DNA from: an uncultured Bacilli bacterium
GTDB taxonomy: Bacteria; Bacillota_I; Bacilli_A; RF39; UBA660
Direction of reading: 5' to 3'
Assembly (NCBI GenBank): GCA_944363785.1
Contig: CALVVF010000003.1
Coordinates: 7,011-71,010, forward strand
DNA length: 64,000 nt
Shown: one piece after another, positions 1 through 64,000 of the stretch
How positions within the stretch are numbered: the first letter of the stretch is position 1
How the letters are laid out: every line of letters begins with the position of its first letter
Position numbers and translations under genes: made by a program
Notes under the pieces: generated by a model
Seen by the model: the letters and a program-made list of their open reading frames with translations, nothing else
Told to the model about the DNA's origin: nothing
Database searches by the model: none

Positions 1-58
1 AATAAACAAGATTTAGCTAGCTTGTTTTTTCCTAGTTCCATCTTTATTAGACTCCTCT

Positions 59-889
59 CTATTTGTCTTCCTTATCATAATCATCTAAAAAATTATACTC
101 AAAATCTTTTCGATGGTAACCAATAATCGTATCGAGGTTCACATTAAAAGCACTTTTAAAAATATTATTTTCGATGTATGGATTATCTTTTTTTAATTCA
201 GCGATTAAATGTTTAATCACTAAGCGTTTACTGTTTAAATTCTGATCATTATTTTCGGCCGTAAATTTACAGGCACAATTTAAAAATTCTAACTGATGAT
301 ATTTGGCAAAAGAAATAATGTCTTTTTCTCGGACATAATATAATGGTCGAATCAGCTCCATCCCTTTAAAATTCGTACTGTGTAGTTTAGGCATCATCGT
401 TTTAAATTCTCCCCCATAAATGGTACTAAGAAGGATAGTTTCCATGACATCATCATAATGATGACCTAAAGCGATTTTATTACAGCCTAGTTCTTGAGCT
501 TTACTATACAATGTACCTCTACGCATCCTTGCACATAAATAACAAGGAGACTGTTCTATTTTTTCTACTGCTTGAAAAATATCGCTCTCTACTATGGTAA
601 TAGGAATGGCTAAAGTTTTCGCATTCTCTTCAATTTTTCTTCTGTTTTCTTTAGTATAACCAGGATCCATGACTAAAAAAACTAGCTCAAACTTTATTTT
701 GCCATGTCTTTGAATTTCTTGCATACATTTAGCTAGTATATAAGAGTCTTTTCCCCCTGACATACAGACGGCAATTTTGTCATTTTCTTGGATCATTTCG
801 AACTCTTTTACCCCTTTGACAAACTTTGCCCAGATATCTTTTCTATATTTGGTAATTAAACTATTTTCAATTACTTGATATTTTTCCAT
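59..889 (-). CDS. ttcA: tRNA 2-thiocytidine(32) synthetase TtcA (PP-loop ATPase)
   Basis: The SGGKDS PP-loop and the motifs CYLCARMRRGTLY, IALGHHYDD and GGEFKTMMPKL align colinearly with E. coli TtcA. Confidence 0.85.
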   Translation of the reverse strand: MEKYQVIENSLITKYRKDIWAKFVKGVKEFEMIQENDKIAVCMSGGKDSYILAKCMQEIQRHGKIKFELVFLVMDPGYTKENRRKIEENAKTLAIPITIVESDIFQAVEKIEQSPCYLCARMRRGTLYSKAQELGCNKIALGHHYDDVMETILLSTIYGGEFKTMMPKLHSTNFKGMELIRPLYYVREKDIISFAKYHQLEFLNCACKFTAENNDQNLNSKRLVIKHLIAELKKDNPYIENNIFKSAFNVNLDTIIGYHRKDFEYNFLDDYDKEDK

Positions 890-1039
890 ATTTACTCCCT
901 TTTCGCCTTTTTATTTTAACATTTTTTAGTTAGAAAAGAAAGCACTTTTTATAACACAAAAAACCAACTTTTTTTCGGTTAAATCTCGTTTCTTAAGAAA
1001 CTGTTTAATCTTTATAGTTGGTTTTCTTTTTTCCTATTT

Positions 1040-2170
1040 TTATTCTTCTACTTTAGTCAAAGTAACATCTGCAGTTCTTACTTTACCATCACGATTATAA
1101 GTAAGTTGGACCGTATCTCCTACTTCATATTGATATAACTGGTAACGTAAATAAGCAGCATTACTAACTGATTTTCCATTTACGGCAGTAATGACATCCC
1201 CTACACGTAATCCAGCTTTATCAGCTCCACTACCTGAAGTAATTCCGACAATAACTACTCCTTCTTCGATATCAGAGTCTATTCTAATATTATATTGATA
1301 CAAACGATAACTATCTGTTACATTTAACATACTAATTCCAATTAATGGACGTTCGATTGCTTTACCTGATTCTAATTCATCGACATATTTCATTGCATAT
1401 TCGATAGGAATAGCGAATCCCATACCTTCGATTTCATCTTCTACTAATTTTAAAGAATTGATTCCGATTACTTCGCCATTAACATTAACTAGTGGTCCAC
1501 CACTATTTCCTGGGTTGATTGCGGCATCTACTTGTAAAACATTCATTACCCAATCACTTGTTGAATCAACACTGACAGTTACCATACGATTTTTACCTGA
1601 TAAAGTTCCTTTGGTTACTGTACCACGATATTCATAACCAATTGGAGTACCAACAGTAAATACGGTATCTCCTACATTAGATTCTTCACTATTTCCGATT
1701 TTAGCTACTTGTTTTACTAACTCGCCATCAATTCTAACAACGGCTAAATCCATATAACGATCGCTACCTAATACTGTACCTTTTACTTGATCATCACTAG
1801 ATAATGTAACAAGTAATTCATCTGCACCGTCAACTACGTGATGATTAGTTAGAATATAAGCATACTTACTATCTTCATCTTTCTTATAGATAAACCCACT
1901 TCCTGAAGAAGTTAATCTTCCATTTTGGTAATTCTGTAATGTTACTGTAGCATCGTATATTTCTCCTACGGCAGGAGCAATTCCCGTCTCATCAATAGTA
2001 ATATCTGAATTACACTTTACAACACCCGTTGTATTGGTTGTTTGATTACTAATCATATTACTTTCCTTAATCTCATCCTGCATAAAATAATACGTTGTGA
2101 ACCCTCCGGCACCACCGGCTACAGCTACTACTAAAAGAACACTTAAAAACTTTACTAATTTTTCTCTCAT
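1040..2170 (-). CDS. htrA: HtrA/DegP-family serine protease with N-terminal membrane anchor and C-terminal PDZ domain
   Basis: The catalytic triad is present as TNHHVV (His), DLAVVRI (Asp) and GNSGGPLVN (Ser). The start was moved to the ATG at 2170, which has the RBS GAAGGTGGAAGA; this removes a 13-aa extension from the track ORF. Confidence 0.85.
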   Translation of the reverse strand: MREKLVKFLSVLLVVAVAGGAGGFTTYYFMQDEIKESNMISNQTTNTTGVVKCNSDITIDETGIAPAVGEIYDATVTLQNYQNGRLTSSGSGFIYKKDEDSKYAYILTNHHVVDGADELLVTLSSDDQVKGTVLGSDRYMDLAVVRIDGELVKQVAKIGNSEESNVGDTVFTVGTPIGYEYRGTVTKGTLSGKNRMVTVSVDSTSDWVMNVLQVDAAINPGNSGGPLVNVNGEVIGINSLKLVEDEIEGMGFAIPIEYAMKYVDELESGKAIERPLIGISMLNVTDSYRLYQYNIRIDSDIEEGVVIVGITSGSGADKAGLRVGDVITAVNGKSVSNAAYLRYQLYQYEVGDTVQLTYNRDGKVRTADVTLTKVEE

Positions 2171-3129
2171 TCTTCCACCTTCTTTGTTATATTTGCTAAT
2201 TCTTGCCAATTGACAGGAAAGCCCATTCTTGTTAATACTTTATCCACTGTAATCGTTTTTAGATTGTATTCTAAATTTTCTAAAATATGTTTGATTTCTT
2301 CAGTTAGATTTTTAAATTCCGTTTCTGTTAATAACTGTTTAATAATTATCACAAGGGCAAAGATGTCATTTATACCTTGTACATACTCACCTTCTACCTT
2401 TTCTAGTTTTAATAACTTATGGTAGACGGTTTCCTCTAGATGTCGTTGAGTCCTATTTTCGAATACAATATCCTCATGTGCACACAAATTACGATAATTG
2501 GCTAAGATTGGTAAATAATTCTGTAGTGTCTCTGCATCGATCCCATAGACTTCAGCAATACTGTCTTGATCTTCTCGCTTTAGAACTGAATAGAGTTCAC
2601 CAACAATCCCAAAAGACAACACTTTAACTAAAACCCATAGGGGAATATAACCATAATTATTTACATAGTGCATAGTAGCTGCATGCTGAGGAGCATTTAT
2701 CCGAACCTGACGTTTCATTTTTTTTATTAAGTCATTCACTTGTCTGGATTTTTGAGGTATATGAGTGAAATTTCTTGCTTTTAGATAATCACTTTCTTTA
2801 TAACCATATTTTTTAGATAATTGGTAAGCGATAATCGATTTTATACTATTCTCAATAATTAATAAATTCTTAAAAATAATATTACGAAATGCTCGATCGA
2901 ATAAAAATAAACTATATACTTCTTCAAACGTAGTTCCTTCTATAAATCTTTTCTCATTTGCCGATTTTAGAAATAAGTGACGATAACCGTTTAGAAAAAA
3001 ATAGTTTTCTCGTAGTAAAACTCTTTTGGCATAAGTCTTATCTTCGATCTTTAAGCCTTTATATTCTAAGATCGTAATTTGCTCATCTAATGTTTTAAAA
3101 TTCTTATCAAAAGCCATACCACTCATCAC
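2167..3129 (-). CDS. Abi_2-family abortive-infection protein (AbiD/AbiF-like)
   Basis: The N-terminus TLDEQITILEYKGLKI..LLRENYFFLNGY and the later YRNLCAHEDIVFEN motif match the Abi_2 signature (Q-I-ELLK-RGL and LRN-CAH--RLWN). The stop TGA overlaps the htrA ATG, reading ATGA. Confidence 0.7.
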   Translation of the reverse strand: MMSGMAFDKNFKTLDEQITILEYKGLKIEDKTYAKRVLLRENYFFLNGYRHLFLKSANEKRFIEGTTFEEVYSLFLFDRAFRNIIFKNLLIIENSIKSIIAYQLSKKYGYKESDYLKARNFTHIPQKSRQVNDLIKKMKRQVRINAPQHAATMHYVNNYGYIPLWVLVKVLSFGIVGELYSVLKREDQDSIAEVYGIDAETLQNYLPILANYRNLCAHEDIVFENRTQRHLEETVYHKLLKLEKVEGEYVQGINDIFALVIIIKQLLTETEFKNLTEEIKHILENLEYNLKTITVDKVLTRMGFPVNWQELANITKKVEE

Positions 3130-3302
3130 CTACCATAAATTATACCACACAAATTATGTAAATTGTATGAAAAAATTGTGAAAAAATATGGGGAAAAATG
3201 GGAAAGAATAACTAAGAAATTTAGCTAGTATTTTTCATACTAATTTTGTTCTTGTTTTACATATATTATAATAAATGATATAATTTTTTTGGATGTGATG
3301 TT

Positions 3303-4283
3303 ATGGCTAGCAGTATTACCCATGCCTATTTTGCAATGGATGTTTATGATCGATTAAGTATTAAAAGTAAAGAACTATTAGTAGAACATAAAGAACTATT
3401 TAAAACCGCAGCTCAAAGTATGGATGTCTTATTTTTTTATAATCTTACCAATTTAAAAAAGGGTAAAAAGATGCGTGATTTTGGTTCTTATTTTCATCGT
3501 CATAAAAGTTATGACTTTTTTTCTACCTTAGTCAATTATATTAAATATAATCACTATCAATATCATCCCGAAGTTATTGCTTTTCTCTATGGTATGTTAA
3601 GTCACTATGTATTAGATTCAACGATACATCCTTATGTTATTTATCGAACGGGAGAATATAATAAACAGGATAAATCCACATATCGTTATAATCAATTACA
3701 TGGGGAAATGGAATCTTACTTTGACAACTATTTGGTTATGATTAGAGAGCATATGAGGCCATATAAGTTCAAGTGTCATGAATTCTGTTTCAATGTCAAT
3801 ACACTTAGTCCTGAACTTATCGAAGTAATGGATTTTACTTATCGAGAAGTATTTGGAATAGATAAATTTCATACTTATTATTTAAAAGCTATCTCTCAAA
3901 TGCGCTTTTTTTTCCGAGTATTTCGTTATGATCCAACGGGATGGAAACGATTAAGTTTTTCATTAATTGATTTAGTTTGTCCTAAAAGTTTACTTCGTAA
4001 AGCTCCCCTTTCTTATCATATGAAAATGGGAAACTATAAATGGTTTTTAAATCTAGAACATAAAAAATGGTATAATCCAACAGATAAGAGAACAAGTAGT
4101 AGTAAATCTTTATTAGAATTATATAGTGAAAGTTTAGCTAAAACAACAGAGATGATCAATGAGATCAATCAGTTCTTTTATTACGATAAGAAAATAAACT
4201 TGAAAAAAGTTTTATCTAATCGCAGTTATGTTACTGGAAAAGATTGTAGTAAAAATAAAGAATTAAAATACTTTGAGTTTTAA
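3303..4283 (+). CDS. putative zinc-dependent phospholipase C-family protein (His/Asp-rich metal-binding motifs)
   Basis: The ITHAYFAMD N-terminus plus the FGSYFHRH and HYVLDSTIHPYV motifs resemble the PLC/P1-nuclease-like metal-site pattern. This is a weak, memory-based assignment. Confidence 0.35.
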   Translation: MASSITHAYFAMDVYDRLSIKSKELLVEHKELFKTAAQSMDVLFFYNLTNLKKGKKMRDFGSYFHRHKSYDFFSTLVNYIKYNHYQYHPEVIAFLYGMLSHYVLDSTIHPYVIYRTGEYNKQDKSTYRYNQLHGEMESYFDNYLVMIREHMRPYKFKCHEFCFNVNTLSPELIEVMDFTYREVFGIDKFHTYYLKAISQMRFFFRVFRYDPTGWKRLSFSLIDLVCPKSLLRKAPLSYHMKMGNYKWFLNLEHKKWYNPTDKRTSSSKSLLELYSESLAKTTEMINEINQFFYYDKKINLKKVLSNRSYVTGKDCSKNKELKYFEF

Positions 4284-4353
4284 AGTTTTAATTCTTTTTT
4301 GTTTAATCTGTATGTTTTTTTTAAATCATCTAATACTAGTATTAGGTGATGAT

Positions 4354-5442
4354 ATGTTTTATAAATATTTAATGGTTAATGTAGAAGGTAAAGATGTTTT
4401 ATATTTATATTTAAATAATAAAGAAGAGTATGCCAGTGAATTTATTTTTCAACGTCATGAGAGGGAACCAGTTGAATTATACCGGAAGATTTCTCACTAT
4501 GTGGATAATATGGGAATTGATTTTTCTGGGAATATGATCTATGTCGTCGTTAATGATATTGTGGTAGTCTCTTTAGATTTAAGTAATTATGATAAAAGAA
4601 ATGATCGGTTAGTAGAGATCATTGGGGTTGAGAGTGGGTTAAGTAATAAGTTCATCGATTTAGATCGAAGTAGTGGTATCATCGAACGTTTAAAAATGGA
4701 TGATTATATTTTTGGAGTAGTCTCTGGGGAAATGCCCGCTGTATTTCATGATGAAACATTAAAAGCACAGGCTGTAATTGCTAGAACTTATGCTTCTAAA
4801 CGATTGAGTAAAGGTTTAAAAATCAAAGACTATAATGCAGTACAAATCTATCGTGATAAAAATTATTTAAAAGAAATTTGGGGAAATCATTATGATGAAT
4901 ATACTCAGAAAATAAAAAAGGCAATTAAAGATACTGAAAACGAGGTTCTTATGTTTGATGGAGATTATATTGATGTCTACTATCATTTATCTAGTAATGG
5001 TAAAACTGAGGATTCTAGTAATGTTTTGAAACTTGCTTATCCTTATTTAGTCAGCGTATCTAGTTTTTTTGATACTGATCGTAATTCAGTGAGTAGAAGA
5101 ATTGTACCTAACGACTATCTTAGTAAATTATTACAAGTTGAGATCACTAAAGATACTCCTGTTGAAATCTTAGTAAAAACAATTGGTCATCGAGTAAAAT
5201 ATATTAAATTTCAAGATAAAGTGTTTGATGGATTAATTTTAGCTAGAAGACTTGGATTAAACTCTAATGACTTTAGTATTAGTATTGAAGATGATTATAC
5301 AACTTTTACTACTCGTGGACATGGACATGGATTAGGTCTTAGTAAATATGGAGCTGAGGGAATGGCTAAAGCAGGCTACTCTTATCGGCAAATTTTAGAA
5401 CACTATTATCCAAATACCTATTTACAAAAAGAAGTGAAATAG
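4354..5442 (+). CDS. spoIID: SpoIID/LytB-domain protein (sporulation lytic transglycosylase-like)
   Basis: ETLKAQAVIARTYASKRL is the SpoIID/LytB signature. The track ORF starts at TTG 4273, inside the upstream gene. The ATG at 4354 has the RBS AGGTGATGAT, although the 4273 start would add a TM-like N-terminus. Confidence 0.7.
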   Translation: MFYKYLMVNVEGKDVLYLYLNNKEEYASEFIFQRHEREPVELYRKISHYVDNMGIDFSGNMIYVVVNDIVVVSLDLSNYDKRNDRLVEIIGVESGLSNKFIDLDRSSGIIERLKMDDYIFGVVSGEMPAVFHDETLKAQAVIARTYASKRLSKGLKIKDYNAVQIYRDKNYLKEIWGNHYDEYTQKIKKAIKDTENEVLMFDGDYIDVYYHLSSNGKTEDSSNVLKLAYPYLVSVSSFFDTDRNSVSRRIVPNDYLSKLLQVEITKDTPVEILVKTIGHRVKYIKFQDKVFDGLILARRLGLNSNDFSISIEDDYTTFTTRGHGHGLGLSKYGAEGMAKAGYSYRQILEHYYPNTYLQKEVK

Positions 5443-5494
5443 CATTAATGGTTAGTGTTTTTCTTTGGTTATTATTTTGGAAACAAATAAATAA

Positions 5495-5521
5495 GTAGTA
5501 TGCTTACTTTAACATACTACT
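5495..5521. terminator. bidirectional hairpin between convergent spoIID-like and htpG genes
   Basis: AGTAGTATG..CATACTACT is an inverted repeat. Confidence 0.45.
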
Positions 5522-5579
5522 CATTGGTTTATTCTATACTTTTCTTAGAGGAAGAATAGTGAATGATCATTATTCTTTT

Positions 5580-7463
5580 TTATTTTGAAATTACTTCACA
5601 GACTAGATTACTAATTTCAGTTGGATTTGTAATTGGAAGTCCTTCAATTAATCTAGCTTGAGCATATAATATTTTTGTATAATTTTCTAGTTCTTCTTTA
5701 TTATTTTGATATAAATCTTTTAACTTTTCAGCAATTGGGTGATTAGCATTAATTTCCATCACTGTAGTTGCTTTTACTTTTTCATCAGTTGGCATTGCAT
5801 TGATTACTTTTTCCATCTCTAAAGAAATTGCTCCTTCTGATGTTAAGCATACTGGATGGTTCTTTAGACGGTTGGTAAATCTGACATCTTGGATTTCTGT
5901 TTTTAAGGCTTCTTTCATACTTGCAAACATATCTTTAGCTTCTTCATTTTGTTTTTTCAAACTTTCTTTTTCTTCTTCAGTATCTAAATCTAGGTTATCT
6001 GTACTGACATTGACAAATTTTTTATTGTCGTATTCCGTTAATGTTTGCATAACGAATTCATCTACATAATCCGTTAGGTATAGAATTTCATAACCTTTAT
6101 CTTTTACTTTTTCTACTTGTGGAAGATCATCGATCTTATCTACAGTTTCTCCACAAGCATAATAAATTTTATCTTGGTTTTCTTTCATTCTAGAAATATA
6201 TTCTTTAAAAGTAACCATTTTCTTTTCTGTTGAAGAATAGAAAATCATTAAATCCTTTAATTTATCTTTATCTAATCCATAATTGTTGTAAATACCAAAT
6301 TTCAATTGCATACCGAAAGCTTTAAAGAATTTTTCATAATTGTCACGATCATTTTCTAGTAGATCAACTAACTCACTTTTAATTTTCTTTTCTATTGTTT
6401 TGGCAATTAATTGTAGTTTACGATCTTGTTGAAGCATTTCTCGAGAAATATTTAAAGATAAATCATCGCTATCTACTAAACCTTTTACAAAGCTAAAATA
6501 ATCAGGTAATAGATCTCCACATTTTTCCATGATCATTACTCCGTTTGCGTAAAGAGTTAAGCCTTTTTCAAATTCTTTAGAGTAATAGTCATAAGAAGCA
6601 TGACTAGGTATATAGAGTAAGGCATGGTAACTGCATTGTCCTTCAACAAAAGTATGAATGGTACGAAGTGGTTCTTCATAATCAAAGAATTTTTCTTGAT
6701 AGAAACGGTTATAATCTTCTTGTTTTAAATCCTTTTTATTTTTCTTCCAAATAGGAATCATACTGTTTAAAGTTTCTTCTTCGATATGAGACTCATATTC
6801 ATCTTTAGATCCTTCTTTTAAATGGCGATGTTCAATATCCATTTTAATTGGATAACGAATATAGTCTGAATATTTTTTGACAATTCCTTGAATACGGTAT
6901 GTCTCTAGAAACTCACTATATTTTTCTTCTTCGGTATCTTCTTTTATTTTTAGGATAATTGTAGTTCCTACTTCTTCTTTTTCACATTCTTCTATTGTAT
7001 ATCCATCTGCACCTTTAGATACCCAACAGTAGGCTTTATCACTATCTATTGATTTACTAATTACACTAACTTGTTCACTAACCATAAATGCTGAGTAGAA
7101 TCCGACACCGAATTGACCAATAATATCGATATCTTTTTTCTTTTCTGCTGTTTCTTTAAAAGCAAGTGATCCACTTTGGGCGATGGTACCTAGGTTATTT
7201 TCTAATTCTTCTAAGGTCATACCACAACCATTATCACTGATTGAAAGTTCTCTCTTTTCTTTATCAAGAGCTAACTTTATTTCTAAAGAATCTCTTTTTA
7301 CTTTGATCTTTTTATCTGTTAAAGATCGATAATATAATTTATCAATCGCATCACTAGCATTAGATATTAATTCTCGTAAGAAAATTTCTTTATTTGTATA
7401 AATCGAATGAATCATTAAATCTAAAAGTTTCTTGGATTCCGCTTTAAATTGTTTCTTTTTCAT
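5580..7463 (-). CDS. htpG: molecular chaperone HtpG (Hsp90)
   Basis: The IFLRELISNASDAIDKL ATPase motif is present, the protein is 627 aa, and it is colinear with HtpG. Confidence 0.95.
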   Translation of the reverse strand: MKKKQFKAESKKLLDLMIHSIYTNKEIFLRELISNASDAIDKLYYRSLTDKKIKVKRDSLEIKLALDKEKRELSISDNGCGMTLEELENNLGTIAQSGSLAFKETAEKKKDIDIIGQFGVGFYSAFMVSEQVSVISKSIDSDKAYCWVSKGADGYTIEECEKEEVGTTIILKIKEDTEEEKYSEFLETYRIQGIVKKYSDYIRYPIKMDIEHRHLKEGSKDEYESHIEEETLNSMIPIWKKNKKDLKQEDYNRFYQEKFFDYEEPLRTIHTFVEGQCSYHALLYIPSHASYDYYSKEFEKGLTLYANGVMIMEKCGDLLPDYFSFVKGLVDSDDLSLNISREMLQQDRKLQLIAKTIEKKIKSELVDLLENDRDNYEKFFKAFGMQLKFGIYNNYGLDKDKLKDLMIFYSSTEKKMVTFKEYISRMKENQDKIYYACGETVDKIDDLPQVEKVKDKGYEILYLTDYVDEFVMQTLTEYDNKKFVNVSTDNLDLDTEEEKESLKKQNEEAKDMFASMKEALKTEIQDVRFTNRLKNHPVCLTSEGAISLEMEKVINAMPTDEKVKATTVMEINANHPIAEKLKDLYQNNKEELENYTKILYAQARLIEGLPITNPTEISNLVCEVISK

Positions 7464-7517
7464 TTCTATTCCCTCTTTCTTATTTTCAATTCGATTGGTT
7501 TTATCTTACTACTCATA

Positions 7518-7544
7518 TTAGCAAATGTCAATATAGAGTGCTAA
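7518..7544 (-). promoter_or_regulatory. CIRCE-like inverted repeat (TTAGCACTC-N9-ATTTGCTAA) overlapping the htpG promoter
   Basis: On the minus strand the site reads TTAGCACTCTATATTGACATTTGCTAA. A TTGACA -35 lies inside the spacer, followed 17 nt later by TAAGAT. Confidence 0.6.
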
Positions 7545-7637
7545 AAAAATAGAAATAATTTCTTCGCTTCGTTATTATCTATCATTTTTATCTAATTCGT
7601 TTATTAACAAAAGAAATTTACTTTTACAGTATAAATA

Positions 7638-8312
7638 CTAATCCATAGTATGATAATATTCAATTACACTATTGGTAATAATTTTAGCTAATTGTTCTTG
7701 GTATTCATCTGTTTGTAATAAATAACGTTCATTGGCATTGGACATGAAACCACATTCAATTAATACACCTAAAACTGTAGTATTTTTATACATATAAAGA
7801 TCTGTTTTCTTTAAAGATCTTTTCGTTTTTAGTTCTGTTTTAAAATTTTTCATTAATATTTCCCCAAGTACTTTATTCTGGGGATTGATTTCATTGTAAA
7901 GTACTTCAGCCCCATTCCAACTAGGATTACGGTAGTGATTAATGTGAATAGATAGATACATTTCTGCATGATATTTCTTATACATCAATATGCGACGATA
8001 GAGATCTCCCCGCTTTTTTCTATCATCCCATTCACTAGATAAATCCGTATCTGTTTCTCTTGTCATATAGACAATTGCCCCTTTTTCGCTAAGCTTATTT
8101 CTTAGCTTTTTGGATATCTCTAAAGTTATATCTTTTTCCAGTATTTTTCCATACATCGTTCCAGGATCTCTGCCTCCATGTCCAGGATCTACAAATATTA
8201 TTTTTCCTAATAAGGGTAATTCTTCACTTATCGCACTAGCTTTGGGATAAAAACCGAGAAGAAGTACTAAAATTAAGGTTAGAATTGCTGCAAAAACTAA
8301 TCTTTTCTTCAT
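7638..8312 (-). CDS. N-acetylmuramoyl-L-alanine amidase (Amidase_3, CwlD-like) with signal peptide
   Basis: IFVDPGHGGRDPGT is the Amidase_3 zinc motif, and the N-terminus is a hydrophobic signal peptide. Confidence 0.8.
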   Translation of the reverse strand: MKKRLVFAAILTLILVLLLGFYPKASAISEELPLLGKIIFVDPGHGGRDPGTMYGKILEKDITLEISKKLRNKLSEKGAIVYMTRETDTDLSSEWDDRKKRGDLYRRILMYKKYHAEMYLSIHINHYRNPSWNGAEVLYNEINPQNKVLGEILMKNFKTELKTKRSLKKTDLYMYKNTTVLGVLIECGFMSNANERYLLQTDEYQEQLAKIITNSVIEYYHTMD

Positions 8313-8518
8313 CTTCTAGATCACCTAATAAAGTATATGTTTTTTTATTTAAAGTAAGATAATCTTTTTTTTATCAATAGCTATACGTGAATTTGTTTAT
8401 TAAAGATTACCATTAATCAAAATTATGGTTTTATAGTTTTAGCAGCAAATACCTATTTTATATGAACTACCTTTCTTGGATTTTTCTATCATTTATCTTA
8501 TACTATCTATTCTCTATA

Positions 8519-8578
8519 TTTTTTCTATTTTTTCTTATTTTCATCCTTTAACTAAGCAAATTCCTAGTATATAAAAAA
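8519..8578. repeat. about 60-bp repeat, copy 1 (near-identical to 39890-39940)
   Basis: The two copies share TTTTCTATTTTTTCTT(A/G)TTTTCA(T/G)CCTTTAACTAAGCAAATTCCTAGTATATAAAAAA with only two mismatches. Confidence 0.8.
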
Positions 8579-8624
8579 GTAACATACCTTTTTGGATATG
8601 CTACTTTGAATTATACATTGAATT

Positions 8625-8873
8625 TTAATCTCCACCAAAAATATCAAATATCTCTCCTAGAAAAGACTCTCTTTTTCTTCCACCTTCTCGATAATTATCT
8701 TTGTCTTTCTTACTTTTTTGTGGAGTTGTTTCTTCTCTTTCTTCATGGTTCATTAGCTTTTCTAATTCACCACGATCTAACCAAATTCCTCTACATTCTG
8801 GGCAATAGTCAATTTCAACACCACGTTTTTCAGACATTAATAATGTTACATCTTTACATACTGGACATTTCAT
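8625..8873 (-). CDS. zinc-ribbon (zf-TFIIB-like) domain protein
   Basis: It has paired CPxC motifs (MKCPVCK..DYCPECRGIWLD). The start is set at the ATG 8873, which has the RBS GAGGAGG; the track ORF had a 20-aa extension. Confidence 0.65.
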   Translation of the reverse strand: MKCPVCKDVTLLMSEKRGVEIDYCPECRGIWLDRGELEKLMNHEEREETTPQKSKKDKDNYREGGRKRESFLGEIFDIFGGD

Positions 8874-9089
8874 ATTTTTCCTCCTCTGTTGTATTATATC
8901 ATATTCTTTATTTTTAAGTAATTTTCTTTCCAATCTTCTATCATTTTTTTCCTATTCATTCTAAATTATAAACTATCTTTCTAATAAGTAGGTATCTACT
9001 AAAAAGGAGAACAACTTTTAATATTCGTTTTTCGCATAAAAACAAGTATGCATGATTGGCATACTATAGAATATTGAATGGTGATAATG

Positions 9090-9323
9090 ATGCAAAGACT
9101 TCGTGATTTACGGGAAGATAAAGACCTAAAACAAAAAGATTTAGCTAATTTTTTACACTGTTCGCAAACTACTTATTCTAGATATGAGAATGGTAAACTT
9201 AGTGTACCAATCGATGTATTAAAAAAGTTGGCTACCTTTTATCATGTTAGTATTGATTACCTAACTGAATTTACTGACGTTAAGAAACCTTATGCTAGAA
9301 AGAATGTCGATAAAGATATTTAA
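9090..9323 (+). CDS. XRE-family HTH transcriptional regulator, paralog A
   Basis: It has an HTH_3 domain (LRDLREDKDLKQKDLA..SQTTYSRYENG) and the RBS GGTGAT. Its promoter and leader are duplicated ahead of paralog B. Confidence 0.8.
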   Translation: MQRLRDLREDKDLKQKDLANFLHCSQTTYSRYENGKLSVPIDVLKKLATFYHVSIDYLTEFTDVKKPYARKNVDKDI

Positions 9324-9331
9324 TTATATCT

Positions 9332-9538
9332 TTATTTTTTTATACTTAATTCTTCTTCTAGTATTTGATTTAATTTTTCATAGTAATAGAATAGTAATTT
9401 TTCCATTTTAAGCAAATACTGTTCATCTTTTTTCTTCGAGAGATAGAAGCGTTTCTGATATATTTTCAGCTTTATCTCTTTTATTTTTTCTTCTAATGGG
9501 CAAATAACGTATTTCATATATAATGTGGCATATTTCAT
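9332..9538 (-). CDS. hypothetical small protein (68 aa), divergent from XRE paralog B
   Basis: The ATG at 9538 has the RBS AGGGGGAAAA. The product is Lys/Glu-rich with no recognisable domain. Confidence 0.35.
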   Translation of the reverse strand: MKYATLYMKYVICPLEEKIKEIKLKIYQKRFYLSKKKDEQYLLKMEKLLFYYYEKLNQILEEELSIKK

Positions 9539-9630
9539 AGTTTTCCCCCTATTCAATTTTATTTTATGCTTATTTGGCATATATGTCAATATGCGACATT
9601 GGTATATTATAGAATGAAAATGGTGATATT

Positions 9631-9858
9631 ATGAAGAGATTACGTGATTTGAGAGAAGATCATGATTTACCGCAACGTAGTATTGCCAAAATGATCAACT
9701 GTTCTCAAACTACTTATTCTAGATATGAAAATGGTAATCTAAATGTACCAATCGAAGTTTTAAAAAAATTAGCACTCTTCTATCATGTCAGTATCGATTA
9801 TCTAACTGAATTTACTGATGATAAGAGACCTTATACTAAAGCTACTAATAGAAAGTAG
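9631..9858 (+). CDS. XRE-family HTH transcriptional regulator, paralog B
   Basis: It is about 70% identical to paralog A and has the same upstream motif TTGGYATAYTATAGAAT..GGTGAT. Confidence 0.8.
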   Translation: MKRLRDLREDHDLPQRSIAKMINCSQTTYSRYENGNLNVPIEVLKKLALFYHVSIDYLTEFTDDKRPYTKATNRK

Positions 9859-9940
9859 CTTTTTATATTGTGAGTTTATCATCTTCTCTTTAGTCAGGCA
9901 AGGAAATTACAAAATTTTCTATTGTCAAAAATTGTAATTT

Positions 9941-9967
9941 TTAGCACTCACTATTGACAACTGCTAA
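9941..9967 (+). promoter_or_regulatory. CIRCE-like inverted repeat (TTAGCACTC-N9-AACTGCTAA) overlapping the hsp20 promoter
   Basis: A TTGACA -35 lies inside the spacer, followed 17 nt later by TAATAT. Confidence 0.6.
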
Positions 9968-10007
9968 AATAAGTGGTAATATGGAATCATGAAAGGAAGG
10001 ATGATAT

Positions 10008-10400
10008 ATGAATTTAATCCCAAGAAAGTATTATTTAGATGACATTTTTGATAATTTCTTAAGTGTACCTGAGGAAAGTAACATGAAATGTGATATTTAT
10101 GAGAAAGATGGTATTTATCATATTGAAATGGACATTCCTGGATTTAATAAGAAAGACATTAAAGTAGAATGTGATAAAGGCTACTTAACAATAACTGCTG
10201 AAAAGCAAGAAGAAAATGAGGAACACAAAGACAAGAATTATATTCGTCGTGAAAGAAGATACGGTTCTTATAAACGTGAATTTTATCTTGGAGAGTTAGA
10301 CAGTGAAAAAATCAATGCCGAATTTAAGGATGGTGTTCTTACTGTAACTGTTCCTAAAAAAGAAGAAGTCGATACTAAAACTGTAATCGAAATTAAATAA
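10008..10400 (+). CDS. Hsp20/alpha-crystallin family small heat-shock protein
   Basis: The alpha-crystallin domain is present (GIYHIEMDIPGF..LTITAE..KDGVLTVTVPK). Confidence 0.9.
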   Translation: MNLIPRKYYLDDIFDNFLSVPEESNMKCDIYEKDGIYHIEMDIPGFNKKDIKVECDKGYLTITAEKQEENEEHKDKNYIRRERRYGSYKREFYLGELDSEKINAEFKDGVLTVTVPKKEEVDTKTVIEIK

Positions 10401-10416
10401 TTCACTATAGATATTA

Positions 10417-10441
10417 CCTGCTAAATTAGCAGGTTTTTTTG
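10417..10441 (+). terminator. rho-independent terminator of hsp20
   Basis: CCTGCTAA-ATT-TTAGCAGG is followed by TTTTTTT. Confidence 0.8.
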
Positions 10442-10609
10442 TTTTTAGATATATTATGATCAGTGATATTCTTTGGAAAACAGGGCTATCGATTTTGTTT
10501 ATTTACTTTTACCAAGAAATTTAATGTTTTAGAGAGAGTTTTATTATTCATTTGCTTTATTACCATATTAGTATATTGCTTATGATTACTCTAAAGAAAG
10601 TCTATTTTG

Positions 10610-10638
10610 TTTACATAATTTTTTTAATTTGATATACT
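10610..10638 (+). promoter_or_regulatory. sigma-A-type promoter TTTACA-N17-TATACT for the LytTR regulator gene
   Basis: The hexamers are spaced correctly, and the RBS AGGAAG lies ahead of the ATG at 10661. Confidence 0.5.
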
Positions 10639-10660
10639 GAAGAAGATAGGAAGCGTTTAT

Positions 10661-11416
10661 ATGATTTATTTTATTATTTATGAAGATGTTTGTTTATCTT
10701 CTTCGATTTATCAGTCAGTTATTCATCAATTCTTGGGGAGCAATAAAAGAAAAAATTATTGTATTTTTACCTGTAAAGATTATAGTGAATTTAAGAAACT
10801 ACATATTGATCAACTAGATGGAATTAAAATTTTTATTTTTGATGTTGAAGTTCCTGGAAAAAATGGACTTGATTTAGCTAGAGAGATTCGTCTACGTGGT
10901 GATGTCTTTAGTCAGATTATTTTATTGTCTGACTTTGATCATTATCAACATAGTCAGTTTACCAAACGAACATTTGCATTAGATTTTCTTTCTAAGAAAG
11001 CGGATGATTTTAAATCTTTACTTCTAGAAACACTCAATACCGCTTATTCCTATTCAACTGAACATTATTGTTTTTCTTTTTTGTCCGATGGAGATATATT
11101 ACAAGTACCTTATCGAAATATTTTATATTTTGAAAAAAGATCAAATGATAATGTAACTATTCTTCATACGACAGGTCATCATTCTTATCCTATTTGTAGT
11201 AGTTTAATTACGATTGAGAAGAAACTACAACAAGATCCTAGATTTTTTAGAAGTCATCGTAGTTGTATTGTTAATCTTTTTAATATTGATACAGTAAATT
11301 TCCGTACAAATACAATTTTATTTAAAACTAGTCAAGAGTCTATTCATCAATTAATCGCCCGTGATAGACGACATGCCTTAAAAGAAAAGTTAACTAATAA
11401 TAAAATTCTATCTTAG
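10661..11416 (+). CDS. AgrA/LytR-type response regulator (receiver plus LytTR DNA-binding domain), orphan
   Basis: IFIFDVEVPGKNGLDLAREIR and RFFRSHRSCIVNL are colinear with AgrA. No histidine kinase is adjacent. Confidence 0.8.
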   Translation: MIYFIIYEDVCLSSSIYQSVIHQFLGSNKRKNYCIFTCKDYSEFKKLHIDQLDGIKIFIFDVEVPGKNGLDLAREIRLRGDVFSQIILLSDFDHYQHSQFTKRTFALDFLSKKADDFKSLLLETLNTAYSYSTEHYCFSFLSDGDILQVPYRNILYFEKRSNDNVTILHTTGHHSYPICSSLITIEKKLQQDPRFFRSHRSCIVNLFNIDTVNFRTNTILFKTSQESIHQLIARDRRHALKEKLTNNKILS

Positions 11417-11541
11417 ATTGATTACCGAAAATCGATGAAAAACTACATTTTATCACTTTTTTCTAACTTTGCCTACTTTTTATGATACGATAGTATTACT
11501 TAAGTTTTAGTGAATTCACAAGTAGAATAGAAGGAGGAAAT

Positions 11542-11763
11542 ATGATGATAGGACGTATTAAATGGTTTAATAATGAACGTGGATATGGCTTTATTGAATA
11601 TAATGATTATGAAGATATATTTGTTCATTATTCTAATATTTTACAAGATGGTTATCGAACTTTAGAACAAGGGCAATTAGTTCAATTCAAATTATTAGAA
11701 ACGGCTAAGGGTTTTCAAGCATTAGAGATTGTTACTTTACCAGAAACAAATATACAAAAGTAA
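11542..11763 (+). CDS. cold-shock protein (CspA family)
   Basis: The cold-shock-domain motifs KWFNNERGYGFI and VHYS are present, with the RBS AAGGAGGA. Confidence 0.9.
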   Translation: MMIGRIKWFNNERGYGFIEYNDYEDIFVHYSNILQDGYRTLEQGQLVQFKLLETAKGFQALEIVTLPETNIQK

Positions 11764-11786
11764 ACTTCGCTTCAGAAGTTTTTCTT
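11763..11786 (+). terminator. hairpin terminator after cspA
   Basis: AACTTC-GCTTCA-GAAGTT is followed by TTTTC. Confidence 0.55.
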
Positions 11787-11923
11787 TTTCGCTAATTTAT
11801 CTATCGAAAAGTAATAACTAAAATAAGCCAATTCAGGTTATTGGTGCTAGGTAATAACCTATTTTAGATTGTGATCTAGTAGAAAAAAATTCCTATGCTA
11901 AAATGCAAATAGGTGGTACAAAT

Positions 11924-12160
11924 ATGTCTAGATTACGTGACTTGAGAGAAGACAAAGATTTATTTCAACGGGATATTGCCAAAGTATTAGGCATGAGTCA
12001 AACAGGATATTCTAAATATGAAGTTGGTACCAATGATATTCCAACTGATGTCTTGATTAAATTAGCCTTTTTTTATAATACGAGTGTCGATTATATTTTG
12101 GGAATTACCAACGAAAAAGAACCATATCCAAAAATATCACGTGAAAAAATAGGAATTTAA
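11924..12160 (+). CDS. XRE-family HTH transcriptional regulator, paralog C
   Basis: It has the same architecture as paralogs A and B (LRDLREDKDLFQRDIA..SQTGYSKYE). It has the RBS AGGTGG, an extended -10 TGCTAAAAT upstream, and the start is set at the ATG 11924. Confidence 0.75.
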   Translation: MSRLRDLREDKDLFQRDIAKVLGMSQTGYSKYEVGTNDIPTDVLIKLAFFYNTSVDYILGITNEKEPYPKISREKIGI

Positions 12161-12192
12161 AGAGCTACTAAACAGTTTAGTAGCTCTTTTAT
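12161..12192. terminator. bidirectional terminator between XRE-C and the convergent DUF1848-like gene
   Basis: AGAGCTACTAAAC-AG-TTTAGTAGCTCT is followed by TTTATAC. Confidence 0.65.
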
Positions 12193-13079
12193 ACTTTTTC
12201 CTTTATGATATCCTCAGGAGTTAAACAACCAGTCAGTAAACTGGAAGTTGGATCATGTTGGTTTATGTTTTTTAATACTTGGCTTTCATCATAATTTGCA
12301 TAGCAGTAACGACAAAAATGGTGACAAATATTATAACAGCCAATATCGACCATATCAATACAGTTACAGTTTTCTCTTGTTTTATTGGGCTTATATTTCT
12401 TTTGATTATGAAGTAAATTTTGAATATTTTTTTCAGATGTGCATGGTATTTTTTCAAAACCAAACTTTTCTAAATCTATATTTTCTGCACAAGTAGAAAT
12501 CATAAGATGATATTTCTTGGCAGTTTTACCCATAAAGGAAGCCAATTCTTCTATTTTTTCTTTGGTTAGCGCTTCCATGTTTAATATTTTTCTATTTTTT
12601 AGGGTATTTCTTTTTAGATCAATAAAACTGATAATTATACGATTTGTATAGTCACTTAATTCGTTACATAGACGTTCAAACATTTTTTTGTGATATTCAA
12701 TATTATATTTTTGACTGATAAAGATTGGATCATAACGAATAATTACTCTGTCTTTACCAATTATCTGGGAGATCTTCTTAACAATTTCGATTGTTTTTCT
12801 TTTCTCTGGAACGTATGGTTCTATGTCTTTCAAATATGGAGTTATAGTGACATGAAGAATATAAGGGTATGGAATATCATTCATTCGTTTATATAATGGT
12901 TCTGGATTTTTGGTGCAGAATACGATCGCTTCTATGTGATCTTTATCCAGAATAATTCCACTTACTTGTTTGGGATAAAAAGGATTTCTAACATCGATAT
13001 ACCCTGCTTTTAAACGATCACAAAACCAATCCATGTAAAAAGCAACTATATCACATCTTTCACTTACACTTAATATCAT
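12189..13079 (-). CDS. DUF1848-like protein with C-terminal Cys-rich cluster
   Basis: The protein is 296 aa with a C-terminal CNCIDMVDIGCYNICHHFCRYCYAN. The family call is from memory only. The RBS GAGGTAG is present. Confidence 0.4.
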   Translation of the reverse strand: MILSVSERCDIVAFYMDWFCDRLKAGYIDVRNPFYPKQVSGIILDKDHIEAIVFCTKNPEPLYKRMNDIPYPYILHVTITPYLKDIEPYVPEKRKTIEIVKKISQIIGKDRVIIRYDPIFISQKYNIEYHKKMFERLCNELSDYTNRIIISFIDLKRNTLKNRKILNMEALTKEKIEELASFMGKTAKKYHLMISTCAENIDLEKFGFEKIPCTSEKNIQNLLHNQKKYKPNKTRENCNCIDMVDIGCYNICHHFCRYCYANYDESQVLKNINQHDPTSSLLTGCLTPEDIIKEKV

Positions 13080-13101
13080 GTCTACCTCATTTCTGAAATT
13101 G

Positions 13102-13131
13102 AAAAAGTCAAGAATATTATCTTGACTTTTA
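13102..13131. terminator. rho-independent terminator after rpsI (palindromic, works on both strands)
   Basis: AAAAAGTCAAGA-ATATTA-TCTTGACTTTTT. Confidence 0.75.
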
Positions 13132-13141
13132 TAATCATCTT

Positions 13142-13561
13142 CTAACGTTTTGAGAATTGTGGAGCACGACGAGCTTTCTTTAAACCTGGTTTCTTACGTT
13201 CTTTCTTACGAGCATCTCTAGTAATGAATCCAGCTGGTTTTAGAATTTTACGGAAACTATTTTCTGAATCCTTAGCTGTTGTTTCATCATATTGTAATAA
13301 TGCTCTTGTAATTCCTAAACGGATAGCTCCAGTTTGTCCTGAGAATCCGCCACCTGATACAGAAACTTCAACATCAAATATATCTTTTGTATTCGTTGCA
13401 ACTAGTGGTTGTTGTAAATCCATGATTAACGTTTCATAAGGTAAATAATCATGTACATCTCTTCCATTAACGGTAATTTTTCCATTTCCTGATACTAATC
13501 TTACTCTAGCTACACTAGTTTTTCTTCTTCCAGTACCAGTATAAATTTTATTCTTTGCCAT
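13142..13561 (-). CDS. rpsI: 30S ribosomal protein S9
   Basis: It has the C-terminal RRAPQFSKR, and it is in rplM-rpsI operon context. Confidence 0.95.
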
Positions 13562-13576
13562 AACTTATCCTCCTTA

Positions 13577-14005
13577 TTAAAGTTCAATCACAGTAGGCTT
13601 TTGGGCCATATGTGGATGATTTTCTCCCTCATATACAAATAATTTTTTATACATTTGACGTCCTAATCTGTTATGTGGAAGCATTCCCTTTACAGCTCTT
13701 TCCATCATTTCAACAGGATATTTTTCTTTCATTTCTTTAGCTGTTCTTTCTCTTAATCCACCTGGATACATAGAGTGATTGTAATACATTTTCTTGTCTA
13801 ACTTATTTCCTGTTAATTTGGTCTCTTTTGCGTTAATAATGATGATATAGTCACCACAGTCAATATGTGGTGTGTAAGTAGGTTTATGTTTACCTCTTAA
13901 CATATGTGCAGCTTTAGCTGCTACTCTTCCTAGTGGTTGATCTTTGGCATCAATAACATACCATTTTCTAGCCACCGTTTCTTTTGTTTGCATGAAACTT
14001 GTCAT
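13577..14005 (-). CDS. rplM: 50S ribosomal protein L13
   Basis: [14 protein letters not shown] is present. The start is set at the ATG 14005 with the RBS AAGGAGAA; the track ORF carries a spurious 39-aa extension. Confidence 0.9.
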
Positions 14006-14093
14006 ATATATTCTCCTTTTACTTTTCCCTTCCCACTTATATTTTCCCAGGATATAAGCAAGAAATTGGAATATATAAAATGTACCAGTTAAA

Positions 14094-14122
14094 ATTATAT
14101 TATAAAAGGGTGTCAAAGTCAA
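14094..14122 (-). promoter_or_regulatory. sigma-A promoter TTGACT-N17-TATAAT for rplM-rpsI, followed by about 110-nt leader with hairpin CTTATAT..ATATAAG
   Basis: The hexamers were read on the minus strand, and the leader hairpin lies directly upstream of the RBS. Confidence 0.55.
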
Positions 14123-14326
14123 TAAAATGTTTACTTTTCTCTTTGTTTTATCTGACTTTTTACACTTTTTTTACTTTTTCACTAGTAATAATAAGCTATC
14201 TATCCAGTCGGCATTTATCAGACGTTCATTAATTAGTAATTTTGGATAATCTCATTTCATTAAACAATTCCAGTTGTCCACTTCAAGTGATCTGTTCTGT
14301 TCTCCTATTTTCTTGTATTTTCCCTC

Positions 14327-15058
14327 TTAATACCATACTTTCTTTAAATATAACCCTGCTGCAGGAGCAGTTTTAACCGCTCTTTGACGACTTTTCGCTT
14401 GTAATAAGACATTTACATCCTCTACTTCTTTTTTACCACTACCAATCGCTAATAATAGCCCTACCATGTTTCTTACTTGATATTTCATAAAGCCATCGGC
14501 TTGAAAATGAATTTCGATGATCTTTCCTTTTTGATTAAGCGACGTTTTATAAATCGTCCTCGTCTTATTTTCACGAGTATCTTCACTTGAGACAAAAGAG
14601 GTAAAGTCATGAGTCCCTTCAAATAGTTTTAGTGCTTTCTTCATTTCTTCTACTTTTAATTCTCGATTGTATTGATAGACGTAATTTCTTTCTAATGGAT
14701 TATATTCTCCTATATTAATTCTATAGACATATTCTTTCTTCTTCGCTAAAAAACGTGCATGGAAATCACTACTTACTTTCTTTACACTGATGATATGGAT
14801 ATCTGATGGTAAATTAGAGTTTAATCCTCTTTTTATCTTATCTACTGGTATTTCGATATCTAAATCAAAATGAGCTACTTGCGCTAAAGCATGTACTCCT
14901 TTATCTGTACGTCCAGATGATGTGATTCCTGTTCTTTGTTTTCTATTTAAATAACTAACGGCATCTTCTATACATTCTTGAACGGTTCTAAGTCCCGGTT
15001 GAATCTGATAACCATTAAAATTAGTTCCATCATAGGAAAAAATAATTTTATATCTCAT
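14327..15058 (-). CDS. truA: tRNA pseudouridine(38-40) synthase TruA
   Basis: The motifs SYDGTNFNGYQ and RTDKGVHA are present. Confidence 0.9.
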   Translation of the reverse strand: MRYKIIFSYDGTNFNGYQIQPGLRTVQECIEDAVSYLNRKQRTGITSSGRTDKGVHALAQVAHFDLDIEIPVDKIKRGLNSNLPSDIHIISVKKVSSDFHARFLAKKKEYVYRINIGEYNPLERNYVYQYNRELKVEEMKKALKLFEGTHDFTSFVSSEDTRENKTRTIYKTSLNQKGKIIEIHFQADGFMKYQVRNMVGLLLAIGSGKKEVEDVNVLLQAKSRQRAVKTAPAAGLYLKKVWY

Positions 15059-15059
15059 T

Positions 15060-15719
15060 TTATCCTCCGTAAATTATCATAAATACAAGTACCGCAATAT
15101 GAAATAAAAGATAGTTCGTATCCCACTTTTCCCAAGTTGGTTTTTCAATATAAGTTCGTTTACTTGTATAATTATAGAATCTAAGTTGGTTAATTTCCAT
15201 TAGATCACGAATTTCATGTTTAGTCTTTGCATAAGCTTTCTTCAATGAAAAACGAATATAAAAGAAATCTTTTTCAATTGCATAATCTTCTCGTAAATTA
15301 TCAAGAAGTCGCATATTCTTTTTTAAATAACGGAAGAAATAGATGATATAAAGAATATGGTAAGTAATTTTTTTACTTTGAAATTTATATAAGGTTACTT
15401 CTAATATATACCGTAGTTCTGAAGAATCCGTTACTTTCTTAATTAACATGATATATTCCATAAAGATAATGAATTTAGTTATCCCCATAAACTGTGGATA
15501 AAAAGTAGTTAAAATAGAAAGAAGTACTCCAAATATCCCCACTTTGGAAATAAATTTAAATTCTAAAGATAAGAAGCATAAAACAACACTAATCAATACA
15601 ATTAAAGCTGAAGAATGTAGAAATAGTAAAGAGACAATAACTAAAAGTGATGAGATTAGTTTACTAATAATATTTACTTCATAAAGAAGAGAATCTTTCT
15701 TAAACATGTTTATACACAT
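15060..15719 (-). CDS. ecfT: putative ECF-transporter transmembrane component EcfT (divergent, short)
   Basis: It is a polytopic membrane protein in the conserved ecfA1-ecfA2-ecfT-truA position. It lacks the usual Ala-Arg-Gly coupling motifs. Confidence 0.45.
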   Translation of the reverse strand: MCINMFKKDSLLYEVNIISKLISSLLVIVSLLFLHSSALIVLISVVLCFLSLEFKFISKVGIFGVLLSILTTFYPQFMGITKFIIFMEYIMLIKKVTDSSELRYILEVTLYKFQSKKITYHILYIIYFFRYLKKNMRLLDNLREDYAIEKDFFYIRFSLKKAYAKTKHEIRDLMEINQLRFYNYTSKRTYIEKPTWEKWDTNYLLFHIAVLVFMIIYGG

Positions 15720-16509
15720 CCTTTATTAAGTCCCTAATATCTTTATGAAAAGATAGTTTTACATTTTTTTCTCGAGCTTTAGCTGTAAAAGCAATTAGAT
15801 CAGGAATTTCTATATCGTTATATTCTAGAAAGTCAACATCTTGATATATTTTTACTGTCTCATCAGCTGCTATTACTCTTGTCTTTTTTATGATTACTAA
15901 ATCATCTGTTAATTCATATAAAATATTACTATCATTACTAACTATTAAAATTGTCTTTTGATAACGTTCTTTTAATAATTTAATTAATTTGATTAGTTTC
16001 TTTTTATTTGTATAGTCTAATTCAACAAATGGTTCATCAAAGATGACGATATTAGGATTGTATAATAGACTTATCGCTACTTGAATTAGTTTTTGTTCTC
16101 CTGTTGATAATTTAAAAATTTCTTTTTCTAGATAGCTTTCGTTTAATCCTACAATTTGAAGAGAATCTTTCATTTTTTTTATGATATTTTTACTCTTATA
16201 GTTTAGACGCCCCACTAAAAATTCCATTTCTTCTTTTACTGTAGCTGTAAAAAATTGTTCCTCTGGATTTTGTCTAATTAAACATACAGTTCTTCTTAAC
16301 TCAATTAAATTATCATCATTAATTTCTTTACTTCCGATTCTGATTTCTCCATAACTAGGGAAAGCTACAGAATTAATTAATTCGATTAATAAAGTTTTAT
16401 TATCTCCAGTTATTCCTGTAATTCTATTATTTCTGATCTTTAGATTGACTTTTTCTAGAATTTTTCTATTTTTATAACGGTATCCTACATTTTTGAAAAT
16501 TATTTCCAT
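15700..16509 (-). CDS. ecfA2: ECF-type ABC ATPase EcfA2 with degenerate catalytic motifs
   Basis: The ABC fold is present, but Walker A is GITGDNKT rather than GxxGxGKT, the signature is LSTGEQ, Walker B is IVIFDEPF, and no H-loop His is visible. Confidence 0.7.
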   Translation of the reverse strand: MEIIFKNVGYRYKNRKILEKVNLKIRNNRITGITGDNKTLLIELINSVAFPSYGEIRIGSKEINDDNLIELRRTVCLIRQNPEEQFFTATVKEEMEFLVGRLNYKSKNIIKKMKDSLQIVGLNESYLEKEIFKLSTGEQKLIQVAISLLYNPNIVIFDEPFVELDYTNKKKLIKLIKLLKERYQKTILIVSNDSNILYELTDDLVIIKKTRVIAADETVKIYQDVDFLEYNDIEIPDLIAFTAKAREKNVKLSFHKDIRDLIKDVYKHV

Positions 16510-17318
16510 AATGTATTCACCATCCTATCCATATCTGTAATCTCATCATCTAATAATTCATAGAATTCTAATTTTAGAGATAAATCAATCATAAACGGAA
16601 GTTCTAAGCCAATACGATTTAATATTTTTTCTTCTCGTAAAATACTTTTTGGTTTTCCTTCCATGATAATTTCGCCATTATTTAATACATAAGTATAATC
16701 ACTCGATATGATTTCATTTAAATTTGTGGTAGTTAGAATCACAGTTAACTTTTCTTTTTCAATTTTTTCCTTTAAAATCTTCTGGATTTTTTCTTTCGTT
16801 TTTTTATTCATCATAGAAAATGCATTATCTAATAATAAAACTTTAGGTTCATGTAGGAGGGCAATCGCAATCAATAGTTCTTGTTTTTCAGAATTAGTTA
16901 AATCTTCAATTTTTCGATCTAACAATTTTGTGATCCCGAATTCTTTAGCTATTTGAAGAATTTTTTCTTCGATTTGGGGAATAGGGGTATTTAAATTTTC
17001 TAAAGGGAAGGCCATTTCTTTGTAAACATTATCAAATAAGAATTTATTATCTACACCAGAAAATACCACCCCAAAAAATCTAGAATTATCGTGAATTCTA
17101 GCATGGTTTACATAAGCATATCCAGCAACTATTGATTCTTTACTGTTTAGAATACCACATATTAGTTTGATCAATGTTGTTTTACCACTTTTGTTATTAC
17201 CTATGATGGTGATGAATTGTCCTTCTTCTATTTGTAGCGATAATCCACGGAATAACGGTTTTTCTGGATAGCTGAATGTAAGATTGTTAATTTCTAATAT
17301 CTTAGACATTAGCCCCAC
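16500..17318 (-). CDS. ecfA1: ECF-type ABC ATPase EcfA1 with degenerate catalytic motifs
   Basis: It is colinear with B. subtilis EcfA (IIGNNKSGKTTL; C-terminal RIGLELPF). The Q-loop Q is S, LSGGQ is LTNSEKQ, Walker B is LLLDNAF (DE changed to DN), and the H-loop H is N. Confidence 0.75.
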   Translation of the reverse strand: MGLMSKILEINNLTFSYPEKPLFRGLSLQIEEGQFITIIGNNKSGKTTLIKLICGILNSKESIVAGYAYVNHARIHDNSRFFGVVFSGVDNKFLFDNVYKEMAFPLENLNTPIPQIEEKILQIAKEFGITKLLDRKIEDLTNSEKQELLIAIALLHEPKVLLLDNAFSMMNKKTKEKIQKILKEKIEKEKLTVILTTTNLNEIISSDYTYVLNNGEIIMEGKPKSILREEKILNRIGLELPFMIDLSLKLEFYELLDDEITDMDRMVNTLWK

Positions 17319-17489
17319 CTCAATCGCCTTACTATTATACTAAATATGCATTAAAAATTCAAGAAAAATTACTATTCCTGTTTTCTTTCTATTTTTAGTT
17401 TAAATAATCCCTTTTTTATTGATATAACTTTCTAGTATATAAAAATACTTACCATATAACCATAAGTTTTGGTAAGTATTTAGTATAAA

Positions 17490-18248
17490 CTATTTATTTT
17501 TCTTTTTCTTTTGAATACGATAAGCAAAAGCCATTAATTGTTTATCCGATAAGAATCTTCCAAAAAATTTTACACATTTCATTTTGAAACCTGGAATAAT
17601 CAACATTTTGTTCTTTAGCATACTATCGATTGCATATTTAGCAACGAATTCTGCCGGTTGCGGTTTAACGGAAAAAGATACACCCGCAACTTGATTAAAA
17701 TTGGTATCACCGACTGGTCCTGGACATAGACAAGAAATGTGGACATTGGATTTTTCTTGTTTTAATTCATAGTAAATTGCTTCAGTCAAATGTAATACAT
17801 AAGCCTTTGTACTATAATAAGTGGCCATTAATGGACCTGGTTGAAAAGCTGCTGATGAGGCAACATTAAGAATATACCCTTTGTTCTTTTTTTTCATATC
17901 CTTCAAAAACATTTTAGTTAACATATGTACTGTTTTTATATTTAGATCAATCATCTCTAATTCTGTAGTTAGTTCTGTCTCAGTAAAAGTACCAAAAGCA
18001 CCAAAACCAGCATTATTAATTAAAATATCGATATTTTCATTCTTTGTTAGGACATAAAGGGATTTAATGTTTGACTCTAACATCAAGTCCATTACAATAA
18101 TTTTTGGTTTTTTGTTCAATGTAGCCGCTAGTTGTTCTAATTTTTCTTTATCTCTGGCAACAATAATCAACTCATACCCTAAGTGATCTAAATACTTTGC
18201 CATTTCTCTGCCAATTCCCGAAGATGCTCCTGTAACTAATGCCTTCAT
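17490..18248 (-). CDS. SDR-family oxidoreductase
   Basis: The TGASSGIG Rossmann motif is present and the protein is 252 aa. Confidence 0.85.
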   Translation of the reverse strand: MKALVTGASSGIGREMAKYLDHLGYELIIVARDKEKLEQLAATLNKKPKIIVMDLMLESNIKSLYVLTKNENIDILINNAGFGAFGTFTETELTTELEMIDLNIKTVHMLTKMFLKDMKKKNKGYILNVASSAAFQPGPLMATYYSTKAYVLHLTEAIYYELKQEKSNVHISCLCPGPVGDTNFNQVAGVSFSVKPQPAEFVAKYAIDSMLKNKMLIIPGFKMKCVKFFGRFLSDKQLMAFAYRIQKKKKNK

Positions 18249-18314
18249 ATTATACCACCTATTTTTATTATATCACTGATTTATGTATTTTTGAAACAGT
18301 TTTTATATAGAAAA

Positions 18315-19112
18315 TTAGTCTTCTTTTTGTAGTAATCGTTTGCTTAAAAATTTGGCAATTCCATCTTCATTATTCGTTAAGGTGATTTCTTTGGATACTT
18401 TTTTTACTTCGGGTAAGGCATTTCCCATAGCGACACTATACACATTTGAGTTCATTACTTCTAAATCGTTAAGCCCATCTCCAAAATAGAGAATTTGCTG
18501 TTCGTTTATTCCTTTTTGTGTAGCATAATCTAACAATGTCGTAAATTTACTTATCCCTTTGGGATTAATCACGAGCCACCCTGATTTATCTTCAGAACCT
18601 TGCATGAGAAAGCAATTTAGATCAGGATGATTCTTCTTTATCTTATCTCGGTATTTTTCTAACTTAGTATTCTCTGGGAAGTAGATATTTATCCTCATAA
18701 TCGGCTCTTTTATTTCGGATAAAGAGTCAATATCGATAATGAATGGTTTATTAGCATTACTTTTTTGTTTGTAAATATAGTAAGCATTATTCGTACAGAA
18801 ATCTATTCTCTCACAAAACGGTTCTACCTCTTTTTTTATTTCTTGTACAAGTGGTAGAGAAATCTCTCCTTTGATTTGAGTAGATGCGGTTTCACAATGA
18901 TAAATACAACCTCCATTGTTTAAAATAATGTCATCAAATAATTCTACTGAACAAGCATCTTCCATACTAGTTAATATTCTAGCGGTTACTGCCACTACTT
19001 TATAGCCCAATTCTCTACACTTCTGTAACACTTCCTTAGTCGTTGATGTTACTTTTTTCTCATCTGTTAGTAGTGTCCCATCTAAATCCATAGCGATTAT
19101 TTTAATATCCAT
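18315..19112 (-). CDS. Cof-type HAD-IIB hydrolase
   Basis: The motifs AMDLDGTLL and GDGLNDLEVM are present. Confidence 0.85.
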   Translation of the reverse strand: MDIKIIAMDLDGTLLTDEKKVTSTTKEVLQKCRELGYKVVAVTARILTSMEDACSVELFDDIILNNGGCIYHCETASTQIKGEISLPLVQEIKKEVEPFCERIDFCTNNAYYIYKQKSNANKPFIIDIDSLSEIKEPIMRINIYFPENTKLEKYRDKIKKNHPDLNCFLMQGSEDKSGWLVINPKGISKFTTLLDYATQKGINEQQILYFGDGLNDLEVMNSNVYSVAMGNALPEVKKVSKEITLTNNEDGIAKFLSKRLLQKED

Positions 19113-19193
19113 TTTCTATCCCACCATTTCACTATCTATCTTACCATATTTTTAGCCAAAAAAAAAGTTCTTCAAGAACTCTTAAAGAACTTA

Positions 19194-19538
19194 TTATTTT
19201 ACTAATTCTAAAATTACCATTAAGGCGTCGTCGCCTCTTCTTTCAGTCAATTTAACGATTCTTGTATATCCACCGTTTCTTTCTTGATAACGAGGAGCTA
19301 ATTCGTCAAATATTTTCTTGACTGCTTCAGTATCGTTATGAAGAAATGCTAATGCCTTTCTTCTAGCTACTAAGCTACCATCTTTTCCATAGGAGATCAT
19401 TTTATCTACAAATTTACGTACTTCTTTTGCTCTTGTTTCGGTTGTTGTGATCTTCTCATTCATGATAACATCTTTTGTTTGGTTAGCTAATAAACTTCTT
19501 CTATGCTTGTTATCACGACCTAGTTTTCGGTATGCCAT
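19194..19538 (-). CDS. rplQ: 50S ribosomal protein L17
   Basis: It follows rpoA; [17 protein letters not shown] is present. Confidence 0.9.
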
Positions 19539-19557
19539 AATCTATCCTCCTTACTAA

Positions 19558-20508
19558 TTAGTCATTATCACGAAGTATTAATCCTAAATCTCTTACTTTA
19601 TCTAATACTTCTTTTAGGGATTTCTTTCCTAAATTACGGATTTTCATCATATCAGCTTCTGACTTGTTAACTAAATCTTGAAGTGTATGAATACCAGCTC
19701 GTTTTAAGCAATTATAAGCACGAACTGAGAAGTCTAAATCTTCTATTGTCGTTTCTAATGCTTTTACTTTTGGATCTTCTGTTTTTTCGATCATTAGTCC
19801 TGTTACATCAGCAATATTGCTTAAATCAGTTAATAATTGGAAATGTTCGATTAAGATACGTGAAGCTAAGGCAATTGCTTCTTCTGGCTTCATAGAACCA
19901 TTTGTCCATACTTCTAGAACTAATTTGTCATAGCTTTCATCTTGTCCTACTCTAGCAGGTTGTACTTCATAGGATACTCTTTCGATTGGAGAATATAGTG
20001 AATCAATTGCGATGGTACCAACTTTCTTATCTGTTAAAAGTTTTTTGTTATCATCACTCTTTACATATCCTCTACCATTTCCTACTGTCATTTCCATTAC
20101 TAAACTTCCGCCCTTAGCGATATTAGCAATTACTTTGTCAGGATTTAGAATTTCGATATCAGCATCTTTTTCAAAATCTCCAGCTGTAACTGGTCCTTCT
20201 TTACTTACATTTAAGTGAAGAACTTTATTTTCTTTTGTATGATTTTTGATAACGATATCTTTTAAATTCAATACAATCAAGGAAACATCTTCAATTACAC
20301 CATCGATCGTTTGGAATTCGTGTGAAACACCTTCGATTTTTACACTTGTGATCGCACTACCTGGTAGTGAAGATAACATTACTCTACGTAAAGCATTACC
20401 AAGTGTAGTTCCAAATCCTCTCTCTAATGGTTCTAGTTCAAATTTTCCATAAAAATTACTTTCTACATAATCCGTAATTTTATATACTGGTTTTTCAAAT
20501 TGTAACAT
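19558..20508 (-). CDS. rpoA: DNA-directed RNA polymerase subunit alpha
   Basis: MLQFEKP begins at the ATG 20508 with the RBS GGAGGAGAG. The N-terminal and C-terminal domains are conserved. Confidence 0.9.
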   Translation of the reverse strand: MLQFEKPVYKITDYVESNFYGKFELEPLERGFGTTLGNALRRVMLSSLPGSAITSVKIEGVSHEFQTIDGVIEDVSLIVLNLKDIVIKNHTKENKVLHLNVSKEGPVTAGDFEKDADIEILNPDKVIANIAKGGSLVMEMTVGNGRGYVKSDDNKKLLTDKKVGTIAIDSLYSPIERVSYEVQPARVGQDESYDKLVLEVWTNGSMKPEEAIALASRILIEHFQLLTDLSNIADVTGLMIEKTEDPKVKALETTIEDLDFSVRAYNCLKRAGIHTLQDLVNKSEADMMKIRNLGKKSLKEVLDKVRDLGLILRDND

Positions 20509-20528
20509 GAAACTCTCCTCCTTTTTCA

Positions 20529-20912
20529 TTACCCACGTGGGCGTTTTGGTGGACGACATCCGTTATGTGGAATTGGTGTTACATCTGAAATTGAAGTAAC
20601 CTCTAATCCAGCTGTCTGTAATGAACGAATAGCTGTTTCACGTCCAGGACCCATACCCTTTACGAAAATCTCTACTTTACGCATTCCGATATCGTAAGCA
20701 GCTTTTCCTGCAGCTTCTGCTGCCATACCAGCAGCAAATGGTGTAGATTTTTTACTACCTTTAAATCCGATAGCTCCACTACTAGCCCAACTAATTGCAT
20801 TACCATCTTTATCTGTAATCGTTACGATTGTATTATTGAATGTGGAATGAATATGAGCTATTCCTTCGGGTACATTCTTTTTGACTTTTCTTTTTCTCGT
20901 TTTATATGCCAT
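20529..20912 (-). CDS. rpsK: 30S ribosomal protein S11
   Basis: [15 protein letters not shown] is present. The start is the ATG 20912 with the RBS GGAGGT. Confidence 0.9.
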
Positions 20913-20938
20913 AAGTCTGACCTCCATTTCTAACTATT

Positions 20939-21304
20939 TTATTTCTTTTTATTTGCGATTGTCTTTGGTTTTCCTTTACGAGTACGTGCATTTCTGTTTG
21001 TTCTTTGTCCTCTTACTGGTAATCCTTTTTTATGCATTCTACCTTGGTAAGAATTAATTTCCATTTTTGTTTTGATATTCATGTTTACTTCACGACGAAG
21101 ATCACCTTCTGTCGTATACTTATTTACTTCATCACGTAAACGTGCCAATTCATCATTATCTAAGTCTTTAGCCTTTTTAGTTGGTTCTACTTTAGCATCC
21201 TTACAAATCGTACTAGCTAAGTTTCTTCCAATTCCATAAATACTTGTCAATGCGATTGATACGTGTTTCTCATTAGGTAGATCGATTCCTTTAATACGTG
21301 CCAT
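20939..21304 (-). CDS. rpsM: 30S ribosomal protein S13
   Basis: [15 protein letters not shown] is present. Confidence 0.95.
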
Positions 21305-21322
21305 ACATACACCTCCTATTTA

Positions 21323-21436
21323 TTATCCTTGTTTTTGCTTGTGCTTTGGATTTTCACAGATAATCATAACTTTACCTTTTCTTCTGATTACTCTGCACTT
21401 TGCACACATTGGTTTTACAGATGCTTTGACTTTCAT
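21323..21436 (-). CDS. rpmJ: 50S ribosomal protein L36
   Basis: Manual translation gives [37 protein letters not shown] with the RBS GGAGGGA. It is absent from the ORF track because it is only 37 aa. Confidence 0.9.
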
Positions 21437-21447
21437 TATAATCCCTC

Positions 21448-21663
21448 CTACTTTCTATAGGTTATCCGTCCATGTTTTGGGTCGTAAGGCGATAATTCGA
21501 CTACTACGGTGTCACCTGGTAAAATGCGAATGTAGTTCATTCGGATTTTACCAGAAACATGGGCTTCTACAATGTGACCATTTTCTATTTGTACTTTAAA
21601 CTTGCCACCTGGTATGATTTCTAGAACTTTTCCTTCTACTTCTATAATATCATCTTTAGCCAT
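21448..21663 (-). CDS. infA: translation initiation factor IF-1
   Basis: [18 protein letters not shown] is present. Confidence 0.95.
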
Positions 21664-21670
21664 TCCATTC

Positions 21671-22417
21671 TCACTCTCCCGTCAAAATTTGATATCCATC
21701 TTCGGTTACTGCTACTGTATGCTCATAATGAGCTGAAGGTTTGCCATCTGCTGTTTCAATTGTCCAGTCATCATCTAACATATAGATATCCGCTGTTCCT
21801 AAATTCAACATTGGCTCAACAGCAATTACCATACCTTTTTTTAATAATGGCCCTGTTCCTCGTTTACCATAATTAGGAACTTCTGGGTCCTCATGGACAT
21901 TAGTTCCAACACCATGTCCCACTAATTCTTTTACAACACCAAGATTGTGTTTTAAAGCATATTGTTCAATTGCATATCCAATATCGCCAACTCTATTACC
22001 TGGTTTAACTTGTTTTAAACCTTCGAATAGTGCCTTTTCTGTATGCTCCATTAGATATTGTTTCTCCTCATCTACTTCACCTATAGCATAGGTCCAAGCA
22101 GAATCACCATGAAAACCTTTATAGCAAGCACCGATATCTACTGATATGATATCACCATTTTTTAATTTTGTCTTCCCAGGAATACCATGTACTACTTGAT
22201 TATTAATACTAGTACAAACACTACCTGGAAAACCACCATATCCCTTAAAAGAAGGTGTTGCTTCTTTACTACGAATAAAATCTTCGGCTAGTTTATCTAT
22301 TTCCTCAGTTGTGATTCCTTCTTTTAAGAATGGTTTCAAGTATTGATGAGTCTGATAAACAATATTACCAGCTTGCTTCATCAATTCTATTTCTCTATTA
22401 CTTTTTATTGTAATCAT
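21671..22417 (-). CDS. map: type I methionine aminopeptidase
   Basis: It has the Map fold, HGIP, and DIGA..GDS metal ligands. Confidence 0.9.
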
Positions 22418-23074
22418 CTAACTCATCTCTTTTTCTATGATAGATGTGATCTTATGGAAGACTTCTTCTTTCTTTCCCATACTATCGACAATATATAGTT
22501 TATTTTGTTTCTGATAGTATTCAATCAGAGGTTCAGTTTGTTTTTTGTATTCACGATATCTTATTCCAAAAGATTTTTCATTATCATCTTCTCTTTGATA
22601 TAACTCATGTCCACACTTATCACAAATAGACTCATTTTCAGGTTTTAACGAGGGTTCTGTAACATTGTAAATTGCACCGCAATTTTTACATAGTCTTCTG
22701 CCTGTTATTCTTTTTTTCAAGCATTCTTCTGTTGCTTCTAGTAAAAGAACATAATCAATTTTATCTTCTTTTTCGGCTAATATTTTATCGAGTTCTTGTG
22801 CTTGAAAAATATTTCTTGGGAACCCATCTAGTAAGAAATTATGATTGCTAGCTTCCTGCATATAACTGTCGATTAATTGGAAGATAATTTCATCGCTAAC
22901 TAAATTTCCACTCGATAAGGTTTCTTGAATTCTCCTACCTAAATCGTTATCTTCACGGGCTACTTTCCTAAGAAGATCACCCGTAGATAAGTGATTTAAG
23001 TGATATTTTTTTTCTAATAATTCAGCTTGTGTCCCCTTCCCGGCAGCGGGAGGAGCTAGTAAAATAATATTCAT
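22418..23074 (-). CDS. adk: adenylate kinase
   Basis: The GPPAAGKGTQA P-loop and the CxxC..CxxC zinc lid are present. Confidence 0.95.
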   Translation of the reverse strand: MNIILLAPPAAGKGTQAELLEKKYHLNHLSTGDLLRKVAREDNDLGRRIQETLSSGNLVSDEIIFQLIDSYMQEASNHNFLLDGFPRNIFQAQELDKILAEKEDKIDYVLLLEATEECLKKRITGRRLCKNCGAIYNVTEPSLKPENESICDKCGHELYQREDDNEKSFGIRYREYKKQTEPLIEYYQKQNKLYIVDSMGKKEEVFHKITSIIEKEMS

Positions 23075-23077
23075 TTA

Positions 23078-24358
23078 TTATTTTCTCCTATAGCCTTTTC
23101 GATAACTTCTAGTAACTAAACTTCCTTCTAATTGCTTGTAGGTTTCTAACGCTACACCAACTACGATTAGAAGTCCAGTACCACCAATTGTTACACTAGT
23201 AGGTAACGAAATCTTATCTGATAGATTAACTAATGCTGTAAATACGATTGGTAAGCCGGCTATGATAATTAAGAAGATAGATCCGACTACTGTTAATCTA
23301 GATAAAACTTTGCTGACATATGTTTCTGTTTCCTTACCTGGTCTTACTCCTGGAATATAACCACCATTTTGTTGTAGGTTTTTTGATAACTCTTCTGGTT
23401 TGATTTGAATAAAGGTATAAAAATAACCAAAGAAGAAAATCAAAAGTACATATAGTAAGAAACCTACAGGTGTAGAATAAGATAAATAACTATTACAGAA
23501 ATTGATAAATCCTTGATTGCCACTAAATTGAGCAATAGTTATAGGGATTGCTAAGAAACTTGATGCAAAAATAACCGGTACCACTCCAGCCGAATTAATT
23601 TTAATTGGCATATAACTTTGTGGATTACCATATCCACTAGTGGTTTTATTGGCATATTGAATCGGAATTTTACGATCGGCTTCCTGTACCCAAATTACAC
23701 CAATAATAATTAAAAAGTACACGATAATAAATGCAACAAATAAAGCAATTCCTAATGGTAGGACTAATTCAGAATCTATAATTAGGCCTTGGAAAGCTTG
23801 AATAAACATTGTCGGTAATTCTTTGATAATACCTGCCATGATAATTAAGCTCATTCCATTTCCAATACCTTTTTTAGTAATTCTATCTCCTAACCAAAGA
23901 GTAAAAGCAGTACCAGCTGTTAATATCGTTGCGATATATAAGTGATCTAATGCACTTGATGCATTGAAGAAAGCGAATGAAAAAGCAAATCCTTCAATGA
24001 ATGCAAAGATAATTCCCATATATCGTGTAATTTGATTTATTTTCTGTCTACCAACTGGTCCTTGTTTATTGAGTTCACTAAAGTAAGGAACAATATCTAG
24101 TTGTAATAATTGCATGATGATGGATGCTGAGATATAAGGCATTACTCCTAACGCAAAGATTGAGAAATTACGTAAGGATCCACCACCCATAGCATTAATT
24201 AGATCTAGAAATCCCAAGTTACTGGTAATTTCAGTCGTTCCCGGAACTCGAATTGAAGTTCCGATAACGAAGATCATTAAAGCAACCAACGTAAAGCCGA
24301 TTCTTTTTCGCAAATCTTTATTCGTCGGTGCAAATAACTGTTTCAAAGTTTGAAACAT
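23078..24358 (-). CDS. secY: preprotein translocase subunit SecY
   Basis: It is a 426-aa polytopic protein in the spc operon position. Confidence 0.95.
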   Translation of the reverse strand: MFQTLKQLFAPTNKDLRKRIGFTLVALMIFVIGTSIRVPGTTEITSNLGFLDLINAMGGGSLRNFSIFALGVMPYISASIIMQLLQLDIVPYFSELNKQGPVGRQKINQITRYMGIIFAFIEGFAFSFAFFNASSALDHLYIATILTAGTAFTLWLGDRITKKGIGNGMSLIIMAGIIKELPTMFIQAFQGLIIDSELVLPLGIALFVAFIIVYFLIIIGVIWVQEADRKIPIQYANKTTSGYGNPQSYMPIKINSAGVVPVIFASSFLAIPITIAQFSGNQGFINFCNSYLSYSTPVGFLLYVLLIFFFGYFYTFIQIKPEELSKNLQQNGGYIPGVRPGKETETYVSKVLSRLTVVGSIFLIIIAGLPIVFTALVNLSDKISLPTSVTIGGTGLLIVVGVALETYKQLEGSLVTRSYRKGYRRK

Positions 24359-24359
24359 A

Positions 24360-24803
24360 TTAGATCACCTCGGCTTTACTTCCTGACTTTTCGATTTTAA
24401 CTAGTGCACTAGCTGAAAATTTATTGGCTTGAATCGTAAGCTTCTTTGTTAATTCACCTGAAGCTAATACTTTGATTCCATCTAATTGATTTTTAATTAA
24501 TCCTACTTCTTTTAGTAAAGCAGGAGTTACTACTGTACCATCTTCAAAACGATTAAGATCGTCTAAATTAATTACTGCATATACTACTTTGAATTTTGCA
24601 TTTGTAAATCCACGTTTTGGTAAGCGTCTATATAATGGTAACTGTCCACCTTCAAATACAGCTCCCTTTCCGCCTCCACTACGGGCTTTTTGACCTTTTT
24701 GTCCTCTTCCTGAAGTCTTTCCTAAACCACTTCCGCGACCATTACCTAATCTTTTTTTTCTATGTGTAGCCCCTTCATTGGCTACTAATTCATGTAACTT
24801 CAT
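24360..24803 (-). CDS. rplO: 50S ribosomal protein L15
   Basis: It is Gly/Arg-rich ([14 protein letters not shown]). Confidence 0.9.
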
Positions 24804-25312
24804 TATCCGATAATCTCCTCTTCTGTTTTTCCTCTTAGTCTTGCTACTTCTTCTACAGATTTTACAGATTTTAAGGCGTTGATCGTAGCGGTTGCCATAT
24901 TTAATTTGGTACGGCTCCCAAGTGATTTAGATAGGATGTCACGAACACCAGCAAGTTCTAAAACTGCACGAACTGCGCCACCAGCGATGACTCCAGTACC
25001 AGCTGCAGCAGGCTTTAGGAATACTTTAGCAGCACCATTTACACCTGTTACTTCATGTTGGATTGTTCTACCATCGACTAAAGGAATTCTAACTATACTC
25101 TTAGTAGCAGCTTGAATTGCTTTTTTGATCGCATCTGGAACTTCATTGGCCTTGCCAACTCCTAAGCCAACGCGACCTTTTCTATCCCCAACAACTACAC
25201 AAGCTGAGAAGCGTCTTTTACGTCCACCTTTAGTAACTTTTACGACAGACTTTACTTCGACAACTAATTCTTCTAGCTCTTTTTGTTTTGGGTCATTATT
25301 TCTATTTTGCAT
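24803..25312 (-). CDS. rpsE: 30S ribosomal protein S5
   Basis: [15 protein letters not shown] is present. It directly abuts rplO, so there is no rpmD. Confidence 0.95.
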
Positions 25313-25325
25313 AATTTCCCTCCTA

Positions 25326-25682
25326 TTAGAATTCTAATCCTTTGTCACGTGCAGCGGTAGCTAATGCTTCTACACGTCCATGATAAAGGTATCCACCTCT
25401 ATCGAATACTACTTTAGTAATTCCGGCTTTTTTTGCTTCTAAAGCGATTTGTTCACCTACTTTAGTCGCAGCTTCCTTATTGCCACCATTTTCTAATTTT
25501 AGACTTAATGATGAGGCACTCGCTAAAGTAATACCATTTTCATCATCGATGATTTGCGCAGAGATATTCTTATTTGAGCGGAAAACACATAATCTTGGTA
25601 TTTCAGCTGTACCAACGATCTTGTTTCTTACTCTTTCATGTCTTACTTTACGCATTTCATTGCGAGAAATCTTTTTGATCAT
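25326..25682 (-). CDS. rplR: 50S ribosomal protein L18
   Basis: [12 protein letters not shown] is present. Confidence 0.9.
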
Positions 25683-25712
25683 AAGTAACTTCTCCCTTCT
25701 ACTTATTTATTA

Positions 25713-26249
25713 TTAAGCAGCTTTCTTTCCTTCTTTACGACGAACATGTTCATCTTTGTAACGGATACCCTTTCCTTTATATGGTTCAGGTTCTCTTACT
25801 TTTCTGATTTTTGCTGCAAATTCACCTACTAATACTTTATCGATTCCACTAACGGTAATCTCGGTATTTGATATTGCTTCTACTTGAATACCAGCTGGTA
25901 TTTCAAGTTCAACTGGATGAGAATATCCAGCACTGATCACTAATGTAGATCCTTTTACGTTAAAACGGTAACCTACACCGATGATCTCTAATCCCTTTTT
26001 AAAGCCATGCATTACACCTTCGATCATATTATGAATACGTGCATTCATTGTTCCATGCATTGCCTTTGTCGTTTTCTCATCGTTTGCTCTTAAAACAGAA
26101 ACATTATTTCCTTCGATATTTACTGTAATTCCTTTTCCTAAAGCAAGTGATAATTCTCCTTTAGGTCCTTTAACATGAATGTTATTGTCTTCATTTGTTA
26201 CAGTTACACCTTCAGGTACTACAATTATTCTATTTCCAATACGACTCAT
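25713..26249 (-). CDS. rplF: 50S ribosomal protein L6
   Basis: MSRIGN..VKGPKGEL is present. Confidence 0.95.
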   Translation of the reverse strand: MSRIGNRIIVVPEGVTVTNEDNNIHVKGPKGELSLALGKGITVNIEGNNVSVLRANDEKTTKAMHGTMNARIHNMIEGVMHGFKKGLEIIGVGYRFNVKGSTLVISAGYSHPVELEIPAGIQVEAISNTEITVSGIDKVLVGEFAAKIRKVREPEPYKGKGIRYKDEHVRRKEGKKAA

Positions 26250-26270
26250 TATCTCGCACCTCCTTCGATT

Positions 26271-26672
26271 TTACCAAATATAAGCTAGTACTTCTCCACC
26301 TAGTGTTTGTTTACGAGCGTCTTTGTCGGTCATGATTCCACGTGATGTAGAAATAATCGCAATTCCTAACCCATTCAACACTTTTGGTACATCTTCTGCT
26401 TTTGCATAAACTCTTAATCCAGGCTTAGAAATTCTCTTTAATCCTGTGATTACTCGTTCCTTATTTGGACCATATTTTAATGTGATAAGAATTGTACCTT
26501 GTACGTTTTCATCTAACACTTTATAGTCCTTTATAAATCCCTCTTCTTTTAAAATTCTAGCAAGTTCTAATTTTAGTTTAGAAGCAGGCACTTTAACTTC
26601 CGTATAACGCATACTATTAGCATTACGAATTCTCGTAAGCATATCTGCGATTGTATCTGTTACTACAGCCAT
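26271..26672 (-). CDS. rpsH: 30S ribosomal protein S8
   Basis: [13 protein letters not shown] is present. Confidence 0.95.
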
Positions 26673-26692
26673 ATTAATTAAATCCTCCTTCC

Positions 26693-26878
26693 CTACCAGC
26701 TTGATTTCTTCACACCTGGTATTTGTCCTTTGTTTGCTAATTCTCTAAAACAAATACGGCAGATTCCAAATTTGCTCATTACTGCATGAGGTCTACCACA
26801 TCTTTCGCAACGTGTATATTCACGTACTTTGAATTTTTGTTTTCTATTAGCCTTTACTTTCATACTTTTCTTTGCCAT
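26693..26878 (-). CDS. rpsN: 30S ribosomal protein S14 type Z (zinc-binding)
   Basis: The protein is 61 aa with a [15 protein letters not shown] Cys4 site. Confidence 0.9.
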
Positions 26879-26890
26879 AATATCCTCCTA

Positions 26891-27430
26891 TTACTTTCTA
26901 AAAGGAATTCCAAGTTTATCTAACAAGTCATACGCTTCTTCATTTGTCTTTGCTGTTGTTACGAAAACAATATCCATTCCACGTACTTTTGCAATATTAT
27001 CATAATCGATTTCTGAGAAGATTAATTGTTCTTTGATTCCTAATGTATAATTTCCTCTTCCATCGAAAGCTTTAGGAGAAACTCCTCTGAAATCACGTAC
27101 ACGAGGTAACGCAATCGAAATTAACTTATCGACGAAGTTATACATGTTTTCACCACGTAAAGTTACTTTACAACCGATTGATTGTCCTTCTCTTACTTTG
27201 AAACCAGCTATAGATTTCTTTGCTTTAGTAATGACTGGCTTTTGACCTGCAATCATCTCTAAATCTTTAACGGCAGCATCGATTAGTTTAGAATTACTTG
27301 TTGCATCTCCGACACCGATATTGATTACTACTTTCTCTAATTTTGGCACTTCCATTTTACTAGTGTAGCCATTTTTTTCAATTAAACTTGGAACTACTTC
27401 ATTAAGATATTTTTCTTTTAGGCGGTTCAT
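26891..27430 (-). CDS. rplE: 50S ribosomal protein L5
   Basis: [16 protein letters not shown] is present. Confidence 0.95.
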
Positions 27431-27448
27431 ATATTACCCTCCTTCCAA

Positions 27449-27760
27449 TTAATCAATCTTTTCGTTTGATTTTTTTGAAATTCTACATTTTTTATTTGTT
27501 TTTTCATCGATCATATAACCGATTCTAGTGGTTTTCTTTGTTTTTGGATCGATCAACATAACATTGGAAGCATCGATTGGTGCTTCTACTTCAAGAATTC
27601 CACCCGTCTCTTGACCGTTTCCTTTTTTATGTTTTTTAACAATATGAGCTCCTTCGACGATTACTCTGTTCTCATCTTTAAAAGTCTTTGTTATTTTTCC
27701 TTCGACACCTTTACTAGACCCGGCTATTACTCTTACTTTGTCTCCAACTTTAAGTTTCAT
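27449..27760 (-). CDS. rplX: 50S ribosomal protein L24
   Basis: [14 protein letters not shown] is present. Confidence 0.9.
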
Positions 27761-27771
27761 AATATCCTCCT

Positions 27772-28140
27772 TTATAGCACTTCTTTAGCTAAAGATACTA
27801 TTTTCATAAAATCTTTGTCACGAAGTTCTCGTGCTACTGGTCCAAAGACACGAGTTCCAATTGGACTCTTATCGTCTTTAATGATTACGCAAGCATTATC
27901 GTCGAATTTAATATAACTTCCATCATCACGACGGACGCCTTGTTTACTTCTTACGATAACAGCTTTTACAACTTTTCCTTTTTTCACAGTTCCATTAGGT
28001 GTGGCATCTTTTACTGTACCAACAACTATGTCACCGATATTACCAGTTTTTACTTTGCTTCCCCCTAGTACACGAATCACTAATAGTTCTTTTGCACCAG
28101 AGTTGTCAGCTACTTTTAAACGGCTTTCTTGCTGTAACAT
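27772..28140 (-). CDS. rplN: 50S ribosomal protein L14
   Basis: [17 protein letters not shown] is present. Confidence 0.95.
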
Positions 28141-28166
28141 AAATTATTTCCTCCTTCACCTAAGAG

Positions 28167-28427
28167 TTATAGAATAACTGCTTCTTTTATGATTTCTGCT
28201 AAATAGAAGTGTTTTGTCTTAGAAACTGGTTTACATTCTACGATTCTAACGGTATCTCCTACTTTCGCTTTATTTGATTCATCATGAGCGGCATATTTTT
28301 TAGAATATTTTACTCTTTTGCCATACTTAGGATGTTTTTTATATGTCTCTACTTTAACAGTAATTGTTTTGTTGTTACAAGCACTTACTACTGTACCAAC
28401 TAATTCTTTCTTAACTGATTCTCTCAT
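28167..28427 (-). CDS. rpsQ: 30S ribosomal protein S17
   Basis: [17 protein letters not shown]-like S17 motifs are present. Confidence 0.9.
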
Positions 28428-28438
28428 GTAAACCCTCC

Positions 28439-28639
28439 TTAATTATTTTCCGATTCTTCACGTTCACGTAACACTGTTTTTAAACGAGCTACGTAATGTC
28501 TCAAATCTCTTATTCTTGAAGGTTTTTCTAGATTTCCTGTTGCTTGTTGTAATCTTAAATTAAATAATTCTTCTTTTGCTTCTTTGATCTTCGCAACGAT
28601 TTCTTCAGTGGTTAGTTCTCTTATTTCTTTAACCTTCAT
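28439..28639 (-). CDS. rpmC: 50S ribosomal protein L29
   Basis: [14 protein letters not shown] is present. The start was trimmed to the ATG that has the RBS GGTGGTGA. Confidence 0.85.
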
Positions 28640-29060
28640 TTTTTTCACCACCATCTTCTCTTTTTACAAATTTTGTTTTGATTGGTAATTTATGAGAAGC
28701 TAAACGAAGTGCTTCACGAGCAGTAGCTTCGTCAACACCAGCAACTTCGAACATGATCTTTCCTGTTTTAACAACAGCTACCCATGCTTCTACATTACCT
28801 TTACCTTTACCTTGACGTGTACCGATTGGTTTCTTCGTTAAAGGCATATGTGGGAAAATATTAATCCATACTTTTCCACCACGTTTCATATAACGTGTCA
28901 TTGCAATACGTGCTGCTTCGATTTGATTTGAAGTAATCCAAGCACCTTCTTTTGCCATTAATCCATATTCACCTTTATCTAATGTTGTATTTCCCTTAGC
29001 ATGACCTTCGTAAGGTAATCTATGAACACGACGATATTTTGTTCTAGATGGAATTAACAT
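28629..29060 (-). CDS. rplP: 50S ribosomal protein L16
   Basis: [10 protein letters not shown] is present. Confidence 0.95.
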
Positions 29061-29062
29061 GA

Positions 29063-29716
29063 TTAATTACCTCCTTTAGCCTTTTTTGAAGGAAGAATTT
29101 CACCCTTATAAATCCATACTTTAACACCGATTTTTCCAAATGTTGTATCTGCTTCAGCAGTTGCATAATCGATGTCAGCACGAAGTGTATGTAGAGGAAT
29201 AGTTCCTTCTGTATATCCTTCGCTACGAGCCATATCTGCGCCACCAAGACGTCCTGATACTAAAGTTTTAATTCCTTTAGCGCCTGACTTCATAGCATTT
29301 CTAATTGCTCTTTTTTGTGCCATTCTGAATGATGCACGATTTTCAATTTGATTAGCGATAGAATTAGCTACAATTTGTGCATTCATATCTGGTTTTTTGA
29401 TATCAACGATAGAAATTTGTACTTCTTCGCCAATTTGTTTTGAAATTTCTTTTTTCAACTTTTCGATTGCTTCACCACCGCGACCGATGATAACACCAGG
29501 TTTAGCCGTATGAACTACAATCTCTGTTCTCTTAGAATTTCTTTCTACTTGTACTTTTGAAACAGCTGCGTCTTTAAGATTCTTAGCAAAGTATTCACGA
29601 ATTTTGATATCGTTATTTAAAAACTTTGCATAATCTTTTTTGTTTGCATACCATTTTGAGTCCCAGTCTTTATTTATTCCAAGTCTAAGTCCATTAGGAT
29701 TTACCTTTTGACCCAT
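29063..29716 (-). CDS. rpsC: 30S ribosomal protein S3
   Basis: [13 protein letters not shown] is present. Confidence 0.95.
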
Positions 29717-29737
29717 TATATAACCCTCCTTATTAGA

Positions 29738-30070
29738 TTATCTCGTTGCCACAACGATGACGATGTGACTTGTTCTTTTATCGTTATGTCCAATATGACT
29801 ACGTGAGTCAAACATATGACGTTTCATAACTGGACCAGCATCTACTCTTGCCTCTTTTACATAAAGTTCATCACGGTTTGCACCATTATTATTGACAGCA
29901 TTACTAATTGCTGATTCTAGAACTTTTTTGGTAAGACGAGCAGGCTTTTTATTCATGTTATTTAAAATAACTAAGGCATCATTTACCTGTTTACCACGAA
30001 TTAAATCTACAACTAAACGAGCTTTAATTGGTGATACTCTAAGAGTTTTTGCGATTGCTCTTGCTTCCAT
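29738..30070 (-). CDS. rplV: 50S ribosomal protein L22
   Basis: It is in S10 operon context; AIAKTLRVSPIKARLV is present. Confidence 0.9.
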   Translation of the reverse strand: MEARAIAKTLRVSPIKARLVVDLIRGKQVNDALVILNNMNKKPARLTKKVLESAISNAVNNNGANRDELYVKEARVDAGPVMKRHMFDSRSHIGHNDKRTSHIVIVVATR

Positions 30071-30089
30071 ATTTCTCTCCTCCTAGTCA

Positions 30090-30359
30090 CTATTTCTTTT
30101 TATTGTCGCCGTGTCCACCAAACTTACGCGTAGGTGAGAATTCACCAAGTTTATGTCCTACCATATCTTCAGTTACATAAACTGGAATAAATTCTTTTCC
30201 ATTATGTACTGCGAATGTATGTCCAATAAATGCAGGATAGATAGTTGAACGACGTGACCAAGTTTTAATGACTTCTTTTTTTCCGGTTTCATTTAACTTA
30301 TTAACCTTATCTAATAATCTTTCAAAAACATAAGGTTTTTTCTTTGAACTTCTAGCCAT
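30090..30359 (-). CDS. rpsS: 30S ribosomal protein S19
   Basis: [17 protein letters not shown] is present. Confidence 0.95.
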
Positions 30360-30377
30360 TTTTCTAATCTTCCTTTC

Positions 30378-31208
30378 CTATTTACTATTACGACGACGTA
30401 CGATAAATTTATCAGACGCTTTTTTCTTACGTGTTTTATAACCAAGTGCTGGTTTACCCCAAGGAGTAACTGGGCCTTTACGACCGATTGGTGCACGTCC
30501 TTCACCACCACCATGTGGGTGATCATTAGGGTTCATTACACTACCACGAACTGTTGGACGAATTCCTAAATGACGAGTACGTCCTGCTTTTCCTAATCTA
30601 ACTAATCCTTTATCTTCGTTACCAACTTCACCGATCGTTGCATAACAAGTACCAAGAATTAATCTTTGTTCGCCACTTGAAAGTCTTACCATTACGTAAT
30701 TTCCTTCACGTCCTAGGATTTGTGCTGAAGCACCTGCTGAACGAGCAAGTTCTCCTCCCTTACCAGGACGAAGTTCGATATTGTGAATCATCGTACCTAC
30801 AGGGATATTCATAAGCGGTAAAGCATTTCCAACTTTGATGTCTGCGTTTTCTCCGCTAACGATTTTATCTCCTACTTTCAAACTTTTTGGAGCGATGATA
30901 TATCTCTTTTCACCATCTGAATAATTAATTAAGGCAATATTTGCCGTTCTGTTTGGGTCGTATTCGATACTAGCAACGGTACCTGGAATATCACGTTTAT
31001 TACGTTTGAAGTCAATAATACGATATTTTCTTTTAGCTCCGCCACCTTGATGTCTAACGGTAATTCTACCTTGATTGTTACGACCACCATTTTTCTTTAA
31101 GCTAACTACTAGACTTTTTTCTGGAGTAGACTTTGTAATTTCTTCATTTACTAAAGTACTTCTCTTTCTTTGCCCCGGTGTAATCGGCTTGTAGTTTCTT
31201 ACTGACAT
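30378..31208 (-). CDS. rplB: 50S ribosomal protein L2
   Basis: The C-terminal [12 protein letters not shown] is present. Confidence 0.95.
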
Positions 31209-31222
31209 GAGTAACCCTCCTT

Positions 31223-31507
31223 CTAATTAAGTTCGATTGATTGACCTTCTGCTAAAGTGACAATCGCTTTTTTAGTACGATTAGTCAACCCAGTATAACG
31301 ACCAACTCTTCTTTTCTTTGGTTTAACATTAATTGTACGAATTTCTTGTACTTTTACTTTGAATATTTTTTCAATTGCTTGTTTGATTTCGGTTTTATTT
31401 GCTCTTGAATCTACTTTAAATACATATTGATTCTTATTTTGTGCTAAACTACCGGCTTTCTCGGTAATGACTGGCGCTTTGATAATCTCTAAATATTTTG
31501 TATCCAT
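31223..31507 (-). CDS. rplW: 50S ribosomal protein L23
   Basis: [11 protein letters not shown] is present. Confidence 0.9.
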
Positions 31508-32103
31508 TATTTAAGCACCTCCTCGATTTTCTTCATTGTCTCTTTTGTCGTTAAGACAACGTTAGTATTTACTAAATCTAAAACGTTCATTTCTGTAGGT
31601 TCGATTACCATAATGTTTTGTAAGTTTCTAGATGCAAGAATTAGGTTCTCGTCTAATTCGTTAACGATGATTAATACTTTTTTATCTGCTAATTCTAAAT
31701 TGTTTAATACTTGAATCATCTCTTTTGTCTTAGGTGTTGATAAAACTAACTCGTCTACTACGATAATATTTTTTTCGTTATATAGATTTAAGAAAGCAGT
31801 TTGTAATGCTAATCTTCTTTCTTTACGATTTTGTTTTTTAGAATAATCTCTAGGAACTGGTGTACCATATCTGCCACCGCCTACCCATTGTACTGCACGG
31901 ATAGATCCTTGACGAGCATGTCCTGTTCCTTTTTGACGCCATGGTTTTCTTCCACCGCCACGTACTTCACTACGATTTTTTGTTGAGTGAGTTCCTTGCC
32001 TTAATGATGCTTGAGCTAAGATGATCGCGTCATATAAGACTTTTTCATTAGGTTCGATCGCAAGTAACTCTTTATTTAATTTAACGTCCTTTAGTTTTTC
32101 CAT
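31507..32103 (-). CDS. rplD: 50S ribosomal protein L4
   Basis: [19 protein letters not shown] is present. The start is set at the ATG 32103 with the RBS GGAGGAA. Confidence 0.9.
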
Positions 32104-32158
32104 CTTTAATTCCTCCTTATCTATCACATTACTCTTTATTTATCTTTTTTTGTGATGA

Positions 32159-32911
32159 TTATTCGTTAACTTCGGTTTCTTCAGTTTCTACTTCATCTAC
32201 TGTATCTTGAGCTTCAATCTCAGCTTCTTGTTGTTCAGTAGTAGGATCTTCGTAAGTGATTAGTTCTTCACTATCCATTACTTTTTCTCCTTTTTTTACT
32301 GAAGTTTTGATCATAACTAAAGATTTTTTAGGACCTGGAACGTTACCTTTTACTAAAATAACATTGTTTTCTAAGTCAACGTCAACGATTTCAAGGTTTT
32401 GGATTGTTGTTGTTTCGTTACCCATATGACCTGGAAGTTTCTTTCCTTTTAGAACGTGCATTGGTAACATTGTACCTAATGAACCAACACCTCTATGGTA
32501 TTGACTACCATGTCCCATAGGTCCACGAGATTGGTTATGTCTCTTGATAACACCTTGGAAACCTTTTCCTTTACTTACTCCTGTTACGTCGACTACTTCT
32601 CCTTTTGTGAAGATATCGGCTTTGATTTCTTGACCTAGTTCATAATCACTAGTATTTACTCCCCTAATTTCTCTTAAGAAGCGCTTAGGCTCGGTATTTG
32701 CTTTGTTTGTATGACCCATTTTTGCTTTGTTACTAGCTTTTGGTTTAACTGTTTCGTAACCTAATTGAATAGCGTCATAACCTTCGTTTGCTACTGTTTT
32801 GATTTGAGTAACTACATTAGGTTTTACTTCGATTACGGTAACAGGAATTAATTTTCCAGAAGTAGTAAATACTTGAGTCATTCCTATTTTTGTACCTAAG
32901 ATTCCTTTCAT
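32159..32911 (-). CDS. rplC: 50S ribosomal protein L3 with acidic C-terminal extension
   Basis: The L3 core is followed by about 40 aa of Glu/Asp/Thr-rich tail ([30 protein letters not shown]). Confidence 0.9.
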
Positions 32912-32929
32912 ACTTTTTTCCTCCTATAA

Positions 32930-33244
32930 TTATTGTTCTACTTTGATTTTAATATCAACACCGCTTGGCAAATCTAAATGCGTTAATGCATCGATTGTTT
33001 CCTTGCTTGGGTTCTTGACATCAATAAGCCTTTTGTGTGTACGCATTTCGAATTGTTCACGACTATCTTTATATTTGTGAACAGCTCTTAAAACGGTAAA
33101 CTTTTCGATCTTAGTTGGTAATGGAACTGGTCCACTAACTTCTCCACCTGATCTTGTGACCGTTTCTACTATTTTTTTTGCAGCACTATCTAGAATTCTA
33201 TGATCGTATGCTTGTAAATTTATGCGAACATTTCCTTTTGACAT
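32930..33244 (-). CDS. rpsJ: 30S ribosomal protein S10
   Basis: [14 protein letters not shown] is present. Confidence 0.95.
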
Positions 33245-33366
33245 TTTGAATCCTCCCTTCGCCTATATCTAGTATAGACATGCTCCGTGTAAATAACCTG
33301 ATTCCAGTTAACAACTTAACCCGGTGTATCAGCAACCTTACACATCTAAGCAGCCACACGCCTAAG

Positions 33367-33395
33367 ATTATAGCATGGTACCTTTCAAAAAGCAA
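33367..33395 (-). promoter_or_regulatory. S10 operon promoter TTGCTT-N17-TGcTATAAT (extended -10), followed by about 115-nt GC-rich structured leader (33245-33360)
   Basis: The hexamers were read on the minus strand. The leader is markedly GC-richer than the surroundings. Confidence 0.6.
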
Positions 33396-33620
33396 GCACT
33401 TTTTGAAGAAATTTGTTTGTTTTTCAGGGACTTTTGTCTTTTTGACACAAATAGAGTTTTTTTCTTTGCGAAAGAGAACTATTTTTCTTCTTTTCCCATA
33501 GCTAGGATTTATTTCCTTTTTTATTATTCAAAATTCCCAGTTAGGAATGGTCATTTAGTATTATATATATAATAAGGATAGAAAAAAACAAACAGAACTA
33601 TTTCTAGCCCTATTTGTTTA

Positions 33621-35120
33621 TTATTTAGAAAGCAAACTTTCTCCTGTCATCTCTTGAGGAATTTCTAAATTCATTATTTCTAGAATTGTTGGTGCGATAT
33701 CGCCAAGTTTTCCATCATGAGGAACATAATCAGGATTACAGATAATAAATGGCACTTTATTAGTCGTATGAGAAGTGATAATATTATCGTTTTCATCGAT
33801 CATAAGTTCACAGTTTCCGTGATCAGCTGTCACGATTAATAAGCCTCCAAGTTCTTGGATTTTCGCATAAATCCTTCCTAGATTCTCATCAACTGCTTCT
33901 ACTGCTTTAATGGCTGCATCTAAATTTCCTGTATGTCCTACCATATCACAGTTCGCAAAATTTAAAATAATCACATCGTAATTACCCATGATTTCTTCTA
34001 GCTTATCGCCAATTTCATAGGCAGACATTTCTGGTGCCATATCGTAGGTAGCTACATCTTTTCGAGGTACGATAATTTTATCTGTACCTGGTAAATCCAA
34101 TTCTTCACCACCGTCAAAGAAATAAGTAACGTGTGGATATTTGCTTGCTTCAGCGATACGTAATACCTTTTTTCCACATTTTGATAAATACATACCTAAA
34201 GAATTAGGTACTGTCACATGGGAATAGGCATTGGTACAAATAATTGATTTTTCTACTGGCATCATGGTTACTAGTTTAATATTCTGGAATTTTACAGTAT
34301 CGAACTCCTTGAAGTCTGGATTCGTAATTGCCGTAAATGTTTGCGTTGCACGATCTGGTCTAAAATTAGCGAAAATTAAACCATCATTTTCTTCTAAGTT
34401 ACTATTTTCATCTAGAATAGCCGGTTCAATAAATTCATCGAAGATCTTCTTTTGGTACTCTTCTTCGATATACGTATGATAATCTTTAATGACTGGAGCT
34501 TCTTTTTTAACAAGTAAATTATAGTAACGTTCAGTTAAATTCCACATTCTTTCTCTATCCATTGAATAGTAACGTCCAGAAACATCAGCGATACTTCCTA
34601 AATTTAGTTCATCAATTTTTACTTGTAATTGATCTAAGTATTGACAAGCAACATCAGGAAGTGTATCTCTACCATCCAAAAAAGCATGAACGTAAACTCG
34701 TTTTACTCCTTCTTTTTTAGCCATATCAAGTAAAGCTAAAATATGGTTGATATGAGAATGGATACCTCCATCGCTTAATAGTCCAAAAATGTGTAGTTTG
34801 GAATCATTTTCATTGACATGAGCCATTACCTTTTTCAATTCTTCATTGTCAAAGAATTTTCCTTCTCTGATATCTTTAGAGATCAATTCAAGTGGTTGAT
34901 AGACAATTCTACCCCCACCAATATTTAAATGTCCTACCTCTGAATTTCCCATCTGTCCAGCTGGTAGCCCTACTTGTTCTCCACTTGCCTCTAACTTGCT
35001 GTGGGGATATGTGTTCCATAGATAATCAAAAGTTGGTTTACTAGCTAGTTTGGTAGCATTTCCCTTAGTTTCTTCTCTTAAGCCAAAACCATCAATAATG
35101 GTTAATAATATTGGTTTCAT
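33621..35120 (-). CDS. gpmI: 2,3-bisphosphoglycerate-independent phosphoglycerate mutase
   Basis: The protein is 499 aa; the TIIDGFG..NSEVGHLN Mn-site motifs are present. Confidence 0.9.
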   Translation of the reverse strand: MKPILLTIIDGFGLREETKGNATKLASKPTFDYLWNTYPHSKLEASGEQVGLPAGQMGNSEVGHLNIGGGRIVYQPLELISKDIREGKFFDNEELKKVMAHVNENDSKLHIFGLLSDGGIHSHINHILALLDMAKKEGVKRVYVHAFLDGRDTLPDVACQYLDQLQVKIDELNLGSIADVSGRYYSMDRERMWNLTERYYNLLVKKEAPVIKDYHTYIEEEYQKKIFDEFIEPAILDENSNLEENDGLIFANFRPDRATQTFTAITNPDFKEFDTVKFQNIKLVTMMPVEKSIICTNAYSHVTVPNSLGMYLSKCGKKVLRIAEASKYPHVTYFFDGGEELDLPGTDKIIVPRKDVATYDMAPEMSAYEIGDKLEEIMGNYDVIILNFANCDMVGHTGNLDAAIKAVEAVDENLGRIYAKIQELGGLLIVTADHGNCELMIDENDNIITSHTTNKVPFIICNPDYVPHDGKLGDIAPTILEIMNLEIPQEMTGESLLSK

Positions 35121-35138
35121 TTTTCATCCTTCTTTCTT

Positions 35139-35573
35139 TCATTTAATTTCTTTTCTAAATACGTCGGTTCCTTTGGCCTTAAAGCCTAATTTTTGATAAA
35201 CATGACGAGCAATTTCTCTTTTTGGATTAGATGTTAATTCTAAGTAGCTTATATGCTCTATTTTCGCTTTTTCCATTACATACTCTATTAACTTAGTCGC
35301 AATTCTTTGTCCACGATAGGAAGGATAGACGACTACATAATCAATTACATATTTATAGATAAGTTTTAGTGGTTCGTAACTTTTCGTCACCAACAAAGTG
35401 CCTACTACCTTTTTATCCTCTGATACCATTCCCAGAAAAAAACATTCTTTTGGTAAATGAGAAATAATTTTTTCTTCTCTTTCTTCCTCTACTATGTTAA
35501 ATTCTGTTCGTATTAACTTTAAGCAAGAGGCAATTTCCGTTTTATTTTCACTTTGAAATTCTTTTAAATCCAT
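35139..35573 (-). CDS. GNAT-family N-acetyltransferase
   Basis: It has the acetyl-CoA-binding core (RGQRIATKLIEYVM). Confidence 0.75.
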   Translation of the reverse strand: MDLKEFQSENKTEIASCLKLIRTEFNIVEEEREEKIISHLPKECFFLGMVSEDKKVVGTLLVTKSYEPLKLIYKYVIDYVVVYPSYRGQRIATKLIEYVMEKAKIEHISYLELTSNPKREIARHVYQKLGFKAKGTDVFRKEIK

Positions 35574-36847
35574 CAGTTATCTTCCTTTAGACAGAAAGTA
35601 GCATATATCGGAATATATTTTACATTCTTTTTAAGTCCAAAATTATCTTCTGTAATTCTAATTGCTTCGTTGATATTAAATCTACTCATGAATAAAGACA
35701 GTGATTTCGCTTTAGAAACATTTTTATTCACAATCTCCACCGGAATGACCTTACCGCTTCTAGTTTGAATAACGAATGGAACCTCAGCTTTTCCTTCTGA
35801 TTGATAATAATATAGATTATAGCCACTACTCATAATCGCATTGGCCACACTATTTTCATATAAAATATATTTCAAGTTATCATCGGAAAGTAATTTTATT
35901 TTAGATAGGTGCATCATCATATAAAGAATTCCCGTATCATTTAAATATAATTTAAAACTTTCTATATCTTTACACTTACTAAGTGGTGGAGTAGCTTCCG
36001 TTATTTTGTGGCATTTATACACAATCCCAGTTAGAGATAAATACTCTAATGCTTTTTCATAATCTTTACTTCTACCACCAGTACGCATCAAACCATATTG
36101 GAACTTACGATTAGGTTTTAATAATTGATAAGGAACAATATTTAATACCTCGTTAGCTCGAACAATATCGATTGTATTTTCTATCTCTAAAAGTTCTTTT
36201 TTATAACAATCTAATATCTTTTCTTGAATAATTTTTACTTTTAAATCTGATTCATGATTTAAATGGGCTTGGATGACTTCTGGCATACCACCTGTTAATA
36301 GATATTCTTCATAATAATCTAAAGCTAATTGATGAAAGGGCATCGGTTTATTATTACGATAAGCTGTTTTGATAAATTCGATCAATTCAAGATTGCCTAC
36401 TGCTTTTAAATATTCCTCAAAGTCCATAGCAAACATATATTTATATTGTAGTTCTTCTCCTTTAAAGACAGGTAACTTTTCTTTGTGAGACGTAATCATG
36501 ATAATGTGATAGTCATTAAGCTCTTTACCGAATTTTTTTATTGCTTTTACAACTTCTACATCATTTACATTATCAATAATCAATAAAGTGTCTGTCTTAA
36601 AAATAGGTTCTCCTACTAATAGCGATAGTTTAGCAATTATTTTATCGATTGTTCGTTCTTTTTTTATAATACTTTGTAGAGCAATATTGTTGTCACTATT
36701 AATATAGGCTACTGTTTTATATTCTTTCTCGCCAAATTCAATTACACTGTACGTTTTTCCAATCTGTTTATTTCCATACAATAGTAAAGGTTTTCTATTT
36801 GTATCTTTTTTCCATTTTAGAAGATCTGCTGTTATTTTTCGTTCCAT
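35573..36847 (-). CDS. AAA-domain ATPase with C-terminal DUF4143-like domain
   Basis: The P-loop GNKQIGKT is present. The start is set at the ATG 36847 with the RBS AAGGAGGG. Confidence 0.65.
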   Translation of the reverse strand: MERKITADLLKWKKDTNRKPLLLYGNKQIGKTYSVIEFGEKEYKTVAYINSDNNIALQSIIKKERTIDKIIAKLSLLVGEPIFKTDTLLIIDNVNDVEVVKAIKKFGKELNDYHIIMITSHKEKLPVFKGEELQYKYMFAMDFEEYLKAVGNLELIEFIKTAYRNNKPMPFHQLALDYYEEYLLTGGMPEVIQAHLNHESDLKVKIIQEKILDCYKKELLEIENTIDIVRANEVLNIVPYQLLKPNRKFQYGLMRTGGRSKDYEKALEYLSLTGIVYKCHKITEATPPLSKCKDIESFKLYLNDTGILYMMMHLSKIKLLSDDNLKYILYENSVANAIMSSGYNLYYYQSEGKAEVPFVIQTRSGKVIPVEIVNKNVSKAKSLSLFMSRFNINEAIRITEDNFGLKKNVKYIPIYATFCLKEDN

Positions 36848-37118
36848 AAATCGCACCCTCCTTACATTAATTAACACTTATATTATAATTCAATTTGGTT
36901 TCTCCGTCAATTCATGAACCTTATTTTCTACCAAATTTTCCCTGTAATTATCTTTTGGTAATTATCCTATCACTTATCCTGTTTGCATGTTTTTCATTAT
37001 AAATTTCTTTTCGATTATCTTTTTACAGTAGGATGTAAAATTACCTAGAAATTCCGGGCATTCAACTTAGAATTAGCCTATTTAGACCATTTTTTGATAT
37101 AATAAACATGGTGATATT

Positions 37119-37589
37119 ATGAATTATTCTTTACCTGAATTTACCTTGGAGCGAGTTGATTTCTTCGCAGAAGAACACATTCGTTACATTGAGGGATTAA
37201 TTACTGATCCTGAAGTAAAAAGGTTTCTTCCTTATTTTGAACACGGATTATTTATTTCTAAAAATATTGGATTATTAAATTCTCATTATGTTCTGGTTAA
37301 AGATCAACAACCAATGGGATATGTTTATTTTAGTGCTCCTTTTATGGAGAACAATCAATTAAATGCCGAAGTTCGCTACATCATTGATCCTGCTTATCGT
37401 CATCAGGGTCTAGGTAAAAAAGCAGTACAGCAAAGTACTGATTTTGTTCTCAGCCATGAGAATATTTCTAATTTGCGGGCATTTGTTCATCCTGATAATT
37501 TGAGTAGTCTTTCGGTTATTCAAGCCGCAGGTTTTTATGAAACCGATCAAAATATAGATGGTATTGGATTTACTAAGCCTAGAAAATAA
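37119..37589 (+). CDS. GNAT-family N-acetyltransferase
   Basis: YIIDPAYRHQGLGKKAV is present. Confidence 0.75.
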   Translation: MNYSLPEFTLERVDFFAEEHIRYIEGLITDPEVKRFLPYFEHGLFISKNIGLLNSHYVLVKDQQPMGYVYFSAPFMENNQLNAEVRYIIDPAYRHQGLGKKAVQQSTDFVLSHENISNLRAFVHPDNLSSLSVIQAAGFYETDQNIDGIGFTKPRK

Positions 37590-37593
37590 TCAT

Positions 37594-37630
37594 AAGAAAA
37601 GGTGTAGCTTTATAGGTTACACCTTTTATT
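37594..37630. terminator. bidirectional hairpin between GNAT (+) and spo0A (-)
   Basis: AAAGGTGTA-N11-TACACCTTT. Confidence 0.5.
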
Positions 37631-38399
37631 TACAGTAATCTTTTTGAAATTCCAATCGTAGTTTGTCAGCGACAGTAACAATGAATTCGGAATTGGTTGG
37701 TTTGGCTTTATCAATATCGACACTATGGCCAAATATCTCTTCCATTAAATCCCAATCCCCACGATTCCAACTCACCTCGATCGCATGACGAATGGCTCTT
37801 TCGACCCGAGAAACGGTCGTATTAAATTTTTTCGCAATATCTGGATATAATTCCTTGGTAATGCCACCAATTACTTCTGGTCGCTCATAGAGAATAGAAA
37901 TTCCTTCTCTGATATATTGATATCCCTTTATATGGGATGGTATTCCTAATTCATGTAATATTTTAGTAATCGAAATCTGTAAGTTATTATGGTAAATATC
38001 GATTGAAGCATTGCTGTAGGTTTTACTATCGGTACAATCTTCTATTCTTCGTTCTAGATCAGATAATTCAAACGGCTTTAAGATGAAATAATTAATTCCA
38101 TACTCAGATACTCTTCTAATCATCTCTTGTGCATTATAAGATGTTAGTACAATTACCTTCTTATCGATCTGTTCTTTTCTCATACTCTCTAGGATAGAGA
38201 GTCCATCTTTTTTCGGCATAATCAAGTCTAAGATGATGACATCATACTCGTTTTGCCTTGTTTTAATTAATTCTAAACCTCTTTCTCCATCATTTGCTTC
38301 TAATACTAATTCGATATTAGCGTGATCTTTAAAGTACTCCTTAATCATGCTTACTAGGTCGACATTATCATCGATCATCAGTACTCTGACTTTATTCAT
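37626..38399 (-). CDS. spo0A: sporulation master regulator Spo0A (receiver plus Spo0A_C)
   Basis: The receiver has [12 protein letters not shown]. The C-terminus [58 protein letters not shown] is diagnostic of Spo0A. Confidence 0.9.
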
Positions 38400-38525
38400 A
38401 TTTTCTCCTTTCGTACTCCACGCAAGTATTATTATACACTATATTATTACAAATAGATACAGTGAAAATTGTAAGCTTTTGTCAAATGATGTCGAGTATG
38501 AGAAAATAACCATATAAATTCTCAT

Positions 38526-38556
38526 TTTAGAACAAAATGAAAAATCAATTTTTCAT
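38526..38556 (-). terminator. rho-independent terminator after the tnpB 3' structured region
   Basis: On the minus strand it reads ATGAAAAAT-TG-ATTTTTCAT followed by TTTGTTC. Confidence 0.55.
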
Positions 38557-38700
38557 GTCCCAGTCGTTGCCTCCTGGGCTTTCTGCTTCATAGATAAAGT
38601 AACCTTTATTCTCCACAGACTTAACATCCGATAGTCGCTACCGTAGTTTTTTGTTCTTATTTGTTTTCTATTTTTTCTATATGAATTCTTTCATATACAT
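38557..38700 (-). ncRNA. candidate TnpB-associated omega-RNA (reRNA) scaffold derived from the IS right end
   Basis: This is a GC-rich segment in an AT-rich genome. It has hairpins, including GCCCAGGAGGCAACGACTGGGAC, and sits at and just beyond the tnpB 3' end, ahead of a terminator. Confidence 0.3.
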
Positions 38701-39816
38701 CTTTATTCCTTCAAATAATATATTCATACTAGCATTAATATCTCTATCATGATAACTTCCACATTCTGGACATAGCCAATTTCTAACTGATAAATCTTTT
38801 ACTTTCTCATTTTTATACCCGCATCTACTACATTCCTGACTACTCGGATAATAACTATCTATCTGAATGTATCGTTTTCCATAATACTTAGCTTTATATT
38901 CTAATATACGACATATCTCAGATAAACTGACATCAGTTAGATATTTAGAAAACTTCTTTTCTTCGATCATCTCTTTTGCCTTTAATGTTTCACTTACCAC
39001 AATATCATTTTCTAATACTAGTTTTTTCGTTATTTGATGAATAAAATGTTTTCTCGCATTCTTTAACTTCTGAAATAAAATGGCTAACTTTCTCTTCGTT
39101 TTATAGTAATTACTACTTCCTTTTTCTCTCCTGGATAATTCTCTTTGTTTCCTTTTTATTCTTTTTTCATATTTTTCTATGATTTTCTCATTCTTTACCT
39201 TTTCACCATCACTTGTAATCACAACATCTTTTATTCCTAAATCAATTCCTACTATAGTTTTAGGAATAATTTTTGGCACGATATGATTTACCTCTACTAA
39301 TACACTAGCATAGTACTTACCACTTGAATTCTCGCTAATCGTCGCATTAATTATTCTTCCAGGTAAAGTTTCTAAATTCCTATATCCTCTAATCTTTACT
39401 TCTTTTAATTTAGGAAGAATAATCACTTTTCTTTTTAAATCTACTCTAATATTTTCATACCTTTTTTCTTTATAATTATTCGTAATATAATTCGTTCGAT
39501 AACTTCTTTTAGAACTATACTTTCCTTTAAATTTTGGATAATTTGTTTGTTTATGAAAATAACGTTTAAATGCATCATCTAAATCAAATAAACTACATCT
39601 TAAACTACAAGAGTCCACTTCCTTTAAAAATGGATATTCTGAATATAAATTAGGTAAATCTTTAATCGTATCAAAACAAGTTGTATTTTCTTTTTTTCTT
39701 TTTTCAAGATAGTAATTATAAACTAGTCTTGTACAGCCAAATGTTTTTTGTATCATAATGATTTGTTTATCATTTGGATAAAGACGAAATTGGTAACTTT
39801 TATACATCATACTCAT
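38677..39816 (-). CDS. tnpB: IS605-family TnpB (OrfB) RNA-guided endonuclease, lone
   Basis: The N-terminal OrfB helix-turn-helix region is present (SYQFRLYPNDKQ). RuvC-I is GIDLGIKDV. The zinc ribbon is CSRCGYKN..CPECGSYHDRD. RuvC-III is DINASMNI. There is no adjacent tnpA. Confidence 0.85.
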   Translation of the reverse strand: MSMMYKSYQFRLYPNDKQIIMIQKTFGCTRLVYNYYLEKRKKENTTCFDTIKDLPNLYSEYPFLKEVDSCSLRCSLFDLDDAFKRYFHKQTNYPKFKGKYSSKRSYRTNYITNNYKEKRYENIRVDLKRKVIILPKLKEVKIRGYRNLETLPGRIINATISENSSGKYYASVLVEVNHIVPKIIPKTIVGIDLGIKDVVITSDGEKVKNEKIIEKYEKRIKRKQRELSRREKGSSNYYKTKRKLAILFQKLKNARKHFIHQITKKLVLENDIVVSETLKAKEMIEEKKFSKYLTDVSLSEICRILEYKAKYYGKRYIQIDSYYPSSQECSRCGYKNEKVKDLSVRNWLCPECGSYHDRDINASMNILFEGIKMYMKEFI

Positions 39817-39889
39817 GTCTATCCCTCCCTGTTGTGAATGGTTAATAGGAGTTTATCAAACAAATGTACGCAAGTCAAGTGGATTATAA

Positions 39890-39940
39890 AATTTTCTATT
39901 TTTTCTTGTTTTCAGCCTTTAACTAAGCAAATTCCTAGTA
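39890..39940. repeat. about 60-bp repeat, copy 2 (upstream of tnpB, downstream of the tpiA-coupled small gene)
   Basis: It is near-identical to 8519-8578. Confidence 0.8.
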
Positions 39941-39987
39941 TATAAAAAAAATGTCTTGGATTATCCAAACAAAAAGAATCACTGTTT

Positions 39988-40149
39988 TTAGCGATTCTTG
40001 GATAAAGCTTGAGAAGCCATAGCAACGATTAATAGTATTACAACCATAATCATAATCCATAAAAGTGGACTGTCATAATGACTCTCAAAAAAGTTTTCCA
40101 ATTCTTTAAAGCTTCGATCTAGCCAATCAAATAGTGCATTCCCTATCAT
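39988..40149 (-). CDS. small tail-anchored membrane protein (53 aa), translationally coupled to tpiA
   Basis: Manual translation gives MIGNALFDWLDRSFKELENFFESHYDSPLLWIMIMVVILLIVAMASQALSKNR. Its ATG overlaps the tpiA TGA as ATGA, and the GGAGGAAGAAG in the tpiA 3' end serves as the RBS. Confidence 0.5.
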   Translation of the reverse strand: MIGNALFDWLDRSFKELENFFESHYDSPLLWIMIMVVILLIVAMASQALSKNR

Positions 40150-40862
40150 ACTTCTTCCTCCATTTTCTCTATTATTACTCGCAATTTTTCTATATCCAGG
40201 CTTGTACCTCCAATTAGATAACCATCTATATTAGGCACTTGATTTAATTCATCGATATTATTTATAGATACACTACCACCGTACAAGACTCGGCAAAAAA
40301 TTTGATATTTTTTATGGACATAATCTTTAATCATTTGAGTAATCGTCGTAATTTCTTCTGTTGTGGGGATTTTTCCTGTTCCAATTGCCCAAATAGGTTC
40401 ATAAGCAATGATTACTTGATCTAAGTTTACTTGATTAGTGAAAGCACTATCAATCTCATTCATGAGAATGTTTTCACGGTCGTTAATTTCTTCTTCTTTT
40501 TCTCCTATACATAAAACGGGCACCATGGCATTTTCTAAAATTAATTTTACTTTCTGATTAATCATCTCTTCTGTTTCATTTAGAATATTTCTTCGTTCGG
40601 AATGCCCGACAATAACATATTTAACATTCAGTGATTTTAATTGCTGGATGGCAATTTCTCCCGTTAAGGCACCCATATTGCGATCGGCTACATTTTGGGC
40701 TCCTAGGGAGTAATTAACTTGATTTTGAAAATAGGGAAGATAGATACTACTAGGACAAAATACTAGTTCATTACTTGATTTTAACGTACTTATTTGGTCT
40801 ACATAGTTTTCTATTTCTTTCTTAGTTAAATTCATTTTGTGATTACTTATTATCCACTTCAT
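40146..40862 (-). CDS. tpiA: triosephosphate isomerase
   Basis: The motifs GHSERR and AYEPIWAIGTGK are present. The ATG at 40862 has the RBS AGGTGA; the track start was GTG 40871. Confidence 0.9.
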   Translation of the reverse strand: MKWIISNHKMNLTKKEIENYVDQISTLKSSNELVFCPSSIYLPYFQNQVNYSLGAQNVADRNMGALTGEIAIQQLKSLNVKYVIVGHSERRNILNETEEMINQKVKLILENAMVPVLCIGEKEEEINDRENILMNEIDSAFTNQVNLDQVIIAYEPIWAIGTGKIPTTEEITTITQMIKDYVHKKYQIFCRVLYGGSVSINNIDELNQVPNIDGYLIGGTSLDIEKLRVIIEKMEEEV

Positions 40863-42087
40863 CTTTATCACCTTTAATTTTATCTACTATTTTTCCGATT
40901 ACACCTAAACGATTACTCTTATGTTTTATCGCATATGTATATACATCTAATACAGACTCAGCAAAATATTTTGAACTGTAGCGTTCAGAATTAATTCTCG
41001 CTTGTTTAGAGAGTTTACCTACTTGTTTTTTATCTTTATATAATTCTTTAATAATTTCTTTACATTCTTTTTTGGTCTTAAAAATTCTACCATTTAGTCC
41101 ATCAATTACCACATTAGCAAAGCTTTCATCGTCAATACAGATTGGTGTTACTTCTGAGGCCATTGCTTCAATTACTGTTAATCCTTGTGTTTCTGAATGA
41201 GAGGCAGTTAAAAAAATGTTTGCTAAATGATAATAGTATGGCATTTCTTCCCATTTTGCCTTTCCCGTCATGATAACATGTTCTGACAAGTTTTCCTTTT
41301 GGATATATTCCTGATATTCTTCCATATCTGGTCCATCTCCAACGATCAATAATTTTAGTTTTGGACAGCTAGGAATTAAATCTTTTACTACTTCCATTAG
41401 AAAGACGATATTTTTTTCTTGGGCTAAACGTCCTACGAAAATAGCTACAAAATCATCATCTTTTAGGCCTTGGTTTTTTCTCAATTTTGCTAGTTTACTG
41501 GCATCTATGTTTTCTTGATAAAACCTCTCTAACTCTATTCCCGTTGGGATAATATGAATATTCTTATCTACTTTGTATTTTTCTTTGAATAGATCATAAG
41601 TTTTCTTAGTAGGAACAATTAACTCACTAGCGGTTTTATCGCAATAAAATAGTGTTAAATATTCGACAATCTTTTTACTAGACTTATTGAAATATCCTTT
41701 AGTCACATAATGAATATAATCTTCATACATCGTATGATAAGTATGAACTAAAGGAATATCTAATTGAAAAGCCAAAAGTCTAGCAAATGTACCTATCGCA
41801 AATTCAGTTTGAGAATGAATAATATCTAAGTTCCAATTCTTAATAATATTCACAGCTTTAATCGGATAGATAGCTGTCAACCTAGAATCATAGATTCCTG
41901 TTGGGATACCGGGTATACGTAAGACATGTTCCTTCTCATCATAATCATAGTGAAAGCTTTCCAAGTTAGCTGTGACTACATATACTGTATGTCCCAATTT
42001 TTCCAAGGCCTCTTTTAACATTACTTCACTTGTGACTAAACCACTAATATAAGGGGTATAAGTTTCTGTAAAAATTCCTATTCTCAT
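40843..42087 (-). CDS. GT4-family glycosyltransferase (glycolipid/diacylglycerol glycosyltransferase-like)
   Basis: It has the GT-B fold with an EX7E-type C-terminal region (SHSETQGLTVIEAMA). It overlaps the upstream gene by 4 bp. Confidence 0.7.
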   Translation of the reverse strand: MRIGIFTETYTPYISGLVTSEVMLKEALEKLGHTVYVVTANLESFHYDYDEKEHVLRIPGIPTGIYDSRLTAIYPIKAVNIIKNWNLDIIHSQTEFAIGTFARLLAFQLDIPLVHTYHTMYEDYIHYVTKGYFNKSSKKIVEYLTLFYCDKTASELIVPTKKTYDLFKEKYKVDKNIHIIPTGIELERFYQENIDASKLAKLRKNQGLKDDDFVAIFVGRLAQEKNIVFLMEVVKDLIPSCPKLKLLIVGDGPDMEEYQEYIQKENLSEHVIMTGKAKWEEMPYYYHLANIFLTASHSETQGLTVIEAMASEVTPICIDDESFANVVIDGLNGRIFKTKKECKEIIKELYKDKKQVGKLSKQARINSERYSSKYFAESVLDVYTYAIKHKSNRLGVIGKIVDKIKGDKDEVDNK

Positions 42088-43088
42088 TTTCTATTCCTTC
42101 CTTTAATATTTAAGACGATCGCACCAATAATCATCAATAAATAATATGATATCGTTCGCCAAATTAGAAGAGAGGCTTTTAAAATACTACCTCCAATAAA
42201 GCATCCGAAGAATTTCAAATAACCATATTCAATACCACCACTCGCACCTGGTATCGGTACAAATGAACCAATGATCAATATATATGCTGATGAGACGATA
42301 GCGGTAATTGGAGATACTCCTGTTCCTCCTAGGGCAATAATGACAAAATAAGGCATTACATAAGTTAGTGTTAAGTAAATAATATTATAGAAAAAGGCTT
42401 CTAAACAAAGAAGTTTATTCTTTTTCAAATACGTTGTTCCTTCGTGGAAATCGTCGATTCTTTCTCTCCATGCTTCTTGGGTTTTTTCAGGATTTTTTAT
42501 GAGTTTCGTTTTCCCTAAAAAAGCAATAATCTTCTTAATCACTAGATGATTGAATTTACTACTAAAGCTAATTATGATCAAGCCTAACATCACTAGTGTA
42601 TTAATCATGAATCCTAAGACTATTAATTCTTTTAATACAGGAATATTTTTAAATAAGTGAAAATTAGCATTGATCGTAATGGCAAATAATCCATAGATTA
42701 CTAAAGCGGCTTGATAGATAATAAAGTTCTGCATGATGATGTTAGTCGCTTTGGTTAGACGGAAACCATCTTTTTTTAACATGTAAATTTGCATTGGTTG
42801 ACCACCTGTTGAAAAGGGGGTAATTCCATTAAAGAACTTCGTTACAAACTGCATGCGTAAGGCTTGACTAAAACGATAGTCTTTTGTATAGCCATTGACG
42901 ATTTTCTTATAAGCCAATGTTTCAAATGCGATAGCTAGTAGTTGACAGAGAAGTGCTAAGAAAAGAAAGAAGAAGTTAGCACCAAGAAGTGCGGCAATAA
43001 TCTCGTTGAAATCATCTTTTAACACTAAAAAGAGAATTAATATCGTGACACCAATTAATATTAAACTGTTTTTCTTTAAGCTTTTCAT
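42084..43088 (-). CDS. flippase-like / lysylphosphatidylglycerol-synthase TM-domain family membrane protein
   Basis: It is a polytopic membrane protein with the FSTGGQP motif typical of the LPG_synthase_TM (UPF0104) family. It is paired with the GT4 gene. Confidence 0.55.
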   Translation of the reverse strand: MKSLKKNSLILIGVTILILFLVLKDDFNEIIAALLGANFFFLFLALLCQLLAIAFETLAYKKIVNGYTKDYRFSQALRMQFVTKFFNGITPFSTGGQPMQIYMLKKDGFRLTKATNIIMQNFIIYQAALVIYGLFAITINANFHLFKNIPVLKELIVLGFMINTLVMLGLIIISFSSKFNHLVIKKIIAFLGKTKLIKNPEKTQEAWRERIDDFHEGTTYLKKNKLLCLEAFFYNIIYLTLTYVMPYFVIIALGGTGVSPITAIVSSAYILIIGSFVPIPGASGGIEYGYLKFFGCFIGGSILKASLLIWRTISYYLLMIIGAIVLNIKGRNRK

Positions 43089-43173
43089 AGTACACTCCTC
43101 ATTTTCTTTTGCTTTATCTTTTAGTTAGTCTAAACGAGATCTACTTGTGAGATTTATCCCTAAAGAAAAGCTT

Positions 43174-44352
43174 TTATTTTTCGGCTATTACTTCAAGGCC
43201 TGGCAAACTCTTTCCTTCTAGATATTCTAAAGTTGCTCCTCCTCCAGTAGATGCATGACTGACTTTATCTTTATATCCTAATTGACTAGCTGCAGCAACG
43301 ATATCACCGCCACCTAAAATGGTATCGATATGATTATCCGTTAAGAATTTTAATACCTGTTCTGTTCCAATACTGTATTTAGGATTTTCATATACACCTA
43401 ATGGTCCGTTCCAGACAACGGTTTTCGCTGTTTTTAGTATATCACAAAATTCTTGAACTGTCTCAGGACCGATATCTAGCCCTTTTTCAGTAGCAGATAG
43501 GTCATTGATTTTAACGATGCGGCTATTGTTGTCTTCTAGGGATGTCGCTGCATTAACATCGACAGGAAGAACGATTTTTCCAGGATAGTTAGTTAACATC
43601 TGTTTACAAAAATCAATGTTTTCTTCATCTAAAATACTACTTCCAATCGAGTATCCTGCTGCTTTCAAAAAGGTAAAGGACATTCCCCCACCAATTATAA
43701 TTTTGTCGGCTTTTTCGATCAAGTTTTTGATAACACCAATTTTATCAGATACTTTACTACCACCTAAAATTACAACATAAGGACGTTGTGGTTCATCGAG
43801 ACGACTTAATGCTTTTAACTCTCTTTCCACCAAAAAGCCAATCGCATTTGGTAATTTACTACCAATTCCTACGTTCGATGCATGACTACGATGAATAGTT
43901 CCAAAGGCATCATTAATGAATATATCTCCTAAGCTTGCCCAATAAGTAGCTAATTCCTCATCATTTGTACTTTCTTTCTTACCATCTAAGTCTTCAAATC
44001 TAGTATTTTCGATTAATAAAATTTCTCCTTCTTTCATTTCATTAATCGTTTTTATTAATATATCACTTCGTGTCTTATTAATAAACATGACCGGTCGTCT
44101 TAATAATTCACTTAATCTTTCTGCAACAGGGGCAAGGGTATTTTTTTGTTTATCACTTTCCTCTTTGATACGACCAAGATGAGACATTAGAATAACTTTG
44201 GCTCTCTGATCAATCGCATAACGAATCGTATCTAAGCTTTCTACAATTCTCGTATCATCAGCAATTTCTCCATTCTTCATCGGAACATTAAAATCGCAAC
44301 GAATGATTACTCTTTTACCACTAAGATCTAAATCGGTAATACTTTTTTTCAT
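43174..44352 (-). CDS. pgk: phosphoglycerate kinase
   Basis: The protein is 392 aa; RCDFNVP and GGGAS..LEGK hinge motifs are present. Confidence 0.95.
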   Translation of the reverse strand: MKKSITDLDLSGKRVIIRCDFNVPMKNGEIADDTRIVESLDTIRYAIDQRAKVILMSHLGRIKEESDKQKNTLAPVAERLSELLRRPVMFINKTRSDILIKTINEMKEGEILLIENTRFEDLDGKKESTNDEELATYWASLGDIFINDAFGTIHRSHASNVGIGSKLPNAIGFLVERELKALSRLDEPQRPYVVILGGSKVSDKIGVIKNLIEKADKIIIGGGMSFTFLKAAGYSIGSSILDEENIDFCKQMLTNYPGKIVLPVDVNAATSLEDNNSRIVKINDLSATEKGLDIGPETVQEFCDILKTAKTVVWNGPLGVYENPKYSIGTEQVLKFLTDNHIDTILGGGDIVAAASQLGYKDKVSHASTGGGATLEYLEGKSLPGLEVIAEK

Positions 44353-44443
44353 TTTGTAACCTCTTTTCTTTTATTCTTTTTCAGTACTAGTATATCAAAA
44401 AAAAGAGATGAGTTAAATCTCTTTTCTCAATTACTTGACATTT

Positions 44444-45460
44444 CTATATGGTTTCCATAACTTCCATCAATTTTTTGGCTGTTCTTACCATTTGACTAGT
44501 ATAAGAGTTTTCATTGTCATACCAAGCTACTATTTGTACTAATGTTTTACCATCATTCAAGCTAATGACTTTTGTTTGAGTAGCATCAAAAATAGAGCCA
44601 TGAGTTTCTCCTATGATATCACTAGAAACGATTTCTTCTTCGGTATAACCATAAGATTCGCTTTGTACTGATTTCATCATTTCGTTGATCTCTTCTTTAG
44701 TTACTTCTTTATCAACAACAACATCTAAGATTGTCAAGCTTCCATCTGGTACTGGTACACGTTGAGCACCACCAATTAATTTTCCTGATAGTTCAGGGAT
44801 GACTAAACCAATTGCTTTAGCTGCTCCGGTTGAATTAGGTACAATATTGATCGCACCAGCACGAGCTCTTCTTAAGTCCCCTTTTCTATGTGGTCCATCT
44901 AAGATCATTTGATCTCCTGTATAGGCATGAACAGTCGTCATGATACCTGAGATAATTGGGGCATAGTTATTTAGCGCATATGCCATTGGTGCAAGGCAGT
45001 TTGTCGTACAAGATGCTGCCGAAATAATATGATCATCTTTAGTAATGATATTTTCATTTACTCCATAAACGACTGTAGGTACATCATTACCAGCTGGGGC
45101 AGAAATAATTACTTTCTTTGCTCCCGCTCTTAAATGAGCTTCTGATTTTTCTTTTGAAGTAAAGAACCCAGTACACTCCAATACAACATCAACTTCTAAC
45201 TCTTTCCATGGTAATTCTTCTGGATTAGAAATAGCATAAACAGGAATCTCTTTACCTGCTACAATTATACTTTTTTCAGTTGCTTGAACGGTATCTGCTA
45301 ATTCATATTTCTTTTGAGCAGAATCGTACTTCAATAAGTGAGCTAACATTTTAGGATTTGTTAGATCGTTAATTGCGACAATCTCGCAGTCACTTTGGCC
45401 AAACATTTGACGAAAAGCAAGACGACCTATGCGTCCAAAACCATTAATAGCTACTTTCAT
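44444..45460 (-). CDS. gap: glyceraldehyde-3-phosphate dehydrogenase
   Basis: INGFGRIGR is present, and the catalytic site is [10 protein letters not shown]. Confidence 0.95.
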
Positions 45461-45483
45461 TTTATCATCCTCTTTCTATCTTC

Positions 45484-45512
45484 ACTATATAGTTTTTACC
45501 TATTATTGTCAA
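45484..45512 (-). promoter_or_regulatory. sigma-A promoter TTGACA-N17-TATAGT for gap-pgk operon
   Basis: The hexamers were read on the minus strand about 25 bp upstream of the RBS. Confidence 0.6.
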
Positions 45513-45547
45513 TATATTCAAAAGAAACTAGTCGTCATTTGTCACTA

Positions 45548-45628
45548 TTTTCCACAGAAATTGAGGATAATTTTTATTTTTTCCACAGATACTCGTTCGT
45601 ATTTACTAAAATTTTATTTTTATCCACA
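45548..45628. promoter_or_regulatory. three direct DnaA-box-like repeats (TTTTCCACA, TTTTCCACA, TTATCCACA) upstream of the gap promoter
   Basis: The boxes are at 45548-45556, 45579-45587 and 45620-45628, 31 and 41 bp apart. The third matches the consensus TTATNCACA exactly. Confidence 0.5.
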
Positions 45629-45644
45629 GTTTTTGGGGATAACT

Positions 45645-47303
45645 TTAAATTTTAAAGCAGCCTCCACCAATAAATTCTCTTAAGATCGAGTCTTCTGGTA
45701 TACTTTCTGATGATATTGGAAGAAATACACGTAAGAAATTGATTAAACGAACAGCTTCATTATAGTAGTCTGATCCAACTGGAACAGAGTAAAGTAATGG
45801 TTCTACGAAAGTTTTTAACACACCTAATTCATAAATATGGGCAGTATTAAAAGTGTACTCTGCATCATCCTGATATGGGAAAATATATTTTTCTTCCCCT
45901 TCTCTTACTTTTGCCCAACTTTCTAAGGTAGCTTCAACACTATTTCCACGAGTTCGATTATCCCGAACAATTCGTCTTAAAAGTCGATTATCAGTCGTAG
46001 AAACACGGGTATGATTATCGATATTTAGTTCTGTTAAAGCAGATAAATAAATCGTTACTTTATTTTCTTTTGGAATATTTTCTAATACTTTAGGATTTAA
46101 AGCATGGATGCCCTCAATTAAAAGAATATCTTCATCTTCCATTCGGAGCTTGGTCTTAAATTCTTTTTTTCCTAAAATAAAATTATAAGTAGGAATAAGG
46201 GTTTCCTCTTTATTCAATAATTTCTTAATTGTTTCTTCGAATAGATCAAGATTTACAGCTTCTAATCTTTCAAAATCAGGATTTCCTTCTTGATCTAAAG
46301 GTGTCTCATCTCTTTCTACAAAGAAATCATCCATCGATAACATGATCGGATTCTTTCCAAAGCTTTTTAGACATAGAACTAATTTATTGGTCGTTGTGGT
46401 TTTTCCTGTTGAAGAAGGACCACCTAATAGAACTATTTTAGCCTGATCTTGCCTTTTTACAATTTCTTTGGCAATGTCAAATAACTTTTCGTTTTTCACT
46501 AATTCATCGATTCGAATTAACTCTTCTATGGTACTATTAGATACTCGTCGATTTAAATCCACAACATTTTCTAGTTTTAACATCTTTGCCCATTCCCTAG
46601 AACTTTTAAATAGCGAAAAGATATTTTTACGATGTTGATAAGGTTTTATTCCATCTTTCATATAAATCGTTGGGAAACGTAAGACAAAACCATTCTCATG
46701 AAGATAAGTTAGTTCAAAGTGAGATAATGATTTGGTACTGACAGGCATCTGACTATATAAATAATCGTAGAGATTACCTAGTTTATATAAAGTGACATGA
46801 GTAGAAGTTACATAATCAATAATTCCTGCTTTTACTTCATCATGAATTGCATGGAAATAGTTTTTGGCATCTAACCTGGTCACCGTTACTTTAGTAATCG
46901 GTAAATCGGCAGCGACTATCTCTCTCATCTTTAATTCTAAATGATTTAAATCTTCTTCTGTTAATTTAATGTTACTTTCAATATATAATCCCTTATCTAA
47001 AGAGTGATTTACTTTTAGCTCCATATTACTACCAAATAATTGCTTAGCCGCATACACGGTTAAAAAAATCAAACCATTTAAAAAAATACGATTAGCTCCA
47101 CGCTCGGTTAGATCTAAGAATTCTACTCGGCAATCTTTATGTAGGGTATCTGTTAATTCTTTATAGATCCCATCTACTTTCGCTAAAATAATCTCATACT
47201 TAAAATTCTGTTGATAGGATGTAGACAATTGTTGAAGTGTAGTCCCACGATCCACTTGGATATTGTCTGTTCCTACAGTTATTGTTATCTTATTCATTTT
47301 CAT
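45645..47303 (-). CDS. uridine/cytidine-kinase-family nucleoside kinase with N-terminal TGS/ThrRS-like domain
   Basis: The P-loop LLGGPSSTGKTTTT is in a PRK/uridine-kinase-like C-terminal half, and there is a long N-terminal extension. Confidence 0.6.
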   Translation of the reverse strand: MKMNKITITVGTDNIQVDRGTTLQQLSTSYQQNFKYEIILAKVDGIYKELTDTLHKDCRVEFLDLTERGANRIFLNGLIFLTVYAAKQLFGSNMELKVNHSLDKGLYIESNIKLTEEDLNHLELKMREIVAADLPITKVTVTRLDAKNYFHAIHDEVKAGIIDYVTSTHVTLYKLGNLYDYLYSQMPVSTKSLSHFELTYLHENGFVLRFPTIYMKDGIKPYQHRKNIFSLFKSSREWAKMLKLENVVDLNRRVSNSTIEELIRIDELVKNEKLFDIAKEIVKRQDQAKIVLLGGPSSTGKTTTTNKLVLCLKSFGKNPIMLSMDDFFVERDETPLDQEGNPDFERLEAVNLDLFEETIKKLLNKEETLIPTYNFILGKKEFKTKLRMEDEDILLIEGIHALNPKVLENIPKENKVTIYLSALTELNIDNHTRVSTTDNRLLRRIVRDNRTRGNSVEATLESWAKVREGEEKYIFPYQDDAEYTFNTAHIYELGVLKTFVEPLLYSVPVGSDYYNEAVRLINFLRVFLPISSESIPEDSILREFIGGGCFKI

Positions 47304-47477
47304 TCCCCTTTTTTTATTATTTCTTTGTATACCTAATTTAGTTAGTTAAACTGGTATTCTATTTTATTACTTTATTGTTATTATATTACTTTTTTTTAAA
47401 TTTAGAAAGTATAGTTTTTGTCTTTTATGTGAATATTTTTTTCTATTTCTTACTAATATATTTATAGGTGATTAATA

Positions 47478-48053
47478 ATGAGTTTAGTTCCTATTGTCAT
47501 AGACAAAGAAAGTAATGGTGAAAGAAGTTACGATATTTTTTCTAGACTACTTAAGAATAGAATTATTTTATTAAGTGGTGAAATTAACGATAGTACTTCG
47601 GATTCTGTTGTTGCTCAACTACTCTACTTAGATTCTTTAAATCACGAGGATATCAGTCTTTATATCAATAGTCCTGGGGGTTCTATTTCCAGTGGGATGG
47701 CGATATACGATACGATGAATTTTGTTAAAAGTAAGGTATCGACAATCTGTATAGGTATGGCTGCAAGTATGGCTGCTTTTCTTTTATCATCTGGAGAAAA
47801 AGGTAAACGTTTTATCTTACCAAATGCCGAGGTCATGATTCATCAACCTTTAGGGGGAGCTCAGGGGCAAGCAACGGAAATTAAGATTGCTGCCGAACAT
47901 ATTTTAAAAGTAAAAAAGAGAATGAATACCATCCTTGCTGATAATACCGGCCAAGAAATTGAGACTATTGAAAAAGATACTGAAAGGGATAATTTTATGG
48001 ATAGTAGGGAGGCGCTTAATTATGGTATCGTCGATCAAATTATTAGTAATTAG
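47478..48053 (+). CDS. clpP: ATP-dependent Clp protease proteolytic subunit
   Basis: The Ser-His-Asp triad context is [16 protein letters not shown]. Confidence 0.95.
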
Positions 48054-48083
48054 TTTAAAGAGGCACAAAATATATGCCTCTTT

Positions 48084-48593
48084 TTATCTGTGATAAGTTT
48101 TTGGGCTTAAGAAATTAAGAACTTCCTCTTTTGTATATACAAAGTCCGGAAATGCCCCATATTGAATAGCAATTTTTTCACCATTTCCAAATAAAGAACG
48201 ATTACTATCTAATAAGTGCTGACAAATTTCTTTTTGAACTTCTGTTATCTCTTCCAGTTTACTAGGAAAAGTTAAACTCGCCATAGTATTATCTAACCCA
48301 CCCAATTTATTTTTTATATAATCTAATCTAACCCCTGCGTATACAATGCATCCTAATTCACAAAGTAGTTTAGTTGCTAAATATGTTTCATATACATTGG
48401 CTGATTCTAGTTCGAAATAATCATTAATATAGCTAGAGAAAACATCCTTATGTTCTTGATTATCTTCTACTACAATAATTTCTCCTAATGGAGTAATGAT
48501 ATATCCTCCAGCTAAAACTGACATTTCTTCAGGTAAACAACTTTGATATTCATTACCTTCTTTTTGGTTTTTATTCATTGGTCTTATTTTCAT
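48084..48593 (-). CDS. hypothetical protein
   Basis: It is a 169-aa ORF with no motif I recognise. Confidence 0.3.
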   Translation of the reverse strand: MKIRPMNKNQKEGNEYQSCLPEEMSVLAGGYIITPLGEIIVVEDNQEHKDVFSSYINDYFELESANVYETYLATKLLCELGCIVYAGVRLDYIKNKLGGLDNTMASLTFPSKLEEITEVQKEICQHLLDSNRSLFGNGEKIAIQYGAFPDFVYTKEEVLNFLSPKTYHR

Positions 48594-48599
48594 GATTTC

Positions 48600-49097
48600 T
48601 TATATTCCTCTCATCTTATTTTCCTTTTGCTTGGACTTAATATATGTTATCCATTCATCATCCTGAAAAGCTATAGTCATTCCTGCTCTTTCTAAAGCTT
48701 TCTGACTAGCTACATTTTCTTTTTCTACTTCAGCAACAATGCAATCTATATTCTTATTGGTTAGTAGATAGTTCATCATTTCTGCTACCATTTTACTTCC
48801 TAGTCCTAAGTTGCGATACTGTTCACTAATCGCGTAGTAAAGACTAGTAGTTTTTCCTTTTACTCCGTTGGTTGGAGGGCTTAAATTTATATAGCCGATA
48901 GGCATATTTGAATAATCAAAGCATATGTATTCATCTATCCATGACGATTCGTCTTTTTTATTATACTCGAATTCATTTTTTTCTAAATCCCATAGATAGC
49001 TAATATTACTAGACTTCATTAATTCTCTTAAAAATTGGAGATGACTAATATTATTTCGATCTAATTGTTCCATATACAAGGTATCTAACTTTATCAT
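48600..49097 (-). CDS. GNAT-family N-acetyltransferase
   Basis: RNLGLGSKMVAEMMNY is present. Confidence 0.7.
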   Translation of the reverse strand: MIKLDTLYMEQLDRNNISHLQFLRELMKSSNISYLWDLEKNEFEYNKKDESSWIDEYICFDYSNMPIGYINLSPPTNGVKGKTTSLYYAISEQYRNLGLGSKMVAEMMNYLLTNKNIDCIVAEVEKENVASQKALERAGMTIAFQDDEWITYIKSKQKENKMRGI

Positions 49098-50032
49098 TTT
49101 TTCTCCTGTTTTTTCATCTTATCCGCTAAATCTCTTATTTTTCTAAATCGATGATTTAATCCAGATTTCGTGATTGGCTTTCCTGTTTCATAAGAGATGA
49201 TTTCACTTAACTCTAATAGAGAGGCTTCAGGATATTTTTCCCGATATTCGATGATTTCTTTGGTTTTATCATCTAATAATTCGATGCCTAAGTTTTCTTT
49301 TAGATAGCGAATCTCTTCTAATTGTTTTGTCGCTGTTTCGACAATTTTATCAATATTGGCTTGTTCACAATTGTTTAACCTGTTTGTCATATTCTTATGA
49401 TCACGGTAAATTCGGATATCTTCGTAATATAAAACAGCATTGTAAGCACTGATAATTCTTAAGAAATCACCAATTTTTTCTGCTTCTTTGATATATACCA
49501 TATACCCTTTTTCTCTGCTTAATATTTTACTGTTTAACGAAAATTTGTTTAATAATTTTTGAATGAATTCGGCTTCCTTCCTTTCATCGATCAAATATTC
49601 TAAATGATATCTCGATGTTTTAGGATCGTTAATACTTCCTTTGGTTAGAAAGCTTCCTCTTAAATAAGCTCTAATCTCAGCTTCAGAATCAGCAATATAT
49701 TCTGCTGGTGTCGGTAGATAATCTCCGTTTTCGTCGACTACGGATAAATCTTTTAAAATTAAATCTACTTTATCGTCGATCATGATTAAATAAAGATTAT
49801 TTTTACTGAAATTATTTCCTTTTCTTGTTTCTATTTCACAAGTTACATCATACAAGTCTTTACAGAGTTTATATACACGTTTTACAACGGTTGCGTTTTC
49901 TGATACAAGATCAATTGTATCTAAAGTATAACTTCCATTGTTTCGTAAAAAGCCAGATAACTCTGCGATACTTTCAGACTTGGTGTTATCTATTCTAGAA
50001 ATTTCTTCTTTTATTGTCGTTGTGAAAGACAT
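49094..50032 (-). CDS. whiA: DNA-binding protein WhiA
   Basis: It has the LAGLIDADG-like N-domain (YLRGSFLTKGSINDP) plus a C-terminal HTH, and it lies downstream of yvcK. Confidence 0.85.
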   Translation of the reverse strand: MSFTTTIKEEISRIDNTKSESIAELSGFLRNNGSYTLDTIDLVSENATVVKRVYKLCKDLYDVTCEIETRKGNNFSKNNLYLIMIDDKVDLILKDLSVVDENGDYLPTPAEYIADSEAEIRAYLRGSFLTKGSINDPKTSRYHLEYLIDERKEAEFIQKLLNKFSLNSKILSREKGYMVYIKEAEKIGDFLRIISAYNAVLYYEDIRIYRDHKNMTNRLNNCEQANIDKIVETATKQLEEIRYLKENLGIELLDDKTKEIIEYREKYPEASLLELSEIISYETGKPITKSGLNHRFRKIRDLADKMKKQEKK

Positions 50033-50036
50033 ATTA

Positions 50037-50981
50037 TCACCTCATTATGTAAGAGAAAATCAGTGAACCTAACTTTAAACCATTATGTTTAATTGTACCA
50101 TCTTCTAAGGTAACTAAGTCTGACGTTAGTAATTCAACTTTTAGTTTTTTAATATTTTCCTGATCAATTTCTACTTGTTCTTTGAACTCTTTTTCATATT
50201 TTGCAACCATACTATCAGAAATTGGGGTATTACTTGCAATTACAGCATCGATTTTTCTTTTGCCTAAATATTTATTTAGTGTATTTAAATAATCACTAAC
50301 TCGATTATCTTCTGTCTCACCGGGTTGATTCATCAAATTACAGATATAGAGGATAGGGGCACTACTTTTATCGATTGCTTTAATGATATCTTTACAGATC
50401 AAATGGGGAATAATACTAGTATAAAGGCTTCCCATACTGAGTACGATTAAATCAGCCTCATTAATCGCCTGTAATACATCTTTTCGCACATGGGGATTTT
50501 CTTTATAGTATATTTTTTTGAACTTTTTATACGATTTCATAATTTGTGCTTGCCCAGATATCGTTTCGCCGTCTACAGTGTCAGCCATTAGAGTTAAATA
50601 GTCTTCTGAAAGTGGTAATACTTGGTGTTTAACATCTAATAATTGACTAAGACAATCAATACTCTTTTTTAAATCATGTTTTTGATTTAACATAGCTGTT
50701 AGAATTAGATTACCAATTGGGTGACCATCCAGGTCACTGTAAGTATTAAAACGATATTCCATTACACTTTTAATTTCATCTGGTAATGGAGAAAGATTGG
50801 TTAATACTTTGCGAATATCTCCAACGGCAGGGGTTAGGAATTCTTCACGTAGTTTACCAGTTGATTTACCATTATCAGCAACAGTAATAATCGCACTAAT
50901 CTCAACAGGGAAATCTTTTAATCCACTTAGTAAATGTGACATTCCCGTCCCACCACCAAGCACAACTATCTTTTTCTTCAT
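50037..50981 (-). CDS. yvcK: YvcK/CofD-family gluconeogenesis factor
   Basis: VVLGGGTGMSHLLSGLK..ITVADNGKSTGKLR is present. Confidence 0.85.
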   Translation of the reverse strand: MKKKIVVLGGGTGMSHLLSGLKDFPVEISAIITVADNGKSTGKLREEFLTPAVGDIRKVLTNLSPLPDEIKSVMEYRFNTYSDLDGHPIGNLILTAMLNQKHDLKKSIDCLSQLLDVKHQVLPLSEDYLTLMADTVDGETISGQAQIMKSYKKFKKIYYKENPHVRKDVLQAINEADLIVLSMGSLYTSIIPHLICKDIIKAIDKSSAPILYICNLMNQPGETEDNRVSDYLNTLNKYLGKRKIDAVIASNTPISDSMVAKYEKEFKEQVEIDQENIKKLKVELLTSDLVTLEDGTIKHNGLKLGSLIFSYIMR

Positions 50982-51100
50982 GTCATCACCTAATTTATAT
51001 TATACAGTATTTTCCGTAAATTTTACTTTAGAAAGATAAAAGCAGTCAAATATTTTCATATGTATTTCTGAATTATCGTCATTTTCATGGTATACTTTAG

Positions 51101-51748
51101 TTGGTGATGATGATGGCTATACTTGAATACGATACTATTAAAAGTCTTTGTAATCCTACTAATCAGCTGGGTAGTGGTAAAGAGGTCGATGTTTACCATT
51201 ATCAGGATAAAGTGATTAAACTATTTCATCAAGAGCGGAAAACTACTCTACCTCGAATTTCTGATCAAGGTTTAATCGCTTTATCGAATGTGACACTAAA
51301 TTGTTTTTTAACCCCTGAGGATGTAATTGTTCAAGATGAAGAGATTGTCGGTTATACAGAAGATTTTATAGAAGAGAAAGATATTCAAATAGAAAATATC
51401 CCTTATGATGAAATAAAAGCGGATATTGAAACATTAAGTGAACAGGGATTTGTCTTAGAAGATATATTTTATAATTACTTGTTTACTGCAGATAAAATGG
51501 TCTTTAATGATCTTACTTGTTGTCGATATATTCATACTGATAATTCTTTTTTAAAGGAAAGAATTTTGAAGAAGAATATGGATACAATAAATATTTTTTT
51601 GATTGGTTTAACTAAGTTTGATGCTTTCCGTAAGGGAGAAAAACACGAATACACGAAAATGTTCTTGGCTAATGATTACCGACTTAATCATTGTCCAGAT
51701 TGTTTCTATGGAGATGTTTTGTCTCAGGAAAAAAGAACCAAATTTTGA
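51101..51748 (+). CDS. atypical protein-kinase-like protein, probably catalytically degenerate (paralog of 58750-59484)
   Basis: The Gly-loop and Lys are LGSGKEVDVY..VIKLF. The catalytic-loop position reads FNDLTCCRY, with the Asn replaced, and there is no DFG. Confidence 0.4.
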   Translation: MVMMMAILEYDTIKSLCNPTNQLGSGKEVDVYHYQDKVIKLFHQERKTTLPRISDQGLIALSNVTLNCFLTPEDVIVQDEEIVGYTEDFIEEKDIQIENIPYDEIKADIETLSEQGFVLEDIFYNYLFTADKMVFNDLTCCRYIHTDNSFLKERILKKNMDTINIFLIGLTKFDAFRKGEKHEYTKMFLANDYRLNHCPDCFYGDVLSQEKRTKF

Positions 51749-51794
51749 AGTTTTTAAAAGGTGCTGTTCATATAGTACCTTTTTTCATTTTTGT

Positions 51795-52526
51795 TTAAAA
51801 TCCCCTAGAGGAACCACCGCCACCAGAGGAACCTCCTCCGCCAAAACTACCGAAGCCGCCTCTTCCAAATGATGAACCTCCACCAAATCGTCCACCACCT
51901 GGACCAATAAAGAAAAATCCTCCTCGACTAGCTAAGAATATAATAAATATGACCATCATAATCTGAAAAAAAAGGGTCATGCCATTTGAAGCATTTTCTT
52001 CTTTTTCAATAGGTTGATCAACTTCATCAATATCCGTAATCTGATAGTAATTGGCTAATTCTTGATAAAATGCTTTATAGCCATTTAACACGCCTTCATC
52101 AAAATTATCTTCTTTGAAATAAGGGATCATGTACTGGTCTTGAAATCGTCCTGTTTTTCCATCAGGTAGGACTCCTTCTAGACCATATCCTACTTCAACT
52201 CTGCTTTCTCTTTCCTCTAATGCCAATAATAAAAGTAGACCATTATTTTCTTCTTTATCTCCAATACCAAACTTTCTAAATAAAGCGGTTGCATAAGACT
52301 CTAAGTCTTCTCCTTCGAGATTTTTTACAGTTACTACGACAATCTGCGCTCCTGTTTGCTTCTCTAAATTTTGAGATTTGGTCACAATATAGTTTTCTGT
52401 TTCCTTTGATAAAACATCAGCATAATCGTTAACATAAAATTCTTCTGTAGGAGAAACTAGAGCCCAAGTATTGATGGGGAAAAGAAGAAAAGAAACTAAC
52501 AAACAAAACAGTAGTTCCTTTTTCAT
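51795..52526 (-). CDS. TPM-domain protein with Gly-rich C-terminal tail
   Basis: It has a signal peptide. The TPM core is EFYVNDYADVLS..LLLLALEERESR, followed by a GGGRFGGGSSFGRGGFGSFGGGG tail. Confidence 0.8.
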   Translation of the reverse strand: MKKELLFCLLVSFLLFPINTWALVSPTEEFYVNDYADVLSKETENYIVTKSQNLEKQTGAQIVVVTVKNLEGEDLESYATALFRKFGIGDKEENNGLLLLLALEERESRVEVGYGLEGVLPDGKTGRFQDQYMIPYFKEDNFDEGVLNGYKAFYQELANYYQITDIDEVDQPIEKEENASNGMTLFFQIMMVIFIIFLASRGGFFFIGPGGGRFGGGSSFGRGGFGSFGGGGSSGGGGSSRGF

Positions 52527-52528
52527 AC

Positions 52529-53101
52529 TTAAAACTCTACTTCTGGAACTTCAGTTGCTGATTCTTTTGCTTCAAAGTATTCTTTTTCTTCAAAACCAAA
52601 TATGCCGGCAAAAATATTAGTTGGGAATTTCTTGATTGCAGTATTATATGATTTTACTTCATCGTTATAATCTTTTCTAGCGGTAGAAATTCTATTTTCT
52701 GTTCCAGCTAATTCATCAGATAATTGAATGAAATTTGTACTAGATTTTAGATCAGGATAATTTTCAACTACTACCATCAAAGCATCTAAAGAAGCGGTTA
52801 ATTGGTCATTTGCTTCCATTTGTTCATCCATAGTTTTAGCCCCTAATAAATTCTCTCTGGCTTCTGTAATGTTATCGATAATTTCTGTTTCATGTTCCAT
52901 ATATCCTTTTACTGTGTTAACAAGATTAGGAATTAAATCTGCTCTTCTTTCTAACATAACCGATACATTTGAGTATGCCGTATCTACACTTTCTTCTTTA
53001 CTTACTAAAGAGTTGTAACTACTGATTAGCATCAAACCAATTACTGCAACCACAGCAACAATGGCTACAATTATCGTCGTTTTCTTTGACATATTATTCA
53101 C
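52529..53101 (-). CDS. lemA: LemA-family protein
   Basis: It has an N-terminal TM plus the LemA core (ERRADLIPNLV), and it is paired with the TPM gene. Confidence 0.85.
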   Translation of the reverse strand: MNNMSKKTTIIVAIVAVVAVIGLMLISSYNSLVSKEESVDTAYSNVSVMLERRADLIPNLVNTVKGYMEHETEIIDNITEARENLLGAKTMDEQMEANDQLTASLDALMVVVENYPDLKSSTNFIQLSDELAGTENRISTARKDYNDEVKSYNTAIKKFPTNIFAGIFGFEEKEYFEAKESATEVPEVEF

Positions 53102-53151
53102 CTTCCTTATATTTATTATATCATCATTTCGAAAAGTTTACTTGTTTTTAT

Positions 53152-54054
53152 TTAGTTATCCTCTTTTAGAATATGATCAGCAACGATTGCTCCTTCGCTA
53201 CAGGCGGTTACAATTTGATATAGTTCTTTATCCAAACAATCGCCACAAGCATAGATGTTAGGGATGACTGTTCGTAGGTTTTGATCTACATCAATGTAGT
53301 GCGTTATAGGATTAACAATTCCTAATGGACGGAAAATTTCTGTCATTGGGACCTGACCGATAAATTCAAAACAGCCGTCGACACTTAATTGTCTACCACT
53401 TTCTAACACTAACTTGTCAAGTTTTCCTTCTTTAGGAATAAATTCTACTACTGTATCAGGGGTAATGACTTCAATATTATCATGCGATTTTAACTCTTCA
53501 ACTAGGGTATTTTCTGCTCTAAAGTTGTCTTTTCTATGAATTAATGTTACCTTATTACACAATTTCGATAGATAAATTGCTTCTTCTACCGCAGCTCTAC
53601 CACCACCGATAACCGCTACATCTTTATTCCGATATAAAGGTCCGTCACAAATGGCACACCAACTTATTCCTTTTCCCGTTAACTTTTCTTCATTTTCAAT
53701 TCCTAGTTTACGAGGAGTACGGCCAGTTGCGATAATTAAATTGTGACAAGTTAGCTTCTCTTGAGAAGTTATTACATTAATTTCAGACTCATGTTTTTCT
53801 ACTGACTGTACTTCATCAAAAAGAAAAGGTACTTCTAAATTGGTTAGTTGTTTATACATCTTCATAGCTAATTCTGGACCTTCAATTTCTATTATGCCAG
53901 GATAGTTTTCGATTTTGGCTGTTTTAATTACTTGCCCACCTGGGGCTTCTTTTTCAATTAATAAAACATTTATTCCTGCTCTTTTTAAATAAAGGGCGGC
54001 AGTCATTCCTGCTACCCCCGCTCCAATGATAATTGTATGATATTCTTTATTCAT
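53152..54054 (-). CDS. trxB: thioredoxin-disulfide reductase
   Basis: The FAD site is GAGVAG, the redox site is CAICDG, and the NADPH site is GGGRAAVEEA. Confidence 0.85.
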   Translation of the reverse strand: MNKEYHTIIIGAGVAGMTAALYLKRAGINVLLIEKEAPGGQVIKTAKIENYPGIIEIEGPELAMKMYKQLTNLEVPFLFDEVQSVEKHESEINVITSQEKLTCHNLIIATGRTPRKLGIENEEKLTGKGISWCAICDGPLYRNKDVAVIGGGRAAVEEAIYLSKLCNKVTLIHRKDNFRAENTLVEELKSHDNIEVITPDTVVEFIPKEGKLDKLVLESGRQLSVDGCFEFIGQVPMTEIFRPLGIVNPITHYIDVDQNLRTVIPNIYACGDCLDKELYQIVTACSEGAIVADHILKEDN

Positions 54055-54072
54055 TGTTATTCTTCCTTTCTA

Positions 54073-54885
54073 TTAAAAGGTTATTTCTTTTTTCTCGGCA
54101 TCCTTATATAAATTATCGAATCGCGATCCTTTTCGACAAAATAGTAATAGCATTACACCAATGACAATTCCGATAATCGATACTACTTGAGCCATTTTTA
54201 GACTTCCAAGCATCAAACTATCCGTTCGCATTCCTTCGATGAAGAATCTACCTAATGAATACCAGATTAGATAGACACCCGTTAATTGTCCAGTCTTTAA
54301 ATAACGATAATGTCTAATCATTAATAAAGCAATAAACCCAGCAAAACACCAAATTGATTCATAGAGAAAAGCCGGTTGACGGTAAGCTCCGCCGATATAC
54401 ATGCCATTAATGATAAAATCAGGAATACCTAATTTTTGTAGATTTTCTAAAGTCGTAATTGCACCATAGGCTTCTTGATTAAAGAAGTTTCCCCAACGTC
54501 CAATTGCTTGTCCAATAATTAAACCTACAACGACGATATCTAATAATTTCAGTAATTTGGCATTATATTTTTTACAATAGAAGAAGATACAGATTAAACC
54601 TGCTATAATTCCTCCATGAATGGCTAAACCACCATTCCATATTTCCAATATCTCTAATGGATATTTTAAATAATAGTCTAGATTAAAGCAAACATAGTAC
54701 AATCGTGCTCCAATCAAGCCAAAAATCACTGTATAAAAGATGAGATTCACTATAAAATCTTCATTGATATTCTGTTTTTTACACTCTTTTAGAATAACAA
54801 AGGTAGCTGCCAATATTCCAAAAAAGATAAACAATGAATACCAATATATTTGAATAAATCCTAAATCCAACGCAATTCTATCCAT
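54073..54885 (-). CDS. lgt: prolipoprotein diacylglyceryl transferase
   Basis: The Lgt signature GRWGNFFNQEAYG is present. Confidence 0.9.
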   Translation of the reverse strand: MDRIALDLGFIQIYWYSLFIFFGILAATFVILKECKKQNINEDFIVNLIFYTVIFGLIGARLYYVCFNLDYYLKYPLEILEIWNGGLAIHGGIIAGLICIFFYCKKYNAKLLKLLDIVVVGLIIGQAIGRWGNFFNQEAYGAITTLENLQKLGIPDFIINGMYIGGAYRQPAFLYESIWCFAGFIALLMIRHYRYLKTGQLTGVYLIWYSLGRFFIEGMRTDSLMLGSLKMAQVVSIIGIVIGVMLLLFCRKGSRFDNLYKDAEKKEITF

Positions 54886-55297
54886 TTTTCCTTATTCTCC
54901 TCATAATTGGTTTAGTAATAATATTTTCTACTAGTTGATTCATTACTGATATTAAAATAGCTAATAGAAAAGCAATAAATATGTTTTTTATTTGAAAATG
55001 TTCACGTAGTATCCAATCGGTTAGCTTTAAGATAAATAAGTTAATACAAGGATAAAAAATACCCACTGTTATTCCCGTTATTGGGATAGTTAGGAAAAAG
55101 AGAATTGGCTTGATTGTCTTGTTTAAAAAGAAGATAATTAATGTTGCTGTAAAGCCATACAAATACAAATGATTATCATCGATGTAGAACGTATCAAAAA
55201 AGGTAGCTACAAATACTAGTATCAGTGCATAACCTACTATTTGGAGTACCCATTCTATTAAATTCTCTAAATTCTTTCTTGCCGTTCTTTTACCCAT
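54878..55297 (-). CDS. YvlD/DUF360 (phage-holin-4_2-like) family membrane protein
   Basis: It is 139 aa with 3-4 TM helices, in the position between uvrA and lgt. Confidence 0.5.
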   Translation of the reverse strand: MGKRTARKNLENLIEWVLQIVGYALILVFVATFFDTFYIDDNHLYLYGFTATLIIFFLNKTIKPILFFLTIPITGITVGIFYPCINLFILKLTDWILREHFQIKNIFIAFLLAILISVMNQLVENIITKPIMRRIRKNG

Positions 55298-55305
55298 TTT
55301 TTCAC

Positions 55306-58119
55306 CTAGTTATCTAATATTTTCTTTAAGAATTCTCCTGTTGCCGATGCTTCTACTTGAGCAATTTCTTCTGGAGTTCCGCATGCGATTACTTCCCCAC
55401 CATTATCTCCACCATTTGGTCCTAAGTCGATAATGTAGTCTGCGCATTTGATTACATCTAGATTATGTTCAATGATTACTACGGTATCTTTATTATCTAC
55501 TATTTTATTAAATATTGCAAGTAGTCTTTTAATATCAGCAGAGTGAAGACCTGTAGTTGGCTCATCTAGGATGTAAAGAGCTCTACCTGTTGGTTTCTTT
55601 TGAAGTTCTTTGGCTAATTTTACTCTACCTGCCTCACCACCTGATAAAGTAGTAGCACTCTGTCCTAATTTAATATATCCAATTCCAACGTCTTCTAGAA
55701 CTTGTAATTTGTTTTTTATTTTAGGAACATTTTCAAAAAACTTTAATGCTTCTGAAACTCTCATATCCAAAACTTCCGCAATATTTTTATTTTTATACTT
55801 TATTCGCAATGTTTCGCTATTGTATCTTGTACCATGACATACTTCACAAGGAATATAAACATCTGGTAAAAAATGCATTTCAATTTTTTTGACACCATCA
55901 CCACGACATGCTTCACATCGTCCTCCTTTAACGTTGAAAGAAAAACGATTTTTTTCAAAGCCTGCCATTTTGGCTTCTTTGGTATTGGTAAACAAATCAC
56001 GGATTTCATCGAATACCCCAGTATAAGTAGCTGGATTACTACGTGGTGTTCTACCGATTGGGTTTTGGGAAATTTCAATTACTTTATCGATATTTTCTAA
56101 TCCTAATATTTTCTTATGCTTACCTGGCTTATCTTTACTTTTATACACTTTTGCATAGGCGGCTCGACATAGAATTTGATTAATTAACGTACTTTTTCCA
56201 CTACCTGATACACCAGTTACACAAGTTAGAGTACCTAATGGGATTTTGACATCGATATTTTTTAAATTGTTTTCACAAGCACCTTTTATTTCAATATACT
56301 TTTTGTTTCCTTTACGTCTAGTAGTTGGAGTTTCAATTTTCTCTTTTCCAGAAAGATATCTTCCCGTTATACTATTTTCATTTTGCATTACTTCTTCTGG
56401 AGTACCAGCTGCTACAATATAGCCCCCTTCTGATCCTGCTTTTGGACCTACATCGACAAGATAGTCACTCGCTAACATTGTATCGGTATCATGTTCAACG
56501 ACAATAAGGGTGTTGCCTAAGTCTCTCATTTCTAGTAATGACTTAATGAGCTTTTCATTATCTCGTTGGTGAAGACCAATGCTTGGTTCATCTAAAACAT
56601 AAAGGACACCAGTTAATTTGGATCCTATCTGCGTAGCTAGACGGATACGTTGGGCTTCTCCTCCTGATAATGTTCCCGCTGAACGACTTAGTGTTAAATA
56701 TTCTAATCCTACATTTTTTAAGAAAGATAATCGAGAAGAAATTTCTTTAATCAATAAGTTGGAAATTTCTTGTTGTGAAGGAGTAAGTTTTAAAGAAGCA
56801 AAAAACTCGATTAGCTGTTTAATGCTCATACAGGTTACTTCATAGATATTTTTTCCACCGATTAGAACAGATAAAACACTATCCTGTAGTCTACTACCGT
56901 GGCAAGTTTCACATTCGGTTTCAATCATATAATTTTCTAACCATTCTCTAACCCATTCACTACTCGTTTCCATGTATCTTCTTTCTAAGTTATTGATAAT
57001 TCCCTCATAATAATCTTTTTGATTATATAGGTTTCCACTTTTCGAACGATAGTTAAAGTGAATTAGTTCATCACTACCGTAAAAGATATAATTTTTTTCT
57101 TTGTTCGTTAACTTAGAAAATTCTTTATCCATATCGATTTTATAATGTTTACATAAGCACTCTAGACGTTTAAAATCCAAGGCTTCTGGATCATCGGTTA
57201 AAGTTTTAATCGCTCCATTATTTAAACATTTTGTCCCATCAGGAACAATTAATTCTGGATCCATTTTTAATTTAATTCCTAATCCTTTACAATCCGGACA
57301 GGCACCAAATGGGGCATTAAAACTAAACATCCTAGGTTCCAATTCAGGAAGAGAAAAATCACAATATGGGCAGGCAAAGCTCTCAGAAAATATGACTTCT
57401 TTATCCCCCATAAAATCAATTACTACCTTTCCATGAGAGAGCTTGGCTGCAATTTCTAATGACTCCATTAAACGGCTTCTACTATCTTCTTTTAACACAA
57501 TTCGGTCGACAATTACATCGATATCTGCTTTCTTATTTTTTTCAAGATTAATTTCTTCTCCTAAATCATAGGTTTCCCCATTTATTCGTACACGAACGTA
57601 TCCATCTTTTCTAAGTTCATCTAAAAGTTCTTTATGCGTTCCTTTTTCTCCATGTACAACTGGAGCCATAACGATCAATCTTGTTCCTAAAGGTCTTTCC
57701 ATGATTTTATTAACCATTTCTTCGATACTTTGAGAAGAAATAGGAACATGGTGATTAGGACAATATGGAGTTCCAATTCTAGCAAATAGAAGACGTAAGT
57801 AATCGTAGATTTCCGTTACTGTTCCTACTGTTGAACGTGGGTTTTTACTCGTTGTTTTTTGATCAATACTAATCGATGGGGATAATCCTTCGATCGAATC
57901 AACATCAGGTTTCTCTGTTCCTCCTAAAAATTGTCTAGCATAGGCAGATAAACTCTCAACATATCTTCTTTGTCCTTCTGCATAGATCGTATCAAAAGCA
58001 AGGGAGCTTTTCCCACTACCCGATACACCAGTCATCACAACTAATTTATTTTTAGGTAAGGTTAAATCTATATTTTTCAAATTATTTTCTCGTGCACCTT
58101 TAATTACTATTTGATCCAT
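55306..58119 (-). CDS. uvrA: excinuclease ABC subunit A
   Basis: The protein is 937 aa with two ABC modules (GVSGSGKSSL, twice) and zinc fingers. Confidence 0.97.
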   Translation of the reverse strand: MDQIVIKGARENNLKNIDLTLPKNKLVVMTGVSGSGKSSLAFDTIYAEGQRRYVESLSAYARQFLGGTEKPDVDSIEGLSPSISIDQKTTSKNPRSTVGTVTEIYDYLRLLFARIGTPYCPNHHVPISSQSIEEMVNKIMERPLGTRLIVMAPVVHGEKGTHKELLDELRKDGYVRVRINGETYDLGEEINLEKNKKADIDVIVDRIVLKEDSRSRLMESLEIAAKLSHGKVVIDFMGDKEVIFSESFACPYCDFSLPELEPRMFSFNAPFGACPDCKGLGIKLKMDPELIVPDGTKCLNNGAIKTLTDDPEALDFKRLECLCKHYKIDMDKEFSKLTNKEKNYIFYGSDELIHFNYRSKSGNLYNQKDYYEGIINNLERRYMETSSEWVREWLENYMIETECETCHGSRLQDSVLSVLIGGKNIYEVTCMSIKQLIEFFASLKLTPSQQEISNLLIKEISSRLSFLKNVGLEYLTLSRSAGTLSGGEAQRIRLATQIGSKLTGVLYVLDEPSIGLHQRDNEKLIKSLLEMRDLGNTLIVVEHDTDTMLASDYLVDVGPKAGSEGGYIVAAGTPEEVMQNENSITGRYLSGKEKIETPTTRRKGNKKYIEIKGACENNLKNIDVKIPLGTLTCVTGVSGSGKSTLINQILCRAAYAKVYKSKDKPGKHKKILGLENIDKVIEISQNPIGRTPRSNPATYTGVFDEIRDLFTNTKEAKMAGFEKNRFSFNVKGGRCEACRGDGVKKIEMHFLPDVYIPCEVCHGTRYNSETLRIKYKNKNIAEVLDMRVSEALKFFENVPKIKNKLQVLEDVGIGYIKLGQSATTLSGGEAGRVKLAKELQKKPTGRALYILDEPTTGLHSADIKRLLAIFNKIVDNKDTVVIIEHNLDVIKCADYIIDLGPNGGDNGGEVIACGTPEEIAQVEASATGEFLKKILDN

Positions 58120-58191
58120 AAACTACTCTCCTTTTTTCGTTTTCCTATTATAACATAAAAAAACTTTATTTCTTCTTTTTTCTTTAGACTT

Positions 58192-58220
58192 ATTATAATA
58201 TTAAAACAAATGTTCGTCAA
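58192..58220 (-). promoter_or_regulatory. uvrA promoter TTGACG-N17-TATAAT with LexA(Cheo)-box-like GAACATTTGTTT in the spacer
   Basis: It was read on the minus strand. The Cheo consensus is GAAC-N4-GTTC; here the second half-site is GTTT. Confidence 0.55.
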
Positions 58221-58236
58221 TAATGTTCTTTCAAAA

Positions 58237-58262
58237 TAGAAAAAAAACACATTTCTGTGTTT
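58237..58262 (-). terminator. terminator after the 106-aa gene, upstream of the uvrA promoter
   Basis: AAACACA-GAAA-TGTGTTT is followed by TTTTTT. Confidence 0.65.
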
Positions 58263-58581
58263 ATGCTACTCTCTTTAATACTTTAACATTTTCGGTATCA
58301 ATAACATTAGCTTCTTCGATACCTGTTCTAGCAATGATCTCACTGATCTTATTGCTTGTAATATGCCAACTTATCTCCTTTGGATCCATATAGCTAGCAA
58401 TTGGTACAATTTTTTTACAGTAGTGATATTCATATGGTTTAATCGGTTTTTGATTTACTCCATCTTTATGTAGTACTACTACTTTAGGAGGCGTTTGATT
58501 TTCATTGATCCCAGCATTTGGATTTAGTGTTTCTGCAAAACCTAAAAATATTTTCGCAGTGTCGTATCTTAAATTCTTCAT
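58261..58581 (-). CDS. hypothetical protein (106 aa)
   Basis: It is an ORF with no recognisable motif and has its own terminator. Confidence 0.35.
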   Translation of the reverse strand: MKNLRYDTAKIFLGFAETLNPNAGINENQTPPKVVVLHKDGVNQKPIKPYEYHYCKKIVPIASYMDPKEISWHITSNKISEIIARTGIEEANVIDTENVKVLKRVA

Positions 58582-58749
58582 TCGTTTCTCCCCTTTCTAC
58601 ATAGCCTATTTCTGCATAGGAGAGATATTATAGCGCATTATTGGATTTTTGTCAATCTTTTTCTAGGTGTTCCTTTAGGAGTTTACGGTATATCAAAATC
58701 ACACTTTTTCTTTCTTAGAAGTAATTAATAAAGATTACTAGTCAAGTCA

Positions 58750-59484
58750 TTATAATCTCTTATTGATTATTTTTTGACTGTAATCATCTAAATTTTCTTC
58801 CATACTAAGGTTTTTTTCTAAATAAAGGAATAAATTATGTTGAGTATTTAATAAGTCATATCTCATTTTTCGAAAAATTCCCGTTATTTCTTTTTCACTT
58901 AAATTATGTTGGACTCCATAATACTTTATTCTAGGAAATAGTATATGATATAAGAAAAATTCACAAAATTTCCTGTTGTTAGCTGTCTCTGTATTTATAT
59001 TGGCGTGATAATAGTCTCCAAAATCTATTAAACACATTTCTTCTTCATTACTAATATAATTGGATTCTCGTAAATCATCGATTGCGATTTTTTCTTTTCC
59101 TAAAACAGAAAAATCAGCTTGTAAATATGAACACTCTGTTAATAATTTCTCTTTTGAATACGTATATACTGAACCCTGAACTTTTTCTTTAAATTCTGTA
59201 AGATAGCCTATATTTTTGTGATCTGTATATTCATATAATAGTTCAGTCGGTGTTATAATTCGATTTAATTTTATTGTTTGTAGTTGCTTTAGTATCTCTT
59301 CTTCTGCTACTTTCTTTCGTGGAACTTTGTAATATATTTTTAATGCTTGATCAAGAAAACGATATACTCTACCTTCTTCTCCTTGATCAACAAAGGGTAG
59401 CAGACTTCCATGATAAAAAACATTATCTTCTTCTTCGATAAATATTTTCCCAGTTTCTGATATAATTTTTCGCAAACATACCAC
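58750..59484 (-). CDS. atypical protein-kinase-like protein with intact catalytic motifs
   Basis: The Gly-loop and Lys are GEEGRVYRF..ALKIY. The catalytic loop is IDDLRESNYI (compare HRDLKPEN), followed by CLIDFGD as the DFG. The track start is a GTG, so the true start is uncertain. Confidence 0.5.
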   Translation of the reverse strand: MVCLRKIISETGKIFIEEEDNVFYHGSLLPFVDQGEEGRVYRFLDQALKIYYKVPRKKVAEEEILKQLQTIKLNRIITPTELLYEYTDHKNIGYLTEFKEKVQGSVYTYSKEKLLTECSYLQADFSVLGKEKIAIDDLRESNYISNEEEMCLIDFGDYYHANINTETANNRKFCEFFLYHILFPRIKYYGVQHNLSEKEITGIFRKMRYDLLNTQHNLFLYLEKNLSMEENLDDYSQKIINKRL

Positions 59485-59661
59485 CTCAAATATCGCTTAT
59501 TCTACCATACTTTTATTCTTTTTTCACTTTAATCTTTATTTTTTTGTTCGTATAGATGCTTAATCTTTAAAATATACGGTAAATAGTATTGCCTTAAAAA
59601 GTAGTAAAAGCGATGGCGAAGAAAAACTTGACCAAATAGGAGTAGTATTTCTATCATAGAA

Positions 59662-59700
59662 AAACTAAAGACGATATGTTCTTGTCTTTAGTTTTTATTT
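59662..59700. terminator. palindromic terminator downstream of the radical SAM gene
   Basis: AAACTAAAGAC-N11-GTCTTTAGTTTTT. Confidence 0.55.
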
Positions 59701-59737
59701 ATTTTCCATTATATAAAATTCAGTTACTATATTTTAT

Positions 59738-60580
59738 TTAGCGATTAAATTGCTCTTTGAAATTACAATGCTTACAAAGATCTTCTCCTACTTTTCGATT
59801 TTCAAAACCTTTACGCATTGTTTCTATTTTGGGATTTTCTAAAATACGTTCAATATTCATGGTTAAAATATTACCAAGATTAATGTTTCCTTCACCATCT
59901 AGACAACAGGGAACTACTGTTCCATCTGATAATACACCAATATGGTCTTTCAATGCATGACAGTATCCTTTACTTTCATAATAACTATTGTCTACATCTG
60001 GCCAGATAAATTGATTGGCTTTATTAATATAAATATTACTATCTATTTGAATATTAGTATCCGTATATATTCTTTCCACAGTTCCTATAGATAGATGATA
60101 ATATTCCATAATTTTATTCACAGTTCTTGTGGATTTTGCATCAAAACTGAAGTCTTTTAATGTCCATAGTCGATAAACAACAGGCATATGAGGAGATAAT
60201 AGTTCTACAGCTTCAAATATATCCTTTAAATATTCTTCTTTATGATTTTCAGAGTGAAGAGATATATTAAGCTGACGAACTATACCACTTTCTAATAAGA
60301 TTTTAGCTTTTTCCTTTAATAAGACTCCATTCGTTGTGATATTAACCTGTTTATGATATTTTTTACAGATTGCTAAAATTTTGTCTAATTTAGGATGTAG
60401 GAGCGGTTCTCCTTTAATATGCAAATATACATAATCTGTATAGGAATCTAATTTTTTGATAATTTTTTCAAATTCCCCAACACTTAAGCTTCTCTTTGGG
60501 CGATTACTGATAGAACAAAAACTACAAGATAGATTACAAATATTGGAAATTTCAATATATACCCTTTTGAATTTTTTCAT
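59738..60580 (-). CDS. radical SAM enzyme with C-terminal SPASM/twitch-like Cys cluster
   Basis: The N-terminal CNLSCSFC is a CxxxCxxC motif. The C-terminus has GVLSDGTVVPCCLDGEGNINLGNIL..CKHC. Confidence 0.7.
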   Translation of the reverse strand: MKKFKRVYIEISNICNLSCSFCSISNRPKRSLSVGEFEKIIKKLDSYTDYVYLHIKGEPLLHPKLDKILAICKKYHKQVNITTNGVLLKEKAKILLESGIVRQLNISLHSENHKEEYLKDIFEAVELLSPHMPVVYRLWTLKDFSFDAKSTRTVNKIMEYYHLSIGTVERIYTDTNIQIDSNIYINKANQFIWPDVDNSYYESKGYCHALKDHIGVLSDGTVVPCCLDGEGNINLGNILTMNIERILENPKIETMRKGFENRKVGEDLCKHCNFKEQFNR

Positions 60581-60726
60581 ATTAGTACTTACTTCTTTCT
60601 ACCCCTTAAAAAGGTGTCTATTAGACATTATAGCGAAATTTTTTATTCCTGAAAAGTTTTTTCGTATTTATTCGATATATTTTTGACAGATGAAGCTAAT
60701 TTTTTCTTTCTTCTTTATCAATTTGA

Positions 60727-60760
60727 TAAAAAAAGTAGACTCTTTTGATTGAATCTACTT
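60727..60760 (-). terminator. rho-independent terminator of uvrB
   Basis: On the minus strand it reads AAGTAGATTC-loop-GAGTCTACTT followed by TTTTTTT. Confidence 0.6.
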
Positions 60761-60946
60761 GATATGTTATGCTTTTTACTTATGTAGAATATTTATTTTT
60801 AGTAATCATTACTTCTAATCTTTCCATGATTAAATGGAGGATTTTCTAACTGAGATTTTTCTATTAAAATATTGATGTAATTTTCAACTTTTTTATCTGC
60901 CACATATAGAACGGAAAAAGCTTTCAAGATATTATTCTCTTATTTT

Positions 60947-62911
60947 CTATTCATTTTCTGCTTTCATTTCAAATAAAATGTCTCGTAGTTCCATCGCTCT
61001 TTCAAAGTCAAGTTCACGAGCGGCTTTTTTCATTTCCTCTTCGATATTTTGAATCGTTTTAAGAATTTCTTTTTTATCTACTTTTTGGGCTTTCTTTCCT
61101 TTTGTTTCTTTAGTTTCATCAACATTACTGATCAATTCACGAATTTCTTTTTGGATGGTTTTAGGTACAATGTGATGTTCTTGATTATAGGCTTCCTGAA
61201 TTTCTCGACGACGTTTAGTTTCATCGATTGCATGACGCATACTATCTGTTATTTTATCAGCATACATGATACAGTGTCCTTCGGCATTTCGTGCACAACG
61301 ACCTATAGTTTGAATTAAACTACGTTCGCTTCTCAAAAATCCTTCTTTATCCGCATCGAGTATCGCAATTAAGCTTACTTCAGGAATATCAATTCCTTCT
61401 CTTAATAAATTAATTCCCACGATACAATCATATTTACCGAGACGAAGATCACGGATAATACGCATTCTTTCTAATGTCTTTACCTCGCTATGGAGATAGG
61501 CTACTTTAATATCTATCTCTTTTAAGTAGTTTGTTAATTCTTCAGCCATACGGATAGTAAGAGTTGTAATCAATGTTCTTTCATTCTTGGCTATACGTTC
61601 TTTAATCTCAGCAATTAAGTCATCGATTTGTCCTTCTGTCTTACGTACTTCAATTGTCGGATCTAATAATCCGGTCGGACGAATAATCTGTTCAATAAAT
61701 TTACCACCAGTCAAGCCTAATTCATAATCACCAGGTGTAGCAGATACATAAATTGCTTGATTTAATTTATGCTCAAATTCATCAAATTTTAATGGTCGAT
61801 TGTCTAAGGCACTAGGTAACCTAAAACCATATTCTACTAAATTCATTTTACGTGCTCGGTCACCATTATACATACCACGTACTTGAGGAAGGGTCACATG
61901 AGATTCGTCGACGATTAAAAGGAAATCGTCAGGGAAGAAATCGATTAATGTAGTAGGTGTCTCCCCTTCTCCTCTTAGAGACATATGGCGAGAATAATTT
62001 TCTATGCCATGACAGAAACCAGTTTCTTCTAGCATTTCAATATCGTAGTTCGTTCGTTGTTCCAATCGTTCGGCTGCAAGCAACTTGTTGTTGTCTTTTA
62101 ATTCTTTCAAACGAACTGCGAGTTCTTCTTTGATTCTTCTGATGGCTTCATGTAGTTTATCATCACTAGTTACGAAGTGACTAGCTGGAAAAATACTGAT
62201 CGTTTTCTTATTTTGAATAATCGCTCCAGTTAAAATATCAATTTCACTGATTCGATCTACTTCATCATCAAAAAACTCAATTCTAATTCCTTTAGTACTT
62301 TGATAAGCTGGTATGATTTCTAAGGTGTCTCCTTTAACTCGAAAAGTTCCACGTTTAAAATCAAAATCGTTTCTTTCATACATCATTTCTACTAGTTTAG
62401 CTAGAATTTGATTTCTACTGATAATATCCCCTACATTAATGGTTAACATTTTCTTTAAGTACTCTTCAACTTCACCAATACCATAGATACAAGAAACACT
62501 CGCAACAACAATAACATCTCGTCTAGAAAGTAATGCGCTGGTAGCAGAATGACGCAACTCATCAATTTCGTCGTTGATGGAGGAATCCTTTTCAATATAG
62601 GTATCTGTAGAAGGAACATAGGCTTCTGGCTGATAATAATCATAGTAGGAAACAAAATACTCAACTCGATTTTCAGGGAATAGTTCTTTAAATTCAGAGT
62701 ATAGTTGCCCCGCTAATGTTTTATTATGAGCTAAAATCAGAGTTGGTTTATCTACTTCTTGAATTACATTTGCCATCGTGAAAGTCTTACCAGTTCCTGT
62801 TGCCCCTAGGAGAACTTGATTTTTCTTCCCTTCTTTTATTCCTGCGACCAACTCTTTAATCGCTTCTGGTTGATCACCACTTGGTTTAAATTTTGATACT
62901 AAATTGAACAT
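60947..62911 (-). CDS. uvrB: excinuclease ABC subunit B
   Basis: The protein is 654 aa. The helicase motifs include GATGTGKT, and the C-terminal UVR domain is [12 protein letters not shown]. Confidence 0.97.
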
Positions 62912-63270
62912 AAATTCACCCCTTGATAGATTTTTATAGAATTACCTTTATCATTTGTATATACTTTTTAAACATAATTAATATTAACCGTCAATTTCAC
63001 GGAATATTTTATCATCTTTTTTTTCATTTCACAATAGAACAAAGTTCATATTTCTTTGCCAAAATTTTCAACTATGTTGTAAGCAATAAAAAAACATAAC
63101 CTAAATTCCATAGAAGTTATGTTTACCTATATTTTAAATACTATTTTTTTAGATTCAACAATCTTCTCTAATAGATTTGATCAATATACTGTTTTTACCG
63201 GTCTAGTCCATTTTTCTCTTATTTTACTCTATACTGTATTATTCAACTAAATAAAATTAGAGATGATTTT

Positions 63271-63720
63271 TTAATGAATATTTTGGTCCATTTCTAAGTC
63301 ATAATCTAATTTCTCTTGTTTTCTAATAAAGGGATTAATATATTCATAATAATCTGGCTTGGGATGTAATTCGAATGCTTCATAACTTCTTACGTACTTT
63401 TCATTGTTCATGATAATTATTTCTTCATGAAGAAAATTAAAGACTATACTGATAAAAAAAGAAACAATAAGGCAAATGGGGATTTCTATGGCTAGTAAGA
63501 AAATACTCATCGGAATACCTTCTTTTTTATCTTGATTCTTATTTATATAGATCAGTGAATAGGTAATGAGAAAAATATTAATAAGAAAAAGTAAAGCATA
63601 GTATACCCATCCTAAAAAATCATAACCTATACTGTTTAGAATTATTTTTATTATTAAAAACAAGACAATTACTAGTAGTAATCCTATTATTCCTATTAGA
63701 TACCAATTTCTTTTTTTCAT
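63271..63720 (-). CDS. hypothetical membrane protein
   Basis: It is 149 aa with three hydrophobic helices. Confidence 0.4.
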   Translation of the reverse strand: MKKRNWYLIGIIGLLLVIVLFLIIKIILNSIGYDFLGWVYYALLFLINIFLITYSLIYINKNQDKKEGIPMSIFLLAIEIPICLIVSFFISIVFNFLHEEIIIMNNEKYVRSYEAFELHPKPDYYEYINPFIRKQEKLDYDLEMDQNIH

Positions 63721-63801
63721 ATACTACCTCTATCTATACTAGTTGTTAAATCGATCCTCTTTGTAAAAGTAAATATTTCCTGGCTAAATTGATCAAAAAA
63801 A

Positions 63802-63981
63802 TTATTTACTCTCTTCGTTATTTTCTACACTCATCATATAAGAATGAATATATTGCGTAATTGTCTTATCTATTAAGTAAAAATAATTCCCATTTTTTAA
63901 AAGATATTTACTTCCATTATCTGTATCCTCTATTCTTTCAATTTCAGATAGTGGGGTTTCAAAGATGATTTCTTTTTTCAT
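63802..63981 (-). CDS. hypothetical small protein (59 aa)
   Basis: Manual translation gives MKKEIIFETPLSEIERIEDTDNGSKYLLKNGNYFYLIDKTITQYIHSYMMSVENNEESK. The RBS is weak. Confidence 0.3.
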   Translation of the reverse strand: MKKEIIFETPLSEIERIEDTDNGSKYLLKNGNYFYLIDKTITQYIHSYMMSVENNEESK

Positions 63982-64000
63982 TCTTACGATAGGGTTAATT

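Follow-up and report, generated by a model that had tools for sequence, protein, structure and literature searches.

DnaA-box clusters that lie outside the replication origin have, to our knowledge, been studied in very few organisms. The datA locus of Escherichia coli works together with IHF and stimulates ATP hydrolysis. In Bacillus subtilis, six non-origin clusters bind DnaA, influence neighboring genes, and restrain initiation (PMC3245932). A further type of site, DARS, contains two boxes (I and II) in opposite orientation and 5 bp apart, which are bound by a head-to-head DnaA dimer, and a third box that is also essential (PMC6868365). According to a 2026 review, B. subtilis possesses neither datA nor DARS, and the regulators of the interconversion of DnaA-ADP and DnaA-ATP are unknown in this species (PMC13220808).

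Here, we describe an intergenic cluster of 5 DnaA-box-like 9-mers within 95 bp, bounded by a nucleoside-kinase gene and the gap promoter in a stretch of 64,000 nucleotides from an uncultured Bacilli bacterium (contig CALVVF010000003.1; the whole stretch is referred to as the window). One protein encoded in the window shares 93% identity with a protein of a metagenome-assembled genome named "Candidatus Scybalousia intestinigallinarum"; for the name "Candidatus Scybalousia", NCBI now uses Candidatus Alloscybalousia (Bacilli incertae sedis). Judging from box sequence and conservation, the cluster probably represents a conserved group of DnaA boxes away from the replication origin, with predicted binding of DnaA.

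Features of the kinase-gap region and of the additional box pair, with positions counted from the first nucleotide of the window.
Feature	Position	Strand	Remarks
Third head-to-head pair, TTATCCCCA-TAAAC-TGTGGATAA	15479-15501	+	zero mismatches to the pair pattern
pgk	43174-44352		next gene after gap
gap (glyceraldehyde-3-phosphate dehydrogenase)	44444-45460	-	first gene downstream of the cluster
Sigma-A-type gap promoter, TTGACA-N17-TATAGT	45484-45512	-	11/12 matches
GTGACAA element, preceded by an A-run	45539-45545	-	85-86 nt before the gap ATG
Proximal box, TTTTCCACA	45548-45556	+	TTWTCCACA match; invariant in 4 genomes
Proximal partner box, TTATCCTCA	45562-45570	-	1 mismatch; head-to-head with the proximal box
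Middle box, TTTTCCACA	45579-45587	+	1 mismatch, at the tolerated W position; unpartnered in the window
Distal strong box, TTATCCACA	45620-45628	+	perfect consensus; TGTGGATAA along gap transcription
Distal partner box, TTATCCCCA	45634-45642	-	1 mismatch; head-to-head with the distal strong box
"Nucleoside kinase" gene, PRK/uridine-kinase family, 552 aa	45645-47303	-	upstream of the cluster

The initial annotation of this region had described 3 direct repeats with start-to-start spacings of 31 and 41 bp, the last of which is a perfect DnaA-box consensus. Remeasurement returned the same 9-mers on the + strand, the same spacings, and the perfect match, and the 3 strong boxes indeed share one orientation. 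As a description of the cluster, however, this is incomplete, because 5 boxes exist, including 2 inverted partners on the - strand. Read in the direction of gap transcription, the kinase stop codon is followed by 2 nt, the distal pair TTATCCCCA-AAAAC-TGTGGATAA, 32 nt, the middle box TGTGGAAAA, 8 nt, the proximal pair TTATCCTCA-ATTTC-TGTGGAAAA, 2 nt, the GTGACAA element, and a further 26 nt up to the -35 hexamer. Both pairs thus have a 5-bp spacer: TTATCCCCA-N5-TGTGGATAA (45642-45620; spacer 45629-45633) and TTATCCTCA-N5-TGTGGAAAA (45570-45548; spacer 45557-45561). The partner boxes mismatch at position 7, within the CACA core, where C or T replaces A; this position matters for the E. coli DnaA box.

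In the direction of gap transcription, all 3 strong boxes read TGTGGAWAA and are separated by approximately 4 and then approximately 3 helical turns. Each of the observed spacings (31, 39-41, and 43 bp) falls close to a multiple of 10.5 bp, but few of these values are independent, and the statistical support for helical phasing of the boxes is weak. The + strand has a GC skew of -0.137, and the - strand is therefore probably the leading strand; if so, the strong boxes read TGTGGAWAA along fork movement as well as along transcription. When the flanks of the 23-mers were compared between pair sites, nothing common was found beyond the 23-mer itself, and a repeat or mobile-element origin of the pairs was discarded, since the flanks share nothing else.

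The cluster is flanked by the PRK-family kinase gene and gap, with clpP, whiA, and pgk as wider neighbors, while dnaA, dnaN, and rpmH were not found among the flanking genes checked, which places the cluster outside oriC. In the window and the genomes closest to it, the cluster starts 2-6 nt past the kinase stop codon; in the relatives L003 and L209, the distance is approximately 10 nt. With the -35 and -10 hexamers at 45512-45484, the -35 hexamer is 36-116 bp downstream of the boxes, in agreement with the initial annotation. The latter had also stated that no cggR is present, and the gene upstream of gap is indeed a member of the PRK/uridine-kinase family rather than a SorC-type regulator; furthermore, a Pfam scan of 20 window ORFs revealed no CggR-like protein. 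The CggR operator, which in B. subtilis consists of tandem CGGGAC...TGTC repeats in the promoter region, was rejected as an explanation as well, the upstream gene being a PRK-family kinase and CGGGAC being absent from 45461-45644.

As RNA, the 2 palindromes fold at -6.1 kcal/mol (distal, directly past the kinase stop codon) and -3.3 kcal/mol. Neither hairpin has an adjacent U-tract, a terminator scan of the intergenic region found none, and an Rfam search gave no match at the cluster. An intrinsic terminator or other RNA element was therefore rejected, given the weak hairpins without U-tract and the absence of the distal one in 3 close relatives (L002, L203, and L204). In the relatives with 74% kinase identity, a strong terminator-like hairpin follows the box pair (L205 5740-5775; the 101-nt stretch L205 5690-5790 folds at -25 kcal/mol), so that the pair there sits between the kinase stop codon and the kinase terminator. 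As the window is without such a terminator, transcription may possibly read through from the kinase gene into gap.

Two genes interrupt the glycolytic operon between pgk and tpi (40146-40871), within the region 40146-44352. One encodes a membrane protein of the LPG_synthase_TM family (42084-43088); the other, for a group-1 glycosyltransferase (40843-42087), overlaps the start of tpi. Just downstream of tpi, a TnpB/IS605 OrfB-type gene with a Cas12f1-like TNB domain (38677-39816) adjoins spo0A (37626-38399). SpoIID is encoded at 4273-5442, and the gene neighborhood at spo0A together with SpoIID suggests a spore-forming lineage.

The initial annotation had proposed to compare the density of the 9-mers here with that throughout the genome, on the reasoning that an equal density elsewhere would speak against a genuine cluster. 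TTWTCCACA occurs 6 times in the window compared to 1.71 expected occurrences, and 3 of the 6 fall within 81 bp. Allowing 1 mismatch, 40 boxes were found versus 21 expected, counted against a DnaA-box consensus that is assumed for this lineage, whose oriC box may differ from TTATCCACA. The 5 boxes within 95 bp at the kinase-gap junction, each with no more than 1 mismatch to TTATCCACA, form the densest cluster of the entire 64 kb and a clustering well above background, as in B. subtilis DnaA-box clusters (DBCs). In 60 shuffles, the maximum cluster comprised 2 boxes in 37 cases, 1 box in 22, and 3 boxes in a single case. The cluster thus stands far above both the window background and the shuffles, and the comparison left the DnaA-box reading intact: the cluster is not a by-product of AT-richness, and chance is excluded by the shuffles.

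The pair arrangement is enriched as well. The pattern TTATCCNCA-N5-TGTGGAWAA yielded 8 strand matches in the window with up to 3 mismatches (0.53 expected), and all 3 convergent pairs (45642-45620, 45570-45548, and 15479-15501) have a spacer of exactly 5 bp. In 80 other Firmicutes, whose gap loci add up to 887 kb, only one N5 pair was found, which is the orthologue in L002. Within the window, a weak head-to-head pair with 3 mismatches (TTATTCACA-GTTCT-TGTGGATTT, 60114-60136) lies inside a radical-SAM/SPASM gene (59738-60580) and may be due to chance. Moreover, 2 divergent 1-mismatch boxes (TGTGGATAT ... TTTTCCACA) are located 29 bp apart at 34132-34178, inside an ORF of 499 aa (33621-35120).

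We then compared the locus with that of relatives. The closest of these are L002 (93% identical in gap) as well as L203 and L204 (87% and 85% identical in the kinase), which share the layout of kinase gene, box cluster, and a nearly identical gap promoter. In an alignment of the 4 intergenic regions, the 3 TGTGGAWAA boxes are identical at 27/27 positions, as read by eye from the sequences, since MAFFT split the middle box by a gap and gave a raw value of 27/39 box columns; by comparison, 33 of the 82 non-box columns upstream of the proximal box (40%) are invariant. The partner boxes differ in this respect. The proximal partner is kept at N5 in all 3 relatives, where it reads TTATCCCCA, whereas the distal partner is absent from all 3 and present in the window only; the middle box, which has no partner in the window, has one at 4-bp spacing in the 3 relatives. 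The distal-to-middle distance is 41 bp in L203, L204, L003, and L209 and 39 bp in L002.

Relatives with a 74% identical kinase (L205-208 and L209-212) still carry a pair at the kinase stop codon. This is a single pair, ATATCAACA-GTTTT-TGTGGATAA, directly past the stop codon in L205-208, and ATATCCACA-N5-TGTGGAAAA with an additional TGTGGATAT 41 bp further on in L209-212. In these genomes and in L003, 1-3 ORFs separate the boxes from gap, which lies 0.5-1.7 kb further on and has its own promoter, at which no boxes were found. Since the boxes remain at the kinase stop codon even where ORFs part them from gap, they evidently track the 3' end of the kinase gene and not gap. No boxes were detected in L004 (78% identity in gap) or in the Erysipelotrichaceae loci, and the feature is therefore restricted to a narrow clade. 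The ORFs between kinase and gap include a family of small proteins (L003 5071-5394 and 5494-5907; L205 5906-6292; L210 6852-7256) of approximately 105-137 aa, without Pfam match and with a common N-terminal motif ...ISYVK(I/V)ENEIHC.... This family is absent from the window; in L003, each of the 2 paralogues has its own DnaA-box pair ahead of it.

A gap-specific operator was thus rejected for the boxes, which do not follow gap in relatives. The heptamer GTGACAA, in contrast, occurs as part of AAAAAAGTGACAA in all clade members that were examined (L002, L003, L004, L203-L206, L209, and L210), at position -85/-86 relative to the gap ATG and whether or not boxes are nearby, and lies 26 nt upstream of the -35 hexamer in the window. 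Because its conserved offset tracks gap, unlike the DnaA boxes, AAAAAAGTGACAA is a better candidate than these for an operator specific to gap or for an upstream promoter element.

The third head-to-head pair of the window lies within a coding sequence, that of an ecfT-like membrane protein (15060-15719, - strand). At this position, homologues with 93, 70, 55, and 48% protein identity encode F-[YF]-[PT]-Q-[FW]-[LM]-[WG]-I-[TP], and their DNA reads TTATCCACA-ATTTC-TGGGGATAA, TTTTCCACA-ATGGT-TGTGGATAC, TTATCC(A/G)CA-GTTTT-TGTGGATAC, and TTTTACACA-GTTTT-TGTGGATAA. In every homologue sequenced, the Leu codon of the pair is TTG or CTG and the Ile codon is ATA, even though xTG and ATA account for only 9.7% of Leu and 16.6% of Ile codons in the window genes, while adjoining codons vary freely. 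The retention of rare codons next to freely varying ones points to a constraint that acts on the DNA sequence of the pair itself.

The same module was also found well beyond this clade. A metagenome scan with TTATCCNCA-N5-TGTGGAWAA returned at least 120 loci (L082-L201) on contigs of 26-70% GC, of which 80 sequences (L082-L161) are listed. Among the matches listed, both halves are perfect DnaA boxes in most of the 80 pairs, and 72/80 have A as the seventh base of the left half, although the pattern allowed any base there. These pairs are evidently not due to chance, as an AT-rich 18-mer could not be expected to arise in this way across contigs of 26-70% GC. Those listed are mostly intergenic, with rpmE, priA, xseA, exbB/tolQ-like, ung, parA-like, and dnaA genes as frequent neighbors; by clustering, dnaA adjoins 4 of the 80 listed pairs, and most lie beside other genes. 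In the low-GC contigs L084 and L197, TTTTCCACA-N5-TGTGGATAA is located approximately 70-80 bp before the dnaA start, in a box cluster between divergent rpmH and dnaA.

Among the matches listed, 79 of 103 metagenome pairs have a third box (up to 3 mismatches) 3 bp outside the pair in head-to-tail orientation, compared to 1 at a control offset. The complete three-box layout of the DARS core (box I, N5, box II, N3, box III) is common among these matches, for example in L166 (2557), L195 (4787), and L105 (2287). E. coli DARS1 (bioD-uvrB) reads TTATCCACT-ATTCC-TGTGGATAA-CCA-TGTGTATTA, and in rppH-mutH, the expected location of DARS2, the sequence is TTATTCACC-TTTTC-TGTGGATAG-AGT-TGTGAAGAA, with 2 mismatches each at the box III offset. 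At the 3 window pairs, this offset shows 5-7 mismatches, which is background level. The frequency of three-box cores in contigs of 26-70% GC suggests that the DARS-core architecture is much more widespread than the enterobacterial loci that define it, and this side result may matter more than the cluster itself.

As the boxes are conserved in relatives, a genuine non-origin DnaA cluster is the most likely reading of the locus. This possibility, one of two raised in the initial annotation, is favored by the fit to the consensus at all 9 positions, the invariance of the boxes, and a pair layout of the DARS and rpmH-dnaA type; speaking against it are the small size (5 boxes) and the narrow clade distribution of the cluster, as well as the partner boxes, which deviate at position 7 and are not conserved at the distal and middle sites. 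The other possibility, the operator of a glycolytic regulator, is disfavored, because the gap promoter of L003, L205-208, and L209-212 is free of boxes, which are instead found at the kinase stop codon in these genomes. We infer binding of DnaA, its cooperativity, and any effect on transcription or replication from the sequence. In the proposed mechanism, domain IV of DnaA would bind the strong boxes, and the 5-bp head-to-head geometry would bring a second DnaA cooperatively onto the weak partner, as at boxes I/II of E. coli DARS. DnaA would thereby form a stable complex with the DNA immediately past the kinase gene, centered approximately 82, 106, and 154 bp ahead of the presumed transcription start of gap (~45477, estimated from the -10 hexamer). 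In its conserved role, the cluster most likely serves as a DnaA-binding chromosomal site of the B. subtilis DBC type, which would hold or titrate DnaA, and a secondary local effect on the downstream promoter, that of gap-pgk here and of a small ORF in relatives, is possible.

A dimeric transcription factor other than DnaA could instead read the 23-bp palindrome and control the gap operon in place of CggR. While the 2 imperfect palindromes with their fixed 5-bp spacer, the position upstream of a strong gap promoter, and the lack of cggR beside gap would suit such a regulator, the invariant part consists of three same-orientation 9-mers, and the partner halves vary among close relatives (N5, N4, or none). 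Moreover, the sites of relatives remain at the kinase stop codon with the gap promoter box-free, one copy sits within an unrelated coding sequence, the same 23-mer, at which binding of DnaA is proven in E. coli, is also found beside dnaA, and GTGACAA is the better gap-linked element, all of which makes a non-DnaA regulator unlikely. Other motifs of known regulators or chromosome organizers (cre, Rex, NrdR, CRP/FNR, WalR, AbrB, parS, NBS, dif, and others) are not known to fit the palindrome in orientation and spacing and were rejected. The Spo0A box, TGTCGAA, resembles TGTGGAA, and 0A and DnaA boxes overlap at B. subtilis oriC. With spo0A encoded in the window and TGTGGAA only one position off this heptamer, the sites might be read as Spo0A boxes; however, the mismatch affects the C at the center of the 0A box, 2 mismatches are present in the distal box (TGTGGAT), and conservation spans all 9 DnaA-box positions, beyond the 7-mer. 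Since the boxes read TGTGGAA or TGTGGAT and none matches TGTCGAA, Spo0A was rejected as a highly improbable candidate.

We also consider it very unlikely that the sites are non-functional, be it as a remnant of the regulatory region of a lost small ORF, as weak terminator hairpins, or as chance matches in AT-rich DNA. Small ORFs do lie between boxes and gap in L003, L205, and L209, and the distal palindrome folds directly past the kinase stop codon, but the full identity of the box positions against 40% of flanking columns holds for 4 genomes without the ORF, the weak hairpins are without U-tract and the distal one is lacking in the close relatives, and the shuffles exclude chance. Finally, the head-to-head pairs could be the Firmicutes analogue of DARS, promoting the release of ADP from DnaA and thereby reactivating the initiator. 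Geometry and orientation are the same as for DARS boxes I/II, and the regulators of DnaA-ADP/ATP interconversion in B. subtilis are left unknown by the 2026 review (PMC13220808). Nevertheless, box III, essential in E. coli, is missing at all 3 window pairs, and pair-only modules occur in ordinary dnaA-promoter clusters too, so that we regard this function as decidedly unlikely. Firmicutes DnaA is said to exchange its nucleotide quickly, which further weakens a DARS-like role.

If DnaA modulates gap-pgk, this would directly connect the replication initiator with central carbon metabolism at the molecular level. Such an effect would be noteworthy because depletion of gapA lowers oriC-dependent initiation in B. 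subtilis (PMC4207641). More speculatively, and with little probability in our view, this Bacilli lineage with its dispersed 5-bp head-to-head pairs at fixed positions might possess a box-III-less counterpart of DARS and, at the same time, have DnaA tied to gap-pgk transcription. If true, the pairs would have evolved or been retained where DARS and datA are considered absent, they would modify either the activity of DnaA or its oligomeric state, and they would explain in physical terms the genetic links reported in B. subtilis between glycolysis and the initiation of replication. In any case, the cluster shows a phylogenetic footprint in an uncultured clade of gut Bacilli close to Candidatus Alloscybalousia. 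It uses a head-to-head module with 5-bp spacing that is otherwise known from the DARS core of E. coli, and it abuts the promoter of a glycolytic operon in a lineage where gap has no CggR gene beside it.

In comparison with known systems, the cluster resembles E. coli datA as a non-origin DnaA-box cluster of the kind that modulates initiator availability, but the box layout of datA is different. With the DARS core, the window pairs share the weak box, the 5-bp spacer, and the opposite strong box, and thus the arrangement of boxes I/II. They differ in that box III, which lies 3 bp beyond box II in head-to-tail orientation, is missing at all 3 of them; full membership was therefore rejected, and the pairs are not DARS, because box III is absent. 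DARS2 additionally comprises sites for IHF and Fis. The rpmH-dnaA (oriC1) clusters of L084 and L197 have the pair-only N5 module together with further same-orientation boxes, as the window cluster does, but are located at the origin and the dnaA promoter, whereas the window cluster is not next to dnaA, dnaN, or rpmH. Compared to the DBCs of B. subtilis, the window cluster adjoins a nucleoside kinase gene and gap, has 5 boxes only, and is built on head-to-head 5-bp pairs plus phased same-orientation boxes; what it shares with them is an arrangement of intergenic, consensus-like boxes away from dnaA, in Bacilli, beside promoters of ordinary genes.

Follow-up and report, generated by a model that had tools for sequence, protein, structure and literature searches.

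A Twitch-type radical SAM gene behind uvrB in uncultured gut Bacilli, in a locus of composite origin

Introduction

The described enzymes that come closest to the protein reported here are BtrN, the 2-deoxy-scyllo-inosamine dehydrogenase of the butirosin pathway and the founding Twitch enzyme (PDB 4M7T/4M7S), and BlsE, a cytosylglucuronate decarboxylase (PDB 7VOB). To these we add MoaA, the GTP 3',8-cyclase; both BlsE and MoaA are Twitch/SPASM-type enzymes acting on nucleosides or nucleotides. To our knowledge, spore photoproduct lyase is the sole radical SAM enzyme known for DNA repair. A precedent is set by an earlier radical SAM enzyme, belonging to a different family, that was assigned to DNA repair by its regulation and context alone.

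Here we analyse a 64,000-nucleotide stretch of DNA from an uncultured Bacilli bacterium (hereafter the window), in which a gene for a radical SAM enzyme lies between uvrB and uvrA. A search of the literature on radical SAM/SPASM enzymes in connection with uvrB, excinuclease, excision or DNA repair found nothing on this family.

Results

The features of the locus are compiled in Table 1. The distance between uvrB and uvrA is 2,827 nt, and a preliminary description of the same DNA, which had listed three intervening ORFs with their motifs, a 2.8-kb spacing and several promoter- and terminator-like sites, was confirmed on all these points, with every ORF on the minus strand. The uvrB copy in the locus entry for this strain (L001) is identical, with the Pfam UvrB domain set found there, and UvrB identity to the related loci amounts to 70-86%.

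Table 1. Features of the uvrB-uvrA region, in coordinates of the window
Feature	Position	Strand	Remarks
uvrB	60947-62911	minus	654 aa; ORF; anchors the conserved uvrB-radical SAM pair on its upstream side
42-aa ORF, 5' relic of GT8 gene	60799-60927	minus	DNA homology to L090 and N-terminal alignment
Terminator-like hairpin followed by T-run, 3' of uvrB	60733-60760	minus	consensus match only
Promoter-like TTTTCA-17-TATAAT before radical SAM gene	60627-60655	minus	10/12; consensus match only
Radical SAM enzyme	59738-60580	minus	280 aa; Twitch (truncated SPASM) domain
Palindrome with 15-bp stem, just past radical SAM stop codon	59660-59696	both	terminator-like either way
Segment missing in L090, carrying the kinase-like ORF	58666-59678	minus	1,013 nt; blastn and junction alignment
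Kinase-like orphan ORF	58750-59484	minus	244 aa from GTG, 241 aa from TTG at 59475
Promoter TTGACA-17-TATAAT before small gene	58627-58655	minus	12/12; consensus match only
Small protein gene	58261-58581	minus	106 aa
uvrA promoter-like TTGACG-17-TATAAT	58192-58220	minus	11/12; consensus match only
LexA-box-like CGAACATTTGTTTT, overlapping uvrA promoter-like site	58203-58216	minus	
uvrA	55306-58119	minus	937 aa; downstream boundary of the variable slot

The separate terminators and promoters proposed earlier are there as sites, but they are consensus matches only, and the total of promoter-like sites in the region does not exceed the expectation from shuffled sequence. No riboswitch or leader RNA was detected, Rfam giving zero matches at E ≤ 1 in 57900-63300. 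Upstream of uvrA, a GAAC-N4-GTTT element recurs in 10 of 35 related loci at -65 to -96, and one further related locus carries the mirror form AAAC-N4-GTTC at -80. SOS regulation was considered and rejected, the LexA-type box GAAC-N4-GTTC being absent both 5' of uvrB in the linked loci and 5' of stand-alone radical SAM genes.

The radical SAM protein contains CNLSCSFC (residues 15-22), VVPCC (222-226), LGNIL (235-239) and CKHC (269-272), and shows both the CX3CX2C motif of the radical SAM superfamily and its partial TIM-barrel core fold (AF2 model, pLDDT 81). The core begins at about residue 5, without an N-terminal recognition domain. Pfam matched Radical_SAM (PF04055; E 1.1e-18, 68 bits against a cut-off of 29.5 bits) and, above the gathering score, SPASM (E 5.3e-13), which bears out the earlier view that this is a radical SAM enzyme whose C-terminal domain is of the SPASM family. 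The C-terminal cluster had also been called SPASM-like; this is right at the level of the Pfam domain match, but the conserved cysteines number five and not seven, and the full motif CX9-15GX4C...CX2CX5CX3C...C was not found, with CX5CX3C lacking. The arrangement is that of a Twitch domain, namely one cysteine, then another in a β-hairpin, then a distal CxxC, as in BtrN-like enzymes with one auxiliary cluster. Across 82 family members eight cysteines are invariant (C15, C19 and C22 together with C207, C225, C226, C269 and C272), a pattern that would fit a SAM cluster held by the first three and one auxiliary cluster held by the other five.

The closest structures are BtrN and BlsE, with BtrN as the top PDB match (profile E 5e-15, Twitch segment included; Foldseek E 7.5e-13). 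No NCBIfam family was reached at its cut-off; MoaA models rank among the top matches there, in the N-terminal core only (first ~115 residues; 63 vs 325 bits). Neither activase nor QueE-type families matched above threshold, in line with the earlier expectation that this is not a housekeeping enzyme of those types, and by neither sequence nor fold is the protein a member of the spore photoproduct lyase family. It belongs to a large, widespread and uncharacterised family with thousands of database homologues, about 8,000 in all, whose cultured carriers include Lysinibacillus, Paenibacillus and Clostridium.

The best 80 genome matches, each a species-level genome from uncultured gut Bacilli, include 40 with the radical SAM gene downstream of uvrB, a distribution at odds with the recent insert that had been assumed. 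The gap between the two genes is 50 nt or less in 29 of the 40 linked genomes, typically from -13 to +17 nt, and six out of six metagenomic relatives (54-100% identity) display an identical uvrB-radical SAM arrangement. This junction stays tight down to 43% radical SAM identity, while the neighbouring slot turns over freely. Adjacency to uvrB across such divergent genomes fits co-transcription within an excision-repair operon; to judge from the sequences, the tight spacing suggests co-transcription, and stop and start codons, where they overlap, suggest translational coupling. In a neighbour-joining tree, every uvrB-linked gene falls in one clade, within which unlinked genes are nested, and in four genomes (L039, L045, L050 and L066) uvrB is followed by the radical SAM gene, a holin-like gene and lgt, uvrA being missing. 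The radical SAM gene is an old resident, vertically conserved and not patchy.

Two points on gene order in these genomes speak against a repair role: the linkage to uvrB could stem from one ancestral event, and the holin-like gene and lgt, neither of which is a repair gene, are as syntenic with uvrA in the same genomes.

The interval that separates uvrA from the radical SAM gene can be as short as 28 nt and as long as 5.9 kb. The genes carried in it are unrelated (ABC transporter, HAD hydrolase, histidine kinase, pilin-like protein, DUF7666 and HA-domain proteins) and gave no signal with PADLOC or PHROG. Comparison with L090, which is the closest of the relatives sampled (88% identity in the radical SAM protein), separates the layers of the present locus. 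DNA homology between the two runs from uvrB into the first ~140 nt of a GT8 gene and then ends, L090 positions 4790-5720 being missing from the window; the 42-aa ORF aligns with the N-terminus of the GT8 protein, whose gene is intact in L090, with 41% identity over 37 aa. The 367-nt gap between uvrB and the radical SAM gene, of a kind that most relatives lack, is the relic of a deleted family-8 glycosyltransferase gene. On the other side, the palindrome at 59660-59696 lies at the left edge of a 1-kb insertion, and the counterpart of the 58627-58655 promoter lies, in L090, directly past the radical SAM stop codon. A 20-nt inverted repeat (80%) around the kinase-like ORF is probably due to chance in DNA of 28% GC. 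The three-gene insertion put forward in the preliminary description is refuted because the three genes occur together in this strain (L001) only; the locus is a layered composite and not a cassette.

Genes of the linked clade that have left uvrB adjoin uvrC with an overlapping start (L049), stand behind dnaD-nth in four species, or follow a Ham1/RdgB-type gene (L078). Repair or nucleotide-hygiene genes (uvrC, nth, Ham1) consequently account for 3 of ~8 secondary contexts in this clade; by a rough estimate, chance would yield this about 0.5% of the time if 5% of contexts carry such a gene. In the distant clade (~40% identity, invariant residues kept), the gene has sbcD-sbcC as neighbours once (L065), three Paenibacillus genomes have a DinG-like helicase adjoining or near it, and five loci have an RlmD/TrmA-type RNA methyltransferase. 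The uvrC, nth, Ham1, sbcDC and DinG-like neighbours hint at a nucleic-acid or DNA-damage role. Neighbours in the distant clade are otherwise essentially random (195 clusters among 231 neighbours): uvrA, uvrB, uvrC, nth and sbcCD were found near none of 80 independent metagenome loci, and Pfam counts of the neighbours yielded no repair family. Across the whole family, then, the survey found neither a repair-gene association nor damage-inducible regulation. A basic charge, which might have pointed to DNA binding, was rejected as a family trait, the distant-clade mean pI being 7.3, near neutral. Other neighbours, namely murG, Amj, bacA and glycosyltransferases, are cell-envelope genes.

These contexts can also be read in another way, which we consider a serious contender while leaning against it: the enzyme would serve housekeeping, on an envelope sugar or sugar nucleotide, a cofactor or a protein, and its position behind uvrB would reflect inherited order only. 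All of the closest structures, BtrN, BlsE, SpeY, DesII and AbmM, belong to enzymes whose substrates are sugars, cyclitols or nucleosides; the envelope neighbours (murG, Amj, bacA and GT2, plus GT8 in L090) point the same way, as do the random surroundings in the distant clade with repair genes at 0 of 80 independent loci, the lack of LexA-type boxes, the near-neutral distant-clade proteins and the equal synteny of the holin-like gene and lgt with uvrA. Against it stand the uvrB junction, which keeps its -13 to +17 nt down to 43% identity and survives the loss of uvrA, and the presence of uvrC, nth and Ham1 in 3 of ~8 secondary contexts; moreover, the envelope neighbours are not clearly above chance.

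The 106-aa protein, for which Pfam gave no match, belongs to a very small family limited to one subclade, with no conserved cysteine, no PqqD-like fold and no known fold. Its gene lies directly 3' of the radical SAM gene in most carrier genomes, that of the most divergent homologue included. The family is missing from most uvrB-linked loci, and one homologue is located elsewhere, on a 4.8-kb contig without a radical SAM gene. This distribution bears on the proposal, also made in the preliminary description, that the enzyme matures peptides or proteins; its substrate would then be the 106-aa protein or a short ORF that escaped notice. Peptide maturation is indeed the task of many SPASM/Twitch enzymes, the structural matches include SkfB, SuiB and EpeE, and the small gene sits directly behind the radical SAM gene in most of its carriers, but we judge the proposal very improbable: the enzyme lacks an N-terminal recognition domain and any PqqD-like match and is a one-cluster Twitch protein instead of a full SPASM enzyme, its neighbours are inconsistent, the small partner has neither a conserved cysteine nor a PqqD-like fold, is absent from most uvrB-linked loci and occurs once on a contig devoid of the radical SAM gene, in some uvrB-linked loci the radical SAM gene and uvrA are only 28-140 nt apart, and no conserved protease or exporter lies nearby. 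As had been said before, no precursor-peptide ORF is apparent, the scan of 58120-60950 for short ORFs rich in Cys, Ser or Thr finding none; nor is there an ORF of at least 40 aa in the 28-140-nt radical SAM-uvrA gaps of many relatives. A peptide-maturase cluster was rejected on these grounds, with recognition domain, precursor ORF and conserved partner all wanting.

The kinase-like ORF (database entry P0122 in its 241-aa version, TTG start at 59475) shows a glycine loop (GEEGRVY, 35-41), a β3 lysine (ALKIY, 47-51; lysine 49), an αC glutamate (EEEILKQL, 61-68), D-x4-N (IDDLRESN, 135-142; D137-x4-N142) and DFG (IDFGD, 153-157; DFG 155-157), all in kinase-like spacing. All eight of its PDB matches are protein kinases in register, albeit weak (E 0.13-0.39), and the Lyn and CHK2 alignments place the motifs in the same register. 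Pfam gave no match at E ≤ 1, and the Bud32 model of NCBIfam matched at E 0.019 (14.5 bits against a 125-bit cut-off). The earlier description of an active-looking kinase-like protein hence holds for the full set of motifs and for the weak PDB matches, all of them kinases, but no kinase family matches the protein significantly. Among 5.8 billion protein clusters no homologue was found, the protein being the sole member of its own cluster, and a word-indexed protein search returned almost nothing for it or for the 106-aa protein. A mobile origin was rejected, tblastn finding no match in phages or plasmids. Neither the kinase-like nor the 106-aa protein would be a required partner of the radical SAM enzyme.

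That the radical SAM and kinase-like genes make up a viperin-like antiviral or nucleotide-modifying defence pair in a variable island is barely credible: PADLOC pVip models, including 'viperins associated with kinases', do match residues 7-115, and the radical SAM-uvrA slot does act like a variable island, but the pVip match covers the generic core only and is far weaker than the BtrN-type Twitch match, the kinase-like ORF occurs in this strain alone, the radical SAM gene shows vertical conservation instead of a patchy distribution, and the slot cargo is silent in PADLOC and PHROG. No member of the radical SAM family was found in 2.9 million viral contigs (best match 29% identical), and a recurrent pairing of it with kinases in other genomes was not seen in 170 loci. 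Both the defence island and the viperin-plus-kinase candidate were rejected, PADLOC and PHROG having produced generic radical SAM core matches only and viral members being absent.

Discussion

Overall, the locus was built up in layers. The radical SAM gene is the old resident behind uvrB, kept even where uvrA has left, and the interval between it and uvrA is an insertion hotspot, in which one subclade gained the ~100-aa protein. In this genome, the GT8 gene that stood behind uvrB was lost, leaving the 367-nt gap and its own sites, and a 1.0-kb segment with the orphan kinase-like ORF entered between the radical SAM and small genes. Taken as a whole, the explanation that joins this composite origin to an enzyme acting on nucleotides or nucleic acids is one that we hold with about even confidence.

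As to the enzyme itself, the CX3CX2C cluster would split SAM to give a 5'-deoxyadenosyl radical, which would remove hydrogen at a C-H bond of the sugar type; the electron would be handled, as in BtrN, by the one auxiliary cluster. The substrate would most likely be a nucleotide or nucleic acid, a proposition for which we see an equal chance of being right or wrong. The narrower version, in which the enzyme works on a DNA lesion or repair intermediate together with UvrB, is tentative, and we think it rather unlikely. Narrower still, and doubtful to a greater degree, is the idea that the Twitch enzyme coupled to uvrB stands beside spore photoproduct lyase as a second kind of DNA-repairing radical SAM enzyme, working with the excision machinery of anaerobic gut Bacilli; it would then reverse or pre-process sugar-radical lesions favoured by low oxygen, for example 8,5'-cyclopurine deoxynucleosides. 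We know of no other route than excision repair by which 8,5'-cyclopurine lesions are removed. Their chemistry mirrors the C-C bond that MoaA forms in GTP.

The gene has been kept in a lineage of uncultured gut Bacilli with small genomes, despite extensive gene loss. Should the linkage to uvrB be functional, it would point to oxygen-independent radical chemistry feeding or complementing excision repair in anaerobes. Should it be inherited order, the locus would still serve as a caution, an apparent cassette being made up of a conserved gene, a hotspot and a gene relic.

Comparison with known systems places the parts of the locus at different distances from what has been described. The kinase-like ORF resembles Bud32/RIO-type kinases in its small size, glycine loop, lysine, αC glutamate, D-x4-N and DFG, and in the faint Bud32 match, but differs from them in having no significant family match, no homologue and no KEOPS or ribosome-biogenesis context. 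The radical SAM enzyme formerly assigned to repair from its context is not among the 25 best NCBIfam matches of our protein, and the locus described here has neither the uracil-DNA-glycosylase-like partner nor a LexA-type box in front of the radical SAM gene. With BtrN, the protein shares a length of 250-280 aa, the absence of an extra N-terminal domain, the N-terminal CX3CX2C, and the layout of C...PC followed by CxxC. It is not an orthologue, however, being ~20-24% identical; its family adds an invariant cysteine (the CC pair 225/226), and its gene is chromosomal and vertically inherited, with no aminoglycoside pathway around it, in a repair operon and not in a biosynthetic cluster. BlsE and MoaA show that the fold can take hydrogen from a ribose-type carbon, although no molybdopterin or blasticidin genes lie near the radical SAM gene. 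With SplB, finally, the likeness consists of radical SAM chemistry and, if the hint from context holds, of the repair of DNA damage.

Layout of the interval between uvrB and uvrA

As claimed in the preliminary description, uvrB and uvrA are set apart, by 2,827 nt, and the protein motifs it cited were all recovered at the residues given for them. The terminators and promoters it proposed were likewise present in a consensus scan, as pattern matches only: a hairpin with a T-run 3' of uvrB, a 10/12 promoter match ahead of the radical SAM gene, a 15-bp palindrome 3' of that gene, a perfect 12/12 promoter ahead of the 106-aa gene, and an 11/12 promoter ahead of uvrA. A 41-nt stretch that takes in the -10 box with its flanking bases occurs, at 71% identity, in the promoter regions of both the small gene and the radical SAM gene (GCGCTATAATATCT versus TCGCTATAATGTCT). 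Beyond uvrA, a holin_4_2-type membrane protein gene, lgt and a thioredoxin-reductase-like gene follow in that order on the minus strand. A ribosomal protein leader was the sole Rfam match above threshold in the window, and no tRNA genes were found in its 64 kb.

Features of the locus and other elements, in window positions
Feature	Position	Strand	Basis
uvrB	60947-62911	minus	ORF
42-aa ORF directly 3' of uvrB	60799-60927	minus	alignment with GT8 N-terminus
41-nt stretch, radical SAM gene promoter region	60623-60663
Radical SAM ORF, 280 aa	59738-60580	minus	ORF + Pfam
1,013-nt insertion relative to L090	58666-59678		DNA alignment
Inverted repeat, two 20-nt arms	58718-58737 / 59530-59549		80% complementary
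Kinase-like ORF, 244 aa	58750-59484	minus	ORF + motifs
41-nt stretch, small gene promoter region	58623-58663
Small-protein ORF, 106 aa	58261-58581	minus	ORF
LexA-box-like element	58203-58216	minus	GAAC-N4-GTTT
uvrA	55306-58119	minus	ORF
S10-Clostridia ribosomal protein leader	33259-33356	minus	Rfam RF03136, 40.9 bits

A Twitch-type radical SAM enzyme

The 280-aa protein, which has thousands of homologues, matched the Pfam families Radical_SAM (E = 1.1e-18) and SPASM (E = 5.3e-13), while no NCBIfam family came near its cut-off, the best matches spanning the generic N-terminal core only. Conservation was assessed on an alignment of 21 relatives and later on 82 family members out of 80 species-level genomes, in which eight cysteines were invariant: C15, C19 and C22 of the SAM-cluster motif, and C207, C225, C226, C269 and C272. 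Since these five C-terminal cysteines come without a CX5CX3C segment, the pattern is, judged from sequence, that of a one-cluster Twitch domain and not of a seven-cysteine SPASM domain. Structural evidence agrees: BtrN was the top Foldseek match (E = 7.5e-13) of the AF2 model (pLDDT 81), and the family profile matched BtrN in two segments (E = 5e-15), the second of which aligns the Twitch cysteines. The radical SAM assignment made initially was thus upheld, with the SPASM part narrowed to the Twitch subclass. The catalytic core starts at about residue 5, leaving no N-terminal peptide-recognition domain. The enzyme belongs neither to the housekeeping activase or QueE families, in keeping with the preliminary description, nor to the spore photoproduct lyases.

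Lineage-wide linkage to uvrB

In all six metagenomic relatives looked up (54-100% identity), uvrB was followed directly by the radical SAM gene. In a genome scan restricted to one genome per species and the best 80 loci, uvrB lay upstream in 40, with a gap of at most 50 nt in 29 (typically -13 to +17 nt), and this conserved adjacency, close enough for an operon, suggests one. All uvrB-linked loci came from uncultured gut Bacilli, some of which were deposited under the names "Tenericutes" or "Mollicutes". The linkage looks ancestral, as a neighbour-joining tree placed every uvrB-linked gene within one clade (hereafter the linked clade), with a few unlinked genes nested there. In four species (L039, L045, L050 and L066) uvrA has gone while the uvrB-radical SAM pair is kept. 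In four other species (L027, L028, L032 and L036) a conserved 237-239-aa ORF separates uvrB from the radical SAM gene, so this junction can take cargo too.

Composite history of the interval

Comparison with L090, the closest relative sampled (radical SAM protein 88% identical), argues against the three-gene maturase insertion originally put forward. In L090, the order is uvrB, a family-8 glycosyltransferase (GT8) gene, the radical SAM gene and the 106-aa gene, the promoter of the latter lying directly 3' of the radical SAM stop codon. Homology to L090 extends beyond the end of uvrB over the initial ~140 nt of the GT8 gene and then ends, about 930 nt being deleted in the window. The 42-aa ORF is the 5' relic of this glycosyltransferase gene, and, given the homology break and the ORF alignment, the 367 nt between uvrB and the radical SAM gene, an unusual gap with terminator- and promoter-like sites of its own, are the scar of the deleted gene and do not mark the border of an inserted cassette. 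The 1,013-nt segment that carries the kinase-like ORF is, by DNA alignment, an insertion relative to L090.

The kinase-like ORF had no Pfam match, was not found in phage or plasmid collections, and among 5.8 billion protein clusters matched only its own, of three near-identical sequences. "Active-looking kinase-like" is a reasonable label, given a complete and correctly spaced motif set, with membership unproven: its only PDB sequence matches were protein kinases, individually non-significant (E = 0.13-0.39) and in register across the αC helix, catalytic loop and DFG motif, and the match to Bud32 was also non-significant (E = 0.019). The inverted repeat flanking this ORF inside the insertion may delimit a small mobile unit or be due to chance in DNA of 28% GC.

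Between the radical SAM gene and uvrA lies a hypervariable slot (28 nt to 5.9 kb), an insertion hotspot within a repair operon. Its cargo includes an ABC transporter, HAD hydrolase, histidine kinase, pilin-like, DUF7666 and HA-domain proteins, an opposite-strand glycosyltransferase, and, in L091, six unannotated ORFs. Runs of same-strand slot ORFs in L091 (6962-10463, six consecutive), L003 (7365-8009) and L025 (6896-12726) had no match in Pfam, PADLOC or PHROG.

The 106-aa protein had no Pfam match and only seven matches among 1.84 billion representatives in an exhaustive HMMER search. An HMM built from these seven detected the family in the slot of eight further locus types, all in the subclade nearest the window. 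P0128, the homologue that diverges most (36% identity), shows the order uvrB, radical SAM, small gene, uvrA, while another, P0127, is located elsewhere, on a 4.8-kb contig without a radical SAM gene.

Possible damage regulation of uvrA

The LexA-box-like element, CGAACATTTGTTTT, overlaps the -35 of uvrA's own promoter. In 10 of 35 related loci (L003-5, L010, L033, L035, L038, L044, L058 and L091) uvrA is preceded by an element of this type at ~-65 to -96 nt, in L044 as the mirror form AAAC-N4-GTTC, while none was found upstream of uvrB or of stand-alone radical SAM genes. This recurrence upstream of uvrA and not of uvrB suggests that in this lineage uvrA is damage-regulated and the uvrB-radical SAM pair not.

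Gene contexts and possible function

Within the linked clade, radical SAM genes away from uvrB overlap the start of uvrC (L049, 6001-8542; GIY-YIG and UvrC RNase H domains), directly follow dnaD-nth (four species), or directly follow a Ham1/RdgB-type nucleotide pyrophosphatase gene (L078). Three repair-type contexts of about eight secondary ones are, on a rough estimate, unlikely by chance (about 0.5%, assuming such a gene in 5% of contexts). The distant clade (~40% identity; Clostridia, Paenibacillus, Lysinibacillus and others) has one sbcD-sbcC neighbour (L065) and, in three Paenibacillus genomes, a DinG-like helicase adjoining or nearby. Such settings point tentatively to a role with nucleic acids or DNA damage. 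The association with repair genes is not, however, family-wide, as no uvrA, uvrB, uvrC, nth or sbcCD occurred in 80 distant-clade metagenome loci sampled independently. The 231 neighbouring proteins of this sample fell into 195 clusters, and the neighbour seen most often, in five related loci, was an opposite-strand RNA methyltransferase of RlmD/TrmA type. Across the loci compared, neighbours of the radical SAM gene also include envelope genes (murG, Amj, bacA, glycosyltransferases), and proteins of the distant clade are close to neutral in charge.

The enzyme would cleave SAM reductively at its radical SAM cluster and abstract hydrogen from a sugar-type C-H bond, one auxiliary cluster handling the electron. 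The chances that its substrate is a nucleotide or nucleic acid seem evenly balanced; that it acts, more specifically, on a DNA lesion or repair intermediate together with UvrB is a rather doubtful proposal. The main rival, that the enzyme has a housekeeping function outside repair and lies by uvrB through inherited gene order, is a real if lesser possibility: the holin-like gene and lgt are kept beside uvrA just as faithfully in the same genomes. A peptide-maturase system is strongly opposed by the lack of any conserved partner family-wide, and the enzyme fell outside the maturase families; such a lack fits a self-contained enzyme on a universal substrate.

Sugars, cyclitols or nucleosides are the substrates of the closest enzymes with solved structures. 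A literature search found nothing on a radical SAM gene in a uvrB operon, and with its radical SAM core and BtrN-type Twitch domain, the enzyme represents an uncharacterised family of Twitch radical SAM enzymes whose lineage-wide linkage to uvrB is previously undescribed.
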